Shown here: positions 1 to 64,000 of the stretch, piece by piece
How the letters are laid out: each line of letters starts with the position of its first letter
Numbering within the stretch: position 1 is the first letter of the stretch
NCBI GenBank assembly: GCA_963811165.1
Contig: CAWEQH010000001.1
Coordinates: 1 to 64,000, forward strand
DNA length: 64,000 nt
Source: an uncultured Nitrospiraceae bacterium
Lineage (GTDB): Bacteria; Nitrospirota; Thermodesulfovibrionia; Thermodesulfovibrionales; UBA6898
Direction of reading: 5' to 3'
Made by a program: the position numbers and the translations under genes
The notes under the pieces: generated by a model
The model's database searches: none
What the model saw: only the letters and a program-made list of their open reading frames with translations
Told to the model about the DNA's origin: nothing

Positions 1-23
1 AGATCCTAGGAGCCAAGTTTACT

Positions 24-512
24 TTAAGCTTTCAGGCCGACTTTCTTGATACTGCTCAGCAGATTCTCTACTTCTGCAGTTTCCGGGGTAGTCTGGAGCA
101 TATCGAGAGGAACGCGGCCGCCGAGGCCAGTCTGTTTGCTATTAAGCCATTCGAGCACGGATGCTTTGTCCTCGAAGACATTTACTGCGAGCGCAACGAT
201 CCTGGCAACGCGGTAGAGCCTGTCGCTTTGAACAAGCGAAAGCCTCTCTCCTGCCGACATATTCGCTCTTTTCCTTTTACGTGATACAGTACTGGCGCTC
301 ACGCCGACCATCCGCGCTATGAAGTGGTCGGTTAAGCCCCATTTTCTATTCATATGGGATATCACTTCAGCCGGCATGCCTCTTAAAATAAGGGCATGCC
401 AGTCCATGCTGTTCTTAATCTTATGTCCGAGGACCTTAGTGCCGCCCAGAACGTCGGCTGTTGTCATCATCCTCATATAGCGGCGGCGATGAATATTGGG
501 ACTGTATCTCAT
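24..512 (-). CDS. Xre/MbcA/ParS-family antitoxin (HTH + DUF2384-like C-terminus)
   Basis: HTH-like 'IARMVGVSASTVSRK' and 'SDRLYRVARIVALAVNVFED...WLNSKQTGLGGRVPLDML' pattern; ATGA overlap with upstream kinase stop. Confidence 0.8.
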   Translation of the reverse strand: MRYSPNIHRRRYMRMMTTADVLGGTKVLGHKIKNSMDWHALILRGMPAEVISHMNRKWGLTDHFIARMVGVSASTVSRKRKRANMSAGERLSLVQSDRLYRVARIVALAVNVFEDKASVLEWLNSKQTGLGGRVPLDMLQTTPETAEVENLLSSIKKVGLKA

Positions 513-1024
513 AGTATCCAGAATTCCAATTCCCCCGTGGCCTTCTCAAAAACTTCCTGAGGCGTCAGCTTTGTCGTATCTATCTCGATTTCTGAAGGCA
601 GATCCTTAAAATGCTTGAACATCTTTCTTACAAATTCATATTTGTCCCGATACTCATCGCTAAACAGCCAATCTTCGCCCCGCTCACTCTTCTTTTTCTT
701 GCCGAGCCTCTCGTAAAGGACCTTTCTCAGCGCTGTCAGCTTGATCGTCACAATCCTTGAGAATGGAAATGCATCTCTTAGAAATCGCTCCCTGCAGTTT
801 AGACCGGTCGTTTCAAGAATGCAGTTCGCCCACTTCCGTCTTGAAAGGTCCCGAAAAAGGGCCACCCATGCATCTGCTTCACCTTCGACGGTCGAGGGAA
901 ACTTGGCACGATATGCGCCGATATAATACACCGGCAGCCGATAAAACGATGAAAGCTTTTTGCCAAGCGTTGTCTTCCCTGCGCCGGGAAGGCCGATTAT
1001 GTGAAGGATGGGAAGAGGAACCAT
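509..1024 (-). CDS. P-loop kinase (AAA_18/AAA_33, NMP/polynucleotide-kinase-like)
   Basis: N-terminal Walker A 'IIGLPGAGKTT', 'CILET' Walker-B-like strand, C-terminal 'IEIDTTKLTPQEV'; ATG at 1024 preferred over TTG at 1060. Confidence 0.75.
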   Translation of the reverse strand: MVPLPILHIIGLPGAGKTTLGKKLSSFYRLPVYYIGAYRAKFPSTVEGEADAWVALFRDLSRRKWANCILETTGLNCRERFLRDAFPFSRIVTIKLTALRKVLYERLGKKKKSERGEDWLFSDEYRDKYEFVRKMFKHFKDLPSEIEIDTTKLTPQEVFEKATGELEFWIL

Positions 1025-1171
1025 GAAATAACGCTTATTTAAAAATGCCAGTCGTCCCAATGCAACGTTATGATAGATAGATGCCTCATCAAATGATCAG
1101 GGATTATACTGACCATGCCAACATCATCGGCGAGCTGGATGTTCGAAATGTGTCAAGTTCATCGTAAAGGC

Positions 1172-1380
1172 CAGAGACGCGGAGCCGGCAGGTAACAAGT
1201 AAACTGTAAGACTGTAAAAAGTAAGCCGTCATTTGTAAACCGTAAGATGGTGTATAGGGGTTCGCGGCCCACGCTATTCTTCTTTAAGGTGGATAAATAG
1301 CTTCACCACCCCCGATTTACGCTATCGGGCTTCGGGCTATCCTGCCTCACGGCAGTTTCGCACTTGCTCCCCTGTCTCTG
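1172..1380 (-). ncRNA. Candidate structured ncRNA (~209 nt) with UUAC heptamer-period repeats, directly downstream of the DIP1984-like gene
   Basis: Closing helices CAGAGAC/GUCUCUG (1374-1380 with 1172-1178) and GGAGC/GCUCC (1366-1370 with 1181-1185); hairpins at 1342-1355 (GUGA tetraloop), 1311-1329, 1288-1310, 1254-1277; repeats at 1192-1245; no ORF. Confidence 0.65.
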
Positions 1381-1387
1381 TCTTATC

Positions 1388-1916
1388 CTATTCGTCTTTA
1401 TAGTTTACCGTCGCCGAATGATTAGCCGCATGAACCTGGTTGACCAGACGTCTGAGATGCCGGAGGCTGTCCTGGTACTCCTTGTATGTTTCAGTGAACT
1501 TGTGGCGCGGTTCCTGGACTATATCGCGTCCTTCCTTATGAATCACACGCCTGTAAGAAGACTTTTCAACCCGCGCGGCAATAGCCTTAATGTCGCCAAG
1601 CAAATTCTTCCTGACCTCTAAGGCCTCCGCAATTGATATTTCCTTGCCCTCATATTCGATCTGCGTGCTCGAAATTCGTCTTTTGAATCTCCTGGTTGAG
1701 TTTGACCCGTTTGGTCTGAAGTTTTTTGAGTCTGTTTTCGATCTCTTTCTGATTGAAGTCCGCTGCCGGGTCTTTGTCTTCATCATCGTCATTAAAGAGC
1801 CTCCGCTTTTTGGAAGATTCACCGAGAAGGCCCTCCAACAGTTCCACATGGCGGTCATACTCGTTCCTGAGTTCAATGGCTTCATAAAGGTAGAGATTCC
1901 CTTTTTTATCCGGCAT
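1388..1916 (-). CDS. DIP1984/DUF6847-like coiled-coil protein (one extra-base frameshift near 1666)
   Basis: ORFs 1650..1916 and 1388..1885 join at TNFE|TQIEY (GAG C ACG); two-fold internal repeat 'LYEAIELRN...LNQEIQKTNF' / 'IAEALEVRK...LVNQVHAANH'; RBS AGGAGG. Confidence 0.65.
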
Positions 1917-1948
1917 GGGTTACCTCCTTTTTTTGATGTAATTGATGT

Positions 1949-1993
1949 TATTATACATGCAGGTATATATTAAGTCAACTATTATACATGTAT
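1949..1993. promoter_or_regulatory. Candidate paired operators between the divergent DIP1984-like and repressor genes
   Basis: TATTATACATG occurs twice; palindromes TATACatgcagGTATA (1952-1967) and ATACATGTAT (1984-1993). Confidence 0.5.
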
Positions 1994-2033
1994 GACATTG
2001 CCAAGCGCAGCCGTTTAATTGTAAACAAGATAT

Positions 2034-2654
2034 GTGGAAAATCTCGGGCGGCGCTTAAAATACTATAGAGAACAAATCGGATTATCACAGATTGATCTGA
2101 GTGAGAAGAGTAACATCTCTCAGGCCAGCATAGCACGAATAGAATCAGGGAAACAGAAGAACCTCAAGAGAGAGACAATGAAGAGACTTGCCGATGGACT
2201 GGGCATTTCCTTAACTCAGCTCATGGAGCCTGTCACTGTGGTGAGGGAAGAGGAAGCCGTCTACGCCTCGGCAAGAATAGTGCCCGTCTTAGAAATAAAA
2301 GATATTGATGCCATGAAAGACCTGGGCGCCTCGGCCAGGAAGACCGATACCTCCGAACCTTCCCTGTCCTCAGACAAGAATGCCTTCTATCTCAAGGTTA
2401 CGGCGGGTCTCACTGTCCGGCCCGTCATAGAAGAAGGGGACTTGATCTTAATTGAACCGAAAGCGGAGATTAAGGAAGGCGATATAGTCCTTTTTCTATC
2501 GGCTGAAAAGAAATGTCTCGGTAAAATTTACTACCCTTACGATAATCTGCTGATTCAACCTCTTGATCAGGATTTGCCGCCTGTCATGCTCAGAAAAAAA
2601 GAAAAGAACAGGCGTCCCATAAAAATACTTCGAGTCAGCGGGATAAAGAAATAA
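2034..2654 (+). CDS. XRE-family HTH repressor with degenerate S24 peptidase-like C-terminal domain
   Basis: 'LGRRLKYYREQIGLSQIDLSEKSNISQASIARIESG' HTH; 'AFYLKV...PVIEEGDLILIEP...GDIVL' S24-like fold. Confidence 0.85.
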   Translation: MENLGRRLKYYREQIGLSQIDLSEKSNISQASIARIESGKQKNLKRETMKRLADGLGISLTQLMEPVTVVREEEAVYASARIVPVLEIKDIDAMKDLGASARKTDTSEPSLSSDKNAFYLKVTAGLTVRPVIEEGDLILIEPKAEIKEGDIVLFLSAEKKCLGKIYYPYDNLLIQPLDQDLPPVMLRKKEKNRRPIKILRVSGIKK

Positions 2655-2668
2655 TCTGCCGTTGCCGG

Positions 2669-2718
2669 GATAGGGGGGTATCATTCCCGCCACATGGCGG
2701 GAATGATACCCCCCTATC
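2669..2718. repeat. Perfect 24-bp inverted repeat with 2-nt spacer
   Basis: GATAGGGGGGTATCATTCCCGCCA-ca-TGGCGGGAATGATACCCCCCTATC. Confidence 0.95.
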
Positions 2719-2930
2719 TTATTTCCTTGCCGAGCGCAGCATGCTCAACATCATAGTATATTTTGTGCGTAATTTGTCGTCTATTCGTTGATTTATTAAG
2801 CCTTTTGTATATTATTTCCTGATTTCACTCTATTGTGCAACCTCATCTCAAAAAGGTGACAAATACAAGGGGCAAGTTTCAGAATTCGCCATTATGAGAT
2901 GGAAGAAGTGGGAGGCTAAAGGCGTGAAGA

Positions 2931-2974
2931 GGGGGGGGTAGAAAAGGGCCATTTGGCATTTTTCTACCCCCCCC
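2931..2974. repeat. Inverted repeat (15 bp perfect + 4 bp inner stem)
   Basis: GGGGGGGGTAGAAAA-gg-GCCA-tt-TGGC-at-TTTTCTACCCCCCCC. Confidence 0.9.
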
Positions 2975-3027
2975 AAGACTGAGGTGACGGCCTTGGCAAT
3001 TTCAGGGACACCACACCTAATTCACAT

Positions 3028-3570
3028 TTAGGATGTGGTCATACCCGACACGAATTGCGACGACGTACCCGCTACGGTTCTGAAAGCCACTCCCAGAAGA
3101 CCGTTGCGCAAGAATTCGGTTGCGAGGCAGAAGAAGATGCCATCGTTAACAATTTTTTCTTCCTTTAGTGCATGGAACGCTTTTATAAGGTTGTTAATCT
3201 TGTAGTCTGTCGGGCAAAGTACGATCACCGTGCCCGTCATTGACACTATTTTACGAATTAATGTTCCAGACGAACGAGTACCTTCATCCAGTTCGATTTT
3301 TAGATACTTAACGTGTGTTCTGCATTCTGACTCGATAATGTCCGTCAAGACGATTAGATCCGGATACGTCGCTCTTCTTTCAGCAGCATTGACCTCTATC
3401 GTCCAGTAAGGATGCACGATACATTTTTCTAATTTGGCCTTATCTTGATTAATCGCTCTTATTACCTTCCTAACGCGGATTTCATGTTTTCGCAGCCAGC
3501 TTATCTTTTTAGTCTTTCTCGAAACTGTCCTGAACACATTTCCCGGCATTGCTGCGTTTCGTCTTTTCAT
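3028..3570 (-). CDS. Replication-relaxation (Replic_Relax)-like PD-(D/E)xK protein lacking the N-terminal wHTH
   Basis: 'KHEIRV', 'YPDLIV', 'IELDEGT' motifs; RBS AGGAGG. Confidence 0.6.
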   Translation of the reverse strand: MKRRNAAMPGNVFRTVSRKTKKISWLRKHEIRVRKVIRAINQDKAKLEKCIVHPYWTIEVNAAERRATYPDLIVLTDIIESECRTHVKYLKIELDEGTRSSGTLIRKIVSMTGTVIVLCPTDYKINNLIKAFHALKEEKIVNDGIFFCLATEFLRNGLLGVAFRTVAGTSSQFVSGMTTS

Positions 3571-3694
3571 TTGTCCTCCTTTGAAATATTCCTAAGAGAA
3601 TATTACTTGGCGTTATGCCTTCTCATCGGTCGGCAATTTCACGCGTTCGTGCAGTGTCTCACAACACATAGGCAATTCGCTTGAAAGATTTGGA

Positions 3695-3713
3695 TTGCGA
3701 CACCGTGTCGCAA
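3695..3713. promoter_or_regulatory. Candidate parS-like palindrome, copy 1
   Basis: TTGCGACAC-C-GTGTCGCAA; 15-bp core repeated at 4819-4833 upstream of parB. Confidence 0.6.
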
Positions 3714-3714
3714 G

Positions 3715-4464
3715 TCAAACGTCGTCAAGATTTAGGTAAATCGTATCCTCCGTGGAAGTGATGTACCTTGTGTGTAGATCATTGCGAAAGAAATCTTCCA
3801 GAAGTGTAAATCCCACGTTACCTTTTCCAGAGAAATAAGTCTTGGAACAAGCATCCCGGAGATTGGTGAGGCGTGTTTCGTTATTGCACATAATGACAAG
3901 GGGCTCCCGGCTGGCTTGCTCTGTGATACGGCGGACCATTTTGGTAATCACTACTTTGCCGAGGTCAACCTCGATGTTCATATTAATGCTGCGATTTCTC
4001 AGTTGGAAAATAACGTTAAGGTCAGGAATAGGGGCCCTTGATCTTTTTTTACGATATTGTTTCAGTACGTTTGAGTCCGTGAAGCTGTATTTATAATGAT
4101 CCCTGATGGTGGCTGTATGGATCACATGGAGGACAGCAGTGACGTTCAACTCGTGCCTGACAAAGAAAGTTGTCGGCAAACCAACACGCATACTCTCCTT
4201 GGGACAGCCGAGTTCTGCCAGCACGTCGGCGCTTAACCGGGTCAAAGCGTAAATGCTGAAGTTACCGTGCCGTTTTCTATATGACTCTTTTCGCCTGGCA
4301 ATGTAGCCGGCGCGATGAAGTATCGACAGTCGCCGTAGAAGTGCGGGCTCGCTGATGCCATATTCAAAAGCTTTGGTTAGAAGGCGCAGCAGCATTTTGA
4401 AGGTTGAAACGCCGAGAGCCAGTGCCTTGAGGATGTCGATGTCCCTGCTTGTCAGATTCACCAT
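3715..4464 (-). CDS. Replication-relaxation (Replic_Relax) family protein, wHTH + nuclease
   Basis: 'LTSRDIDIL', 'RRLSILHRAGYI', 'IYALT', 'RHELNV', 'IPDL', 'IEVDLG' motif order. Confidence 0.7.
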   Translation of the reverse strand: MVNLTSRDIDILKALALGVSTFKMLLRLLTKAFEYGISEPALLRRLSILHRAGYIARRKESYRKRHGNFSIYALTRLSADVLAELGCPKESMRVGLPTTFFVRHELNVTAVLHVIHTATIRDHYKYSFTDSNVLKQYRKKRSRAPIPDLNVIFQLRNRSINMNIEVDLGKVVITKMVRRITEQASREPLVIMCNNETRLTNLRDACSKTYFSGKGNVGFTLLEDFFRNDLHTRYITSTEDTIYLNLDDV

Positions 4465-4818
4465 AGTTTGTTCTTGCCTATAAGGATATTACCGGCCGGG
4501 TTGGTAAAGCCAAGGCTCACAAGAAAATCGGCTGAAACACAGCAGGATAATCAAAGTTTTAAGGGTGGACCAAATATGAGAGAGAAAGGATAGAGCTGGG
4601 CCTTTGTCTCGATCCATAACTGCTTGAAATAACAAGCTCTTTCCGGAGTTTTGCCTTGTCTGCCGCCTTATGGGCCACCTGAGGGGTCACCTGAGGGTTT
4701 TAGACTGCTACTCGCGCTGGAGCCTCTGGAGCGAGTCCGGATCAGAGGAGTCGAAGTAGAGTGGATATAAGCCCTTGTCTGAGCCCTCCAACAGTACCCT
4801 GCAAGGAGAATTTCTCGC

Positions 4819-4833
4819 GCGACACCGTGTCGC
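4819..4833. promoter_or_regulatory. Candidate parS-like palindrome, copy 2
   Basis: GCGACACCGTGTCGC, identical to the core of 3695-3713; about 75 bp upstream of parB. Confidence 0.6.
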
Positions 4834-4906
4834 ATCGAATCGGGGATAGGAGCGGCCAAAAGTAATATTCCTTTAGATTGATAAAACCCAGGAAGGAGAT
4901 CGGTCC

Positions 4907-5791
4907 ATGGGTATCTTTTCAAAAAGGGGCGCAGAGGCCCTCAAGAAGATTGTCGGCACTGAGGAGGTTTCAACCCCCTCAGTTGAAACGTTGTCGGCTG
5001 ACGTCAAGCAGGGGGTAATACAACTACCCGTGAATGACATAGCTCCCAGCCCTTACCAGCCCCGGATACTTTTCAACGATGAAAACTTGGCATCCCTCTC
5101 GGAGTCGCTCAAGGAGCAGGGCGTACTTCAGCCACTTATCGTGAGGAAAACATATACCGGATTTGAACTGGTCGCAGGAGAACGGAGACTGAGAGCGGCA
5201 AAGCTGGCAGGACTGACCGCAGTCCCGGCCATTATGAAGGAGTTGGATGATAAGGATGCAATGATTCTTTCTCTAACGGAGAACCTTCAAAGGGAAGACC
5301 TCAGTGTTGTTGAAAAGACCTTGGCGATCGGATCGCTGAAAGCTCGAATTGGTGACACGGAAGCCACCGCCCGTGCCTTGGCACTTACGAAGAGGAGCAT
5401 CGAAAGATATGCGAGGATCTATTCCGTTATAGGAGCGTCCGATACGTTCCTGTCTGTCTCCATGAAAAATGCTCATTTGATAGATTTCAGGGACGCCGAG
5501 GCCCTGGCGAATATAGGCCGGTATCTTCGGCCGGAAGAGTTCACTAAGTTTTTTGACCTCGTAAAAAGTGAGGGAATAAAGCGGGCAATAAAGCATTACC
5601 GCAATCCTCTAAGATCAAGCCTTGCCCAGAATTTCGGGCGGCAACCGGTCCGCTGCACAGTCAAAGAAACGGAAACCTGCGTCCGACTGCAGATACGATA
5701 CGAAAAGGGTGAGCAACTCAAGGCCGAGGACAAGAAAAAGCTGCAAGAAAAGTTTGATGACTTCCTGTTGAGGATCGAAAAGCCGAAATGA
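4907..5791 (+). CDS. parB: ParB/Spo0J-family partition protein
   Basis: 'PYQPR', 'GVLQPLIVR', 'LVAGERRLRAA', 'ENLQREDL' motifs, then HTH. Confidence 0.9.
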   Translation: MGIFSKRGAEALKKIVGTEEVSTPSVETLSADVKQGVIQLPVNDIAPSPYQPRILFNDENLASLSESLKEQGVLQPLIVRKTYTGFELVAGERRLRAAKLAGLTAVPAIMKELDDKDAMILSLTENLQREDLSVVEKTLAIGSLKARIGDTEATARALALTKRSIERYARIYSVIGASDTFLSVSMKNAHLIDFRDAEALANIGRYLRPEEFTKFFDLVKSEGIKRAIKHYRNPLRSSLAQNFGRQPVRCTVKETETCVRLQIRYEKGEQLKAEDKKKLQEKFDDFLLRIEKPK

Positions 5792-5899
5792 GTTCTACGC
5801 TCGACGATAATATCTATTTGTGGAAGACCATTCTGCCGTGGCGGGATGAAAGATATTCTACTTATCAACTTGGGAGAAAGAGCTCAGCAGGGAGAAGAC

Positions 5900-6181
5900 T
5901 TGAATAGATTCTCTCTCCCTCAGCAGTCCCAGGAGAGCGCAGTGGGAAGACTTCTCACCGCCGAACAGGTGGCGGAAATCATTTGTTGCTCACCGAAGAC
6001 CGTGTATAGCTGGGCTGAACTCGGTCATATCCCATCGATCAAAATCGGCAATGGACGGAAAGCCCTTCTTCGGTTCGACTCCGAAGAAATTCATGCCTGG
6101 CTACAGTTCTGGAAAGCGGAAACTGCAAAGAGGTATAATTCAGGTGCTGGAACTGTTGCCGGTGTCCGGAAAGGTGGATAG
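5900..6181 (+). CDS. Excisionase-like HTH_17 DNA-binding protein
   Basis: 'LLTAEQVAEIICCSPKTVYSWAELGHIPSIKIG...LRFD'; directly upstream of integrase; start uncertain. Confidence 0.85.
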   Translation: MNRFSLPQQSQESAVGRLLTAEQVAEIICCSPKTVYSWAELGHIPSIKIGNGRKALLRFDSEEIHAWLQFWKAETAKRYNSGAGTVAGVRKGG

Positions 6182-6186
6182 AAATT

Positions 6187-7248
6187 ATGGGCATTTACAA
6201 GAAAGGCAACACCTACTGGATGATAAAACAGTACCGAGGGAAGAAGGTCGAGAGGTCTCTCGACACATCGGTCAAAAGAAGCGCAGAGGAAAGGTATTCA
6301 AAAATAGTTTCCGAGATTGTCGACGGAAGCTATTTCCAGAAGCCGAAGGACTTCACCATTTCGTATCTGATAGCAAAATACATGGAAGATCGAGTATCGA
6401 CCAAGGCAAGCAATACCCTGGCAAGAGATAAGAGCCTGCGTGAACATATCATTGCCAACTTCGGCGCATATCTTCTCGCCGAGGTGACATCTGAGATGGT
6501 CTCGGAATACCGCAGTAAACGCTATGCCGAGAAAAAGAGCGTTGCTACCGTCAACAGGGAATTGACATTTCTTCGGAACGCCTATAATGTCGCTATCAGG
6601 CATTATAAGTGGTGCTTCGTTAATCCCGTCTCTTCCCTAAAGTTCGACAGGGAGAAAAGCGGACGGGACAGGTGGCTGACGGTGGAACAGGAAACCGCGT
6701 TACTCTCCAAGTGCGAAGGCAGACTGCACGAAATCGTTCGTCTCGTTCTCAATACCGGATTGCGTCAGGATGAAGTGCTCAGTCTCACACGGGCAGGCGT
6801 AGACCTGTTCCGCAGGACCGTGACAGTCAGGGGCAAGGGTGACAAAATCCGGACGATTCCCCTCAATACAGCCGCGTTAGAAATCCTCAAGGTGAAGATG
6901 AAGACAAGGCATATCAGCAGCGACTTGGTGTTTCCAAGCGGGGCCGGAACAAAAATCATCAGACAGAGACTTGTAAGGGCATTCTCAAAGGCCGCGAAGG
7001 ACGCAGAGCTTGTGGACTTTCACTTTCACGACCTTCGCCACACCTTCGCCACAAGGCTCGCCCAAGCCGGCGTAGACCTTTACAAGATAGCGAAGCTGCT
7101 GGGTCACAACGATGTTTCTACAACCCAGCGTTACGCTCACCACTGCCCCGAGAGTTTACGGAGTAGCGTGGACATCCTGCAAAACTACTACAATTTTACT
7201 ACAGTTGCGTCCGATGACGAAAAAGAGCCTGTGCATGTCTCAGGGTAA
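6187..7248 (+). CDS. Tyrosine recombinase/integrase
   Basis: Catalytic R (TGLR), K (GKGDK), HDLRH, LGH, Y (TQRY). Confidence 0.95.
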   Translation: MGIYKKGNTYWMIKQYRGKKVERSLDTSVKRSAEERYSKIVSEIVDGSYFQKPKDFTISYLIAKYMEDRVSTKASNTLARDKSLREHIIANFGAYLLAEVTSEMVSEYRSKRYAEKKSVATVNRELTFLRNAYNVAIRHYKWCFVNPVSSLKFDREKSGRDRWLTVEQETALLSKCEGRLHEIVRLVLNTGLRQDEVLSLTRAGVDLFRRTVTVRGKGDKIRTIPLNTAALEILKVKMKTRHISSDLVFPSGAGTKIIRQRLVRAFSKAAKDAELVDFHFHDLRHTFATRLAQAGVDLYKIAKLLGHNDVSTTQRYAHHCPESLRSSVDILQNYYNFTTVASDDEKEPVHVSG

Positions 7249-7272
7249 TTTATTGTTTTCTAAGGAAAAATA

Positions 7273-7349
7273 TGGTGCCCCCTGCATGATTCGAACATGC
7301 GGCCCCAGGTTTAGGAAACCTGTGCTCTATCCTACTGAGCTAAGGGGGC
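7273..7349 (-). tRNA. tRNA-Arg (anticodon CCT)
   Basis: Reverse complement GCCCCCTTAGCTCAGTAGGATAGAGCACAGGTTTCCTAAACCTG...GTTCGAATC...GGGGGCACCA; cloverleaf with encoded CCA. Confidence 0.95.
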
Positions 7350-7592
7350 AGATCGGGTTACCCGGTATTATACACCAAAAGACCATAAAATCGTGATCGT
7401 GATTAGGCGGATGTGCAAAGAGGAAGATGAATAATTTTCTTACGCAAATATGCCACAATCCCGCCCGAACTCCGCAAGTCGATTGCAAAGAGCAATACCA
7501 TATGATAAGCTGATTTTAAGAGATTCATTACCTTTATGCTAGATTCAGGATGAGTATTTGTTGAGGCTCTTTTTCTTTTGAAAGGAGGAGTT

Positions 7593-7961
7593 ATGAGAGT
7601 ATTGGGAATGGGAAGAATGACATCTCCCTTACTGATAGTTTCTTTCATCTTTTTCGTCACTTATTTTTCAGGGAGCCGGGCTTCGGCTGAGACAACAGGA
7701 GAATCTTTGTTCAAGGAGAACTGTTCCGCATGCCACCCTGACGGGGGTAATATCCTCAACCCGAAGAAGACCCTGAAACAAAAAGACCTCGATGTAAATG
7801 ATATCAAAACCGCAGAGGCGATAGTGAAAAAGATGAGAAATCCTGGACCTGTTCCTACACATCCCCAGGAATGGGCGGGTATGAAGATGTTTGATAAAAA
7901 CAAAATTTCAGACCAAGACGCACTGAAGATCGCAGAGTATATTTTGAAGACTTTCCATTAA
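7593..7961 (+). CDS. Monoheme cytochrome c (c6-like), exported
   Basis: Signal peptide, CSACH, 'GGNILNPKKTL'. Confidence 0.85.
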   Translation: MRVLGMGRMTSPLLIVSFIFFVTYFSGSRASAETTGESLFKENCSACHPDGGNILNPKKTLKQKDLDVNDIKTAEAIVKKMRNPGPVPTHPQEWAGMKMFDKNKISDQDALKIAEYILKTFH

Positions 7962-8073
7962 CCTTATATCGGATTGTAATAACCTACTTATGTGAGACAT
8001 TTCATGAATTGGCCGCACACGTTCACTTAATGGAGATTAAAGAAACAATCTCCCTCTGCCAAGGAGAACTCGT

Positions 8074-9117
8074 ATGATATTCAAGACATTTGAAAAAGAG
8101 GAACTGCGAAGTCTCTTCGAGATCTTGGCGGCAGAAAACAAGGTTGTTGCGCCGGTCGAGGCGGGAAGGACTAAGGACGGCGTGCCTGTGTATTCCTTCA
8201 AGGAAGCCGAGCATTTCGGAGAAGTGGCTCTGTCTTATACGACAACAAAGCTGCCTGCAAAGAGGTATTTCCTACCCTATAGAGAATACCTGGCGACATT
8301 CCGCATTGAGGGCGATGACTGGCAGAAGAAGGTAGACTATAATATCGACCGACCCTATGTCCTCTTCGGCCTTCATGCCTGCGACATCAACGCCCTGAAC
8401 AAGCTCGACAAGGTCCTCCTGGGAGGCATCTACCCGATGCCCTATTACGCGGCAAAGAGGAAAAACATGTTCATCGTGGGCATCGATTGTACGCCCCAGC
8501 CTTTCTGCTTCTGCCGATCGATGGGGGCCGATACCGCACTTCATGGGTTCGATATGTTCATCACCGATCTGGGTAAATGCTATTTTGCAGAGATACTCTC
8601 TGATGCGGCTTACAATTTATTGAAGAATATAAAGACAGGCGAGCCGACGGAGGAAGACCATGTGCTCTATAGGAGGACAGTCTCTGAGAAGAACAGGAAA
8701 TTCACCGCCCGGGTTGACACCACCGACCTTACGAAAATTCTCGATTTGGAATTTCAGTCCGAAGTCTGGAAAACATGGGGCGAGAGGTGTTTGGCCTGCG
8801 GCACATGCGCAAATGTCTGTCCAACCTGTTATTGCTACGGCGTGGAAGAGACTGTTGACATGGATCTTTGCGGTGCAAAAAAAACAAAAATACTTTATTC
8901 ATGCAACCTCATAGACTTTGCCGAGGTCGCGGGCGGGCACAACTTCAGGCCGGAGCGTCACGTGCGGCTCAAATACAGGTATTATCATAAACACAGGGGT
9001 TTCGTCGAGGCGTATGAGGAGCCGCTCTGCGTCGGCTGTGGCCGCTGCGGAGAATCGTGCCTCGCCGGGATTACGGTCCCTGAGGTCATTGCGTCCGTGC
9101 GGGGAGAGGGAAACTGA
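8074..9117 (+). CDS. Group 3b [NiFe]-hydrogenase (sulfhydrogenase) beta subunit, 4Fe-4S, AsrA-like
   Basis: CLACGTCANVCPTCYC and CVGCGRCGESC motifs; first gene of the operon. Confidence 0.85.
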   Translation: MIFKTFEKEELRSLFEILAAENKVVAPVEAGRTKDGVPVYSFKEAEHFGEVALSYTTTKLPAKRYFLPYREYLATFRIEGDDWQKKVDYNIDRPYVLFGLHACDINALNKLDKVLLGGIYPMPYYAAKRKNMFIVGIDCTPQPFCFCRSMGADTALHGFDMFITDLGKCYFAEILSDAAYNLLKNIKTGEPTEEDHVLYRRTVSEKNRKFTARVDTTDLTKILDLEFQSEVWKTWGERCLACGTCANVCPTCYCYGVEETVDMDLCGAKKTKILYSCNLIDFAEVAGGHNFRPERHVRLKYRYYHKHRGFVEAYEEPLCVGCGRCGESCLAGITVPEVIASVRGEGN

Positions 9118-9118
9118 A

Positions 9119-10024
9119 ATGAGCGCCCACCTAAGGTTCACGGACATTTCGCGTACCCGGTTGGAGGAACGCCGCAGGGACGATGTGAACACCTTCGAAA
9201 ATACCTTTAAGGCGGAGATCACCAATATCCATGCCCTCACGGAGATGGAAAGATTATACAGGATACAGATCATCGATCTTGAAGAAAGAATGAGGTTCAG
9301 GTTTGAACCGGGCCAGTTCGTCATGCTGGAAGTGCCGGGCATCGGCGAGGCCCCCTTTTCGGTTTCCTCACCACCTTCACGCCATGGCGACATCGAACTC
9401 TGCATTAGAAGAGTGGGAGACTTGACAAACTTTCTTGCGCGGGCGGAACGAGGCATGCGGGTAGGAATACGGGGCCCCTTCGGCACGAGCTTTCCTATGG
9501 AGCAGATGTACGGCCACAATATCCTTCTGATAGCAGGCGGCCTCGGCCTTGCGCCGCTTCGCACCCCTATCTTCGCTATACAGGAAAACAGAAACCGCTT
9601 CAGCGACGTAGACATCATCTACGGGGCAAAGGACCCGCTGCAACTCCTCTTTACATACCAGTACGCTTTGTGGCGGGCCGATGATATTAGTCTGAGCATA
9701 ATAGTCGAAAAGGGCGGTCCTTCCTGGAAAGGGCCAGTGGGGCTGATTACGCGTGTCTTGGAGGATATCCTTTCGGCTAAAGACGCGGCCTATTTTCAGG
9801 ATACCTATGCGATAGTCTGCGGTCCCCCTGTCATGTTCAAGTTCGTATGTACGATGCTAAACAACAAAGACATACCTATGCAAAATATGTTCGTCTCGCT
9901 CGAGCGCAGGATGCACTGCGGCGTGGGAAAGTGCTGCCGCTGCAATGTCGGTTCTACTTACATATGTCTGAAGGGACCTGTCTTTGACTACTGGACGGTA
10001 ATGAATCTGAAGGAGGCGATTTGA
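9119..10024 (+). CDS. Group 3b hydrogenase gamma subunit (FAD/NAD(P)-binding, 2Fe-2S)
   Basis: 'PGQF', 'RGPFG', 'AGGLGLAP', 'CGPPVM', 'MHCGVGKCCRC...C' motifs. Confidence 0.88.
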   Translation: MSAHLRFTDISRTRLEERRRDDVNTFENTFKAEITNIHALTEMERLYRIQIIDLEERMRFRFEPGQFVMLEVPGIGEAPFSVSSPPSRHGDIELCIRRVGDLTNFLARAERGMRVGIRGPFGTSFPMEQMYGHNILLIAGGLGLAPLRTPIFAIQENRNRFSDVDIIYGAKDPLQLLFTYQYALWRADDISLSIIVEKGGPSWKGPVGLITRVLEDILSAKDAAYFQDTYAIVCGPPVMFKFVCTMLNNKDIPMQNMFVSLERRMHCGVGKCCRCNVGSTYICLKGPVFDYWTVMNLKEAI

Positions 10025-10830
10025 TGCCGGAGACAAAATCCGTGAGAACGTATCTCGGCGTGCCGCTTTACAAGCCGAGGGTCGCCTTCTTTGAGCTAAC
10101 TTCTTGCGAGGGCTGCCAGCTTCAGATAGTCAACAATGAGGCGACACTCTTAGACTTCCTTTCCCTTGTCGAGGTGGTAAATTTCCGTGAGGCGATGACG
10201 GGGGGCGCCGCAGACTGCGATATCGCCTTTGTCGAGGGAAGCATTACAAGAAGCGATGAGGTCCTGAGGCTGAGAGAGATCCGGCAGAAGTCCAAGGTAC
10301 TTGTGGCCTTCGGTTCCTGTGCGTGCTTCGGCGGGGTAAACCGGCTAAAAAACAGGTTTGGCTCCGGCCGGGCACGAAAGCTTGTTTACGGCGATGCGCC
10401 TGTCGAAACAGAAGAGGTCAGACCTATCGAGGCTGTCGTGAGTGTCGACCTCAAGATCTACGGATGTCCTGTAAGAAAAGAAGAGGTCGAAGCGGTCGTC
10501 ACCAATATCGCCGTCGGCAAAGCGGTCGTGCTCCCGAAATATCCGGTCTGCATGGAGTGCAAGGCAAACGAAAATATCTGTCTCTTCGACCTGGGCGAGC
10601 CCTGTCTTGGGCCGATCACGAGGGCAGGCTGCGGTGCGTGGTGCCCCAACGGCAGGGCAGGCTGCCGGGGCTGCCGGGGACCGGCCGAAGACGCAAACAT
10701 CGCAGAGTTGGAGAAGGTGATGGAGGAGCGCGGATTTTCACTCGAGGAAATACTCGACCGGCTCGAATGCTTCGGCGGTTTCGCGGCCTTCGCTGACGAA
10801 TTGAGAATGAAGACAGGAAAAGGAAAATAA
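10024..10830 (+). CDS. Group 3b hydrogenase small (delta) subunit
   Basis: 'TSCEGC', 'VEGS', 'GSCA..GG', 'GCP', 'CLGPITRAGCGAWCP...CRGCRG'. Confidence 0.9.
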   Translation: MPETKSVRTYLGVPLYKPRVAFFELTSCEGCQLQIVNNEATLLDFLSLVEVVNFREAMTGGAADCDIAFVEGSITRSDEVLRLREIRQKSKVLVAFGSCACFGGVNRLKNRFGSGRARKLVYGDAPVETEEVRPIEAVVSVDLKIYGCPVRKEEVEAVVTNIAVGKAVVLPKYPVCMECKANENICLFDLGEPCLGPITRAGCGAWCPNGRAGCRGCRGPAEDANIAELEKVMEERGFSLEEILDRLECFGGFAAFADELRMKTGKGK

Positions 10831-10833
10831 AAG

Positions 10834-12108
10834 ATGAAGGTCAATTGTGACATGGACATACGTCACCTGAGCCGTGTCGAGGGACATGGGAATATCCATA
10901 TCAGGATTAAAGACGGAAAGCTTGAAGAGGCAAGATGGGAAGTAGTTGAGACCCCGCGTTTTTTCGAGGCGATACTGGTCGGGAAAAAATGGGATACCGT
11001 GCCTTGGATCTGCGGGCGGATCTGCGGCATATGCTCGATCGGACATACGCTGGCCAGTATACGTACCATTGAAAACGCCTTTGGTATTATTCCCACCGGC
11101 CAGACAACAAAGCTGCGCATTCTTTTGAAACATATGGAGACCCTCCAGAGTCATATACTCCATCTCTTTTTCCTCGCTGCGCCCGATTTTCTCGGCACGC
11201 AGAGCGTATTTCCCCTCATAGAGTCATCTCCCGAGATGGTCCAGCGGGCGGCCAGGATTAAACTGCTCGCCAATGACATATGCGATTGCGTGGGCGGGCG
11301 CCGCATCCATCCGATGAGGACAGTCGTGGGGGGGTTTACCATGCTTCCCGGGAAAAAGGAACTTTCGTCTTTTCGGGAAAGGCTAAGTAAAATTGTTGAT
11401 GACCTTCTCTTTACTGCAGTGGTATTTGGCACCTTTAAGATCCCTGACTTCGTAAGGGAAACGGAGTTCGTCTCCCTGAAGGGGGAAAATGGATATCCTT
11501 TTATCGGCGGCGACCTCATATCGACCGACGGCGTTCATCGAAAAGAGGAGGAATACAGACTCATGACGAATGAATTTATCGTAGAACAGTCGACCTCAAA
11601 ATGGGCCAGGCTTTCCCGCCGGTCCTTCGCGGTCGGGGCGCTGGCCAGGCTGAATAACAATTTCGAGTTCCTGCGTCCCATTGCAAAGGAAGTAGCCGGC
11701 AACTTCAACCTCATGCCCGTAACCCATAACCCCTTCATGAACAACATCGCCCAGCTCGTTGAATGCCTCCATGTTGCTACGGAATCAATAGGCCTCATTG
11801 ACGAACTACTCGACGGGGAATGGGACAAACCGAGGCAGCAGGTGATTCCACGGAAGGGTATCGGTGTCGGAGCGGTCGAGGTCCCCAGGGGCATACTTTA
11901 TCATTGCTATGAATTTAATGAGACCGGACACGTTATCCATAGCGACTGCGTAATCCCTACGGGCCAGAATCATGCCAATATCCAACTTGACCTTGAGGAG
12001 CTTGCGGGACAGTTTGCCGTGCAGGGCATGACAGACCGCGGCATCGAACTTCTCGCACAGATGCTCGTTAGATCATATGACCCTTGTATTTCCTGTTCAG
12101 TTCATTGA
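10834..12108 (+). CDS. Group 3b [NiFe]-hydrogenase large (alpha) subunit
   Basis: 'RVEGHG', L1 'RICGIC', 'EVPRG', L2 'YDPCISCSVH*'. Confidence 0.93.
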   Translation: MKVNCDMDIRHLSRVEGHGNIHIRIKDGKLEEARWEVVETPRFFEAILVGKKWDTVPWICGRICGICSIGHTLASIRTIENAFGIIPTGQTTKLRILLKHMETLQSHILHLFFLAAPDFLGTQSVFPLIESSPEMVQRAARIKLLANDICDCVGGRRIHPMRTVVGGFTMLPGKKELSSFRERLSKIVDDLLFTAVVFGTFKIPDFVRETEFVSLKGENGYPFIGGDLISTDGVHRKEEEYRLMTNEFIVEQSTSKWARLSRRSFAVGALARLNNNFEFLRPIAKEVAGNFNLMPVTHNPFMNNIAQLVECLHVATESIGLIDELLDGEWDKPRQQVIPRKGIGVGAVEVPRGILYHCYEFNETGHVIHSDCVIPTGQNHANIQLDLEELAGQFAVQGMTDRGIELLAQMLVRSYDPCISCSVH

Positions 12109-12130
12109 AGCTTAAAACTGCAGATTGATC

Positions 12131-12159
12131 TTGACAGACATCCGGAAAAGGAGTAGCCT
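12131..12159 (+). promoter_or_regulatory. Sigma70-like promoter with no downstream protein gene
   Basis: TTGACA-N17-TAGCCT. Confidence 0.45.
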
Positions 12160-12184
12160 TTGATCAAGAGCAAGAGAAAAAGCT

Positions 12185-12311
12185 GGTGGTGGTCATGCTC
12201 CTCTTTGCCAGGACTCATGATTAAGGCGAAAGCCGAGGGTCTAATGACCTAAAGTCGTGAGATGATTAATCTCTATGAGATACCGGCGGGAAGGAACAGC
12301 ACCACCTTTTT
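12185..12311. ncRNA. Candidate structured RNA (multibranch, GAAA tetraloop)
   Basis: Closing GGTGGTG/CACCACC followed by T-tract; inner helices and hairpins GGC-GAAA-GCC, GGTC-TAAT-GACC, GAGAT-GATTA-ATCTC. Confidence 0.45.
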
Positions 12312-12684
12312 ATTGTGCCACATTCCGAGTTTCCGCGCCAAGAGAGTAACACCCCATCCTCGATGAGTGCTGTCTTCATCTTTATCAATGCAACCAGTTC
12401 ATACTGCCCCGTCTATGCGCCGGGACGAAACCGAGTTTCCCCAGCTCTTTCAGGGCCGGTTTGTAGCCGGTATGATGGATGCCTTGTATCCCGAGCGTTT
12501 CCGCCGCCTCCGCAAACATCGTCCCGTTGAGGTCCTCGCTGTCGAGGCCGAAGGCGCCGGCCGCGCTGCCACGCATAGCCCGTTCCCAGCCGTTAGTAAG
12601 AATGACACCCCCTCTATCGGGAAACAGTGTTGTGATAAGGGGAGGTGCCATACCATGCCTTTTATTTCGACGCGATAGAAAAAA

Positions 12685-13011
12685 TCAGTTAAAGGTCTTC
12701 AATATATAGTCAGCGATGGCCTTTGCGTCCTTATCCGAGATTGTTTTTTTATCGAACTGTGTCATGCCCGGTCCGGGATTCCTCATCTTCGAAATGATAT
12801 CTGCGGGTTTCCTGATATCATTTGCCTCCCGGTCTTTTTTATGAAGAGTCTTTTTGGGGTTGATAATGTTGCCGCCCTCAGGATGACACGGAGAGCAGTT
12901 TGCCTTGAAAAGCTCCTCTCCCTTCCCATTCGCTGCATCTCCCTTTGCAAAACCCGTCACCGAAACAGAAATAAAAAAGACCGCCAGGAAAAATATACAT
13001 GCTTTTTTCAT
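12685..13011 (-). CDS. Monoheme cytochrome c (c6-like), paralog of 7593..7961
   Basis: Signal peptide, CSPCH, 'GGNIINPKKTL...KMRNPGPGM'. Confidence 0.88.
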   Translation of the reverse strand: MKKACIFFLAVFFISVSVTGFAKGDAANGKGEELFKANCSPCHPEGGNIINPKKTLHKKDREANDIRKPADIISKMRNPGPGMTQFDKKTISDKDAKAIADYILKTFN

Positions 13012-13265
13012 ATGCATCTCCTCCTTGTAGTTTATTGCAGAAAATCCTCTGCGACCGCGATTCATGCTCGCAGACGTAGTCAGTTTACGTTCACCCCCTT
13101 TAGCTACTTCTTAGCATGGAATCGGAGTTGTTTCAAGAAACTTTTTTTTGAGCGGCAAAGTCACCCTGCGTATCCCCCATATGGTTTGCGGTGAGGGCTT
13201 TATTGCCCTTATTGTAATGGTAATTTTTTCCTGATAGACTGAAAATAAAATGGGAGGAGAATATT

Positions 13266-13604
13266 ATGAAGACCGTCTTTTTTGTGTTTGCAGCCATGAT
13301 AGTTCTGGGATGTATGTCTTCTGACGTCTTTGCTGCAGGAGACGCTAAAAAAGGAAAGGCCCTGTTCAGTGACCCCAAGGCCTTCGGTGGCGCCAGAGCT
13401 TGCAGCGCGTGTCATCCGGACGGAAGCGGACTGGAAAATGCGGCCGGGAAAAAAGTGTTCCATGTTGCGGGGGGGACCCAGGAGAGCCTTGAGGACGCCG
13501 TGAATGCGTGTATCGTAAATGCCAGCATGGGAAAGGCAATCGATATCAAGTCTGCGCAGATGAAGGAGATCGTAGCCTATATTAAGTCGCTCAAAAAGAA
13601 ATGA
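13266..13604 (+). CDS. Monoheme cytochrome c, exported
   Basis: Signal peptide, 'GDAKKGKALF', CSACH. Confidence 0.85.
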   Translation: MKTVFFVFAAMIVLGCMSSDVFAAGDAKKGKALFSDPKAFGGARACSACHPDGSGLENAAGKKVFHVAGGTQESLEDAVNACIVNASMGKAIDIKSAQMKEIVAYIKSLKKK

Positions 13605-13643
13605 AGGGGAAAAAGCAGGGTAGCGACGTACGTGAGAAAAATA

Positions 13644-13730
13644 TGGTGCCGGTGGTCGGAATCGAACCGACACGGGGTTGCCCCCACCGGATTTTGAGTC
13701 CGGCGCGTCTGCCAGTTCCACCACACCGGC
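13644..13730 (-). tRNA. tRNA-Leu (anticodon CAA)
   Basis: Reverse complement GCCGGTGTGGTGGAACTGGCAGACGCGCCGGACTCAAAATCCGG...GGTTCGATTCC...GGCACCA; long variable arm. Confidence 0.95.
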
Positions 13731-13832
13731 ACATTCGGCAAGTGCTGACAGCTACAGTGCTATAGTATACAAAATATTTCCTAAAATTATAAATAAATGG
13801 AGGGGCGTATCGCGGTATATCAGATCCGGTCA

Positions 13833-15488
13833 CTACCCGCCTCCGCCCGCCAAACTGAGCGCCCTGCCGAGCGCCGGGATGAAGTCTTTTTTTCTGGATA
13901 GGACATTCGGCAGTGTGCATGTGTCCCGTTCGATCTTCACATTAAACGCCTTCTCGACAATCCACGTATCCCCCTTGAGAAGCACCCGTTCCTGCTTGGA
14001 ATTGGCGGGATTTGTTACAAGCAGAGCGGTAAGATCGTATCCATTTGCCTTCCTGAGCCTTTCAAGTTCGGCAAGAAATTCTTCTTCCCTTAGATCGATC
14101 TCCTCGCAGTCGAGGACCATCATCTGGCTGATCCCAAGCTTTTTCCCGCCGATAAGAAATTCCTTGAAGTCTGCCGCGATCAGCTCTGATGCAGTCTTGC
14201 CCTGGATGTTGATGCTCGCCTTCAGGAGCTCTCTCCCATAATCCTTGATCGAGACACCCGCAATTTCTGCGAGCCGTTCCGCGGTCGTATGGTCACGATC
14301 CGTCGTGGTCGAAAGAGTGAGGATAAGGGTGTCCGACAGGATCCCGGAAAGCAGCAGTCCCGCAATCTCTCGGGGGATGTTTACGCCGTGAAGAAACATC
14401 ATTCCCGCCACAACAGTGCATGTGCTTCCGATGGGGTCATTATATACGTAGATCGGCGCCACCGTAGAGATATCGCCGACACGATGGTGGTCGATTATCT
14501 CAAGAATCTCGGCCTCCTCGATATTGTCGACGGCCTGCGATATCTCATTGTGGTCGACAAGTATCGCCTTCTTTCTGACAGGGCTAAGAAGGTCCGTCCT
14601 TGTAATAAACCCTATCAGCCTCTCGTCGCTGTCCACAACGACAGCCGAGCGGTACTCGGACTCCAGTATCCTTTTCCGGAGTTCCGAGATAGGAGTATAG
14701 AGGCCGACACCGGGGTTTGAGGTGGACATGATGGCAGCAACCGGCTCAGATAATGTCATGAGTTGTACGGTCGCAAAGGCATGATGGGGGGATGAAATCA
14801 ACAATGTCCCCCGCTCTTCTGCTAGAGATATGATATCGTTGCCCACGGGCATCCCGTCGGTAATGATCACCGCAGAGCACCCGGCACGAATGATCTCCAG
14901 CTGGATATCCTGCTGGTCGCCGATGACTACTACATCCCCCGCCCTCACCTTATTGAGCAAGGTGCCCTTCTGCATGGAGGCGATGATTATCCTCCCGGCA
15001 AGGGTCTCGACTTTCTTCGTATTGCTGATTACGCGACCTTCAAGAGTCTTGATAAATATATCCAGGCTTATCGGCGCTCCGGAGATATCCGTGAAGCCGA
15101 CACTCTCCATATAGTGACGGGCTATGTCCTTGAGCCCCACTATCCCTTCAAATCTGCCGGTATCGTCGATAACCGGTACTGAACGTACCCCTTTCTCCCT
15201 CATCAATAGGGCAAGGGCCTGGATAGAATCCCTGATGTGCACTGAAATAGGCTTCTTCATCATAAGATCGCTCACTGTGGCTGCCATACTCTCTATCTCG
15301 TTAGGTACCGGCACCCCGAACCGTTCGAGCACAAACTGCGTTTCCTCGCCGATCTTTCCGGCCCGCACGGGGGTAAAGAGGAACCTTTTGTCAGTCACAT
15401 TTTTGAAATGCGCATACCCTATCGCCGAACAGATAGAGTCCGTGTCCGGGTTCTTATGCCCGATGATATATACAATTTTGGTGTCCAT
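13833..15488 (-). CDS. ppaC: Mn-dependent inorganic pyrophosphatase with CBS and DRTGG domains
   Basis: 'GHKNPDTDS', 'LVDHNE', 'IDHH', 'SRKK' plus CBS/DRTGG insertion. Confidence 0.92.
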   Translation of the reverse strand: MDTKIVYIIGHKNPDTDSICSAIGYAHFKNVTDKRFLFTPVRAGKIGEETQFVLERFGVPVPNEIESMAATVSDLMMKKPISVHIRDSIQALALLMREKGVRSVPVIDDTGRFEGIVGLKDIARHYMESVGFTDISGAPISLDIFIKTLEGRVISNTKKVETLAGRIIIASMQKGTLLNKVRAGDVVVIGDQQDIQLEIIRAGCSAVIITDGMPVGNDIISLAEERGTLLISSPHHAFATVQLMTLSEPVAAIMSTSNPGVGLYTPISELRKRILESEYRSAVVVDSDERLIGFITRTDLLSPVRKKAILVDHNEISQAVDNIEEAEILEIIDHHRVGDISTVAPIYVYNDPIGSTCTVVAGMMFLHGVNIPREIAGLLLSGILSDTLILTLSTTTDRDHTTAERLAEIAGVSIKDYGRELLKASINIQGKTASELIAADFKEFLIGGKKLGISQMMVLDCEEIDLREEEFLAELERLRKANGYDLTALLVTNPANSKQERVLLKGDTWIVEKAFNVKIERDTCTLPNVLSRKKDFIPALGRALSLAGGGG

Positions 15489-15491
15489 TTC

Positions 15492-16874
15492 TTATTTGCC
15501 TATGCAAAAATCGCTGAATATCCTGTTGAGAATGTCCTCGGTCGTCACCGCACCCGTGATCTCGCCGATGCTGTCGAGCGCGTCTCTCAGTTCCAACGCA
15601 AAAATCTCGAGTGGCCGATTGCTTATCAAGGAGTTGATCGCGCACGCAAGAGAAGCGGATGCCCGGTCGAGGGCCAGCTTGTGTCTTATGTTCGTCACGA
15701 TTATCCCCTCGTGGTCTTCCTTCCAGTCCTTCAGGGTCGACTGAAAAATGAGTGACTTCAGCTCCTCAAGTCCGTCACCATTCCTGGCGGATATGAAAAT
15801 ATGTTTTTTGCCGGGCGGCATACCGCCTTCAAGATGCAGCATGCCGAAGAGGTCGCATTTATTTATCGCGACAACGGCATCCTTTTCCCTGATTCTTTCG
15901 AGTATCTCCATGTCTTCTTCTTTCAGCGCCTCACTGCCATCAAGCAGAGCTATTACGAAATCTGCCTGTTCAAGCGCTTCGATGCTCCGCCTTATCCCCT
16001 CTTTCTCCACTGCCTCGATTGGGCTTCTGATGCCTGCCGTGTCGACAATCCTTACCGGCAGGCCTTGAATATTAAGACATTCCTCTATGGTATCTCTGGT
16101 CGTCCCGGGTATTGGCGTTACGATGGCCCTTTCCCTCATAAGGAGGGCGTTCAGCAGTGAAGATTTGCCGACATTGGGTCTCCCTACAATGGCCACGGAA
16201 AGCCCTTCCCTGAAGAAGCGCGCCTCATCGAAGGTCCGTGACAGACGCTCCGACTCCTCCCTTATCTTGCTGAGACGCCTCATAATTTCCTCCGACGTCC
16301 CGGCCCCTATATCCTCCTCGGGAAAATCGATATAGGCCTCGGCATATGCACAAATTTCTATCAGGGAATTCCTGAGATCGCCGAGTTTTTCAGAAAGGCC
16401 CCCTCTGAGCTGATCCACCGCTATCTTCATGCTCTCCTCCGTCCTTGCTGAGATGAGGTCCCTTACCGCCTCCGCTTGCGTCAGACTAATCCTTCCGTTT
16501 AGGAAGGCCCGCTTCGTAAACTCCCCGGGCTCGGCAAGCCTCGCCCCATTCCTCAGGACGATGCCAAGTATCTTCCTCACCGCAACCATGCCGCCGTGAC
16601 AGTTGATTTCTACGACATCTTCTTTTGTATATGAATTGGGAGCCCGCATCACCGAGACAAGCGCCTCATCGACCTCTGTCCCGTTCTCAGGATCAACCAC
16701 GCGACCATACCTAATCGAGGGTGACTTTGCCTCAGTAAGATCCGCCTTTCCCGCAGGGTTAAAGACCTTCTTTGCGATAGGCAACGATTCAGGACCGCTC
16801 AGTCGTACAATCCCTATACCGCCTTGGCCGACCGGGGTTGATATCGCAGCGATAGTATCCTCGCAAAAATTCAT
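15492..16874 (-). CDS. mnmE: tRNA modification GTPase MnmE
   Basis: 'DTIAAISTP', 'GRPNVGKS', 'GTTRD', 'DTAG', C-terminal 'FCIGK'. Confidence 0.97.
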   Translation of the reverse strand: MNFCEDTIAAISTPVGQGGIGIVRLSGPESLPIAKKVFNPAGKADLTEAKSPSIRYGRVVDPENGTEVDEALVSVMRAPNSYTKEDVVEINCHGGMVAVRKILGIVLRNGARLAEPGEFTKRAFLNGRISLTQAEAVRDLISARTEESMKIAVDQLRGGLSEKLGDLRNSLIEICAYAEAYIDFPEEDIGAGTSEEIMRRLSKIREESERLSRTFDEARFFREGLSVAIVGRPNVGKSSLLNALLMRERAIVTPIPGTTRDTIEECLNIQGLPVRIVDTAGIRSPIEAVEKEGIRRSIEALEQADFVIALLDGSEALKEEDMEILERIREKDAVVAINKCDLFGMLHLEGGMPPGKKHIFISARNGDGLEELKSLIFQSTLKDWKEDHEGIIVTNIRHKLALDRASASLACAINSLISNRPLEIFALELRDALDSIGEITGAVTTEDILNRIFSDFCIGK

Positions 16875-16932
16875 AAAAATAGTTTACTCCATGGTCTTTT
16901 TAAAAAGGAACCCGTTTATTGTCTTCGGCGTA

Positions 16933-18495
16933 TTATTCGGGCTGTTTTGATACTTTTTTGTTGACGAAGAACTGCTGCGTGATGCTGAGGATGTTGTTTG
17001 TGAGCCAGTAAAGGACAAGTCCCGACGCAAAGTTAAGGAACATGAATGTGAATACGATCGGCATAAGCATCATCATCTTGGCCTGCCTCGGGTCACCGGC
17101 CGTCGGTGTCATTTTCTGCTGGATCACCATGGTAATTCCCATCACAATAGGCAGCGGACCAACAGCCGAGCCGGCAAGGACAGGCAGCCAATGGGGCAAA
17201 TGACCGAAAAGCGTATCAGGCCCTGAGAGGTCCGTTATCCAGAGCATAAAAGGGGCGCCGCGAAGCTCAAGCGCGATGAGGAGGACTTTATATAGGGCAA
17301 AAAACACGGGAATTTGAAGAAGCATCGGCAGACACCCGCTCATTGGGTTGACCTTGTATTTTTTGTAGAGTTCCATCATCTCGGCCTGCATCTTCTGCGG
17401 GTCCTTTTTGTATTTTTCCTTGATCTCATTCATCTTCGGCTGAAGCTGCTGGAGTTTCTTCATTGATTTCTGTCCCTTGTTCAGGATTGGGATGAAGGGT
17501 ATCCTCACCACAATAGTAAGAAGGACTATGGACCAGCCGTAATTGCCAAGGAAACTATAAAAAAACTTCAGTACCCAGAAAAGGGGCCTGGCGATAATGG
17601 AAAAGAAGCCGAAATCGATTATATGCTCGAGCCCGAGGTTGAGCTTTTCAAGGTTGTCATGGTCTTTCGGCCCTGCATAGATGACGAACTTGTTCTCGCC
17701 GGGCATGCCTTTAAAGGCGATGACAGGCGTATGTTCATATGTCCATGCCCGCGCCTCTTGCACCTTGCCGGCAGGGACGATCGCGGCAAAGAAGTATTTG
17801 TCCTCCTGGGCTATCCATCTAAGGTCGTCCTTAAAGGTTTTGGGCTCGCTGAGTTTTCCGGGCTTCAATTCCTCAAGCGTGGCGCCCTTAAGAAGGGCAG
17901 GCCCTACATGTGTATACCCGGCCGCATTATCGAAGATCCCGAAGCCGGAGCCTAAGGTTATCCAGTATTCAGGCAGGCCGGCAGTCTCGTCAGTGAGATC
18001 AACTTTATAGCTGCCGTTGTAAAACGTGTATGTCCTCCTGATCGAGATATCGTCTTTGGTATATTCAAAGATAATCGAACCGGTTTTCTTATTTTCATCG
18101 AGTTTGAGGTCGCCCCCCGAAACCCCGAAGTTTATGCGGGCAAGATCGAAGTTCGTGTTTGAGCCGATTCCGAGCGCCGGCATGGGTCCGGGCTTTGAGA
18201 GAAGAATGACGTCCTTACCTATCTTGTCTTTATACTTCTTGACCTCCCAGTACTTGACCGTGCCGCCCACTGATGAAAAGATTGCGGTATAAAGGTCGCT
18301 ATCGACCCTTATCTCCTTTTCCTCTGCCGGAGGCGTTTCCGGGACCAGAGGGGCAACGGCCTTGGCGGCCTCTTCCTTTTTTTCTATGGGAGGCTTTCCC
18401 TGGGGCACCGGCGGCTCCTGTTTCGCCAAGAAATACTGCGACGCAACCAGCACAAAGACCGACAGTATAATTGCGATAAGAGTTCTATTTTCCAT
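16933..18495 (-). CDS. yidC: Membrane protein insertase YidC
   Basis: 'GNYGWSIVLLT', 'VNPMSGCLP..LQIPVF', 'GLVLYW'; conserved cluster. Confidence 0.96.
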   Translation of the reverse strand: MENRTLIAIILSVFVLVASQYFLAKQEPPVPQGKPPIEKKEEAAKAVAPLVPETPPAEEKEIRVDSDLYTAIFSSVGGTVKYWEVKKYKDKIGKDVILLSKPGPMPALGIGSNTNFDLARINFGVSGGDLKLDENKKTGSIIFEYTKDDISIRRTYTFYNGSYKVDLTDETAGLPEYWITLGSGFGIFDNAAGYTHVGPALLKGATLEELKPGKLSEPKTFKDDLRWIAQEDKYFFAAIVPAGKVQEARAWTYEHTPVIAFKGMPGENKFVIYAGPKDHDNLEKLNLGLEHIIDFGFFSIIARPLFWVLKFFYSFLGNYGWSIVLLTIVVRIPFIPILNKGQKSMKKLQQLQPKMNEIKEKYKKDPQKMQAEMMELYKKYKVNPMSGCLPMLLQIPVFFALYKVLLIALELRGAPFMLWITDLSGPDTLFGHLPHWLPVLAGSAVGPLPIVMGITMVIQQKMTPTAGDPRQAKMMMLMPIVFTFMFLNFASGLVLYWLTNNILSITQQFFVNKKVSKQPE

Positions 18496-18497
18496 AT

Positions 18498-18707
18498 TTA
18501 TTTTACCGGATCAAACCCGCCGGGGTTGAATGGATTGCACCTTGCCACCCTCCTGATCGAAAGGTAACACCCCTTCAGCGCCCCATATTTCTTGAGCGCC
18601 TCGATCGAATATTCGGAACAGGAAGGAATAAACCTGCAGCTTCCGGGCAGGATGGGGGAGATAAGATATTTATATAACCTCACTATTGCTATCAGTAGTA
18701 CCTTCAT
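18498..18707 (-). CDS. yidD: Membrane protein insertion efficiency factor YidD
   Basis: '[16 protein letters not shown]...[13 protein letters not shown]'. Confidence 0.93.
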
Positions 18708-19033
18708 TCGAAAGTCCGGCAAATATTTTGGATACAACCCCGTCAAGATCAGCGAATTCCGCGTCAGCGGCTACTGCCCTTGCGACGATCACGATGTCAT
18801 ACTTAAGCGACGTCTCGGCCAGCCGCCTTCTTACGGACTCCCGCAGGCGACGTTTAATTCTGTTACGCGTCACTGCGTTACCGGTTTTTTTGCTGACGGC
18901 AAGTCCGAGCCTGCTGAGATCCAGCCGGCCCGGCAATGCATAAATCACGAGGTACTTGGAGGAAAATCTGCGCCCGGTCTCAAAGACCCGTTTAAAATCC
19001 CCTTTTTTGATGAGGGGATAGAAAAATTTCTTT
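18670..19033 (-). CDS. rnpA: Ribonuclease P protein component (start codon unclear)
   Basis: '[25 protein letters not shown]'; conserved N-terminal '[14 protein letters not shown]' lies in frame upstream of the first GTG (18948). Confidence 0.88.
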
Positions 19034-19037
19034 CCCT

Positions 19038-19178
19038 TTAAACAGCCAGCCTTTTCCGTCCCTTTTTTCTTCTCCTCTTGATTACCGCACGCCCGCCCGG
19101 AGTACTCATCCTTTCAAGGAACCCGTGAGTCCTTCTCTTCTTAACCTTATGTGGGTGGAATGTTGTATACGTTCCCAT
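19038..19178 (-). CDS. rpmH: 50S ribosomal protein L34
   Basis: Translated by hand: [46 protein letters not shown] (below the ORF-track cutoff). Confidence 0.95.
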
Positions 19179-19197
19179 AGTTTTAACCTGAGCAAGA

Positions 19198-19227
19198 ATT
19201 ATAATATCATAAAAAGATTAATGTCAA
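19198..19227 (-). promoter_or_regulatory. Sigma70 promoter of the rpmH operon
   Basis: Minus strand TTGACA-N18-TATAAT, 20 nt upstream of the rpmH ATG. Confidence 0.65.
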
Positions 19228-19280
19228 GCAGACCGCGGACCGAAGGACCCTTAGACAGCCTGAAACCGGCTGAGATCCTA

Positions 19281-19709
19281 TTAAAAACTATGGATCAAGT
19301 ATATCATCAGGAATATCGCAACGCCAAAAACAGACAGCATAAGAAGCGCATCGAGTATCATTGAAGGCCGGTAGCTGTCTTCATCAATCTGCCTTTCGAC
19401 CTTTTTGTACCGGATGAATGCAAGCAGCACCATCAGCGCGCCGAGTCCCACAAGAAATATCCCGAGAACCGAGGAATAACCCGGGGAAGGGGGCACAGAC
19501 GGAATTTTTTCGCCGGCAGAAAGATGCCCGGATGTGGCGAGAAAATAGGAAACCTGCTTGACGAACAGTCCGAACTTCTCAACGACGAACCCGAAGGCCA
19601 TTATCCCTATGCTCGTCCTTATCCAGGCAAGGAAGGTCCGTTCGTTGGCAAAATGGACTCTCCTGTTTCTGACCCTCACGGGCCGCTTGTCTTCAGTATT
19701 TTCCGGCAT
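19281..19709 (-). CDS. DUF202/YidH-family membrane protein
   Basis: 'HFANERTFLAWIRTS' signature; three hydrophobic segments. Confidence 0.9.
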   Translation of the reverse strand: MPENTEDKRPVRVRNRRVHFANERTFLAWIRTSIGIMAFGFVVEKFGLFVKQVSYFLATSGHLSAGEKIPSVPPSPGYSSVLGIFLVGLGALMVLLAFIRYKKVERQIDEDSYRPSMILDALLMLSVFGVAIFLMIYLIHSF

Positions 19710-19776
19710 ATCTATTTTTGCCGATCCATTGCGTTTGGAAATTCATTGCGTCACCCTTTCTTAAAAGAGTATCGCA

Positions 19777-20616
19777 TCAGGAGGAAATAAACAAAGACTT
19801 CTTTGAGCTCTTTATTATCCCTTGCCCCTCTGCCCTCCTGAAAAGCTCTTCGACCGCCCGCTGCCCGGTCTCGCCTATGTCGAGTGAGTAGTGGTTCACA
19901 TAGAGGTTGATATGCTGGTTGATGACCTCATCTTCGAGCTCCTGGGCGTGTTGCTTTATATAGGAAACGGACTCTTCCCCATGCGCAAAGGCATATTCGA
20001 TGCTTCTTCTGAGATAGCCGTCTACCTCCGTAATCAGTTCCGGGCCAAGTTCCCGCTTGGCAAAAATACCGCCCAGTGGAATAGGATGTCCTGTTTCTCT
20101 CTCCCACCAGTCGCCCAGATCAATCACTTTCTTGAGACCTTCCCTTTGGAAGGTGAAGCGGCTTTCATGGATAATAAGCCCTGCATCCACCTGCCCGCAT
20201 TTTACCGCATCGATTATTTCGTTGAAGGCCATGATCTTCACCTTTCTCTTGAGCTCAGGATCAAAGATCTGCAGAAGAAGAAAGGCTGTAGTAAGTTCCC
20301 CGGGGATGGCAATCGTCTTACCCCTGAGGGCATGCATAGCCGTTTCTTCGCGGGCGACCACAAGCGGTCCGCACCCCTTGCCGAGGGCTCCGCCGGAGCG
20401 CAGCAAGCAATAATCATCCCTGAGATGTCCAAAGGCATGGAAGGACGCCTTTGTGATATCAAGACGCGACTCTCTTGCCATCTGGTTCAACGTTTCAACA
20501 TCTTCGAGGATTTCGCGGAATGTCAGACCGTGTGTGTCGACCTTGCCGTGAACAAGCGGGAAAAAGATGAAGGTATCGTTGGGACATGGCGAATAGCCCA
20601 GCGAAAGGGGTTCCAT
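19777..20616 (-). CDS. mqnD: 1,4-dihydroxy-6-naphthoate synthase (futalosine pathway)
   Basis: 'LGYSPCPNDTFIF', 'GGALGKGCGP', 'IIHESRF', 'HINLYVN'. Confidence 0.93.
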   Translation of the reverse strand: MEPLSLGYSPCPNDTFIFFPLVHGKVDTHGLTFREILEDVETLNQMARESRLDITKASFHAFGHLRDDYCLLRSGGALGKGCGPLVVAREETAMHALRGKTIAIPGELTTAFLLLQIFDPELKRKVKIMAFNEIIDAVKCGQVDAGLIIHESRFTFQREGLKKVIDLGDWWERETGHPIPLGGIFAKRELGPELITEVDGYLRRSIEYAFAHGEESVSYIKQHAQELEDEVINQHINLYVNHYSLDIGETGQRAVEELFRRAEGQGIIKSSKKSLFISS

Positions 20617-20619
20617 AAT

Positions 20620-20820
20620 TTATCTTGTCGCCTTGGCAAAAAGCTCTTCCAGTTCCATCACCTCGCACATACGGATGCAGGTCATGCATTCGCTTTGTTC
20701 AACAGACCCGTCTTCCCAAGAGGTCGTCCTCACGGATACACAGCCGCAGACCGGACAGGAATTCCAGAAAAACTCGCCCAATCCCTTAACCACGCTGTAT
20801 ATATAGATCGAGTCCTTCAT
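20620..20820 (-). CDS. Small Zn-ribbon-like hypothetical protein
   Basis: CPVC...CMTC; tightly packed between mqnB and mqnD. Confidence 0.55.
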   Translation of the reverse strand: MKDSIYIYSVVKGLGEFFWNSCPVCGCVSVRTTSWEDGSVEQSECMTCIRMCEVMELEELFAKATR

Positions 20821-20907
20821 GGTGTCTGTTCTTCCTAATGTTATATCGACCAATTTAGTTTATTATATACGAAATAAATAAAGCATACCATGTAAAAATA
20901 AGGCCCA

Positions 20908-21642
20908 TCAGGGCTTAAGCGCGCATACGAACTCCATTACGGTTTCCTGACAGTGAATAGATGCCGGACGGACCTCCCATTTCGAAGTGTCCCTCTGCTG
21001 GGCTATGTTACTTATGCCCCTGACCTCAACAAAGGGAATACCGTAGATAAGACAGTTATGTGCGACCGCCGCTCCCTCCATGTTTTCACATATAGCGCCA
21101 AATCTTTTCGAGAGTTCCTCGGCCCTTTCCCTTGTTCCCGTGCAGGTCGATACCGTGGCAAATATTCCTTCCCGGGCCCTGAATCCGCCAACCCTCGCCG
21201 CTTCCATCATTTGACCGCTTAATCCCGCATCGACGGGAAACTCATTGAAATACCTGCGACGTCCCGTCTTAAAAAGAGGAATATCAATCAGCTGAAGGGT
21301 GCGAAAACCGCCCTTCAGCAAAACGCCCTCGTCCGCATATACCTCTTTGGAGGCCACTGCGATGTCACCCAATTTGAGTCCTAAAGAAGGATAGGCGCCG
21401 CCGATGCCGAAGTTCACAACGAGGGAAGGAGAAAAATTCTGGATAAGAACTGTTGCCGCATGCGCTGCGTTTGTCTTTCCTATGCCCGAAACGACGCTGA
21501 CAGTTTCAAACCGTCCGAGCCTTCCGGTGTGCCAAGTGAGGCCTCCGGGGCTTTTTTCCCTGGCGCCCTTCAGGCTCCGGGCTATTATGTCCACTTCGAG
21601 CGGGACCGCTACAATCATTCCCAGGGTCTTATTTTTTTTCAT
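20908..21642 (-). CDS. mqnB: Futalosine hydrolase (MTA/SAH nucleosidase family)
   Basis: 'SGIGKTNAA', 'GIGGAY', 'TVSTCTGT', 'ENMEGAA', 'RGISN'; near mqnD. Confidence 0.88.
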   Translation of the reverse strand: MKKNKTLGMIVAVPLEVDIIARSLKGAREKSPGGLTWHTGRLGRFETVSVVSGIGKTNAAHAATVLIQNFSPSLVVNFGIGGAYPSLGLKLGDIAVASKEVYADEGVLLKGGFRTLQLIDIPLFKTGRRRYFNEFPVDAGLSGQMMEAARVGGFRAREGIFATVSTCTGTRERAEELSKRFGAICENMEGAAVAHNCLIYGIPFVEVRGISNIAQQRDTSKWEVRPASIHCQETVMEFVCALKP

Positions 21643-21868
21643 GGCAGCAGTGCTCTCGGTGAGTGTAACACAAGCGGCCCCGCTGTTCAACCTTCGAGAC
21701 ATACCCCGCAATTTTCGAGATATGGCCTTGACAAAGGTATTTCTTTTTTTGTAATTTAGGGTAAACTAGATACAGAGTTCTTCTTAAACAACAAATCCCG
21801 CCTGGATAGGAATAGACCTTCCGGGAAATTTGAACCCAAAAAAGTAAAACCCAGTGAGGAGCATAGTA

Positions 21869-23128
21869 ATGGGCAATATCTCGATTTCCGAATTAAAAGA
21901 AAAGACTATCGATGAACTTACCGACGTAGCCAAAGAACTGAAGGTCGAAGGCGCTGCAGGACTGCGCAAACAGGATTTGATCTTCGCGATCCTCCAGGCC
22001 CAGGCCGAAAAGACGGGTAATGTCTTTTCAGCCGGGGTCCTCGAGATACTTCCGGACGGATTCGGCTTCCTCCGCTCTCCCGACTACAGCTATCTCCCGG
22101 GACCGGACGATATATACGTATCGCCGTCGCAGATACGGCGGTTCAATCTAAGGACCGGCGACCTTGTGTCCGGGCAGATAAGGCCGCCGAAGGAGAGCGA
22201 GAGATATTTTGCCCTGCTTAAAGTCGAGGCGATCAATCATGAGTCGCCCGAGGAAAACGTAAAAAGGCCACTCTTCGATAACCTCATTCCCTACTATCCG
22301 ACCGAAAGACTCAAGCTCGAATATGACACCACGGATTTTTCGACTAGAGTAATGGAACTGATCACCCCTGTCGGAATGGGGCAGAGGGGCATGATCGTGG
22401 CTGCTCCGCGTACCGGAAAGACTATGCTCCTTCAGTCGATTGCCAAAGGGATAAAGAAAAATCACCGGGACGTGCACCTTATTATCCTTCTTATCGATGA
22501 GCGACCTGAAGAAGTGACCGACTGGAAGCGCCAGGTTGCCGCGGCGGAGATAATAAGCTCGACCTTTGATGAGCCTCCCCAGAGACACTGTCAGGTCTCG
22601 GAGATGGTCATCGAAAGGGCAAAGCGCCTCGTAGAAAGCAGGAAAAACGTGGTCATCCTCCTTGACAGCATCACCAGACTTGCAAGGGCGTATAACGCAA
22701 TCATGCCTACGAGCGGGAAAGTCCTCTCAGGCGGTCTCGATTCGAATGCGCTCCAAAAACCCAAGAGGTTTTTCGGAGCGGCAAGGAATATCGAAACCGG
22801 CGGCAGTCTGACGATCATGGCGACTGCGCTGGTCGACACGGGAAGCAGAATGGATGATGTGATATTCGAGGAATTCAAGGGCACCGGCAACATGGAGCTC
22901 CACCTCGACAGGAAGCTCGTAGACAAGAGGATATTCCCCTCTATCGATATCAACGGCTCGGGTACGAGAAAAGAAGAACTCCTTGTAGACAAGGATGTGC
23001 TGAACAAGATGTGGATATTGCGGAAGGTCCTTAACCCTCTGAACACTGTCGAGAGCATGGAATTTCTCATGGGCAAGCTTGGGGGAACAAAGAGCAACAA
23101 AGACTTTCTTGACCTAATGAACAAATGA
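21869..23128 (+). CDS. rho: Transcription termination factor Rho
   Basis: 'DGFGFLRS', '[12 protein letters not shown]', 'APRTGKT', '[10 protein letters not shown]', 'EFKGTGN'. Confidence 0.98.
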
Positions 23129-23131
23129 TGA

Positions 23132-23434
23132 ATGGAAGACCGAAGAAGGGCTAAGAAATTTCTCTTATTCGGGGCTATCCTTGGCGCGCTTTCAAGTCTT
23201 TTGATCTCAATCCTCATGGACCTGCAATTCGCCGATGCGCTTCAGGGGACATGGCGCGATGCAATTGCGAAGGATTTAAACACCTTCCTGTCTTTGGGGG
23301 TGAACGCCCATAGCGTTATCGTATACATAGTATTTCTTTTTGTCCTCGGAATACTGATGGCCTTCGGGGCCTTTATGGGTTTCATATTTTCTTTTTTCCT
23401 ATACAAATTCTTCAGTTTCCTAAACAGCAATTAA
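23132..23434 (+). CDS. Hypothetical membrane protein (2 TM)
   Basis: Two hydrophobic segments; abuts rho. Confidence 0.65.
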   Translation: MEDRRRAKKFLLFGAILGALSSLLISILMDLQFADALQGTWRDAIAKDLNTFLSLGVNAHSVIVYIVFLFVLGILMAFGAFMGFIFSFFLYKFFSFLNSN

Positions 23435-23537
23435 ACCGGATGAAGCCGGAGCATTCCAACGTTTCAAAGACAATTCTCATAGTGGTATAATTACACCTAT
23501 TTCTGACGAGGCGAAGGTAAGAACGGAACTATAAGCA

Positions 23538-24428
23538 ATGCCAAAGAAAAAATCTCTCTCTTCATTTTGCGTGAGTTTTATCGAGGAAAACCAGAAGGCG
23601 ATCGTATTGCTCCTTCTGATGCTTACGGTTATGGGGGGGATCGTCGGCTTCAGGTATTACAAGTATACAAAAGAAGACCCGGAGTTTTGCAAAAAGTGCC
23701 ACATGATGCAGGAGGCGTTTAGGACCTGGCAGCAGAGCAAACACCGGGATTTTCCCTGCCAGAAATGTCATCGGATAAGCATGCTCGAGCAAAACAAGAT
23801 GCTGATTTCCTATGTCGTAAAAGGGGCCGGGACGACTACGAAGCAGACCCACGGCCGAATCTCGCCATGGAACGCCTGCAAAGACTGTCATCTTTCCGAG
23901 GTCTCTCAGGGGTCCGTCACTTTAAGCAATTCCTACGGCCATGCCCGGCATGTATTCATGCAGCACATCGGCTGCAGTAATTGCCACACCGGCAGCAGTC
24001 ATACCTTTGCGCCTAATGAACAGGCTTGTTCGGGCTGCCATAAAGACAAGGTCATCCACGGCATGGGCATGGCTGGACTTTCCTGCCTAAAATGTCACAG
24101 TTACAGCGAGAAAGCCCCTAAGATGATTAACATAAACAAGTGCCTCACCTGCCATAAAGACATACCTTCGAAGGGGCCCATGTCATCCCTTAAATGTTTC
24201 GATTGCCATCAACCTCATGGAAAGATAAGACCTTCGAGCCAGGATTGCCTGAAGACCTGCCACGGCAGCGAGACGCGGGTAGGACAGCATAACCTGCATC
24301 TGACAAAGGCAAAACTGGAATGTCTGGACTGCCACAAGGCCCATACCTGGGTCATCGGAAAAAAAGAGGCCCAGAAACTCTGTCATCGGTGCCATGCGCT
24401 GAAAGACCCCGCGACGTTTATCTACTAG
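23538..24428 (+). CDS. Membrane-anchored multiheme cytochrome c (10 CxxCH + 1 CxxxCH), NapC/NirT-like N-terminus
   Basis: N-terminal TM; 'PEFCKKCH-M...W..SKH...CQKCH'; motifs counted in the translation. Confidence 0.88.
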   Translation: MPKKKSLSSFCVSFIEENQKAIVLLLLMLTVMGGIVGFRYYKYTKEDPEFCKKCHMMQEAFRTWQQSKHRDFPCQKCHRISMLEQNKMLISYVVKGAGTTTKQTHGRISPWNACKDCHLSEVSQGSVTLSNSYGHARHVFMQHIGCSNCHTGSSHTFAPNEQACSGCHKDKVIHGMGMAGLSCLKCHSYSEKAPKMININKCLTCHKDIPSKGPMSSLKCFDCHQPHGKIRPSSQDCLKTCHGSETRVGQHNLHLTKAKLECLDCHKAHTWVIGKKEAQKLCHRCHALKDPATFIY

Positions 24429-24916
24429 ATTTGTTTTGCTGGTTCATTGATCTCATAGCTGACTTTTACTTCCAGGTCTTTCCTCAGAGAGTGGTACACC
24501 GAACAGTATTTTTCCTGCGAAAGTGCGATCACCCTTTCCATCTTTTTCGGTGTTATGTTTTCTCCCGAAATACGAATGACCATATCTATTTTCCGGTAAT
24601 ACTGGGGCGGTGTCGGGTTCCTCTGGCCCTCGATGTCCATCTTGAACTTAGAGATAACACACTTCATCTTCTGGAGAAAGGATACCGCATCGATCGCCAT
24701 ACACCCGGCGACGCTCAGCAGGAGGCTCTCGGTGGGAATGCAGCCCCATTGCGCCTGAGCATCGAATTCAATTTCATACCCGCGCTGGGTCCTCGCAACA
24801 AATATAAGGTCCTTGTCCCACGTAAGCGAACCCTTGTTCACGGGCATAATCTTGCCCTTGTACCCTTCTAATGACCCCTCCAATGATTCAATATCTTTAT
24901 CTTCCGGCTTACTCAT
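24425..24916 (-). CDS. OsmC/YhfA-family protein
   Basis: 'PTESLLLSVAGC', 'LSQEKYCSV'. Confidence 0.88.
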   Translation of the reverse strand: MSKPEDKDIESLEGSLEGYKGKIMPVNKGSLTWDKDLIFVARTQRGYEIEFDAQAQWGCIPTESLLLSVAGCMAIDAVSFLQKMKCVISKFKMDIEGQRNPTPPQYYRKIDMVIRISGENITPKKMERVIALSQEKYCSVYHSLRKDLEVKVSYEINEPAKQI

Positions 24917-25059
24917 CGTATCCTCCTCACATAAAATACAAAAAAGGTGCAGAAATTATAACACAGAAAGTTGTTCCGCTTGAAAAACGGGGAAGCCCAC
25001 CACAGCCTTCATGCCAAGAGGGAAGTCATCTCCAGCGCCCGAGGCTTTCTTTCCGCGCA

Positions 25060-25082
25060 AAGGGGTGGCTGACCACCCCCTT
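25060..25082. terminator. Hairpin downstream of clpB (possible terminator)
   Basis: GGGGTGG-ctga-CCACCCC just after the clpB stop. Confidence 0.4.
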
Positions 25083-25090
25083 AAGATTTT

Positions 25091-27730
25091 TTAGCGTGCC
25101 ACCTCAGCGGTCACTATCTTAGTAAAGTGGATCTGGCCGCCTTGATAATCTACTTCCACGGTATCACCCTGGGTGAACGTTCCGTCGAGGATCTTCCTGG
25201 CAAGCTCATTGAGTATCATCTTCTGAAGGACCCGCTTGAGCGGCCGCGCCCCGTAGACCGGATCGAACCCGATTGTCGCGAAATATTCTTTCGCACTCTC
25301 TGTCAGGGTGAGATCGATATTCTTCTCCCCGATATATTTCTTCATCCTGTCGACTTGAATCTCGACGATCTGTTTGAGGAGTCCCTTTGTAAGAGGGTTA
25401 AAGATTATAATCTCATCAACCCGGTTGAGAAACTCAGGCCTGAAGAATGCCTTCAGATCATTCATCACCTTTTCCCTGAAAGAAGCGTCCGTGCCATCGA
25501 CCCAGTAGGCAAAAGGGCTCTTTTCCCTTTCCGCAAGCATCTCCTGGATATGAACGCTCCCTATGTTTGAAGTCATGATTACCACGGTGTTCCTGAAGTC
25601 CACCGTCTTGCCATGGCTGTCTGTAAGCCTTCCGTCGTCGAGCATCTGGAGCAGAAGGTTGAAGACCTCGGGATGGGCCTTTTCAACCTCGTCGAAAAGG
25701 ACCACGGAGTAGGGCCGCCTCCTTACCGCCTCGGTCAGCTGCCCGCCTTCTTCATATCCCACATATCCCGGGGGCGCGCCAATAAGCCTTGAGACCGTAT
25801 GCCGCTCCTGATACTCCGACATATCGATCCTTATCAACGCATTTTCGTCATCGAACAGGAACTCCGCAAGTGCCCTCGCAAGTTCTGTTTTACCCACGCC
25901 GGTCGGACCCAAAAAGATGAAGGAACCTATAGGCCTATTGGGGTCCTGGATCCCCGCCCTTGCCCTCCGTACGGCGTTGGAGACCGCCTCTATCGCCTCG
26001 TCCTGCCCAACGACCCTCATTCTGAGCCGCTCGTCCATCCCGAGCAGCTTCTGGACCTCGCCCTCGAGCATTCTTGAAACCGGGATGCGGGTCCACTTCG
26101 ATACGACCTCTGCGATATCTTCTTCGTCGACCTCTTCCTTGAGCATCTTCCTCTTCCTCTGGACATCGAGAAGCTTTGCGTTTTGCGCTTCGAGAGATTT
26201 CTGCAGTTCGAGCAATCTGCCGTACCTCAGCTCTGCGGCCTTTGTCAGGTCTCCCTCGCGTTCGGCCTTTTCCGACTCTATCTTCGTCTTTTCAATCTCT
26301 CCCTTAAGCTCGCGGATCTTGGAGATAACGTCCTTTTCAGAGAGCCACTGGGCCCTCAACTCGTTGCGTCTCGATTGAAGTTCGGACATCTCCCGTTTCA
26401 CCTTTTCGAGGTTGTCCCCGGATTCCCTGGAGTCTTCCCTTAACATCGCCTGTCTTTCAATCTCAAGTTGCCTCAGTCTCCGCTCGATCTCATCCAGCTC
26501 TACAGGCATGCTGTCTATCTCCATCCGGAGCTTGGATGCAGCCTCATCAATCAAGTCTATCGCTTTATCAGGGAGAAATCTGTCCGTGATGTACCGGTGA
26601 GAAAGGACAGCCGCTGAAATAAGGGCCGCATCTTTAATCTTCACCCCGTGATGGACCTCGTATCTCTCCTTGAGTCCTCTCAGTATGGAGATCGTGTCTT
26701 CGACAGAGGGCTCGTTTATTAATACAGGCTGGAACCGTCTTTCGAGCGCCTTGTCCTTCTCTATATATTTTCTGTATTCGGCTACTGTCGTTGCGCCTAC
26801 ACACCTCAGGTCCCCTCTGGCCAATGCCGGCTTAAGCATGTTGGAGGCGTCTATCGCGCCTTCGGCCGCGCCCGCTCCGACCAAGGTGTGGAGCTCGTCG
26901 ATAAAGAGTATTATCTTGCCTTCCGACTCCTCTATCTCCTTGAGGACCGCCTTAAGCCTGTCTTCGAACTCTCCTCTGAATTTCGACCCCGCAATCAAAG
27001 ACCCCATGTCAAGGGACACTACCTTCTTGTCTTTGAGGGTTTCCGGCACATCGCCTGCGACAATCCTCTGCGCAAGGCCTTCCACGATGGCGGTTTTACC
27101 TACCCCTGGGTCTCCGATTAAGACAGGGTTGTTCTTTGTCCTCCTCGAAAGGACCTGGATGACCCTTCTTATTTCTTCATCTCTTCCGATAACTGGGTCG
27201 AGCTTCCCCTTCGAGGCCAACTCGGTGAGGTCTTTGCTGTACCGCTTGAGCGCCTGATACTTTTCCTCGGGGTTTTCGTCAGTGACCCTCTGTGTCCCTC
27301 TTATCTCCCTCATCGCGCTCAATATTTTTGTGGTGTCTGCGCCGTATCTCTTGAGGAGGTCCGCAGAAGGTCCTCCTTCCGAGAGGATTCCCAGCAGAAG
27401 GTGTTCGACACTAACGTATTCATCCTTAAGATGTTCGGCCTCCCGCTGTGCCCTTTCAAATATCGCCTTCAACCGCGGGGAAATATAGATCTGGCCAAGC
27501 GGGGTTGCGCCTATTATCTTGGGCATCTTGTCGATAGCCTCTTCTACCTCTTTCTGTAACGCCGCAATGTTTGTGCCTGCCCTCTTGAGTATCTGAAATG
27601 CCACTCCTTCATCGTCGTCAAGCAATACCCACATGAGATGTTCGACATCGATCTGCTGGTGGCCTTTCCTTTCGGCCAGCCGCTGAGCGTTTTGTATAGC
27701 CTCCTGGCTTTTTACAGTGAACTTATCCAT
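25091..27730 (-). CDS. clpB: Chaperone ClpB
   Basis: Two AAA+ modules ([16 protein letters not shown]), middle coiled coil, 'GARPL'. Confidence 0.97.
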
Positions 27731-27739
27731 GATATCTCC

Positions 27740-28087
27740 TTACTCCTCCCGCAATGCCTTTTTAAGCCTTTCCCTGAAATCTCTTCTCATTTCTTCTTCC
27801 AAAAATCCCATCATCTCCTCCATCTCCTCCTGCATGACCTCCAGCCTGCGCCGCATCCTAAGAATGATGTCCACACCTGCCTTATTGACGCCGAGTTCTC
27901 TCGTCAACTGTAAAATAAAGTTCAGTCTTTCGACGTCGTTCTCGGAATAAAGCCTCTGTTTCTTAGTTCTCCGCGGAGTGATCAGCCCCTCTTTTTCATA
28001 GAGTCTTAAGGTCTGAGGATGTACCCTCAGCATCTCAGACACTACGCTAATGAGATAAAGGGGCTGCTTGCCGCTCTTTTTATTCAT
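27740..28087 (-). CDS. hspR: HspR-like MerR-family heat-shock repressor
   Basis: '[30 protein letters not shown]...RLYS..DVERL'; between dnaJ and clpB. Confidence 0.85.
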
Positions 28088-29175
28088 CGATCCTTCACCA
28101 TGCCCTTCCTCGGCGATTCCTTGTAGAGGGCCTCTATTTCCTGTATCGCATGCTTTGCCCTGTCCGTAACATTTTTCGGCACAGCGATCTTGATGGTCAC
28201 GTATTGGTCCCCTCTTTTTCCGCTTTTAGAAGACGGAAAGCCTTTGCCCGAGAGTTTAAATTTCTGCCCGCTCTGCGTCCCCGCGGGAAGTGTCATGGCA
28301 GCGGCCCCGTCCAAAGTCGGTACCTCTATCTTTGCTCCAAGAGCAGCCTCGCCGAATGTGACCGGCACTTCGACATAGATACTGTCACCGGTCCTCTTAA
28401 ATATCGGGTGTTCGCGTACCGTGATTTCTATCTGGAGGTCGCCGGGAGGGCCTCCTGCCTGCCCAGGCCCACCCATTCTTTTTAGCCTTACCCGCGAACC
28501 GGTATCGGCACCGGCGGGGATCTTTACTTTTATGGACTCCTGGCGTATGATCTTTCCCCGCCCTGCGCAGGACCCGCATGCCTTTGTTGTCTTTCGTCCC
28601 GAGCCTCCGCAGGCACTGCAGTATTGGGACATCTTGAAAAAACCCTTGGAAGTCTGGACCTTACCGGTACCCTTGCAACTGTCGCATTGCTGATAGGTCT
28701 CTGCCCCCGTGCCTCCGCAGGCGGGGCACTGCATTTCTCTCGCAAAAGATATGGGCTTAGTGACGCCTGTAAACGCCTCCTCAAGGGAGAGTTCAAGGCC
28801 CATAACAAGGTCCGGACCCCTTAATTCCGTCGCACCCTGGCCGCCGCCGGCGCTGAATAAATCAGAAAAAATGTCTCCAAAGCCGCCGAAATCGAACCTG
28901 TCTGCTGACGTATATGCCCTATAGTCAAATCCCGGTCCGCCGCCTTCGAAGGGAGAGCGTCCGTACTGGTCATATTCGGCGCGTTTTTTTTCGTCGCCAA
29001 GGACTTCATATGCCTCATTGATCTCCTTGAATTTCTGTTCGGCCGACTTGTCGCCCTGATTAAGGTCCGGATGATATTTTCGCGCAAGTTTCCTGTACGC
29101 CTTCTTTATTTCGTCTTGCGAGGCCTTCTTGTCGACTCCGAGTATCTCATAATAATCTTTTACTTGCTGAGCCAT
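28084..29175 (-). CDS. dnaJ: Chaperone DnaJ
   Basis: J-domain HPD, G/F region, four CxxCxGxG repeats. Confidence 0.95.
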
Positions 29176-29213
29176 GCCCACCCCTTCATGTATATAATGC
29201 TAATATATATCAT

Positions 29214-29243
29214 ATGATAGTACTTGAGTCATATCTTGTCAAG
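29214..29243 (-). promoter_or_regulatory. HAIR-like operator overlapping the sigma70 promoter of dnaJ-hspR-clpB
   Basis: CTTGAGT-N7-TGTCAAG (29223-29243) versus consensus CTTGAGT-N7-ACTCAAG; minus strand TTGACA-N17-TATCAT. Confidence 0.75.
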
Positions 29244-29364
29244 GCTATTGATATGGTACTGATTACTATCTTATCAAATTATTATGGAAAAACAATAGGC
29301 AGACTTTTGGATTAGGATAGGGAAAGGCAGACGCTGCCCCTGGAAGATACCCTGCGCGAAATCG

Positions 29365-30609
29365 TCAAACGAGATAGGAAAATCTGGCCATGAATTCTTT
29401 GACGCCCATGCCTGTGCTCCTGGCAAGGGGCACGGCGTTTTTCAGCTCGAAGTCTTCCCTTTCAAATCTGATCATGTACTTTCTCCCGACCTCATATGTT
29501 TCTGCGTTTATGTCGACGAGGCTGATCTTCATTTTCCCGGTGGAAGGATCTACCATCTCTACAAAAGATATCGGCCTTAACCTGCCCTCGTCAAATACTA
29601 TCATCGCGCCGGTACCGCCGTTAAGAAGGAACTTCATGGCTCCGTAGCCCAGATTTCTTGTGTATTCGATATCGTACGGTATCGGGGCAGCGGCCCTCAA
29701 TTCATACCCGATATTTTTGTCGACGATCGTGATACCTATGCCCATAGCATCGAGGTTCTTTTTGACGAAATTCTTGAGCACCCTTCCGAGTTGGATCTCG
29801 GACAGCCTTATCCGGCCTGTTTCGTCCTTTTCAAGAGTTTCATAATGGCTCAGCTCTTCGACATCGAACTTTTCAGATATCCCTTCCGCAAGTATTGCGA
29901 CCCCATGGTCCCGGTCCATGTGAAGCCTTTTTATTATAGACCCGGTGAGGATATCGGCAACCTTCTTCACTGAAACTTTTTTTTCTTTGAATTCTTCGGG
30001 GATGAGGGTTATCGTTGCGCCGGCGGCCTTGCCAATCCCCAGTGCGAGATGACCTGCATTTCTCCCCATCGTCGGTATAAAATACCATCGCCCCGTTGTC
30101 CTGGCATCTTCCATAATGTTCTTGACTATCTCGACCCCCCAGTGGCGCGCCGTCTGGTATCCGAATGTTGATACACCCCCGGGAAGCGGGATATCATTAT
30201 CGATTGTTTTAGGCACGTGGACGATGTTCATACAGCCCCTTGCCTCTCTTTCAATCCAGTTGGACATGAAGAGGGTGCCGTCGCCGCCGATCGTGACGAG
30301 ATACCTGATCCCGAGGCGTTTGATTGTAGACATAAGTACGTTGAATTTTTTCTTTACCTTGTCAGGATAATCGCGGGAGGTCCTTACAATTGAGCCTCCT
30401 TGAGTGTATATGCGCGAGACATCCTCCATGGTAAGCGGCACCGCACTTCGGACGTTGCCGTCGAATAGGCTCTTAAACCCGCCCCGTATCCCGATGACGG
30501 ACTTCCCATGATTGAGGGCTTCAATCGTCGCCGAACTTATTACCCCATTAATTCCCGGGGCAGGTCCCCCTCCGACGATTATGCCTACGATTTCTTTTTT
30601 TTTAGCCAT
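29365..30609 (-). CDS. Phosphofructokinase family protein (possibly PPi-dependent)
   Basis: 'GGGPAPGIN', 'IGGDGT', 'VPKTIDND', 'MGR', 'GYELR'. Confidence 0.88.
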   Translation of the reverse strand: MAKKKEIVGIIVGGGPAPGINGVISSATIEALNHGKSVIGIRGGFKSLFDGNVRSAVPLTMEDVSRIYTQGGSIVRTSRDYPDKVKKKFNVLMSTIKRLGIRYLVTIGGDGTLFMSNWIEREARGCMNIVHVPKTIDNDIPLPGGVSTFGYQTARHWGVEIVKNIMEDARTTGRWYFIPTMGRNAGHLALGIGKAAGATITLIPEEFKEKKVSVKKVADILTGSIIKRLHMDRDHGVAILAEGISEKFDVEELSHYETLEKDETGRIRLSEIQLGRVLKNFVKKNLDAMGIGITIVDKNIGYELRAAAPIPYDIEYTRNLGYGAMKFLLNGGTGAMIVFDEGRLRPISFVEMVDPSTGKMKISLVDINAETYEVGRKYMIRFEREDFELKNAVPLARSTGMGVKEFMARFSYLV

Positions 30610-30650
30610 GTTTTTTCTTTCCGCTCACTGCTTTTTGAGGATAACCCGGG

Positions 30651-32003
30651 CTACCCCAACACAGAGGGATCTATTTCCTTTTTCACAACGATCGGCTTGA
30701 CCGTCCTTCGGACGATCTCCATGGTATTGCCGACCTTAAGCTTGTCAAAGAGCAGGCCGAACTTGTCCTCGAGCTCTTTCATGATCGGCCCCTTTATGTC
30801 AGCGGGCAGGTCCCACCACTTCCTCTTGAGAGTGCCGAACCCCTTTTTTCTCGTGCTGTAAATAAACTGCTCCTCTGTTTGGCCTTCCTTCTTCTCCTTT
30901 ATAAATTCCGTCTTGATATAGGTATATACCTCTTCCCTGAACCCTGCGGGCAGATGCCTGCTGTCATAGATTATGTTTTGGAAACCGGTTGCAAGATGCA
31001 CTTCCGAAGTACCTGTCTCAGGGAACATGTGAAATGCCTCCTCGGGCAAAGTAGACGCTCCGTGCTGAACAGCACCCGAAAGACCGTAATCCTTTCTCGC
31101 AATGTCCGACAACAGGCGGAGCGTTTCGAAATCTATCTTCACCTTCGCGAGGGAGCCATCGGGCAAAACTACCCCTCCATGAGACGTCCCGGTCTGAACG
31201 CTTAGTTTGCTGAGCCCTTTGCCCCCCTTAAAGATCTCCCTGAACCCATCGAGATATCCCTTAAGCTCATCGGGCGTGCTGTTTTTCTTCCCGATCTCCC
31301 CGATCTCTCCACCGACGGATATATCAATCCCCTCCGGCTGGATTTCTCTTATGAGGGCCGCCAGTTCGGCCGTCTTTTCGAAGTTCGGCCGCTGCTGCTC
31401 CTTTATCGTCGGCTTGTCAAGGTCGACCAGGGTGGATGAATCGATGTCGATATTATAAAATTCGGCCTCTACCGCCTCCTGGATAAGTCCCTTTACGTAG
31501 CCTGTTTCTGCCTGGGGATCAGCCAGAAAATTCTTCCTGACCAACTGGAAATGATCGCCTTGTATAAAAACAGGTCCGCGATACCCTTCCCGGACAGCGG
31601 CGGCAAGCACTACCGCCGCATATTCTATCGGCCTCTGCTTGGTGTATCCTATCTCAGAACGGGCGATCTCGAAGATAAAGGCGCCGACATTCATTGCCAG
31701 TGCCCTTCTGAAAACCGCCCGTGCCGAATCGTATGTGAGACCCCTGATATTCATTGCGGGCACGGTAAAGCCCGGGTAGCTCCTCCCCATCTCTTCGTAA
31801 AGTCCCTGGACCGATGCCGGGACTGCTCCGTAAGCCTTGGCAATCTCCTTAATAAGAAGAAAGAGCTTTTTCCTCTTCTCTTCATCGGAAAAGACCGCCT
31901 CATAAACCAATTCGTCCATCAGGGCGGAAAGGCCCTTATGATCTTTGATCTCGACACCTTCCTTGCCAAACGCTATAACGCTTCTTAACTCCTTGGTACT
32001 CAT
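30651..32003 (-). CDS. Class II fructose-bisphosphate aldolase family protein
   Basis: 'QGDH', 'GEIGEIG', 'GTSHGG', 'VQHGAS'. Confidence 0.85.
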   Translation of the reverse strand: MSTKELRSVIAFGKEGVEIKDHKGLSALMDELVYEAVFSDEEKRKKLFLLIKEIAKAYGAVPASVQGLYEEMGRSYPGFTVPAMNIRGLTYDSARAVFRRALAMNVGAFIFEIARSEIGYTKQRPIEYAAVVLAAAVREGYRGPVFIQGDHFQLVRKNFLADPQAETGYVKGLIQEAVEAEFYNIDIDSSTLVDLDKPTIKEQQRPNFEKTAELAALIREIQPEGIDISVGGEIGEIGKKNSTPDELKGYLDGFREIFKGGKGLSKLSVQTGTSHGGVVLPDGSLAKVKIDFETLRLLSDIARKDYGLSGAVQHGASTLPEEAFHMFPETGTSEVHLATGFQNIIYDSRHLPAGFREEVYTYIKTEFIKEKKEGQTEEQFIYSTRKKGFGTLKRKWWDLPADIKGPIMKELEDKFGLLFDKLKVGNTMEIVRRTVKPIVVKKEIDPSVLG

Positions 32004-32204
32004 ACACCCTCCTCGTAAATTTATTATGGAAATATGTACGTCTCGGATTTGTCGGAAATTTATTTAGCTATTATACCCGTTTCCCGGCAACATTACGAAC
32101 AGTTGATGCGATGATCACATGCCGAAAAAAACTGCCGGATGTCCCGGCCGAGGGGGAAACTTCTTTTCGCAGTTTTCCCCGAAGCGAATGAAAGACCTGC
32201 CCCT

Positions 32205-33041
32205 TCACTCTCCCTTATTGAAATACCGGTTCAGCACTGTTTCCAGATTACGGACAATACTGTCTTTGGAATTTATTATAAATATTCTCTCCCTTACCTG
32301 GAAGAGCTCTTTTTCGATTCGCGTTACACCCGGCCGAACTGATTCTCGTTTCCTGAGTTCCTCTTCGAACATCGGGACTATCTTGTCCTTCATCCGGAGC
32401 TCCGTGTCCATAAAAAACACAGAAATCTGGGGCGCCAGGTCCGATACCCTGTCAAGGAAGGCCGCTATTTCGCTGTCATATATCTGCTTCGGAGGTGAAG
32501 ACTTCACCTCCGCATACAATAACGCGGACCCGTCAAGCCTGGCGATCACATCATAATCGCCGCCGATATTGGGTCTTTTGAACTTTACTCCCCAGATGGC
32601 CTCCGCCCCGAATTCCCTCTTAAAGACCTCTGCAACAAACCATTCGAGCGTCTCTCCGAAACTCTTAATGCGCCGGACGAGGGCAAATCCCGCATCAAGC
32701 TTTTTTGCGAGGCAGAGCTGCAGGAGATATTCGATATATTCTCCGGTGACTCCGGCGGTGGCAAATCTTGCGACCTTTTCAGGGGTAAAAAAGGCCTGCT
32801 GTTTTATCACGTCGCGAAGAAAAAGACGGAAGGAATACCTGTGAAGCATCCGGTAATAATCGTCAAGAAACTTCTCCGCCGGGACCAAAAGGTCGTCGCC
32901 GGGCTCCTTCTTATACACAGGGAATCCGCGTCTTTTCAGGATAAGATCCAGCTTCGGGGTATGAACGTTCAGGGAACGTCTGAGGCGTTTGACCTCATTT
33001 CTAAGGTAGGAGAGCTCGTCAAAGGTCCTGTCTTCAGGCAT
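32205..33041 (-). CDS. Hypothetical protein with C-terminal PD-(D/E)xK-like motif
   Basis: 'GETLEWFVA...GGDYDV...AEVKS'. Confidence 0.6.
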   Translation of the reverse strand: MPEDRTFDELSYLRNEVKRLRRSLNVHTPKLDLILKRRGFPVYKKEPGDDLLVPAEKFLDDYYRMLHRYSFRLFLRDVIKQQAFFTPEKVARFATAGVTGEYIEYLLQLCLAKKLDAGFALVRRIKSFGETLEWFVAEVFKREFGAEAIWGVKFKRPNIGGDYDVIARLDGSALLYAEVKSSPPKQIYDSEIAAFLDRVSDLAPQISVFFMDTELRMKDKIVPMFEEELRKRESVRPGVTRIEKELFQVRERIFIINSKDSIVRNLETVLNRYFNKGE

Positions 33042-33092
33042 AATTCATACTGCTCCACCGGGCGTCGGGAATGGAAAAGGCGCTTCGTGTTA

Positions 33093-33503
33093 CTACGTGC
33101 TTTTTTTATCTCCTATGAATTTAAGGGCTACCCTCCTGTGCCGGGGGCCGTCAAACTCGCAGAAAAAAATCGCCTGCCATGTTCCGAGGACCAACCTCCC
33201 CTCGTCGACAAGAACATTTTCCGAAATACCTATAAGGGACGCCTTGATGTGGGCGGAGGAATTTCCTTCCCTGTGGTGGTAATCCCCTTCAAAAGGGACC
33301 AATCTGTTCAAAAGCGCCTGGATATCGCGCTGCACACTGGGATCGGCGCCCTCGTTTATCGTGACCGCAGCCGTAGTATGGGGGACATAGAGACAGCATA
33401 TTCCGCCGACCGCGCCCGCTTCATTTAAGACCTCCTGGACTTTTTCGGTAATGTCGATAAACTCAGTCCTTGCCCTGCTCTTGACGTTTATATACCTTAT
33501 CAC
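33093..33503 (-). CDS. yjbQ: YjbQ/UPF0047 family protein
   Basis: 'PHTTAA.TINE', 'GNSSAHIK', 'LGTWQ..FFCEFDGPR'. Confidence 0.92.
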   Translation of the reverse strand: MIRYINVKSRARTEFIDITEKVQEVLNEAGAVGGICCLYVPHTTAAVTINEGADPSVQRDIQALLNRLVPFEGDYHHREGNSSAHIKASLIGISENVLVDEGRLVLGTWQAIFFCEFDGPRHRRVALKFIGDKKST

Positions 33504-33530
33504 CGCTATCCTCCCGGGACAGACATTTGT

Positions 33531-34553
33531 CTATGGGCCGAACACCTTATTGAAAAAGCCTTCGTCCACGTCAAACACAACCTTTACCACCGCAATATTG
33601 CCGGGCAAATCAAGATTTCTGGCTTTTATTATATCCTTTTCCGTGGCAACAATCCACCCGGCCCCAGACTGCTGAGCTTCTGTTTTTATTCTGGACATGT
33701 CCTCCCGGGTATACTGATAATGGTCTCTGTAAGCGCGGAACCCTCGTATCTCGGCTCCTAACTCTCGCAGGGTCCTTCGAAACGCATCCGGTGAAGCGAG
33801 TGCGCAAAAGCCGAAGACCTTCTTCCCCGAAAGCCAGCCGGCCGGCTCTTCCTGACCTGAGCGGAGAGTGCATGACAAGGGAGTATGCCCTGCAAGAAAA
33901 AGGGCAGATCCCTGGTTATAATGCCTTACTACATTTATCACGTCATCTTCTTTGCCGCCTTTTTTTCCAATGTCTCCTCCGACCCTCGTCAACACGATAA
34001 TGTCTGCCCGCTTAAGAGACTTGATCGGCTCCCTCAGCCTCCCAAAAGGAAGAAGCATCCCGTTTCCGAAAGGGTTTCCCGCATCGATAAGGACAATATC
34101 CTTATCCCGGTAAAGGCCCCGATGCTGAAAACCGTCATCGAGGATAAAGAGATGGGTCTTTCGTTCCGGATCACCGATATGGAGTTCCCGAAGGGCAAAC
34201 ATGCCTGCCTCGAACCTATTGCTTCCCTTTACAATAGGTACCCCTTTTAGTCTCTCGGCCATGAGCACCGGTTCGTCCCCGGCATCTTTTACGGAAAGCA
34301 GCGGCCCTTCCCCCCTCGTCACTAAACAGGGACCTTTTGCCCTGCCCTTGTATCCGCGAGTTAGAATGACCGGCTTCATGCCCCTTTTTTGGGCCTCCTC
34401 TGCGACTGCGATCGTTGCAGGCGTTTTACCGGTCCCGCCGACAGTTATGTTGCCTATGCTGATCACCCTGCACGGCAGACGTTTTTGATGCGCCAGGGAA
34501 TAGCGCTGCTTAGCGGAAAAACCGAGATAATATAGGAATTCAAGAAGGTGCAT
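33531..34553 (-). CDS. lpxK: Tetraacyldisaccharide 4'-kinase
   Basis: 'IGNITVGGTGKTP', 'GDEP', 'LDDGFQH', 'TEKD'. Confidence 0.95.
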   Translation of the reverse strand: MHLLEFLYYLGFSAKQRYSLAHQKRLPCRVISIGNITVGGTGKTPATIAVAEEAQKRGMKPVILTRGYKGRAKGPCLVTRGEGPLLSVKDAGDEPVLMAERLKGVPIVKGSNRFEAGMFALRELHIGDPERKTHLFILDDGFQHRGLYRDKDIVLIDAGNPFGNGMLLPFGRLREPIKSLKRADIIVLTRVGGDIGKKGGKEDDVINVVRHYNQGSALFLAGHTPLSCTLRSGQEEPAGWLSGKKVFGFCALASPDAFRRTLRELGAEIRGFRAYRDHYQYTREDMSRIKTEAQQSGAGWIVATEKDIIKARNLDLPGNIAVVKVVFDVDEGFFNKVFGP

Positions 34554-34596
34554 ATTTAGTCGGGAAGTTTCCCTGTCTGGCGGAGAGATGAACTTG

Positions 34597-34917
34597 TCAT
34601 AGAAACTCGATATGGTTCCTCATGTCTTTATTGGTCAAAACATTGACAATCAGTTCTACCCCTCTTATGCATTGCCCAATTGAAACATTTTTCGAGTGCG
34701 AAAATATTATCCCGCTGTGGTCAAATCTGTCGGCCATTATCAGAAAATCGTTATCGTGGGTTAATATTACGGCTTTCATCTCCGATGCCTTTCTGACATG
34801 AAATTCATCAGGCTTGCCATAAAGCCCAAGTTCGCCGGCAGATATTACTTCTATGCCTCGTCTGCGCAACCCCTCAATAACGGAACGCTCTATATTCTCA
34901 TCTGCATAAATCTTCAT
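34597..34917 (-). CDS. DUF5615 PIN-like toxin
   Basis: 'IYADENI', 'ILTHDNDF', 'HSGII'; overlaps the DUF433 gene. Confidence 0.85.
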   Translation of the reverse strand: MKIYADENIERSVIEGLRRRGIEVISAGELGLYGKPDEFHVRKASEMKAVILTHDNDFLIMADRFDHSGIIFSHSKNVSIGQCIRGVELIVNVLTNKDMRNHIEFL

Positions 34918-35225
34918 CCAAGCTTTGCTCTCAGCTTGGAAGGATATTTTTTCTTAAGCTGGGCGAGAATGGTCTGATCTTCCCGGTATTTTTTATCAAA
35001 CAAGGTCTTGTGCTCATAATAGTACGACAACGCATCGTGGACCTGTTCGAGTTTCAGGTGGGGGTATTCATCAACAATACTATCGGCGCTCATACCCATA
35101 AGCTCGTATCTGACTGCAATATCCAATACCTTTATGCGTGTGCCGCTGATCACAGGCTGCCCGCCTGCAATTTTTAGGTCCGTGGATATATATGGGTGTT
35201 TAGTCCTCTTAACTGCGACCGGCAT
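34914..35225 (-). CDS. DUF433 antitoxin
   Basis: 'GGQPVISGTRIKV', 'YPHL..EQVHDALSYY'. Confidence 0.88.
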   Translation of the reverse strand: MPVAVKRTKHPYISTDLKIAGGQPVISGTRIKVLDIAVRYELMGMSADSIVDEYPHLKLEQVHDALSYYYEHKTLFDKKYREDQTILAQLKKKYPSKLRAKLG

Positions 35226-35276
35226 ATAAGACCTCCTTTTATGACTTTATTTTAACTAAATACCTACCTAAAATCA

Positions 35277-35403
35277 TTTGCGTCCTTTCTTAATGTAGCC
35301 TGTCCCCCCATTTATTCCCTATACTATTCTATCCTAACAAAGCTTAATCATCCCAAAAATGTGCCTGTCCCTTTTTCTTTTAAAGTTTGGTGTCTGACCC
35401 CAT
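35277..35403 (+). repeat. Cluster of short GCCTGTCCC/TCTGACCCC-type motifs
   Basis: tgcgtccttt (~35279), gtagcctgtcccccc (35295), gtgcctgtccctttt (35361), ggtgtctgacccc (35389). Confidence 0.45.
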
Positions 35404-35417
35404 AAAATGACTTCCCC

Positions 35418-35456
35418 AGTAACGCCCCCCAACCCCCTCTTACGCTAAGAGGGGGG
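35418..35456. repeat. REP-like palindrome copy A1
   Basis: AGTAACGCCCCCC..CCCCCTCTTA-cgc-TAAGAGGGGG; overlaps the DUF559 stop codon. Confidence 0.8.
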
Positions 35457-35807
35457 CATCTTAACTGCCATCCTGGCTATAACGTCGTCTGTATTGCTAA
35501 GCACTTCATGATTCCAGAACCGCAATATTTCGATCCCCAAGGCTTCCAGATAGTCTGTACGGGCATCATCATATTCCCTATTTTCATCGCAGGCATGCTG
35601 TCCGCCGTCCAATTCTACTGCGAGTTTCATTTGCGGACAGTAGAAGTCAAGTATATAAGGACCGGCGCTGTACTGGCGATAGAATTTCTTTCCGTAAAAT
35701 TGTTTGTTCCGTAAATGCAGCCACAGAGCCTTTTCAGCCTCTGTCTGATTACGTCTCAATTCCTTTCTCCGTTGTTTTTGCAACGGATCGTTCAATGTGA
35801 ATTTCAT
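35445..35807 (-). CDS. DUF559 (Vsr-like) endonuclease domain protein
   Basis: 'LRRNQTEAEKALW..LR', 'YILDFYC', 'VELDGGQH', 'LRFWN'. Confidence 0.92.
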   Translation of the reverse strand: MKFTLNDPLQKQRRKELRRNQTEAEKALWLHLRNKQFYGKKFYRQYSAGPYILDFYCPQMKLAVELDGGQHACDENREYDDARTDYLEALGIEILRFWNHEVLSNTDDVIARMAVKMPPS

Positions 35808-35831
35808 TCTATTTGCAGTAGGCCCTCACAA

Positions 35832-35868
35832 CCCCCTCTTAGGTTAAGAGGGGGGAAGGGGGAGTTAT
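35832..35868. repeat. REP-like palindrome copy A2
   Basis: CCCCCTCTTA-ggt-TAAGAGGGGG followed by GGGGGAGTTA. Confidence 0.8.
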
Positions 35869-35878
35869 TTTATCAATT

Positions 35879-38800
35879 TCATCCGCCCTCAATAATTACC
35901 CTCTCCTCCTCCGTCATCCCATAAAGCCCATAAACAATCTCATCTATCTTCTCATCCGTAATTGTAATCTCCCGCTCAATCTTTTCACGCTCTGCCGAGG
36001 GAGGAAGGGCATTTTTCTTTTTGTGAAGTTCGAGCATGCTGTCGACGAGAGAGACGAGTTTGTCGTGGGCAGCTTTTTCCGAGGGGTTCTTGATGTCGAT
36101 GGTGCGGATAGGAAGTTTTTCTATAAATTGCGTCCAGAAACGGACGTAGCCACCACGAAGCAACGTTCCGATGGAAAGCAGATACTTAAACAACAGCGAA
36201 GAGTTAAGAAGCCCAAGAACATAGCGAGGCGAAAGAGCTACGTCTTCCAAAATAATTCCGTAACCGGTCTTATAAAAGTGACCACTAATGTCGAGTGTAA
36301 AAGAGGCCACATTATTGTAATCCGGCACGATGATTTTCTGCCTCTGAAATAGTGTCATGCTCTTCGGATAACCAAAGGCGTACCAATTCGGACCCTTAAA
36401 TCTTCCTTTTTCGCGTGCAATTAGAGCTGATCTGTTTTCTTTTAGAAAGGCAAAAGCCAAAGGGAACTTGGTGTCCATCTCCGTAGTGGTCAGAAGTCGA
36501 AAACTGTTGTCCAAGTATCTCGTACGGGCAAATCAGATACGAGTTTGTTTCCGGCTCATCGAATCTGCGGATCTGTTTCCCACGCAGAAATGGTCTGGCA
36601 ATGCCAGCTTCCATACTTACTTGAGTACTCTAATGATTTTGACATGCCTGTAATGGTTGTTCCAGTAATTTTGCATTCGTCTAAAACAAAAACCTCAACT
36701 GCGCTTGTCTGAGTACCCACAAAGATATGAGCAATATTGAACCAAGCTTTACAGGCATCTTAGCCAAGCGTTTAAACATACCAGAGAGGAACCGGCATCA
36801 ATGTTCCATCTGCGGCGTTAATGTCGTAATAAGCGATAGTTGCCCGTCCATAGCTTGGCTCCTTTCGTGCGCCATGCATTGAAGTAACGTCAACCTTCCT
36901 AAAATCACCTGTTTGCGCGGCGCTTTATTCAAAAGAGAAGACACGTATAAGTTTTACCCCGTCGAAATATTTCTTGACAACCGAAATGGATCTATCTCAG
37001 AGAGAATTTGCCCTTAGAAATAATACCTCTGAGTGGTTCCCCAATTTCACTGGGATTGAAAGAACTTATGCGGTAAGATAAAACCTAGACGGCCTTTTAC
37101 ATTCAGAAAGACTCAATCCTTTTCGACAAAAATACATAAATATCATAGTTACCTTTACCGGCAGAGGTCATAGTGTTTCTAATAGAATTCAACTTCAACA
37201 GGCACCCATTCCTTCATATGCTGAAATCCAGCCATACGGCGGATTGCCAATCACGACATCGAACCCGCCGTTCGCCATAATCTCGCCAAAGCCGGTAGAC
37301 TTTGAATTCCAGTCAAAGGGTTGATGCTGCTTTTTGTATCATCATCGAACAATTGCCCGTCCAAAATATCATATCTAATAAGGCTGTTGCCGCATTTCAC
37401 GTTATCGCCCAGCGACGGCAAAAGGTGCTGCTTCTTCGGAAGCATTCCCCGCTCGCCTTCCAATGCCTTCAGATAAAGGCTCATCATTGTGATCTCGACA
37501 GCCTGGGGGTCGATATCCACACCGAAGATGTTATTTCTGAGGATCTTTGCCTTCTCGTGTAGCGGAAGACTTAACTCCTCAGGGGAAATCTTCCAGTAAG
37601 GGAATAAATGCAGCGTCTGCGCCTCTTTCTGATGTTCGCGATAATACTTGAGGTGATAATCGATGAGAAACTGATATGCGCCAAGAAGGAACGAGCCTGA
37701 CCCACAGGCAGGATCGAGTATCTTTATCTTTTCGATCTGCTTAGGTGTCTTGCCTTCGATGATCTTGCCGACGGTATTTTTGACGATGTATTCGACGATA
37801 TATTTAGGCGTATAATAGACGCCGCCTGCCTTTCTGACTTCCGGCTTCTCCTCGACCTTTACACGCTGAGGCGTGACGCGTATCGTGCTTCCTAAGTATC
37901 TCTCATATATGCTTCCAAGGAGTTCAACACCAATTGCGTCAAACCGATATCTGCTCTTGGGGAAATAGAGGTTCTCAATAATCTCCGCAAGCAGGCCGGA
38001 ATCCACCTCTGCTTTTTCGCAGGCATGGGGCTTAAAAATATCTCCGTTCAGGTCGTCGTTGATGTCATGGAAAAGGTCTACGAGATGAATCATGATGGAT
38101 TTACGTTTGCCTTCTTCTTTCCATTGGGCGACGATCTCCCACAATTCCCTGTCGGGCCTGATCCTTCTGTCTTCGGCGATGCGGATAAAGATGATCCTGT
38201 CAAGGAGCCTCTGGACAACGTCGTTCAAAAGCTTCACATCGAATTCAGGGTTCCGTTTATGGATGTCTTTAGCAAGTTCTGTCCGCCACAATGTAAGGTC
38301 TTCGAGAAACGACTTGTCAGGAGGGATCCTGAGCCTTTTGCTCTTTATGTCTTTCGGAAGAAGCGCCTCCAGGGAACCCTGCTCAACTCTTTCCTTCGAC
38401 AGTTCCCAAAGTTTTTCGGCATTGTCCAGATAGGTCGGATATTTGAAATCAAAGATCAGCCCTTCGTTCGGGTGGCGAGGGATCGGGCTTTAATGACGCG
38501 TCAAAGAGTTTGAATTCCTCAAAGTCGGTAAGCACCACAAAGTAGACCTCTTTGGTCGACCATGCGTAGCTTTTCGCCTGAAGGATATGGTTAATATCGT
38601 CGAGGGCTACGGAAGGCGCTTTCGCTTCGATAAAGAACTTTGTTGCGCCGCTTATCCTGAAATTATAATCGGGCCTGCCGCTTGTTTCCGGCGAAAGCTC
38701 GACAATTACATCCCTTTCATGGGGCGGCTTCTGTGCCTTGTTCTCTATGTCCCAGCCGAGCGCTTCAAAGAGCGGATTAAGAAAATCGATCCTAACTTGG

Positions 38801-38898
38801 GCCTCGGGATATCCTTTTGAGAGATAGTGGTGCTTGTCCTTCTCGAACTTGGAGACCAGGACCTGAAGTTTTTCTCTGAATGCATCAATGCCGCTCAT
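35879..38898 (-). pseudogene. Type IIG/Eco57I-like fused restriction endonuclease and N6-adenine methyltransferase, multiply frameshifted
   Basis: N-terminal 'PDY...IEAK' nuclease; 'GGVYYTP', 'LDPACGSGSFL', 'DVVIGNPPY' (read by hand near 37235-37260); TaqI_C-like C-terminus; frame broken near 38460, 37320 and repeatedly in 36500-37250. Confidence 0.85.
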
Positions 38899-39007
38899 AT
38901 ATCTTCATCCCCTCAGAATTGTGGAGAGTTTGGGAGGCTTCTGTCAAGAAGAAATTCAAATCTTCCCAGCCCCTATTCCGGGATCACCATAATTGCCCCT
39001 CCCCCGG

Positions 39008-39050
39008 CTTCCTATCTTAAGAGGGGGGAACGAAGGCCGGGGGCGTTACT
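39008..39050. repeat. REP-like palindrome copy A3 (degenerate)
   Basis: TCTTAAGAGGGGGG...GGGGGCGTTACT; last 12 bp are the exact inverse of 35418-35429. Confidence 0.7.
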
Positions 39051-39074
39051 GAGAAAAGGGAAAAAGAATATCCC

Positions 39075-40308
39075 TTACCCAAGATATTTCCGTATTATCT
39101 CCATCGCCCGGTCGACCGCTCCGGAGTTCCTTAGGAACAGCTCTCTTGCCTTTTGGCCTGCTGCTTTCGCCTTGTCAGGTGTAAGCAGCAATTCCTTTAT
39201 CTTTTGCGGAAGGGCTGCTGCTTCGACCTCGAAGGCAGCGCCTTCCCGGTAGAAGTCTTTTATAAAGGGGAAATTCTCCATATGAGGGCCGCAGACAATA
39301 GGTTTCGCCCAAAAAGCCGGTTCAAGGGGGTTCTGGCCCCCCGCCTCTTCAAAGCTTTTTCCGATAATTGCGATATCCGAAGCGCCATACACGGAAGACA
39401 GCTCACCGACCGTGTCAAGAAGCACGACACATGAGGCCGGCTGATTGAGACCGCTGATTTCAGTCCGCTTCACGATAGGGGATCCCGCTTTTTTTAAGAA
39501 TGCCCGCCACTTCCTCGAACCTTCTGGGGTGCCTGGGCGCCAGTATCAATTTCAGCTCAGGAAAAATCTTTCTGTTTTCTGCGAAGGCGGCCAGGATGAG
39601 TTCTTCCTCTCCTTTGTGGGTGCTCCCTGCAACGATGACAGGCCCGCCGACGGCCTTGGCCCATGCGGGTATCTTCTCCGCCACATCGATGTCGAACTTG
39701 AAATTCCCCAGCACGGAGATCTTCGACTCCTCTGCCCCGATCGAGCGTATTCTGTCTGCATCGACCTGCCCTTGCATACCAAATACGCTGACATAAGAAA
39801 AGACCTTTTTCATAAAAAATGATATCTTTTTGTACCCTCTGGCGGACCTCTCCGATATCCTGCCGTTAAGGACCAACACAGGAACTGCGTTTCGGGCCAG
39901 CGCCCTGAAAATATTAGGCCAGAGCTCGGTCTCCATAACCAGGAATGCCCGGGGCTTTGTCCTTTTGAGACAGCGGTCCAGTATATAATTCAGATCAAAG
40001 GGGAGATATACCACAGTTGTCCCTTCGGGCGCCTTTTCGAAAGCGACCTTCTGCCCGGTATCCGTAATCGTCGAAAGTATCAGGGGTAATTGCGGATATT
40101 CCGCCCTTAATTTCTTAAGAAGCCGGATAGAGGCCCCGACCTCCCCCACGGAAACGGCATGGACCCAGATGGAGGAATCACGCTCCGGTACATACCCGAA
40201 CTTTTCCCTCAGCCACTTTCGTCTTAATTCCTTCGGCCTTCCGAGATATTCGGGGACGAATAAAATCAAAACCGTAACTGCGTAAAGCAGACTATACACG
40301 AGGAACAT
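39075..40308 (-). CDS. waaA: Kdo transferase (frameshift in a homopolymer near 39478)
   Basis: 'WVHAVSVGE', 'ETELWP', 'GNFKFD', 'APRHPRR', then in the next frame 'LDTVGEL', 'GGQNPLEP'. Confidence 0.92.
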
Positions 40309-40320
40309 GTCAGACCGTAC

Positions 40321-41460
40321 TTATTTCCATCCTGCCATCCGGATTGCGATATCCGCCACCCTATCGGAGGCATTCTTGCCCGAAAACATTTTTCTGACTG
40401 CGCCGAAGGTCTCGACCATTTTTTCTCTGTACGCACCGTCGGCCGTTATCCTCCTAAGCTCATGTATGATATTTTCCGGGGAGGCATCAGCCTGCAGAAG
40501 CTCTTTGACGACCTCACGTCCGGAGAGAATATTCACAAGGGAAATATGTTTCACTTTCAAGATCATCTTTCCCAGCCAGTAAGTCAAAGGGAAGAGCTTA
40601 TACATCACCACAAAAGGGATACCAAGCAGCACAGCCTGCAACGTTGCGGTCCCGGAAGCGATCACCGCCATGTCGGATGCCGCCAGCACCTTCAATGATT
40701 CCCCCTTATTGATAACGACGCCTTCCCCTCTCAGCTCATCTATCACCTTGCCGTATGCAGCGGAATCCGTGTTGGGCGCCAGGGGGATACAAAACTGAAA
40801 AGACCCAAATTCTTTCTTGGACCTTCTTACCACCTCAAGTGTCAAGGGCAAAAGCCTTTCGAGTTCGTGCGGCCTGCTGCCCGGCAGCAACGCAAGCAGG
40901 GGGCGTTCTCTCTGCAGCCCAAGGGCGTCCTTCAGCTCATCCTTATCGGTCCTCATCCCCTGTATCTCGTCAAAGGCCGGGTGACCTACAAATTCACATT
41001 CGACTCCGGCGTCTTTGTATATCTCCTCTTCGAAGGGAAGTATTACCGCCATCTTATCGACGAGCCGGGCTATTTTTTTTATCCTGTTTCTTCTCCACGC
41101 CCAGACCTGCGGGCTCACATAGTAGAGGACCTTTATTTTTTCTCTTTTTGCCAGCGACGCGAGCTTCAGATTAAAATCGGGATAGTCTATCAGCACAAGC
41201 ACACCCGGACGCTCTTTAATGAGGGTTTGTGAGGCGCTGGCGAGGGTCCTTCGTATCGCCCGCAATGAGGAAACGGCCTCGGCGATCCCAAACGCGCTCG
41301 CAATCCCCGAAACGAGTTCGACCCCCGCCTCCTTCATCTTTTCACCGCCGATACCGAGTATCCTGATCCCCGGGACCCTGTTCCTCAGCGAAACCGCAAG
41401 CAGCGAGCCGTATAACTCGCCGGATGTCTCACCGGTCACAATCATGACAGTCTCAGGCAT
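40321..41460 (-). CDS. lpxB: Lipid-A-disaccharide synthase
   Basis: 'GETSG', 'IDYPDFN', 'SPQVWAWR', 'FVGHP', 'LPGSR', 'SGTATL'. Confidence 0.95.
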   Translation of the reverse strand: MPETVMIVTGETSGELYGSLLAVSLRNRVPGIRILGIGGEKMKEAGVELVSGIASAFGIAEAVSSLRAIRRTLASASQTLIKERPGVLVLIDYPDFNLKLASLAKREKIKVLYYVSPQVWAWRRNRIKKIARLVDKMAVILPFEEEIYKDAGVECEFVGHPAFDEIQGMRTDKDELKDALGLQRERPLLALLPGSRPHELERLLPLTLEVVRRSKKEFGSFQFCIPLAPNTDSAAYGKVIDELRGEGVVINKGESLKVLAASDMAVIASGTATLQAVLLGIPFVVMYKLFPLTYWLGKMILKVKHISLVNILSGREVVKELLQADASPENIIHELRRITADGAYREKMVETFGAVRKMFSGKNASDRVADIAIRMAGWK

Positions 41461-42544
41461 TATTTATGATGTCGGCAATCCTTGCGATCGACGCTTCTTC
41501 CAGTTCCGGATACATGGGAAGGGAGAGGACCTTTTCAGAAGTCTCCTCCGCAACGGGAAAGTCCCCTTTCTTATATCCCAGGAAATTCACCGCCTCCTGC
41601 ATATGCAGCGGGGTAGGGTAATAAACAACTGACGAGATATTGCCTTCGCGAAGACGTTTCTGTATTTCATCTCTCTTGCCGCTTCTGATGGTGTACTGAT
41701 GATACACATGGGTGCAGCCCGGTCTTTCCACCGGACGTTCCACCCTGTCTGAGAGAAGTTCTCCATAAAGAGCGGCCTTCTGTCTCCTTCTCCTATTATA
41801 TTCTTCTATCCGCTTCATCTTGACCAAAAGCACCCCGGCCTGGATCTCATCGAGCCTGCTGTTAAATCCGACCGACTCATGCTTATAAGAGCCTCTTGAT
41901 CCGTGGTTTCGGAGCTTCCGTATATCACCGGCCACAGAGGGATCGTTCAAAAGCACCATACCCCCGTCTCCGAAGGCGCCGAGGTTTTTGGAGGGATAAA
42001 AGCTGAAGCATCCGGCGTCTCCGAGACTGCCGGTCTTCCTTCCGTGTATCGAGGCGCCGAATGACTGGGCGCAGTCTTCGATTATTTTCAACTTGTGCTT
42101 CTTCGCAACCGCAGCGATTTTTTCCATCTCCGCCGGATGTCCGAAGATATGGACGGGAAGGACCGCCTTTGTCCGCTTCGTAATCGCCGGTTCGATTTTT
42201 TCCGGATCGATGTTCATGGTCTCACGCTCGATGTCTACGAACACCGGGGTCGCGCCGGTATAGAGGATCGCCTCGGCCGTCGCAAAAAAAGTAAACGGGG
42301 TAGTGATCACTTCATCGCCTTCCCCAATGCCCAGGGCCTCTATCGAAAGATGGAGCGCGTCCGTTCCCGAAGCCACGCCTACCGCCTCGGTCACTCCGTG
42401 ATAGCGTGCGATCTGTTTCTCAAGTTCGAGGACCTTTGGGCCCAGAATATACTGCGAGCTTTCGAGTATCTCAGTAAGCATCACGAACAGTTCATCCTTT
42501 ATGTCGCTAAACTGCTTTTTAAGGTCTACCATCGGAACGATCAT
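41453..42544 (-). CDS. gnnB: DegT/DnrJ-family aminotransferase, probable GnnB
   Basis: 'SGTDAL', 'EDCAQ', 'SFYPSKNLG..GDGG', 'NSRLD'; directly upstream of lpxB. Confidence 0.75.
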   Translation of the reverse strand: MIVPMVDLKKQFSDIKDELFVMLTEILESSQYILGPKVLELEKQIARYHGVTEAVGVASGTDALHLSIEALGIGEGDEVITTPFTFFATAEAILYTGATPVFVDIERETMNIDPEKIEPAITKRTKAVLPVHIFGHPAEMEKIAAVAKKHKLKIIEDCAQSFGASIHGRKTGSLGDAGCFSFYPSKNLGAFGDGGMVLLNDPSVAGDIRKLRNHGSRGSYKHESVGFNSRLDEIQAGVLLVKMKRIEEYNRRRRQKAALYGELLSDRVERPVERPGCTHVYHQYTIRSGKRDEIQKRLREGNISSVVYYPTPLHMQEAVNFLGYKKGDFPVAEETSEKVLSLPMYPELEEASIARIADIINNA

Positions 42545-43500
42545 GACAATTTATCTCCATTATACGTTTTATTAAAATCCGGTCGCTTTCGATTACTCAC
42601 CATTTCATTTATCTTCAGTATCACCTGTAACGCATCAAGCGCCTCGCGGCCCGACACCTTTGGTCTGCTCCTTGTCTCAACGCAGCGGATGAAGTCCTTC
42701 AGTTCCTCCTTAAGGGGTTCCTTTCCTTCCGGTCTCACGGTATCGACGGACATATCCGGGCCGTTCTTAAAGTAACGCCTGACTTCATGGTTTTGGTAAT
42801 CGACGGAGATGAATGAATCTTTCTGAAATACCATCAGCCTTCTTCGTTTCTCGGGAGAAAGTCTGCTTGCTGTAATCATGGCCTTGCATCCGTTTTCGAA
42901 CTCGAGCCAGACCTTTGCCAGGTCGATCTTCTCCGTAAGGACACTTTCTCCCACCGCCCTGATATCGGTCAATTTTGACCGCACGATGCTCAACACGATA
43001 TCCACATCGTGGATCATGAGATCAAGCGTAACGTCCACGTCGGTCCCTCTTCCCAAAAAAGGTGAGAGACGCTCCGACTCCACAAACCAGGGCTCCCCTA
43101 TCATCCCTGAGGCCGCGATAATGCCGGGGTTATATCTTTCGAGATGTCCCACCTGAAGAATGAGGCTTCTCTTGGCCGCCTCCCGAATAAGGTCCTCACC
43201 CTCACCCAGGCCCTCTGTGATGGGCTTTTCGAGCAGTACGTCCTTGCCCGCCCTAAGACAATCCATGGCTATCGCATAGTGCGTTATTGTCGGGGTCACG
43301 ATACTCACTGCATCGCAGAGGGGAAAAAGGTCCGTATATTTTGAAAAAGACCTGCCCCCATACAAATTCGCGATCTCAGCGGCTTTGCCTTCCCCGGTAT
43401 CGGCAACGGCCGTAAGCTCGGCCCCTTCGAGTTCCGAATATATCCTTGCGTGGTGTCGTCCGAGGTACCCTACCCCGATTACTCCTATGCGTACAGACAT
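42541..43500 (-). CDS. gnnA: Gfo/Idh/MocA oxidoreductase, probable GnnA
   Basis: 'GVGYLG.HHAR', 'EKP', 'GHLERYNP', 'DLMIHD'; ATG at 43500. Confidence 0.75.
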   Translation of the reverse strand: MSVRIGVIGVGYLGRHHARIYSELEGAELTAVADTGEGKAAEIANLYGGRSFSKYTDLFPLCDAVSIVTPTITHYAIAMDCLRAGKDVLLEKPITEGLGEGEDLIREAAKRSLILQVGHLERYNPGIIAASGMIGEPWFVESERLSPFLGRGTDVDVTLDLMIHDVDIVLSIVRSKLTDIRAVGESVLTEKIDLAKVWLEFENGCKAMITASRLSPEKRRRLMVFQKDSFISVDYQNHEVRRYFKNGPDMSVDTVRPEGKEPLKEELKDFIRCVETRSRPKVSGREALDALQVILKINEMVSNRKRPDFNKTYNGDKLS

Positions 43501-44104
43501 TCTTCTCCTATTGTAAAATTGACTGATATTTTGCACTATCGGGCGTTCTTTCAGCAAGAATTTAACGCGTGAAGAGAAAAATTGGCAATCAACAATTTGA
43601 TATTGACAAACGTTTCTGTCTGCTGCTAATTTATTAGCGTGCCTCCCGGGGTTGGGGAATACCGGGGATAAATCACTATAATGGAGCGTGCGACAACGTG
43701 CGTTCATTTGGAGGGGGTTAGTGACAAAGGGAATTGTTAAGCTTCTGGTCCTGATGATTGCTATTGTGCTTTCGCCGTCCTCACGGAGTTTCGCAGCTGA
43801 TAACGACATAGAGAAAGACCTCCAGGAGAAACTCAAACAAAGCAGAGCGCTTCTTGAGAGGGCTGGGGAGAAACTCAAGGCCGGGGATTCCGCTCAAAAA
43901 GAGATGAGTACGCTTGTGGCCCTCTCTGAAAACATCAAGGCGTCTCATCTGCTGCTTAAGGAGAAGTTCAGGATCGGGGAGGAAGACATAAAGACGAGGG
44001 GGGCCAAGGCACTGGAGAGGCACAGGGTCATGGAAGAGGGTTATCAAAAGGCCCTTGCGGAATATCTGACTCTGATGGAAAGCCTACAATCCTCGGCAAG
44101 CACT

Positions 44105-44128
44105 GTAGGGGCGTATGGCAATACGTCC
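44105..44128 (+). repeat. GTAG-type REP-like palindrome inside a coding frame
   Basis: GTAG-GGGCGTAT-ggca-ATACGTCC. Confidence 0.7.
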
Positions 44129-44136
44129 GATCGGGC

Positions 44137-44172
44137 TTCCCCCCCTGATAAGGGGGGAATGAGGGGGGTTAC
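44137..44172. repeat. REP-like palindrome copy A4 inside a coding frame
   Basis: TTCCCCCCCT-gata-AGGGGGGAA followed by GGGGGGTTAC. Confidence 0.65.
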
Positions 44173-45485
44173 CGAAGACCTCAAAACGCTTCTTGATCAA
44201 ATCCTTCCTAAAACCAAAAGACCTATCATCGGCAGCCTCCCATACAGAAACCTCAATTACCCATCGAAAGAGCCCTACGCAGGGCCTTCCATCAGACCCG
44301 CATACAAGGGCGGCAACAAGACCGTAAGCCCCGACGACACAAAAGAGACTGCTGAGGCCCCGATATCCCAAGAGATCGCTACCCTTGCACAGTCCCTCAA
44401 CTGGAAGCCCGGTGCTTATCTATGAATACGTCAAAAAACAATATAGATACGAATGGTACTGGGGGTGCATGAAAGGGGCGGAGGAGACATTAAGGCAGAA
44501 GTCCGGAAACGATTGTGACCAGGCAACCCTGTTTGCGGCCCTTCTTCGCGCATCGGGGTTCCCGACAAGATACGTAAGGGGGACGATTGAGTTCTTTCCT
44601 GATATAAACAGCCATGAAAAGGAACAACCTTAGGCATAGACGACCCGGCAAGGATAGCAGAATATTTTCAGAAGGCCGGTATCCCCTATAAGCCTTCATA
44701 GCAGGGGGAAAGATAACGAACTTCCAGATCGAGCACATCTGGATCGAAAGCCAGATACCCTATGGAAACTACCGTGGGGCGATCATAGACGACAGCGACA
44801 AGACCTGGCTCGGGCTTGATACCAGCATAAAGGTGAAGGGCTATACCCATAAACACCCCGATGGATATCTTCGAGCAATCAGCCATGGGCAATCAGCTCT
44901 TAGTAATCAGGGATGAATATATGGGCACTATTCGAACACAAACACCGCTGGAATATGTAAAGGGCTCCATCGATAATTATCTTGCCCAAAGTCACCCGGG
45001 CATGACCTATAGTGATCTTCTCAGAACAAGGACATCGGTACCGCAAGTACTGGGCCTTCTCCCCAACAGCATGCAGTTTCAGCAGAGGAGGATAACGAAT
45101 GAATACACCGAGATACCGGATGAACTCAAGCACAAAGTAAGATTTACGGCAGTCGATAAAAATAACAACAGAACTCTTCAGCATCACAGTGGATACCATG
45201 AAACTTCCAATCAACAGATATGCGTTAAGCTATGAGCCCGAGACAGTTGAAGACCAAGAGACAATAGATTCCTACGGAGGACTGGACAATACACCGGCGT
45301 ATCTTGTGAGATTGAGGCCGGTTCTCAAAGTAGACGGAGATATGATCAGTGGCAGGCAAGGATGGACTGCCAATGGGAGAGGAGCATTCCCTGAAGATCG
45401 AACTCATATCCCCAAACGGAACAGAAACGATAACTAATACCCATATAACAGGCAATGTAGTTGCCATAGGGATAGTAGCGGGAAA

Positions 45486-45523
45486 AGTAACCCCCTCGCG
45501 CTCCCCCTTACCCCAAGGGGGAG
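45486..45523. repeat. REP-like palindrome copy A5 inside a coding frame
   Basis: AGTAACCCCC..CTCCCCCTT-acccc-AAGGGGGAG. Confidence 0.65.
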
Positions 45524-45773
45524 ACAATACAGGAGCGCCTGCTGAAAATAGGATGCGGAGACGATACTTTATAAAGAGGCGATCAATTACATCGACAGAT
45601 GGACAAGGCGGAGGATGAGCTTGCATCTCTTCTGCATCTGGACGATCACAAGACCAATACCCACGGTGGTAACAGTCGGCGGAGTATAGACGTCACCTAT
45701 CTCCTGGACATGCCGCATGGGTTTCAGTGGAAAGGGGTGTTTATCGATGCAAGTCTAAGGGCGATCAGACACT

Positions 45774-45800
45774 GTAGGGGCGCATGGCGATGCGCCCCCT
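45774..45800 (+). repeat. GTAG-type REP-like palindrome inside a coding region
   Basis: GTA-GGGGCGCAT-ggcg-ATGCGCCCC; shares CACTGTAGGGGCG with the 44105 copy. Confidence 0.75.
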
Positions 45801-47394
45801 GCAAGGTGAACAGGAAAAAGACATTCATGCAGCTTCGGCCTTCAGGGGTCGATCCTTGAAAACAGGATATTCGAGGATGATTTCCGGGTGGATTCCATAT
45901 CGACGGCAAAACTGTTTGAGATAGCCAACTCAAACCAGATACCCGATATTGTACGATAGACAAGTCGAATATTGCGTCAGTTCTTCCAACTCTTCCCTTT
46001 GATACAAACATTAAGGAAGACATATCGAACAGTGTAAACCAAAACCTGAAGGTCCGCATTCCACAGTCAGAAATAACCTATGACGACTGGACGGGAATCG
46101 GCTATATAAAGGAAAATCCTGAAACAGGTGAAGCAGGCTATATGCTCACGGGCATGATAGCAGGGGGAATGACGGCTGTATCGCCCGACAAATGGCTATC
46201 CGGAGATTTAAGGAACACATTGAAGAAACCTTATTCGGCAAACTTGTGATAACTCCTGTAATGGTAAATATAATCTTCCCGTATGATGGGGCAACTCTGG
46301 CTGTTTCGCCAATAGACGTTGAGGGGATTGTGAGCGATCCATTGCAAAGGTGGATGTAAACGGAATCAAGGCGGAAGTGTCTAAAGACTGGGAGGTTTAT
46401 CGCAAGGGGAGTATCTCTAGCAACAGGCGTAAACCAGATAACAGCCATTGCAACGTCGTTGATAGGGAAGAATGATTCACAGACCATCAAGTGTCAATTA
46501 TCAGCCAGCGCAGGTATACACCCATGAATATCTCCATAACGTATCCGGCTGACGGAGCATGCGATCAGCAGACCACGACGATGGTAAGAGGGACCTTTAC
46601 GTCTGATGCAAACGAGATATCGATCAAGATAAATGGAATGGCCGCCGACATATACGGCAACCAGTTTGTGATCAATAACTGTGCCTCTTGTGGATGGAAG
46701 ACAATGTGATTATAGCCAATGGGGTAGACAGCAACGGCGCAGTGGGAAGGGCGGAGGTTGCGGTGAAGGCTGACACAACGAAGCCATATATCACCCTCAG
46801 CGCAAACATCACAAGCGGAATCCCGCCGCTTACAACTTACTTCCAGATATCCACAGCGACACCAAATCCGATAGTGAGTTACCAGATGGATTTCGATGGA
46901 GATGGGGATATCGATTATACTGGGGATACATTTGACAATATAACTTACACATATACGACAGAGGGGATATATTACCCGACTGTTACGGTCACGGATGATC
47001 AGGGGAATACGTATACTGATTCGATTGCGATAACGGTGTTGAATAAAGACGCAGATTGATGCATTCTTAAAGGGAAGTGGGAGGGGATGAAGACAGCTTT
47101 AATGGACCGAGACATAGAAAAATCACTCGCCTATTTTATAGAACCAACCAGAGAAAGATACAGGACAGTACTTACCGGTCTCTCTGCTGAACAAGTCAGT
47201 TCAATTTTTTTAAGAATTATAAACATTCAAACCGATAGCGTAACTGAAAGAACTGCCGAATGTGGCGCCATGAGGGAAGAAACCGATGGGATATACTCAT
47301 ATCCCGTTACCTTCGTTAAGGATGAAGACGGTAAATGGTTGATAATGGGATTCTGAATAATTTTTCGATTTATGGATAGAAAAGGAGAGATCGT

Positions 47395-48006
47395 ATGATT
47401 CGCTTTCTATATGTAATACTCATATTCGGCATGTTTGTCCTGAACTCTGGTTGTTCCGCCGGAATATCCGGCACCGTCGTTGATGCCGAAACCGGAAAAC
47501 CAATCGAGGGGGCTGTTATTCATGCGGACTGGGCAATGAGAAAAGGGGTTCCCGGTCTGCAATATAGTCAAGATTATGCAGTTGCCGAGGCAGTGACTAC
47601 TAAGAATGGAAACTTCAGGGTCTCAGGTGTAATGAATCCATTCGTCAGCCCTCCTACTGTAGTCATTTATAAAAAAGGATATGTTGCATGGAGAAATGAT
47701 TATATATTCCCTGACTATCAGCACAGAACAGGCTTTGAATGGAAAGGCAATAATGTAATTAAACTCGAACCATTTAAGAGATATTCACATTCGCGTCATG
47801 TCCTTTTTTTGGGAGGTGGACTCAGTATGAATGCATCTTTCAAGCTTGCACAAGCTTATGCATGGGAGGATAGCTTGGCTAGCAAGGAAGAAGAGATAGC
47901 GAGAGAAAAAAGAAAGGAAAAAAAACCAGGTGAATATACCGAAAAGGAGTTTTGGCAGGAGGTTGTTGATGAAGTATATTCACAAAAGGAAGCTGATAAA
48001 AAATGA
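47395..48006 (+). CDS. Putative lipoprotein with carboxypeptidase-regulatory-like (prealbumin-fold) domain
   Basis: Lipobox-like 'NSGC', 'GTVVDAETGKPIEGAV', 'IYKKGY'; RBS AGGAG. Confidence 0.7.
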   Translation: MIRFLYVILIFGMFVLNSGCSAGISGTVVDAETGKPIEGAVIHADWAMRKGVPGLQYSQDYAVAEAVTTKNGNFRVSGVMNPFVSPPTVVIYKKGYVAWRNDYIFPDYQHRTGFEWKGNNVIKLEPFKRYSHSRHVLFLGGGLSMNASFKLAQAYAWEDSLASKEEEIAREKRKEKKPGEYTEKEFWQEVVDEVYSQKEADKK

Positions 48007-50415
48007 ACAGGCTATGTATTGGTATTAGTTTTCTTACATTTTTCACAATAGTATCTATTACAAATGCGTATGACAACAAGGATACCCACAGGAGAATAAC
48101 AGAGAACGCGGTACCGGGAGCAAAGCTCGATAATTATCTGAAGAATAGTCTAGGACTTGTTAGTGGAATTAAGGAGTATATAAGAGAAAAGCAAATAATT
48201 GAATGGCTGAAAGAAGGCTCCTACCTCGAAGACGTTCCCGCTTGTCGAGCTGTGAATCATTTTCACGATCCCACAAAACTGTGGAATGCCTCACAGATGA
48301 GTGATCAGCCTCCGTGGTTGGACGCATGGTGTATTGATTGGAAGCCTTTCTATTCAAACGTCACCTGGGCGACTGGATATTCGGACAGATCACTTGATGG
48401 CCTGAAAGTCGCGCTTCCCAAAACTGTTAACGCGCCCGTCAACTGGGACAGCGCCAGAGACTATTATTACAAGGCGCTGACCATGAAGGCAAAAGACAAC
48501 CGAGAAATCTATTTCACATGGACATTAGGAGCTGTAGGACAGGTCTTGCATCTTCTTCAGGACACGACCGTTCCTGCTCATGTCAGAAACGATTTCCAGT
48601 CACACCTTTTTAAGAATCAAAGCAGCATTCTTGGCGGATTGTTTGATCGGTATCAGCCTTATGAGCTTTATGTGCAAATCAACCCGGGACTTGTTACCAC
48701 TGCTGTCCCAGTGACGCCGTCATTTAGTGTTCCAGTACGACTCACGGATTATTGGGATACAAAAGATCTGTATAACAACAAACAGCCCTCTATCAGTGCT
48801 TCCATTGGGGCGTCTGAATTCACCAATGCAAATTACTTTAGTGATTTCACAATTGGGAATAATGCTCCGACACCAGAGCACACCTTTGATTATCCTTCGA
48901 TCGGTGGATCTGGTTATCAGATATGTACGGACTATGCACACGATTCATTAACCAAAAGAAAGTATGTCAGCAGAAAACCTTGTACACAGCTATCAGAAGG
49001 AAGAACTGCCGATCACTTTGCTGTGGCAAGTCTCATTAATCCAGAGTCGGCGATAGCCGCTGCGACAGCTAGCGGAAACCTGTCCTCTCTAAAATTGTGG
49101 CTCGATAACAACGTGCACAACACATATGCTAAAGACCTTCTTCCCCGCGCCGTCGGCTACTCGGCGGGTCTCTCTAAACTACTTCTTCCGAGGTGACATC
49201 CGACTAAGCTATGAGACAAGCGGCACATCCGGCTATGTCTTTATGAACAAGACCGGTGAGCGGGTGGAGGGGGACTTCACGATCTATTACGACACTGCGA
49301 AAGATGAGCGGTATCCCGTCTGGATAGGGAAAGGATATCTTGAGTCGACTATGGACGACAAGACAAACACAATCGATTTCATCCCTCCTGTCGACGCAAA
49401 GGAACCGGGCAAGTATATCGTCGTCTTCAAAGGAAAAATGGGCAATGAAGAGGGAGCAGTCGCCGGGTATGTATATCAAGGACGCTTGAAATAACCCCGC
49501 CTTCCCAGTTCATCTACTCCATGGTGGACGGGAGCGCGACCGACCCTAACTTCACGAGAATCAGAGCGAAAGTGAAGAACTCAAATACAAGCGAACAGAT
49601 GCGAAACGGAACGGTCCAGGCAGTGGCAAAATATAAAGCGGACACCAACGATACCGATTTCATTTATTCAGTGTCCGACTCTAAGGCGATAGACTTGAGC
49701 AACAATGCACAGGTGGAGGTTGAATTCAACTTCGATAATGACCCCATCCCTGTTGACGTAACCGACCTATACCTTCAGGTCATATTCAAAGGAAATATAG
49801 GGAACCGAAGACAACGCCGTTGCCATCGGCATAAAAGACATCAGCGAACCCACACCCATAGGCATCTTTAACAACATGGACAGGATCTGCATCAATGGGA
49901 AATGGTATGCGGCAGGCAGTTCAGAAGCGCATGATGCGTTGCCGGCCCCGGTAACGTGGGATTACTGGCCGCACGATTTGGAGAATGTGTTCATCAAGAT
50001 ATCCCCTGTCAATGCTCCAAGTGATGCATCGCAGACCAACTCTACTTTCTCTACGGCAAACATTGAACCAGGCGCCCTTTATCAAATGTTTATCCTGAGC
50101 GATTATGACTTTGTGTATAGCGACTATGGGTTTACGGTCGGGACAGACCCTGATGATTATTTTATACATGACGCTGCAATCAAGAAAGCAAGGACACAGG
50201 GGGCTGGGGTCCGAAACCAGACAGAATACAGTAACGACCCGGCATTTTGCTCACCGGCCATTACGCCGTGCCTTGTTACGCGCAGGCCGTCCTACTACTT
50301 TTTTAGGGGAGTGAAGATGTGGGGATCGGGCAGCTTTATAGTCGACGGGGTGTCGTATCCGAACTACACAGATCCCGGCTATATCCCGTGTTCATGGGAT
50401 GACCTGAAGCAATAA
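48003..50415 (+). CDS. Secreted Zn-dependent phospholipase C / S1-P1-nuclease-like protein with C-terminal beta-rich domains (frameshifts near 49175, 49490, 49805)
   Basis: Signal peptide then 'YD..DTH..IT', 'GSYLED', 'NHFHDP', 'HLLQD..VPAH', 'YE'; downstream ORFs continue in shifted frames. Confidence 0.6.
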
Positions 50416-50603
50416 GGCGCCGAAGTGCGAAAAGAGAATGGGGAAAGAAGAAATAGAAATGTCGATTTACGACATATGCGAAGTCGGCCAATAGCTGATC
50501 GCCAAAAGTAGTCACAGGAGGGATGTAATGATCTCGATAACATATCCGTCGAACAACGCAGCGATCAACAGACCGGCGACGATGGTAAGAGGAATGGCAG
50601 AGG

Positions 50604-51641
50604 CTATAGGACCGTCCACTGCTGGGGGAGAAAGATCCTTTCGTAGGTCATCAGGGCAAAACTGTCGGTCATGCCGGCGATAAAGTCGCAGACCATGCGA
50701 CCCTTGTTCGCTTTTTTTAACGGGGGGATGTCCTCGAAAACCTCCTCCGGGTGCTCCAAGTAATATTCATAGAGGTCCTTTAATATCTTTTTTGCCTTTC
50801 TAAATTCCCTCCTGATCACTTGACTTTCATATACCCGCTCATAAAGGAAATCCCTGAGCATATAGGCAGCTTCGGAGACCTCTTCACTCATCTTGAGCGC
50901 CTCGAGGTCTCGTTTGCGGGAGCTATAGATAAAGTCCTTCACCATTGAATCTATCCTTGCGGCGTGCGTTCCCCCAAGCACCTTTATGATCTTCCGCGGA
51001 ATGTCCGCCTCCCTGATCACCTCAGCCCTGAGTGCGTCGTCGAGGTCGTGATTGACATATGCGATGAGGTCAGAAACCCTCACTACCTGACCCTCAAGCG
51101 TCTTCGCCCGCTCCGCCTTCTTTTCAGGCATTATGAGCCCCTTGCCTTTTGAATGTTTCACAATGCCGTTTCTCACTTCGAAGGTAAGGTTCAACCCCTG
51201 CCCATCCCTCTCAAGGAAATCAACCACCCTCAGGCTCTGCTTATAATGGTCGAATCCGCCCGGGTGTATATCCCTCAGGATGTCTTCTCCTGCATGGCCA
51301 AACGGGGTATGGCCGAGATCGTGGCCAAGGGCGACCGCCTCGGTCAGGTCTTCATTGAGCCTCATGGCCCTCGCGATGGTCCGTGCGATCTGGGAGACCT
51401 CCAGCACATGCGTCAGACGAGTTCTGTAGTGGTCTCCCCTGGGGGCAAGAAATACCTGCGTTTTATGCTTCAGCCTCCGAAACGCCTTTGAATGAATAAT
51501 TCTGTCCCTGTCGCGCTGAAAACAAGTCCTTATCTCACCTTCTTTTTCAGGCCTTGTGCGGCCCTTGCTCCCTGAGCTGAGACACGCCTTGGGATGCAGG
51601 ACTTTGCCCTCAAGATCTTCTGTCTGTTCCCGAATGGTCAT
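50604..51641 (-). CDS. dgt: Deoxyguanosinetriphosphate triphosphohydrolase-like protein
   Basis: '[21 protein letters not shown]', 'RTRLTH', '[14 protein letters not shown]', 'DFIAGMTD'. Confidence 0.93.
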
Positions 51642-51682
51642 AGAGGTTATTGTACCTCAATCCCCGACTTCTTTTTCACACA

Positions 51683-52078
51683 TTATCCGGAGAAAGTGAG
51701 ATAAAGATCAGCGGCTATCGCGATTAAGGAAAGAAGAAAGATGATCGCATAATTGAGGTCCTCAGGAGAGGACTTGATGGAAGAAAGAAGGTAAAGGACC
51801 ACGTCCCTGTCCTCTTCCTCCAGACACCTATTGTCCCTTAATTTTTCCATCAGCCCAAAATCCTCTACCGCCTTTTTTCTTTTCTTAGAGATGCGGTAGC
51901 GGTAAAGGAAAAAGAAGGAGTACCCCAGGGCACCTATATACCAGGCCGGCCTGACCCACGAAGGTTCGAGATGCTGCAATATTATGACTGCCCTGAAAGC
52001 AATGGCCGAGATGAGACCGAGGATAAAGAAACCCACGATAATATATCTGGGCACCGTATGTGGTCTGCCGTTTGCCAT
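51683..52078 (-). CDS. Hypothetical membrane protein
   Basis: Three hydrophobic segments; co-oriented with neighbours. Confidence 0.6.
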   Translation of the reverse strand: MANGRPHTVPRYIIVGFFILGLISAIAFRAVIILQHLEPSWVRPAWYIGALGYSFFFLYRYRISKKRKKAVEDFGLMEKLRDNRCLEEEDRDVVLYLLSSIKSSPEDLNYAIIFLLSLIAIAADLYLTFSG

Positions 52079-52132
52079 CGAGATCAAGCCGTTTCAGTCC
52101 GAGCACTGCATACGCGCTTCAGCAGTTCCCCG

Positions 52133-53596
52133 CTACTCTTTGGTCTGTTCGAATCCCTGTTTCGCCTTTTCATTGGCGGGATCGATCTTCAGCGCTTTTT
52201 CGAAATTGCTGTGGGCCCTTTTCTTTATGCCGGCCTTCGTGTAAAGGAGTCCGAGGTTGGCATAATGGTCCGCATTGAAAGGCTCAAGCTTGACCGCAGC
52301 AAGGAGGGCCTCTTCGGCATCCTTGAGCTTTCCCGGCATCTTCGAAAGAGCAAGGGAAAGGTAACTCCAGTGCTGGGCGCTATTGGGCGCCAGTTTGGTT
52401 GCCCACGTAAAATTCTCGACCGCCCCCCGGAAATTTCCCTTCTTGAACTCATCAACTCCCCTCTTAAACTGGTCCTCAGCCTTCATGTCTCCGGAGGGTC
52501 CTTCTCCTCGTCCGAGGCTGACCGCCGTAAGTAAATATTCCTCACGGGTTTTTTCATCCTTTAGCGAGTCATAGGCCCTGGTAACCGCATCAAAGATTTC
52601 GGTAAGTTTTGCCTTCATAGAATTGTCGGCGACTGTAAAATTCCGATCGGGGTGGAATTCCTTGGCGAGCCGGTAATAATTTTTCTTTATCGTTTCTTCG
52701 TCCGCCTTTGAATCTATTTCGAGCAATTCATATTCGCTCATAACGCCCAGCTTTGCATAAATCGATTCCACCCTCCTAAGAAGCGACGCCTCCTCTTCAG
52801 AATGGGGCCTTAATATCTCATCCAGCAGCTCCGGTTCTTCCGGGGTCCCCAAGGCCTCTTCAACGAATGCGTCGGCCTTAATAGCGGTCGTCTGCTCGAC
52901 GATCCCTATCGCCCAAAGAACGTAGAGTATCTTTAATGCCTCGAAAGAACCAAGCCATGAATTCTCGATGACCTCCTTGATGGTTTTTTTTCCGTCGATA
53001 AGGGAGAGTATCTTTCCGTCCTGGGAACTGAGTTCGATGCCCTGAAAAAGGCTGAGAGGGTCGCCGCTCAACCGTAAAACGGAATCCGTCTCCGGCATTT
53101 CATTGCGGATCTTCGTCCAGTTGTCGATTTTTTTCACGCCCTCATATATCAGGTTGCCCATGCTCATCTTGAGGGTGATGACCTCCTGCGTAGGTATTTG
53201 CCCTTCCCTGAATTCATACTCCGCCTCCTCCAGGAGGAACATGCTGTGGATGATCTCTTTTACCTGATACTTTACCCCCCAAAAAAGGTCCTTTGGGGTC
53301 AAATAGCCGAGTTCCACAAGGATCGCTCCCAGCCTTTTCTTCGAGGCCTTCAGGATCTCTACAGCCCTGTCGTACTGTTCCACCGTAATTTTGTCTGCTT
53401 TGAGCAGCATCTCCCCGAGTCTGTCGTCCTCGTACGTGGAGGAGGCAAAAATGGCGTCCCCGGCATTGAGATATATTTCCTTCGTAAAAACAGGTGTCCT
53501 AAGAGAAAGCGTACCGGTCTTCCTGTTTCGGTTGAGGTAGACCAGCAATTTTACGAGACTCACATCCTTAACGTTGCCCGTCAGCGGTATTTCCAT
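52133..53596 (-). CDS. DUF4388 (PATAN-like) + J-domain + TPR protein
   Basis: '[13 protein letters not shown]...RKTGTL', 'YYRLAKEFHPDR', C-terminal TPR repeats. Confidence 0.85.
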   Translation of the reverse strand: MEIPLTGNVKDVSLVKLLVYLNRNRKTGTLSLRTPVFTKEIYLNAGDAIFASSTYEDDRLGEMLLKADKITVEQYDRAVEILKASKKRLGAILVELGYLTPKDLFWGVKYQVKEIIHSMFLLEEAEYEFREGQIPTQEVITLKMSMGNLIYEGVKKIDNWTKIRNEMPETDSVLRLSGDPLSLFQGIELSSQDGKILSLIDGKKTIKEVIENSWLGSFEALKILYVLWAIGIVEQTTAIKADAFVEEALGTPEEPELLDEILRPHSEEEASLLRRVESIYAKLGVMSEYELLEIDSKADEETIKKNYYRLAKEFHPDRNFTVADNSMKAKLTEIFDAVTRAYDSLKDEKTREEYLLTAVSLGRGEGPSGDMKAEDQFKRGVDEFKKGNFRGAVENFTWATKLAPNSAQHWSYLSLALSKMPGKLKDAEEALLAAVKLEPFNADHYANLGLLYTKAGIKKRAHSNFEKALKIDPANEKAKQGFEQTKE

Positions 53597-53867
53597 CTTT
53601 CCCCTCTCCAGCCATTTTTTTCATCGAAGACAGTTCTTCGCGAAGGTCGGTACCCTCGTTCTTCGAAGACTGCAACTGTATCGAGATCGTTCTGAGTTCT
53701 TCAGTCTGCCTGTCTATCTTATCCCGTAAGACAAAAATATAGTATCCCTCGACGGCCACTGCCGCCATCAGGAGGAGAACAGCCAAAAGCCTAAGCGCGA
53801 TGCGTCTTCCATCTGAGGACCCCCCGGGGGCGGGTTCTTTATGACAGGCGCCCGAGCCGTGCTTCAT
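53568..53867 (-). CDS. Hypothetical single-TM coiled-coil protein
   Basis: One TM then coiled coil; overlaps neighbours in the operon. Confidence 0.55.
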
Positions 53868-54370
53868 TGATACCTTTTGATCCTGAACTTGAAAACGTCC
53901 ACATCTTCACCAGGCAGTATTCCCGCCTTCATCCTGGTTATCCGCAACTGCTCTTCAACGGAATCCACACCTTCGAGGTCCGGCAGAAGAAGCCCCCGCC
54001 TCTGTCCCGACGTGACAATCACCCCGTACTCTTTCGGATCGAGTTCTTTCATATCTCCCACTTTTTCGGGAGCGGAAAGCACATCAACGGTATAATGCAG
54101 CTGCTCCAGCTCCTCCTCCCCGACCGGCGAAAAACGCGGGTCCTGGGTGGCGGCCGAAATTGCGTTTCGCAAGGTTTCCTCTGCGAGGTTTTCGCGGCAG
54201 GGCAGAAAGGTCCCGACGCAGCCCCTCAGCTGCCCGTCTTTTTTTATACATACAAAAACGCCGGCCTTTTCGCGCATTTCAGGGGAAAGCGGCTCAGGAG
54301 GTTGTATTACTTTCCGGTATCTGACAAACTCTTCGACGCTCTTTTTGGCTAGTTCCACGAGGCCGTGCAT
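53864..54370 (-). CDS. AMMECR1-domain protein
   Basis: '[15 protein letters not shown]', 'DPRF', 'GLLLP'. Confidence 0.9.
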
Positions 54371-55341
54371 CACTTCCCTCTTGACAGCGAGTAATCGGCG
54401 ATTGCAAGGAGGGCCTCCTTCCAAGGACTATCGGAAAAGATCGCAAGCTCTGATTTGGCCTCCTCAACAAGCAGACGGGCTTTTTTGAGAGATTCGTCGA
54501 TTGAGCGGTACTTTTTCAGAAGTGCAAGCACCCTATCGACGCCGTCACCCGTGAAGTTGTCCCCGATTATTTTTTTGATCTCAAGAATCTCTTCCCCGCC
54601 GGCCGACCTGAGGAGATAAAGGAGAGGAAGCGTTATCTTTCCTTCTTCAAGGTCCTTGCAGAGTTTCTTCCCGAGTTCGCCTTCTTCGGCCATGTAGTCT
54701 AAAATATCATCGGCCATCTGAAACACAATCCCTGTCTTCATTCCGAACGCCGCAAGGGCAAGTTCCTTGTCGCGGGGAAGACCGCCCAGTATCGCAGCGG
54801 CCCTGCAGGCCGCGGAAATCAGGGCTCCGGTCTTGGCCGATATAATCTCTATGTAGTCCTCCTCGGTTATATCGGGGTCGCCGATTCTGTTGAGCTGAAG
54901 CAATTCCCCTTCCGTCATCCTGGTCGTCGCCTCTGAGAGGGTCTCCATTATCCTTTGGTTATTCTGGGCCACCGCTGTTTTAAGGGCATTTGAATAGAGA
55001 AAATCACCCACAAGGACTACGACCTGATTGCCCCAGACTGAATTTGCGGTAGGTTTGCCTCTTCTGATCTCCGCCATATCAACGATATCATCATGCAGTA
55101 GCGAAGCGGTATGGATCGATTCTATAATGCCGGCTATCTCGATATGGGCATTCCCTTCGTACCCCGCCATGTCCGCGCAGATCAGATGGAAGAGCGGTCT
55201 GAGCCTTTTGCCTCCGCTTGAGGTAATATAACTGCCTATCAAAGGAATTACCGGTGCCTTGTTTCTGAAAAGCTCCATGATCTTAAGCTCCACCAGGTGG
55301 AGCTTGTTTTCGTAAAGGTCAAAGACATCCTGTAAATTCAT
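54370..55341 (-). CDS. Polyprenyl diphosphate synthase (IspB/HepT-like)
   Basis: 'GGKRLRP', '[12 protein letters not shown]...RRG', 'FQMADDILD'. Confidence 0.92.
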
Positions 55342-55367
55342 TTTTTGATGATAGGATAAAGGTCCCT

Positions 55368-56438
55368 TCATTTCTCCCTCTTGATGCGGAGTTTTTCGAT
55401 GTCCGCATCACCCCTCGCAAGGTCTTTCAGATCTCCCGGCCTGAAGGCCCCCTTTTCGGTGATGATCGCAGTTACATATTTGGCCGGGGTCACATCGAAG
55501 GCAAGGTTTCTTACCCTCACACCCTCCGGCGCTATCCTGCAGGTGCCGAATATGTAGGTCACCTCTTCAGGGCTTCTCTCTTCAATCGGAATAAGGTCAC
55601 CCGAAGGTATGGAAAAATCTATGCTGCTTAGCGGCGCAGCGACAAAAAAAGGAATGTTATGTTCCTTGCACATGACCGCCACCGTATACGTTCCGATCTT
55701 GTTGGCGACATCCCCGTTTAGGACGGTCCTGTCCGTGCCGACAATCGCAAGACTTATCTCTCCCCTTTTCATCAGGGCTCCGGCAGCATTGTCCGTTATC
55801 AAGGTGACCGGGATCCCCTCCTGCATAAGCTCCCAGGCCGTAAGCCTGGCGCCCTGGAGCACCGGTCTCGTCTCATCGGCAACGACAGTGAACTTCTTGC
55901 CCTGTTCCCTGGCAACCAGCATCGGCGCGGTGGCCGTGCCGTAGCCCCCGGTGGCAAGGGACCCGGCATTACAGTGTGTAAGGACCGCGTCACCGTTGTG
56001 GATAAACTGGGCCCCCCACTCGCCGATCGCCCTGTTGATCCTGATGTCTTCCTCCAGTACCTTCTTTGACTCCTCGATCAGGAGTTCCCTGAGCTTCTGG
56101 ACCTTTTCATCTCTGTTTCTTTCGAGAAAGGCCCTCATCCTTTCAACGGCCCAGCGGATATTGACCGCGGTCGGCCTCGTGGCAAGCAGGGTCTCAAAGA
56201 CAGGCCCAAGTTTTCTCACGAAGCTGTCGTAATCGTCTGCGTCTATCTCCTGGGCGGCAAGGGCGATCCCCATGGCCGTGGCTATCCCGATGGCCGGGGC
56301 GCCTCTTATCCAGAGCCTCTTTATCCCCTCTGCCACCTTGAGATAATTTTCACATTCTATATATGCGACTTCGATGGGAAGCTTCGACTGGTCAAGCATA
56401 ACGACTTTGCCGTCGGCCCATTCGATCGTCTTTACCAT
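55368..56438 (-). CDS. mtnA: Methylthioribose-1-phosphate isomerase
   Basis: 'RGAPAIG', 'TRPTAVN', 'LTHCNAG.LAT.GYGTA', 'ETRP.LQGARLT', 'NKIGT'. Confidence 0.95.
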   Translation of the reverse strand: MVKTIEWADGKVVMLDQSKLPIEVAYIECENYLKVAEGIKRLWIRGAPAIGIATAMGIALAAQEIDADDYDSFVRKLGPVFETLLATRPTAVNIRWAVERMRAFLERNRDEKVQKLRELLIEESKKVLEEDIRINRAIGEWGAQFIHNGDAVLTHCNAGSLATGGYGTATAPMLVAREQGKKFTVVADETRPVLQGARLTAWELMQEGIPVTLITDNAAGALMKRGEISLAIVGTDRTVLNGDVANKIGTYTVAVMCKEHNIPFFVAAPLSSIDFSIPSGDLIPIEERSPEEVTYIFGTCRIAPEGVRVRNLAFDVTPAKYVTAIITEKGAFRPGDLKDLARGDADIEKLRIKREK

Positions 56439-56534
56439 TTGTCCTCCGTAAGCACTCATTAATTATAAACTAATCATCTGCATCTTACACAGCTGTTCCT
56501 GCCGGAAGAAAATCCTCTGTCATAAGCCCTTATC

Positions 56535-57770
56535 TCATCCCTGCAGAGGATATATGGTAGTTACGATCAAAAACCCTGTAAGAATGATTATCGTTACCAC
56601 CGTCCCCCACGAGATGTAATTAAATGCAGTCGGATTAATGTATTCTCCCATCAACTTTTTGTTGTTTACGAGTAAGAGCGCATATACGAGGACAAAGGGG
56701 AGCAGTAGTCCGTTGATGACCGCCGACAAGACCATAAGAGATACCAGCGGAGCCCCCGGGACAAGGATCACCACAGACGAAAGGGCTATGGTCATCGTAT
56801 AAATCCACATAAACTGCGGGGCCTCCTTGAAAGACTTATTCACCCCTGCCTCCCAACCCATGGCTTCGCAGATATAGTAAGCCGTTGCCAGGGGCACAAT
56901 GATTGCCCCAAGCAGCGAGGCGTTGGCAAGACTCAGGGAGAAGATGAGATACGCATATTTCCCTGCAAGCGGTTTCAGGGCAAGGGCAGCCTCTGACGCC
57001 TCGTTGACCCTCAGCCCGTGGGGAAACAAAAGCGCTCCGCAGGTAACGATAATGAAAAAACTTATAACGTCTGTTATCAAACATCCAATGACGACATCCA
57101 GTCGCGACGCCTTGTACTGCTCCTTCTTTATCCCTTTTTCGGCAATGGACGACTGAAGATAGAACTGCATCCAGGGGGTTATCGTTGTCCCTATTATGGC
57201 TATGCTCAGCATCATGTATTCCGAATTCCAGCGGACCCTGGGGATGAACGTGCTCTTCATCACCGGGCCCCAGTCCGGCTTTGCCATAAGCCCGGAGATC
57301 ACGTACCCTATATATATAAGGCAAGCTACCAGGAGTATTTTTTCAACAAAGCGGTAACTTCCCTTCGTAACAAGTATCCAGATCGACAGCGCACCAATAG
57401 GCACCATGACATACTTGCTCAACCCCAGTATCTCCATGCTGGCGGCCCAGCCTGCGAGATCGGCCACGGTGTTGCCGAAGTTGGCCAAAAGCAGGCCCAG
57501 CATCATAAAAAAAGTGGTTTTGACCCCATAGTTTTCGCGTATCAGGTCGGAAAGCCCTTTACCGGTAACAACACCCATGCGCGCGATCATCTCCTGGACA
57601 ACGACAAGCGCCACGGTGGTTGGTATGAGCGTCCATAACAGTTCGTAGCCGAACCTCGCCCCTGCAACGGAATAGGTGGTGATGCCAGGGGCATCGTTAT
57701 CGATGTTGGCGGTGATAATCCCCGGCCCCATGACCGAAAGGAAAAGGAGAAATTTCTTCCAGCGGGTCAC
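56535..57770 (-). CDS. NRAMP-family divalent metal transporter (Mg-type subfamily likely)
   Basis: 'GPGII...DNDAPGITTYS.AGA', 'GTTITPW'; coupled to the MgtE-N/CBS gene. Confidence 0.88.
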   Translation of the reverse strand: MTRWKKFLLFLSVMGPGIITANIDNDAPGITTYSVAGARFGYELLWTLIPTTVALVVVQEMIARMGVVTGKGLSDLIRENYGVKTTFFMMLGLLLANFGNTVADLAGWAASMEILGLSKYVMVPIGALSIWILVTKGSYRFVEKILLVACLIYIGYVISGLMAKPDWGPVMKSTFIPRVRWNSEYMMLSIAIIGTTITPWMQFYLQSSIAEKGIKKEQYKASRLDVVIGCLITDVISFFIIVTCGALLFPHGLRVNEASEAALALKPLAGKYAYLIFSLSLANASLLGAIIVPLATAYYICEAMGWEAGVNKSFKEAPQFMWIYTMTIALSSVVILVPGAPLVSLMVLSAVINGLLLPFVLVYALLLVNNKKLMGEYINPTAFNYISWGTVVTIIILTGFLIVTTIYPLQG

Positions 57771-59028
57771 ACCTTCCTCCTTTTTTTCTTGGCCGCCGGC
57801 GGAAGCAGCATGTCGACTACGTCATCTACCGTGATGACCCCGTGCATATAGCCTTCCTGGTCCACAACCGGCAGGGCCAGGAGATTGTATTTTGAGATGA
57901 TCTCCGCCACAACCATTTCGTCTTCGCCCGGTCTAACAGTCTTTAGGGTCGTCTCCATCATATCGGCGAGGATGCAGTCTTTCTCGGCGAGGAGCACCTC
58001 CCTAAGTGATATGACGCCTACGAGTTTTTCATCCTTGTCGAGAACGTAGATGTAGTAGACCGTCTCCACTTCCTTTGCCTCGGCCTTGAACCGTTCCAGC
58101 GCCTCCTGGACCGTCATGTCCGGAGAATAGGCGATATATTCATTGGTCATAAGGCCGCCGGCGGTGTCCTCCTCGTGTCCAAGGAGTTCCTGGATGTCTT
58201 CCGCATCTTCCTTTTCGATGTTTTCGAGTATCTCCTTGGCCTTTTCAGTGGGCAGGTCGCTCAGTATGTCGGCCGCCTCGTCAGGGGGCATCTCTTCAAT
58301 GATGTCGGCTGCCTTTTCCGTCGTCATCGAACTGATAAGGTCCGCCTGCATTTCGGGTTTCAGTTCCGACAATGCCTCAGCAGCGGTTTCGATGTCGAGG
58401 TTGTTAAAGAAACTGCTCCCTTCTTTCTGCGAGACACTGCTGATTATGTCGGCGATGTCGGCAGGGTGCAGTTCGGAAAGCATCTGCCTTGGCACAGTAA
58501 GGGATATTGATGTCAGCTTCGGTTCGAGGGGCTGCAGATAATCCCAGCTTATCAGGGTAAAGGGGAGTGTCTTTTTGAACAACTTCAGGAAATCCTCTCC
58601 CCCCTTTCGACACCAAGCCTCCTTAGGATGCCCCTCATCCCCACGTCGACGGCGATCAGGATCGCGTCGTTTTTATACCCCTCGAGCTTGACGTCGTTCA
58701 CCCTCACCACTTTGGCGCCGTTGGCATCCACGATCTGCTTGTCGAGAATGTCCCTGAGGATCAAAAGGTCGTTGTCATCAAATTCATACGGCTTCAGGCT
58801 GTCTTTAAAGACATTCGAGGATATGATCTTCTTGTTGAAGATGTTAAGGTCTGCCCAGGCAAGCCAGAAGAGCTTTTTTTTCCTCTCTATAATGAGCGCC
58901 GATACCCTCGGGAGCGGGTCTCCTTTTATGATTACCATGTCCTTTACCCTCCCGAGGTCTTCCCCTTTGGGGTCAAGGACCGGTTTCTTGATTATCTCGC
59001 TTGAAAAAACTTCTCCAAAAAAAGGCAT
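57767..59028 (-). CDS. PRC-barrel + MgtE N-terminal + CBS domain protein (homopolymer frameshift near 58600)
   Basis: 'DILDKQIVD..GAKVVRVND', 'LHPADIADI', 'TAGGLMT', 'ITVDDV'; one extra G restores the frame. Confidence 0.85.
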
Positions 59029-59272
59029 TTTCGCTCCCGGATTCTCTTTGAAAATGAAGGCGTTACTAAAGTATAGCCGCAGCAGGCTCCTTTGGGCAAC
59101 AGTTTTGTGGCGGTCCTTGGGCGGGTTCGGCCGGCCCTGTCAAAAACATCAGGAGAGATGCGTAGAATTCCGGTATTATAGAGTGAAAAGCTACTGTCTG
59201 AACTGCGCACGAGCCGGGTTGTCCGGGCATATCTTGCGTTTCATACTCGCCAAAGTATAAAGTAAAAATCTT

Positions 59273-59584
59273 ATGGACACCTATAGTGGAAAAACAGATT
59301 TCGTTGATTCACAGAGGCCCCCTGTAAAGGCAGGGTGGATCTGCCTTTTTGTTGCGTGGGCGCTTTTTCTTATACCGATACCGGGACTCGGGTTAATAGG
59401 ATGGGCACTCAACCTGGCTGCCTTTGTTATTTCCATTATTGTGATGGTAAAAGGCCGCATTGGTGCCGGTGTCGCACAGATGGTATGCGCCCTTGCCGTT
59501 TCCCCGATCATTTATTTTGCGGGCCTTGGGATATTGGGGCATTTTTTGTTGCCTCCCCCGGGGATTCACCGTTTATGGCTTTAA
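59273..59584 (+). CDS. Hypothetical membrane protein
   Basis: Three hydrophobic segments. Confidence 0.6.
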   Translation: MDTYSGKTDFVDSQRPPVKAGWICLFVAWALFLIPIPGLGLIGWALNLAAFVISIIVMVKGRIGAGVAQMVCALAVSPIIYFAGLGILGHFLLPPPGIHRLWL

Positions 59585-59656
59585 AACTCCTCGGGCGGAC
59601 CGCATGAGCGACTGGTATCCTTTCGGAAAGTGGTGTAAAGATGGAAAAGGTGTGAA

Positions 59657-60229
59657 TTGAGTCACAGAGTCTGTCCCTGGTGGTTAGGGTATCTGCTTGC
59701 GAGTCCGTTGAGGCGACTTTTACAGGACCCGGAGGAGATTGTAAGCCCTTACGTAGAGGAAGGCATGAGTGTCTTGGATATCGGCTCCGGCATGGGATTT
59801 TTTTCCTTACCTCTGGCTAAACTGGTGGGCGAAAAAGGCAGGGTCGTCTGTATCGATCTGCAGGAAAAAATGATTAAGGGTCTCTTGGCGAGGGCGAAGG
59901 AGGCGGGGCTGACCGAAAGGATAGACGCGCGGGTATGCAGCCTACGCACGTTTGGGATAAGTGACCTCGCCGGCAAAATCGATTTTGCGCTTGCCTTTGC
60001 GTTAGTCCATGAGGTCCCTGATAAGGAACGCTTGTTCGGCGAAATACACGCCGCGATGAAGCTGTCCGGAAAAGTACTGATGGCGGAGCCTAAGGGACAT
60101 GTATCAAGGCCGGATTTTGAGAGGACCGTTTCCCTCGCGCAAGGTTGTGGATTTGAAGTAACCAGTGACCTCAAAATAAGGCGAAGTCACGCGGCCTTGT
60201 TGCGGGCACTTCCACCCGGAGCCAACTGA
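59657..60229 (+). CDS. Class I SAM-dependent methyltransferase
   Basis: 'VLDIGSGMG' motif I, 'VHEVPD'. Confidence 0.88.
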   Translation: MSHRVCPWWLGYLLASPLRRLLQDPEEIVSPYVEEGMSVLDIGSGMGFFSLPLAKLVGEKGRVVCIDLQEKMIKGLLARAKEAGLTERIDARVCSLRTFGISDLAGKIDFALAFALVHEVPDKERLFGEIHAAMKLSGKVLMAEPKGHVSRPDFERTVSLAQGCGFEVTSDLKIRRSHAALLRALPPGAN

Positions 60230-60281
60230 TGCCGCAACGGTGCACCGGTGTTTGGGAAGATGCTTCTCAACAATGAAAGGT

Positions 60282-61286
60282 TCAATCGGCGACCTCGAGT
60301 ATTATCTTGCCGATATGCTCGCTGCTTTCCATAAGCCTGTGCGCATCAGCAGCTTCAGATAAGGGGAATACCCGGTAGATCACCGGGCCACAGCGCCCGG
60401 CATCAAGCACTGGCCAGACCTTCTCTCGAAGCGCCTCTGCGATCATGCCCTTCTCGGCAGTGCTACGGGGCCTCATGGTAGACCCGGTGACTGTCAGCCG
60501 CCTCATCATTACAAGCATAAGATCGAAGTCTGATACCTTCGCCCCGTGCATCACGGCAATCTGGACCAGCCGTCCCTCCGCAGCCAGGCAGTCCAAATTT
60601 CGCTTCGTGTAGGGCGCACCGACCATATCTAACACCACGTTCACCCCTTTGCCCCCGGTAATCTCCATGATGCGTTTTACAAAATCCGTCTCGCGGTAAT
60701 TCACGGCGGCATCGGCGCCCAGTTTCAGGCACGCATCGCATTTTATCCGGCTCCCGGCGGTCACATATGCGCGGCTGCCGAATTCCCGCGCAAGCTGGAT
60801 TGCGGTCGTGCCGATGCCGCTGCTGCCTCCGTGTACAAGCACCGACTCTCCAGGGGCGAGGTGCCCGAGTCCGAAGAGGTTCGCCCAGACAGTGAAATAT
60901 GTCTCCGGCAGTCCGGCCGCGCGTATGGAGTCATAGCCTTTGGGCCAGCGCAGGCATTGCAGCGCCGGGACCGTGCAATACTCCGCATAGCCACCGCCAT
61001 TTGCCAGGGCACAGACACGGTCGCCTGCCTTCCACCCGGAAACCTTCTCTCCTAAGGCCACTACTTCACCCGCGATCTCGAGGCCGAGGACCGGGCTTGC
61101 GTTGGCAGGCGGCGGGTAGAGGCCTTTACGCTGAAGCACGTCGGGCCGGTTCACGCCTGCGGCAAGCACCCGGATCAGGACTTCGTCGGATTTTAGGTTG
61201 GGCAAAGGGCCGGTGGCAACCCGCAACACCTCGGGGCCGCCCGGCGTTACCGCCTCGACATATCTCATGCTCTCAGGCAATTTCAC
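60282..61286 (-). CDS. NAD(P)H-quinone oxidoreductase (PIG3/MDR family)
   Basis: 'AAGVNRPD..QR.G.Y', 'HGGSSGIG', 'HIGKI'. Confidence 0.92.
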   Translation of the reverse strand: MKLPESMRYVEAVTPGGPEVLRVATGPLPNLKSDEVLIRVLAAGVNRPDVLQRKGLYPPPANASPVLGLEIAGEVVALGEKVSGWKAGDRVCALANGGGYAEYCTVPALQCLRWPKGYDSIRAAGLPETYFTVWANLFGLGHLAPGESVLVHGGSSGIGTTAIQLAREFGSRAYVTAGSRIKCDACLKLGADAAVNYRETDFVKRIMEITGGKGVNVVLDMVGAPYTKRNLDCLAAEGRLVQIAVMHGAKVSDFDLMLVMMRRLTVTGSTMRPRSTAEKGMIAEALREKVWPVLDAGRCGPVIYRVFPLSEAADAHRLMESSEHIGKIILEVAD

Positions 61287-61337
61287 GATCGGCCTTCGCC
61301 TCCTTCAGCCAATTCTCGGATCCCTTTCTTGTTCGTT

Positions 61338-61706
61338 TCATTCCAGCAAACAAGCCACAAGCGGAGCAGGCATGGCTACCGAATCAGCATAAAGTCGCTT
61401 GTCTCGCTCGTGGTAGCTTACGGTGATTTCCTGACCGGCCTTGATGTCCTTTAGGGGCCTCTCCTGGTTGCACATTGTTACCCTTGTAATTTCATTCATA
61501 GAGAATGTAAATTCACCAAGGGGTCCGCTAATAAGGGCCGGGATTTTATCAATAGACTTCACGATCAGTTTCCCCGCCAGAAAATCGACAGATACCACCT
61601 TGCCTTTGACGGAATACTCTGTTTCCGCGGCAAATGCTGCCCCTGAGAGGCAGAACACGAAAAACACGGCAATGCTTCCCGCAAGGATATTTCTCAAGCC
61701 AACCAT
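61338..61706 (-). CDS. Small exported OB-fold-like hypothetical protein
   Basis: Signal peptide ending AFA; 'VKGKVVSVD', 'DIKAGQEITVSY'; RBS GGAGG. Confidence 0.6.
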   Translation of the reverse strand: MVGLRNILAGSIAVFFVFCLSGAAFAAETEYSVKGKVVSVDFLAGKLIVKSIDKIPALISGPLGEFTFSMNEITRVTMCNQERPLKDIKAGQEITVSYHERDKRLYADSVAMPAPLVACLLE

Positions 61707-61950
61707 GGTAACCTCCTTCCTACCAAAAGGTAAAAAGCAATCCGCACATCAACTCTTATGCCTTCTACTTTAGAGATACCTTGAATCGCGTACGATTTGC
61801 AAACTCGACTCTCTTTAAAAAGAGGTGAATTTAGAACTTTTTTAAATTAAACGAAGGAAAAGGCCGCTTCGTTGCTTTTAGCGGTCGTTATGGGGCCACT
61901 TTAAGAATATTTTGGGAAGTGGGGTGACCCACTGCCATATCAAACCGCTT

Positions 61951-63132
61951 TTAGATCGCCTGGGGATTGCGAATAAATTCAAGAAGGTCGGCCATCTCTC
62001 CTTTTTTTAGCGTAGGCCAGGGAATGCCCTTCTTGGCCACAGCCTTTCTCATCGGAATGGTGTGGTTCCAGATACCAGCGACGATTTCAGTCTTGGCAGC
62101 GTTTTGATATTTGGATAAATTGATATATTCCACTGGAGCGTTTTGCCCACCTTTCGTGTGACACCCTGCACAGGACAACGCGGAAAATAGTTTTTTCCCT
62201 TTCACCGCATTCCCGGGCTCGTCAAGGTAATGCAGAAAATAAAGGTAAGCAAGCAGGTCCGCCATCTCGCCGGATGAGAATTTAGGGCCACAGCACTGTG
62301 TCTGGGCCATCCTTACTATAACGACAGGCCCTTTGTTCCACATGCTCGAAACGATCCGGGTCAGACTTGTATAGAACTCCCGGGCCCTCTTTGCCAGATC
62401 GATGCCTCCCTTTGCTCCTTCGCCATGAATTGAGTGACATTCGTTACATTTCCTGCTATCGTAGACAATCCTGCCTTTTTTAGGATTACCAGCTCTGAAA
62501 AAAGCAGGCCCTGTTGGTCCCTTTGCCTGCGTTTTTATATATTCTAATATGTCCATCATTTCTTGGCCCTCGAAATTTGGCCATTTCATTCCTATTTGGG
62601 CCATAAGTGCGATCATAGGTATACTATGGTTCCAGATCGCCTCGCCTAAGAAGACGGGCGACAGGTTGCCCGGAAAGGAAAGCAGCTCAGGCCCCGTTCC
62701 TTTTTCCCTGCCTGATGAGGCGTGACAAGACGAGCACCCCTTCTGCTCAAATACATTTGCCCCCTTCAAAGGATCTCCAGGCTCGTCAAAAAATCTGAGA
62801 AAATAAAGATAAGAGGTGATTTCAATAAATTCCTGACCGGTCAGGACAGCCCCCGTGATTCCTGACTGCTCCATCTCCGCAATCATTGCAGGGGTGTGGT
62901 TCCAAATCTGCGCCGCCAGGTCTAGTTGTGTGTCGGCCAAATCTATCTTGCTCAGATCAGGACCTATACTGCTTCCTGTTCCCTTAAAGGCATGGCACCT
63001 TGCGCATCCCTTGGTAACAAACAATCGCCCTCCTCCTGTGGGGTCCTCGGGTAGGCCCTGGGCAGAGGCGAAGGAAATCAGCAAGAGAAAAATCCCGGCG
63101 GTTTGAACTGATATGCGGGTCATTGTCTTCAT
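61951..63132 (-). CDS. Exported tetraheme cytochrome c built from four tandem class-I-like domains
   Basis: CARCH, CSSCH, CNECH, CAGCH, each in a 'G.P..G..LF...C..CH...WN' repeat. Confidence 0.85.
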   Translation of the reverse strand: MKTMTRISVQTAGIFLLLISFASAQGLPEDPTGGGRLFVTKGCARCHAFKGTGSSIGPDLSKIDLADTQLDLAAQIWNHTPAMIAEMEQSGITGAVLTGQEFIEITSYLYFLRFFDEPGDPLKGANVFEQKGCSSCHASSGREKGTGPELLSFPGNLSPVFLGEAIWNHSIPMIALMAQIGMKWPNFEGQEMMDILEYIKTQAKGPTGPAFFRAGNPKKGRIVYDSRKCNECHSIHGEGAKGGIDLAKRAREFYTSLTRIVSSMWNKGPVVIVRMAQTQCCGPKFSSGEMADLLAYLYFLHYLDEPGNAVKGKKLFSALSCAGCHTKGGQNAPVEYINLSKYQNAAKTEIVAGIWNHTIPMRKAVAKKGIPWPTLKKGEMADLLEFIRNPQAI

Positions 63133-63388
63133 TGAAATCCCTTTCCCATTCCCGGTATTTTTTTTATCATATGCCGTAATGATTCCATTATAGCACTCAG
63201 ATATCTGCATTCAAGTCGTTGCGGGATCATGCGCTCGCCCCGGATGGTTCTCGTGGCGCACGTACGGTTGGAATAAAACACCATGGGCAAAAGCTGAAAG
63301 TCTGTTTCCGGCGGATGGTGGACCTTGATATATCACATGCTTTTTTTTAATATAAAAATACAAACATTTAATATTATATAAGTGAATC

Positions 63389-63763
63389 ATGAAAATACTT
63401 ATTGTGGATGATGAACAACTCGTCCGATGGTTTCTCGACAGGGCGTTCCGAAGGGAAGGGCATGAAGTCATAACCGCCGAGAATGTCGAGGATGCATCGA
63501 TAAAACTCAGTTCAAATACAATAGATGTTCTTCTTATCGATCTCAGAATGCCGGGAGCCAACGGGAGGGAACTCATCGGGAAGGTGGATATAAGGGGGGA
63601 AAAACCAAAAGTGATAGTTTGTTCGGCATTTATCACTGCCGAACTCGAAGAGGAACTCAGGCAGAAGGGTGTATGCATACTAAGAAAGCCCGTCATGCTG
63701 GATGAGTTGAATGACGCCATCCAGATTTGTCTGGAGAAAGACCCTCCTTTCAAACACCGCTAA
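63389..63763 (+). CDS. Single-domain response regulator
   Basis: 'ILIVDDE', 'IDLRMPG', 'KP'. Confidence 0.92.
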   Translation: MKILIVDDEQLVRWFLDRAFRREGHEVITAENVEDASIKLSSNTIDVLLIDLRMPGANGRELIGKVDIRGEKPKVIVCSAFITAELEEELRQKGVCILRKPVMLDELNDAIQICLEKDPPFKHR

Positions 63764-64000
63764 TGGGAAATAGATTTTTGTATACTTTCTGAAGTCCGCT
63801 TTATTTTAGTTACTTCTTCACACTATGGGATAACATTATTCACTGCTTTTTCAGGAAAAAATATAGGGGGCGATACATCGCCTCGCCCCTCGGCTTATTC
63901 CGGTAGAGTCTCGGTTTTTTTAAAGAGATCGGGGGGTACAGGGCTTTTTTAAGAATCAGCAGGTCAATGGCTTTCGTAAAGCCATTTCTTGGCATCTTCT

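Follow-up and report, generated by a model that had tools for sequence, protein, structure and literature searches.

A DIP1984-fold protein gene and the closed, eight-repeat RNA encoded behind it: a candidate type of bacterial ribonucleoprotein

Near the start of contig CAWEQH010000001.1 (assembly GCA_963811165.1), from an uncultured Nitrospiraceae bacterium, a small gene of the DUF6847/DIP1984 type is followed on the same strand by a segment without open reading frames, raising the question of whether gene and segment belong together and what they might make. The window, i.e., the stretch analysed here, comprises the first 64,000 nucleotides of this contig. A sequence-only reading had described the segment as a structured RNA with a periodic array of UUAC-type units, on which the protein was proposed to oligomerise. 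Comparative analysis of homologous loci makes it probable that the gene product and the RNA form a physical ribonucleoprotein (RNP). The features of the locus are collected in Table 1.

Table 1. Features of the locus, in window coordinates.
Feature	Position	Strand	Basis or remark
Divergent HTH + S24 peptidase (cI/LexA-like) repressor	2034..2654	+	in 21/80 loci, not constant
Sigma70-type promoter-like site TTGACT-17-TATAAT, ahead of gene	1950..1978	-	11/12 matches
DUF6847/DIP1984-fold gene, ~175 aa in homologs, split here near 1667-1671	1388..1916	-	homolog comparison; fold model
Structured RNA, 209 nt, paired ends	1172..1380	-	profile and covariance-model matches, covariation
Closing stem, 5' strand: GAGAC, internal loop, GGAGC	1366..1380	-	covariation
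Conserved core: AAG-N-GC-R-A, GNRA-capped hairpin (1355-1342), invariant UAGCCC	1331..1365	-	covariation, alignments
Second hairpin, CCCGAU/AUCGGG	1311..1329	-	covariation
H-type pseudoknot: GGUGG/CCACC stem, loop GCUAU with AUAGC across A-rich linker; UUAC clade only	1273..1310	-	covariation
Eight-unit UUAC tract, neutral linkers	1192..1245	-	spacing 7,7,7,7,8,7,7 in RNA direction
Closing stem, 3' strand	1172..1185	-	covariation

The gene ends in a TAG stop codon at 1390-1388, and its reading frame is split by one extra base that is absent from five close homologs and from a relative's metatranscriptome contig. Since the gene is intact in the homologs, a programmed frameshift is unlikely; most of the 91 homologs found with the C-terminal half as query are 175-178 aa long. 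Against the DUF6847 profile (cut-off 27 bits), the halves of the window gene score 17-18 bits, whereas intact homologs reach 30.3 and 27.0 bits and others 20-28; the NF038048 score is 28 against a cut-off of 70. The AlphaFold2 model of one homolog, P0094 (pLDDT 93), is long and helical and includes two short beta hairpins, and its sole significant match in the PDB is 3kdq (Foldseek E 2e-4, TM 0.71; VIA Z 12.8, rmsd 2.8, 151 residues aligned), the structure of Corynebacterium diphtheriae DIP1984, an entry with four chains. According to this model, the protein of the window subfamily has the DIP1984 fold. The subfamily thus shares its fold with DIP1984/DUF6847 (PF20935, NF038048, 3kdq) but differs in comprising 175-aa proteins that score at or under the curated cut-offs. 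Uncharacterised proteins of large phages also match the P0094 model by structure, and no enzyme fold was recognised in the structural comparison. A relation to AcrIIC4, suggested by a PDB sequence search (E 0.005), was dismissed, as the match is confined to a charged loop and the fold gives it no support. Net charge is near neutral in two of the three homologous proteins counted. The two-fold internal repeat ascribed to the protein was recovered, weakly to clearly, in all four homologs compared (shuffle p 0.05, 0.01, 0.001, and <0.001).

The RNA segment was located as previously described, beginning 7 nt past the stop codon with its two ends paired, and it likewise proved assignable to no recognised family: covariance-model searches of Rfam 15 gave no match at E≤5 for the window RNA and none at E≤1 for 10 homologous loci. 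The expectation that homologs would carry a conserved RNA downstream was borne out in two collections. A metagenome scan yielded 119 relatives, of which 80 were retained, and a nucleotide profile built from 65 of these detected the RNA behind the gene in 76; three of the four misses have no more than 2 nt of downstream DNA, and one has 328 nt. A scan of species genomes yielded 126 relatives (80 independent loci retained), and a covariance model built from 37 metagenome RNAs detected the RNA in 74 of the 80 loci at E≤0.1 and in 72 at E≤0.01. Among the six misses, both conserved motifs are present in three to four, the 3' stem alone or chiefly in one to two, and neither in one. The hosts of these relatives include Latescibacterota, Desulfobacterota, Spirochaetia, Verrucomicrobiota, Acidobacteriota, Gemmatimonadota, SAR324, Aerophobetes, Bacteroidia, and two archaeal bins.

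The linkage is tight, with a median distance of 7 nt between protein match and RNA and less than 50 nt in 134 of 146 loci, and it is kept across 830-930 nt of inserted toxin-antitoxin (TA) genes in five loci. When the search was started from the RNA, matches were found in 7 of 54 genomes of the window's family and in none of the seven others of its genus; three of the four strong new or repeated matches have the gene, while an intact RNA at L200 has no gene within the 810 nt of contig upstream. The distribution is patchy and mobile, and two queries found no relatives in viral contigs. Three side observations concern RNA copies and insertions. At L065, a second, decayed copy has its 5' and 3' parts ~1.2 kb apart (860-960 and 2120-2240), and L076 carries a duplicated module with a truncated gene. 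The loci with TA genes between gene and RNA (L071, L074-L077) have a perfect T-arm hairpin inserted just before the repeat tract; in the UUAC clade, a T-arm occurs at only five loci.

The promoter-like site ahead of the gene likely drives both gene and RNA, and similar hexamers stand 5' of the gene in close homologs. One metatranscriptome contig spans the gene and RNA of a relative, although such contigs lack ends and strand and a single transcript is not implied. Contigs of relatives cover the RNA in three RNA runs, two of them covering the RNA only; these runs have no DNA control, and missing coverage of the gene is uninformative.

Folded alone, the window RNA is only modestly more stable than its shuffles (z -1.64, with 11 of 200 shuffles as good), and the support for its structure is therefore comparative. 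Among 37 UUAC-clade RNAs, the 34 named pairs are 98.4% paired, and 19 of the 34 show double changes. The 82 double-change cells observed, against 20 in shuffles and 3-5 when the pairing was slid, exceed all 500 shuffles and all slid controls, although the sequences are related and the counts are not probabilities. The terminal stem, three hairpins, and the pseudoknot all covary in this alignment, as the sequence-only reading required. Of the four hairpins that had been drawn, three are upheld in this way, whereas the outer stem of the fourth is unsupported because its AUAGC strand pairs in the pseudoknot. The latter had been suggested with any of three AUAGC copies; loop GCUAU (1301-1297) pairs with the third (1277-1273), being 95.7% paired with double changes in four of five pairs. 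A variable hairpin following the pseudoknot was seen by eye in the alignment.

In a second protein clade, whose repeats carry a different word (see below), 32 RNAs show 99.1% pairing in the closing stem and first hairpin, with double changes in 16 of 20 pairs, and the pseudoknot is absent from the alignment. The unpaired core is invariant across the two clades, which share 30-50% protein identity. Because the loop of the GNRA hairpin reads GUGA, GCGA, or GCAA in all 76 loops parsed, the strand of the RNA is fixed.

The repeat array was confirmed on the plus strand, with GTAA at 1192, 1199, 1206, 1214, 1221, 1235, and 1242 and GTCA at 1228, and no second cluster of six GTAA/TTAC within 60 nt exists anywhere in the 3.66-Mb genome. 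Its 7-nt periodicity is conserved (lag 7, z 23.6 in 59 UUAC-clade tracts). All 59 distinct tracts parse as eight units with a fifth gap of 8 nt; the parse was forced to eight units and is controlled by shuffles, which score 15.5 compared to 27.9. The long fifth gap occurs in 57 of 57 tracts, compared to 68 of 171 in the shuffle control, and no ninth unit is present on either side of the tract (scores 1.8 and 1.6 of 4). That the tract is unpaired, as had been supposed, holds for the consensus fold, and the tract is poor in G (11%), but the mean pairing probability computed from single sequences is 0.48 compared to 0.60 for the rest of the RNA (53 RNAs, pseudoknot unmodelled).

Units and linkers evolve differently. 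Unit letters are conserved (0.74-0.94), whereas linkers diverge as do the fourfold-degenerate sites of the gene (linker/site values of 0.86/0.86, 0.75/0.70, 0.53/0.53, and 0.40/0.38); the two divergences are equal in all bins from 60 to >90% protein identity, with linkers diverging slightly less below. There are 53 distinct linker strings among the 59 tracts, and the window and its two closest homologs have identical linkers. A structural scaffold predicts this combination of a fixed unit number and geometry with conserved units and freely varying linkers.

The second clade also has eight units, with the word AGC/AAC at a spacing of 7-8 nt (lag 8, z 12.5 in 66 tracts), and its fifth gap is 9 nt in the eight commonest spacing patterns. 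The repeat word is matched by residues 163 and 166 of the protein: 56 of 57 UUAC proteins have H-N at these positions, and all 63 AGC proteins have R-S/A/G. On the protein tree, repeat type requires two changes, compared to ~40 for shuffled labels, and one of the two reflects a mislabelled locus (L134); the match between repeat and residue therefore appears to be essentially one evolutionary switch rather than independent co-evolution. Two loci, L169 and L171, have a UUAC tract and residues H-N-H, yet are AGC-type at most other diagnostic positions, a small hint of independent evidence for the match. Binding of the protein to the repeats is thus indirectly supported by the fixed unit number and the clade-linked letters, and because eight even repeats change their letters with the protein lineage, the protein likely assembles on them.

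A related arrangement is found behind classical DIP1984 genes. At 15 such loci, ~200 nt of non-coding DNA with paired ends and shared motifs follow the gene, and AC recurs in these sister RNAs at a 7-nt period (z 6.4); many of them contain a GGUUCRA T-arm. Their hosts are Nitrospirota-level relatives, Desulfobacterota, Bacteroidota (one classical locus in a sample of 201 genomes), Paracoccus, Actinobacteria, a cyanobacterium, Psychrobacter, and Acinetobacter. A closed RNA downstream of the gene is common to both groups, whereas the RNA sequence differs: the covariance model of the window subfamily (R1) matched none of four sister RNAs, and the only Rfam match at sister loci was a weak one to the tRNA model, inside the RNA of L183. 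Both kinds occur together at L175 (G070:C104), where ~1.6 kb separates a subfamily gene from a divergently oriented classical DIP1984 gene that has an RNA of its own; a cI-like repressor accompanies each of the two.

One sister RNA locus, in Acinetobacter, sits between rtcB and rtcA. It provides the only RtcB match among all loci compared, and RtcB was found beside none of the loci of the window subfamily; the rtcB of the window genome is on another contig. Adjacency to the cyclase gene is also given in a supplementary row of PMC6182133, and the first places searched in that supplement hold no sRNA row at the sister locus. On an Acinetobacter plasmid (L180:1362-1620), the gene labelled septicolysin encodes a DIP1984 protein, and behind it lies a closed-end RNA whose repeats read TTAC/TAAC. 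This speaks against the toxin label, which the gene bears on >300 Acinetobacter plasmid records. Phage homologs of DIP1984 are located in tRNA clusters. In Bacillus phage phiAGATE, the interval between a DIP1984-like gene and tRNA-Met (L177:4519-4970) consists of 450 nt of non-coding DNA that is rich in hairpins, has no Rfam match, and likely represents a phage sister RNA. In Acinetobacter phage ME3 (L196), 530 nt of non-coding DNA lie upstream of the homolog, and a tRNA-like element is situated 125 nt downstream of it.

The genomic surroundings vary. The sequence-only reading took the module for cargo of an integrative element under its own repressor. In the window, such an element is likely: positions 3028-7349 hold a Replic_Relax-like gene, ParB, an HTH_17 excisionase-like gene, and a tyrosine integrase beside tRNA-Arg(CCT), which together constitute an integrative-element module; the left end of the element lies beyond the contig start. 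Most homologs, by contrast, reside in TA clusters or ordinary chromosome, and context is stable and chromosomal at the Latescibacterota and Spirochaetia loci. The divergent cI-like repressor likely regulates the module, and such a repressor also stands beside all four classical DIP1984 genes of the phylum. Neighbours are otherwise unconserved, being assorted TA genes (PIN, HicAB, HepT/MNT, TumE, AbiE, DUF433), and the regions upstream of the gene are not conserved among homologs. PADLOC gave no family match, and the comparison with type III TA systems yielded no toxin family match. No recurrent reverse transcriptase, as expected of a retron or DRT, was found among the neighbour clusters; the neighbours of the 80 genome loci entered this comparison clustered, without a Pfam scan.

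Several other elements were recorded. The 3' half of tRNA-Arg(CCT) recurs as a 54-nt, 96% copy at G000:C8:21634-21687, beside a stretch resembling an island, and this copy may represent an att half-site. Downstream of the RNA (window 24-1060) lie an AAA/kinase-like gene and an Xre/MbcA antitoxin gene, which recur in 6 of 80 and 3 of 80 loci, respectively, among close homologs; no RES toxin accompanies the antitoxin before the contig end. Two long perfect inverted repeats 3' of the repressor gene (2657-2720 and 2927-2977) gave only weak matches to miRNA models.

A mechanism may be proposed from these observations. One transcript would carry gene and RNA, and the closed-end RNA would likely be freed by processing. 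The protein would oligomerise along the eight units, with the tract serving as its landing pad and each protein site recognising a fixed word of three or four bases, UUAC in one clade and AGC in the second. The predicted reading surface is the end of the C-terminal helix, with H163/N166 in one clade and R/S in the other, and the eight sites could be supplied by a tetramer of two-fold-repeat subunits or by an octamer. The invariant folded core might then be the working surface, by analogy with the tRNA-like domain of Y RNA. Action of the RNP under RNA stress is the weakest step, borrowed from the sister loci. Taken as a whole, the proposal that the protein oligomerises on the eight repeats into a fixed-size RNP, likely acting when cellular RNA is damaged, has about an even chance of being correct. 

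Other explanations assign the locus a different role. In an RNA-antitoxin or abortive defence system, the RNA would keep a harmful oligomer inactive until its loss or cleavage on infection frees the protein. A patchy two-part module amid TA genes and under a cI-like repressor would suit such a role, and the pseudoknot resembles those of type III antitoxins. The RNA, however, lies downstream of the gene and forms one closed domain rather than tandem 30-60-nt repeats, the protein has no recognised enzyme fold, PADLOC assigns no family, and the context in Latescibacterota and Spirochaetia loci is stable and chromosomal; this reading is unlikely, although compatible with the same physical RNP. Still less likely is a cis-acting 3' mRNA element, a reading in which the protein or another factor would bind the repeats and adjust how stable its own message is or how it is translated. 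The short distance from the stop codon (median 7 nt over 146 loci), the metatranscriptome contig joining gene and RNA, and the lack of a strong internal promoter and of an intrinsic terminator after the RNA all fit this idea. Nevertheless, closed ends, an invariant unpaired core, and a pseudoknot exceed the needs of a stability element, the RNA stays intact behind inserted genes, and autoregulation of a lone non-enzymatic protein lacks a rationale.

The RNA might instead be active by itself, as a ribozyme, ligand sensor, or sponge for another protein, with the gene as an accessory or passenger. Conservation of the unpaired core between such distant clades and the one possible orphan RNA (L200) speak for this, but near-total linkage to the gene, repeat letters that track the protein clade, and the sister RNAs behind classical DIP1984 genes make it very unlikely. 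The most striking rival, a gapped guide like that of VIPR, is more improbable again. In this case protomers would clamp UUAC and expose three-base linkers for pairing with a nucleic-acid target, and both the alternation of fixed and variable bases with a pseudoknotted handle, as in the available description of vrRNA (10.64898/2026.04.26.720920), and the many distinct linker strings are suggestive. However, linkers change at the synonymous rate instead of being hypervariable and are the same in the window and its two closest homologs, and the best gapped match in the window's own genome (17-18 of 22, skips 0-4) equals that of shuffles. Neutral linkers and the lack of a gapped target in the own genome therefore argue against a VIPR-type guide, as do a single RNA per locus, a constant unit number, a helical non-RAMP protein, and the lack of relatives in viral contigs.

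An RNP assembled from the gene product and its own RNA remains the preferred interpretation. A database of 20,149 RNA-protein clusters may contain the window RNA, and the period-7 and period-8 clusters described in the accessible part of that work are different, being inverted arrays without a protein partner (10.64898/2026.10.21.760802). No RNA partner or function for DIP1984, DUF6847, septicolysin, 3KDQ, PF20935, or NF038048 was found in the full-text literature, a corpus from which subscription papers are mostly absent. The DIP1984 family may have been mentioned earlier, in RNA-repair operons, by Burroughs and Aravind in 2016. The protein-RNA system is real, belongs to no known RNP family, and is apparently unpublished. 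It would assign a class of function to a family whose structure is solved but unexplained, and whose members on Acinetobacter plasmids widely bear the wrong name 'septicolysin', would add a new type of bacterial RNP, and would offer a testable recognition code with two natural clades, two repeat words, eight sites, and three candidate residues.

Known systems resemble this one in part. TRAP and CsrB-type repeat readers recognise a single short motif at each protein site, and the spacers between motifs are uninformative; their folds are unrelated to the present one, and here the repeats belong to a dedicated closed RNA encoded after the gene of the protein itself. In type III TA systems of the ToxIN kind, a pseudoknotted RNA is encoded as tandem repeats upstream of an endoribonuclease in TA-rich mobile regions, whereas the present RNA is a single domain downstream of a gene in which no nuclease fold is recognised. 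VIPR, as far as the accessible text describes it, combines a RAMP/RRM protein (Vipr) with a vrRNA of 9-16 pentamer repeats that have hypervariable NN and address gapped DNA targets (10.64898/2026.04.26.720920). The likeness extends to a small protein with an RNA, fixed short motifs between variable bases, and a pseudoknotted part; the differences from that description are a helical protein, eight units of 7-8 nt, neutral linkers, and no gapped target in the own genome. Ro60/Rsr with Y RNA, in the accessible description of the operon arrangement rsr-yrlBA-rtcBA (PMC7790460), likewise pairs a protein with a cis-encoded closed-end RNA, and the tRNA-like arm of some members and the one sister locus in an rtcB-rtcA operon add to the resemblance. 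By comparison with that account, the present subfamily has no TROVE protein (PF05731 matched nothing in the 95%-complete genome or among 32 neighbour representatives), no Rfam match to Y RNA, and no position beside rtcB, while its periodic tract is absent from the Y RNA descriptions compared. The broader proposal, which seems as apt to prove right as wrong, is that DIP1984-fold proteins supply the protein component of a widespread but overlooked prokaryotic RNP class in which an eight-site helical oligomer would read a short lineage-specific code (UUAC, AGC, YAC) on its own cis-encoded RNA via two or three exchangeable residues and display a folded domain, tRNA-like in some cases, that acts during RNA damage or conflict. 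If true, these proteins would constitute a scaffold for RNA binding that is naturally reprogrammable and has no relation to Sm, TRAP, RAMP, or Ro60.
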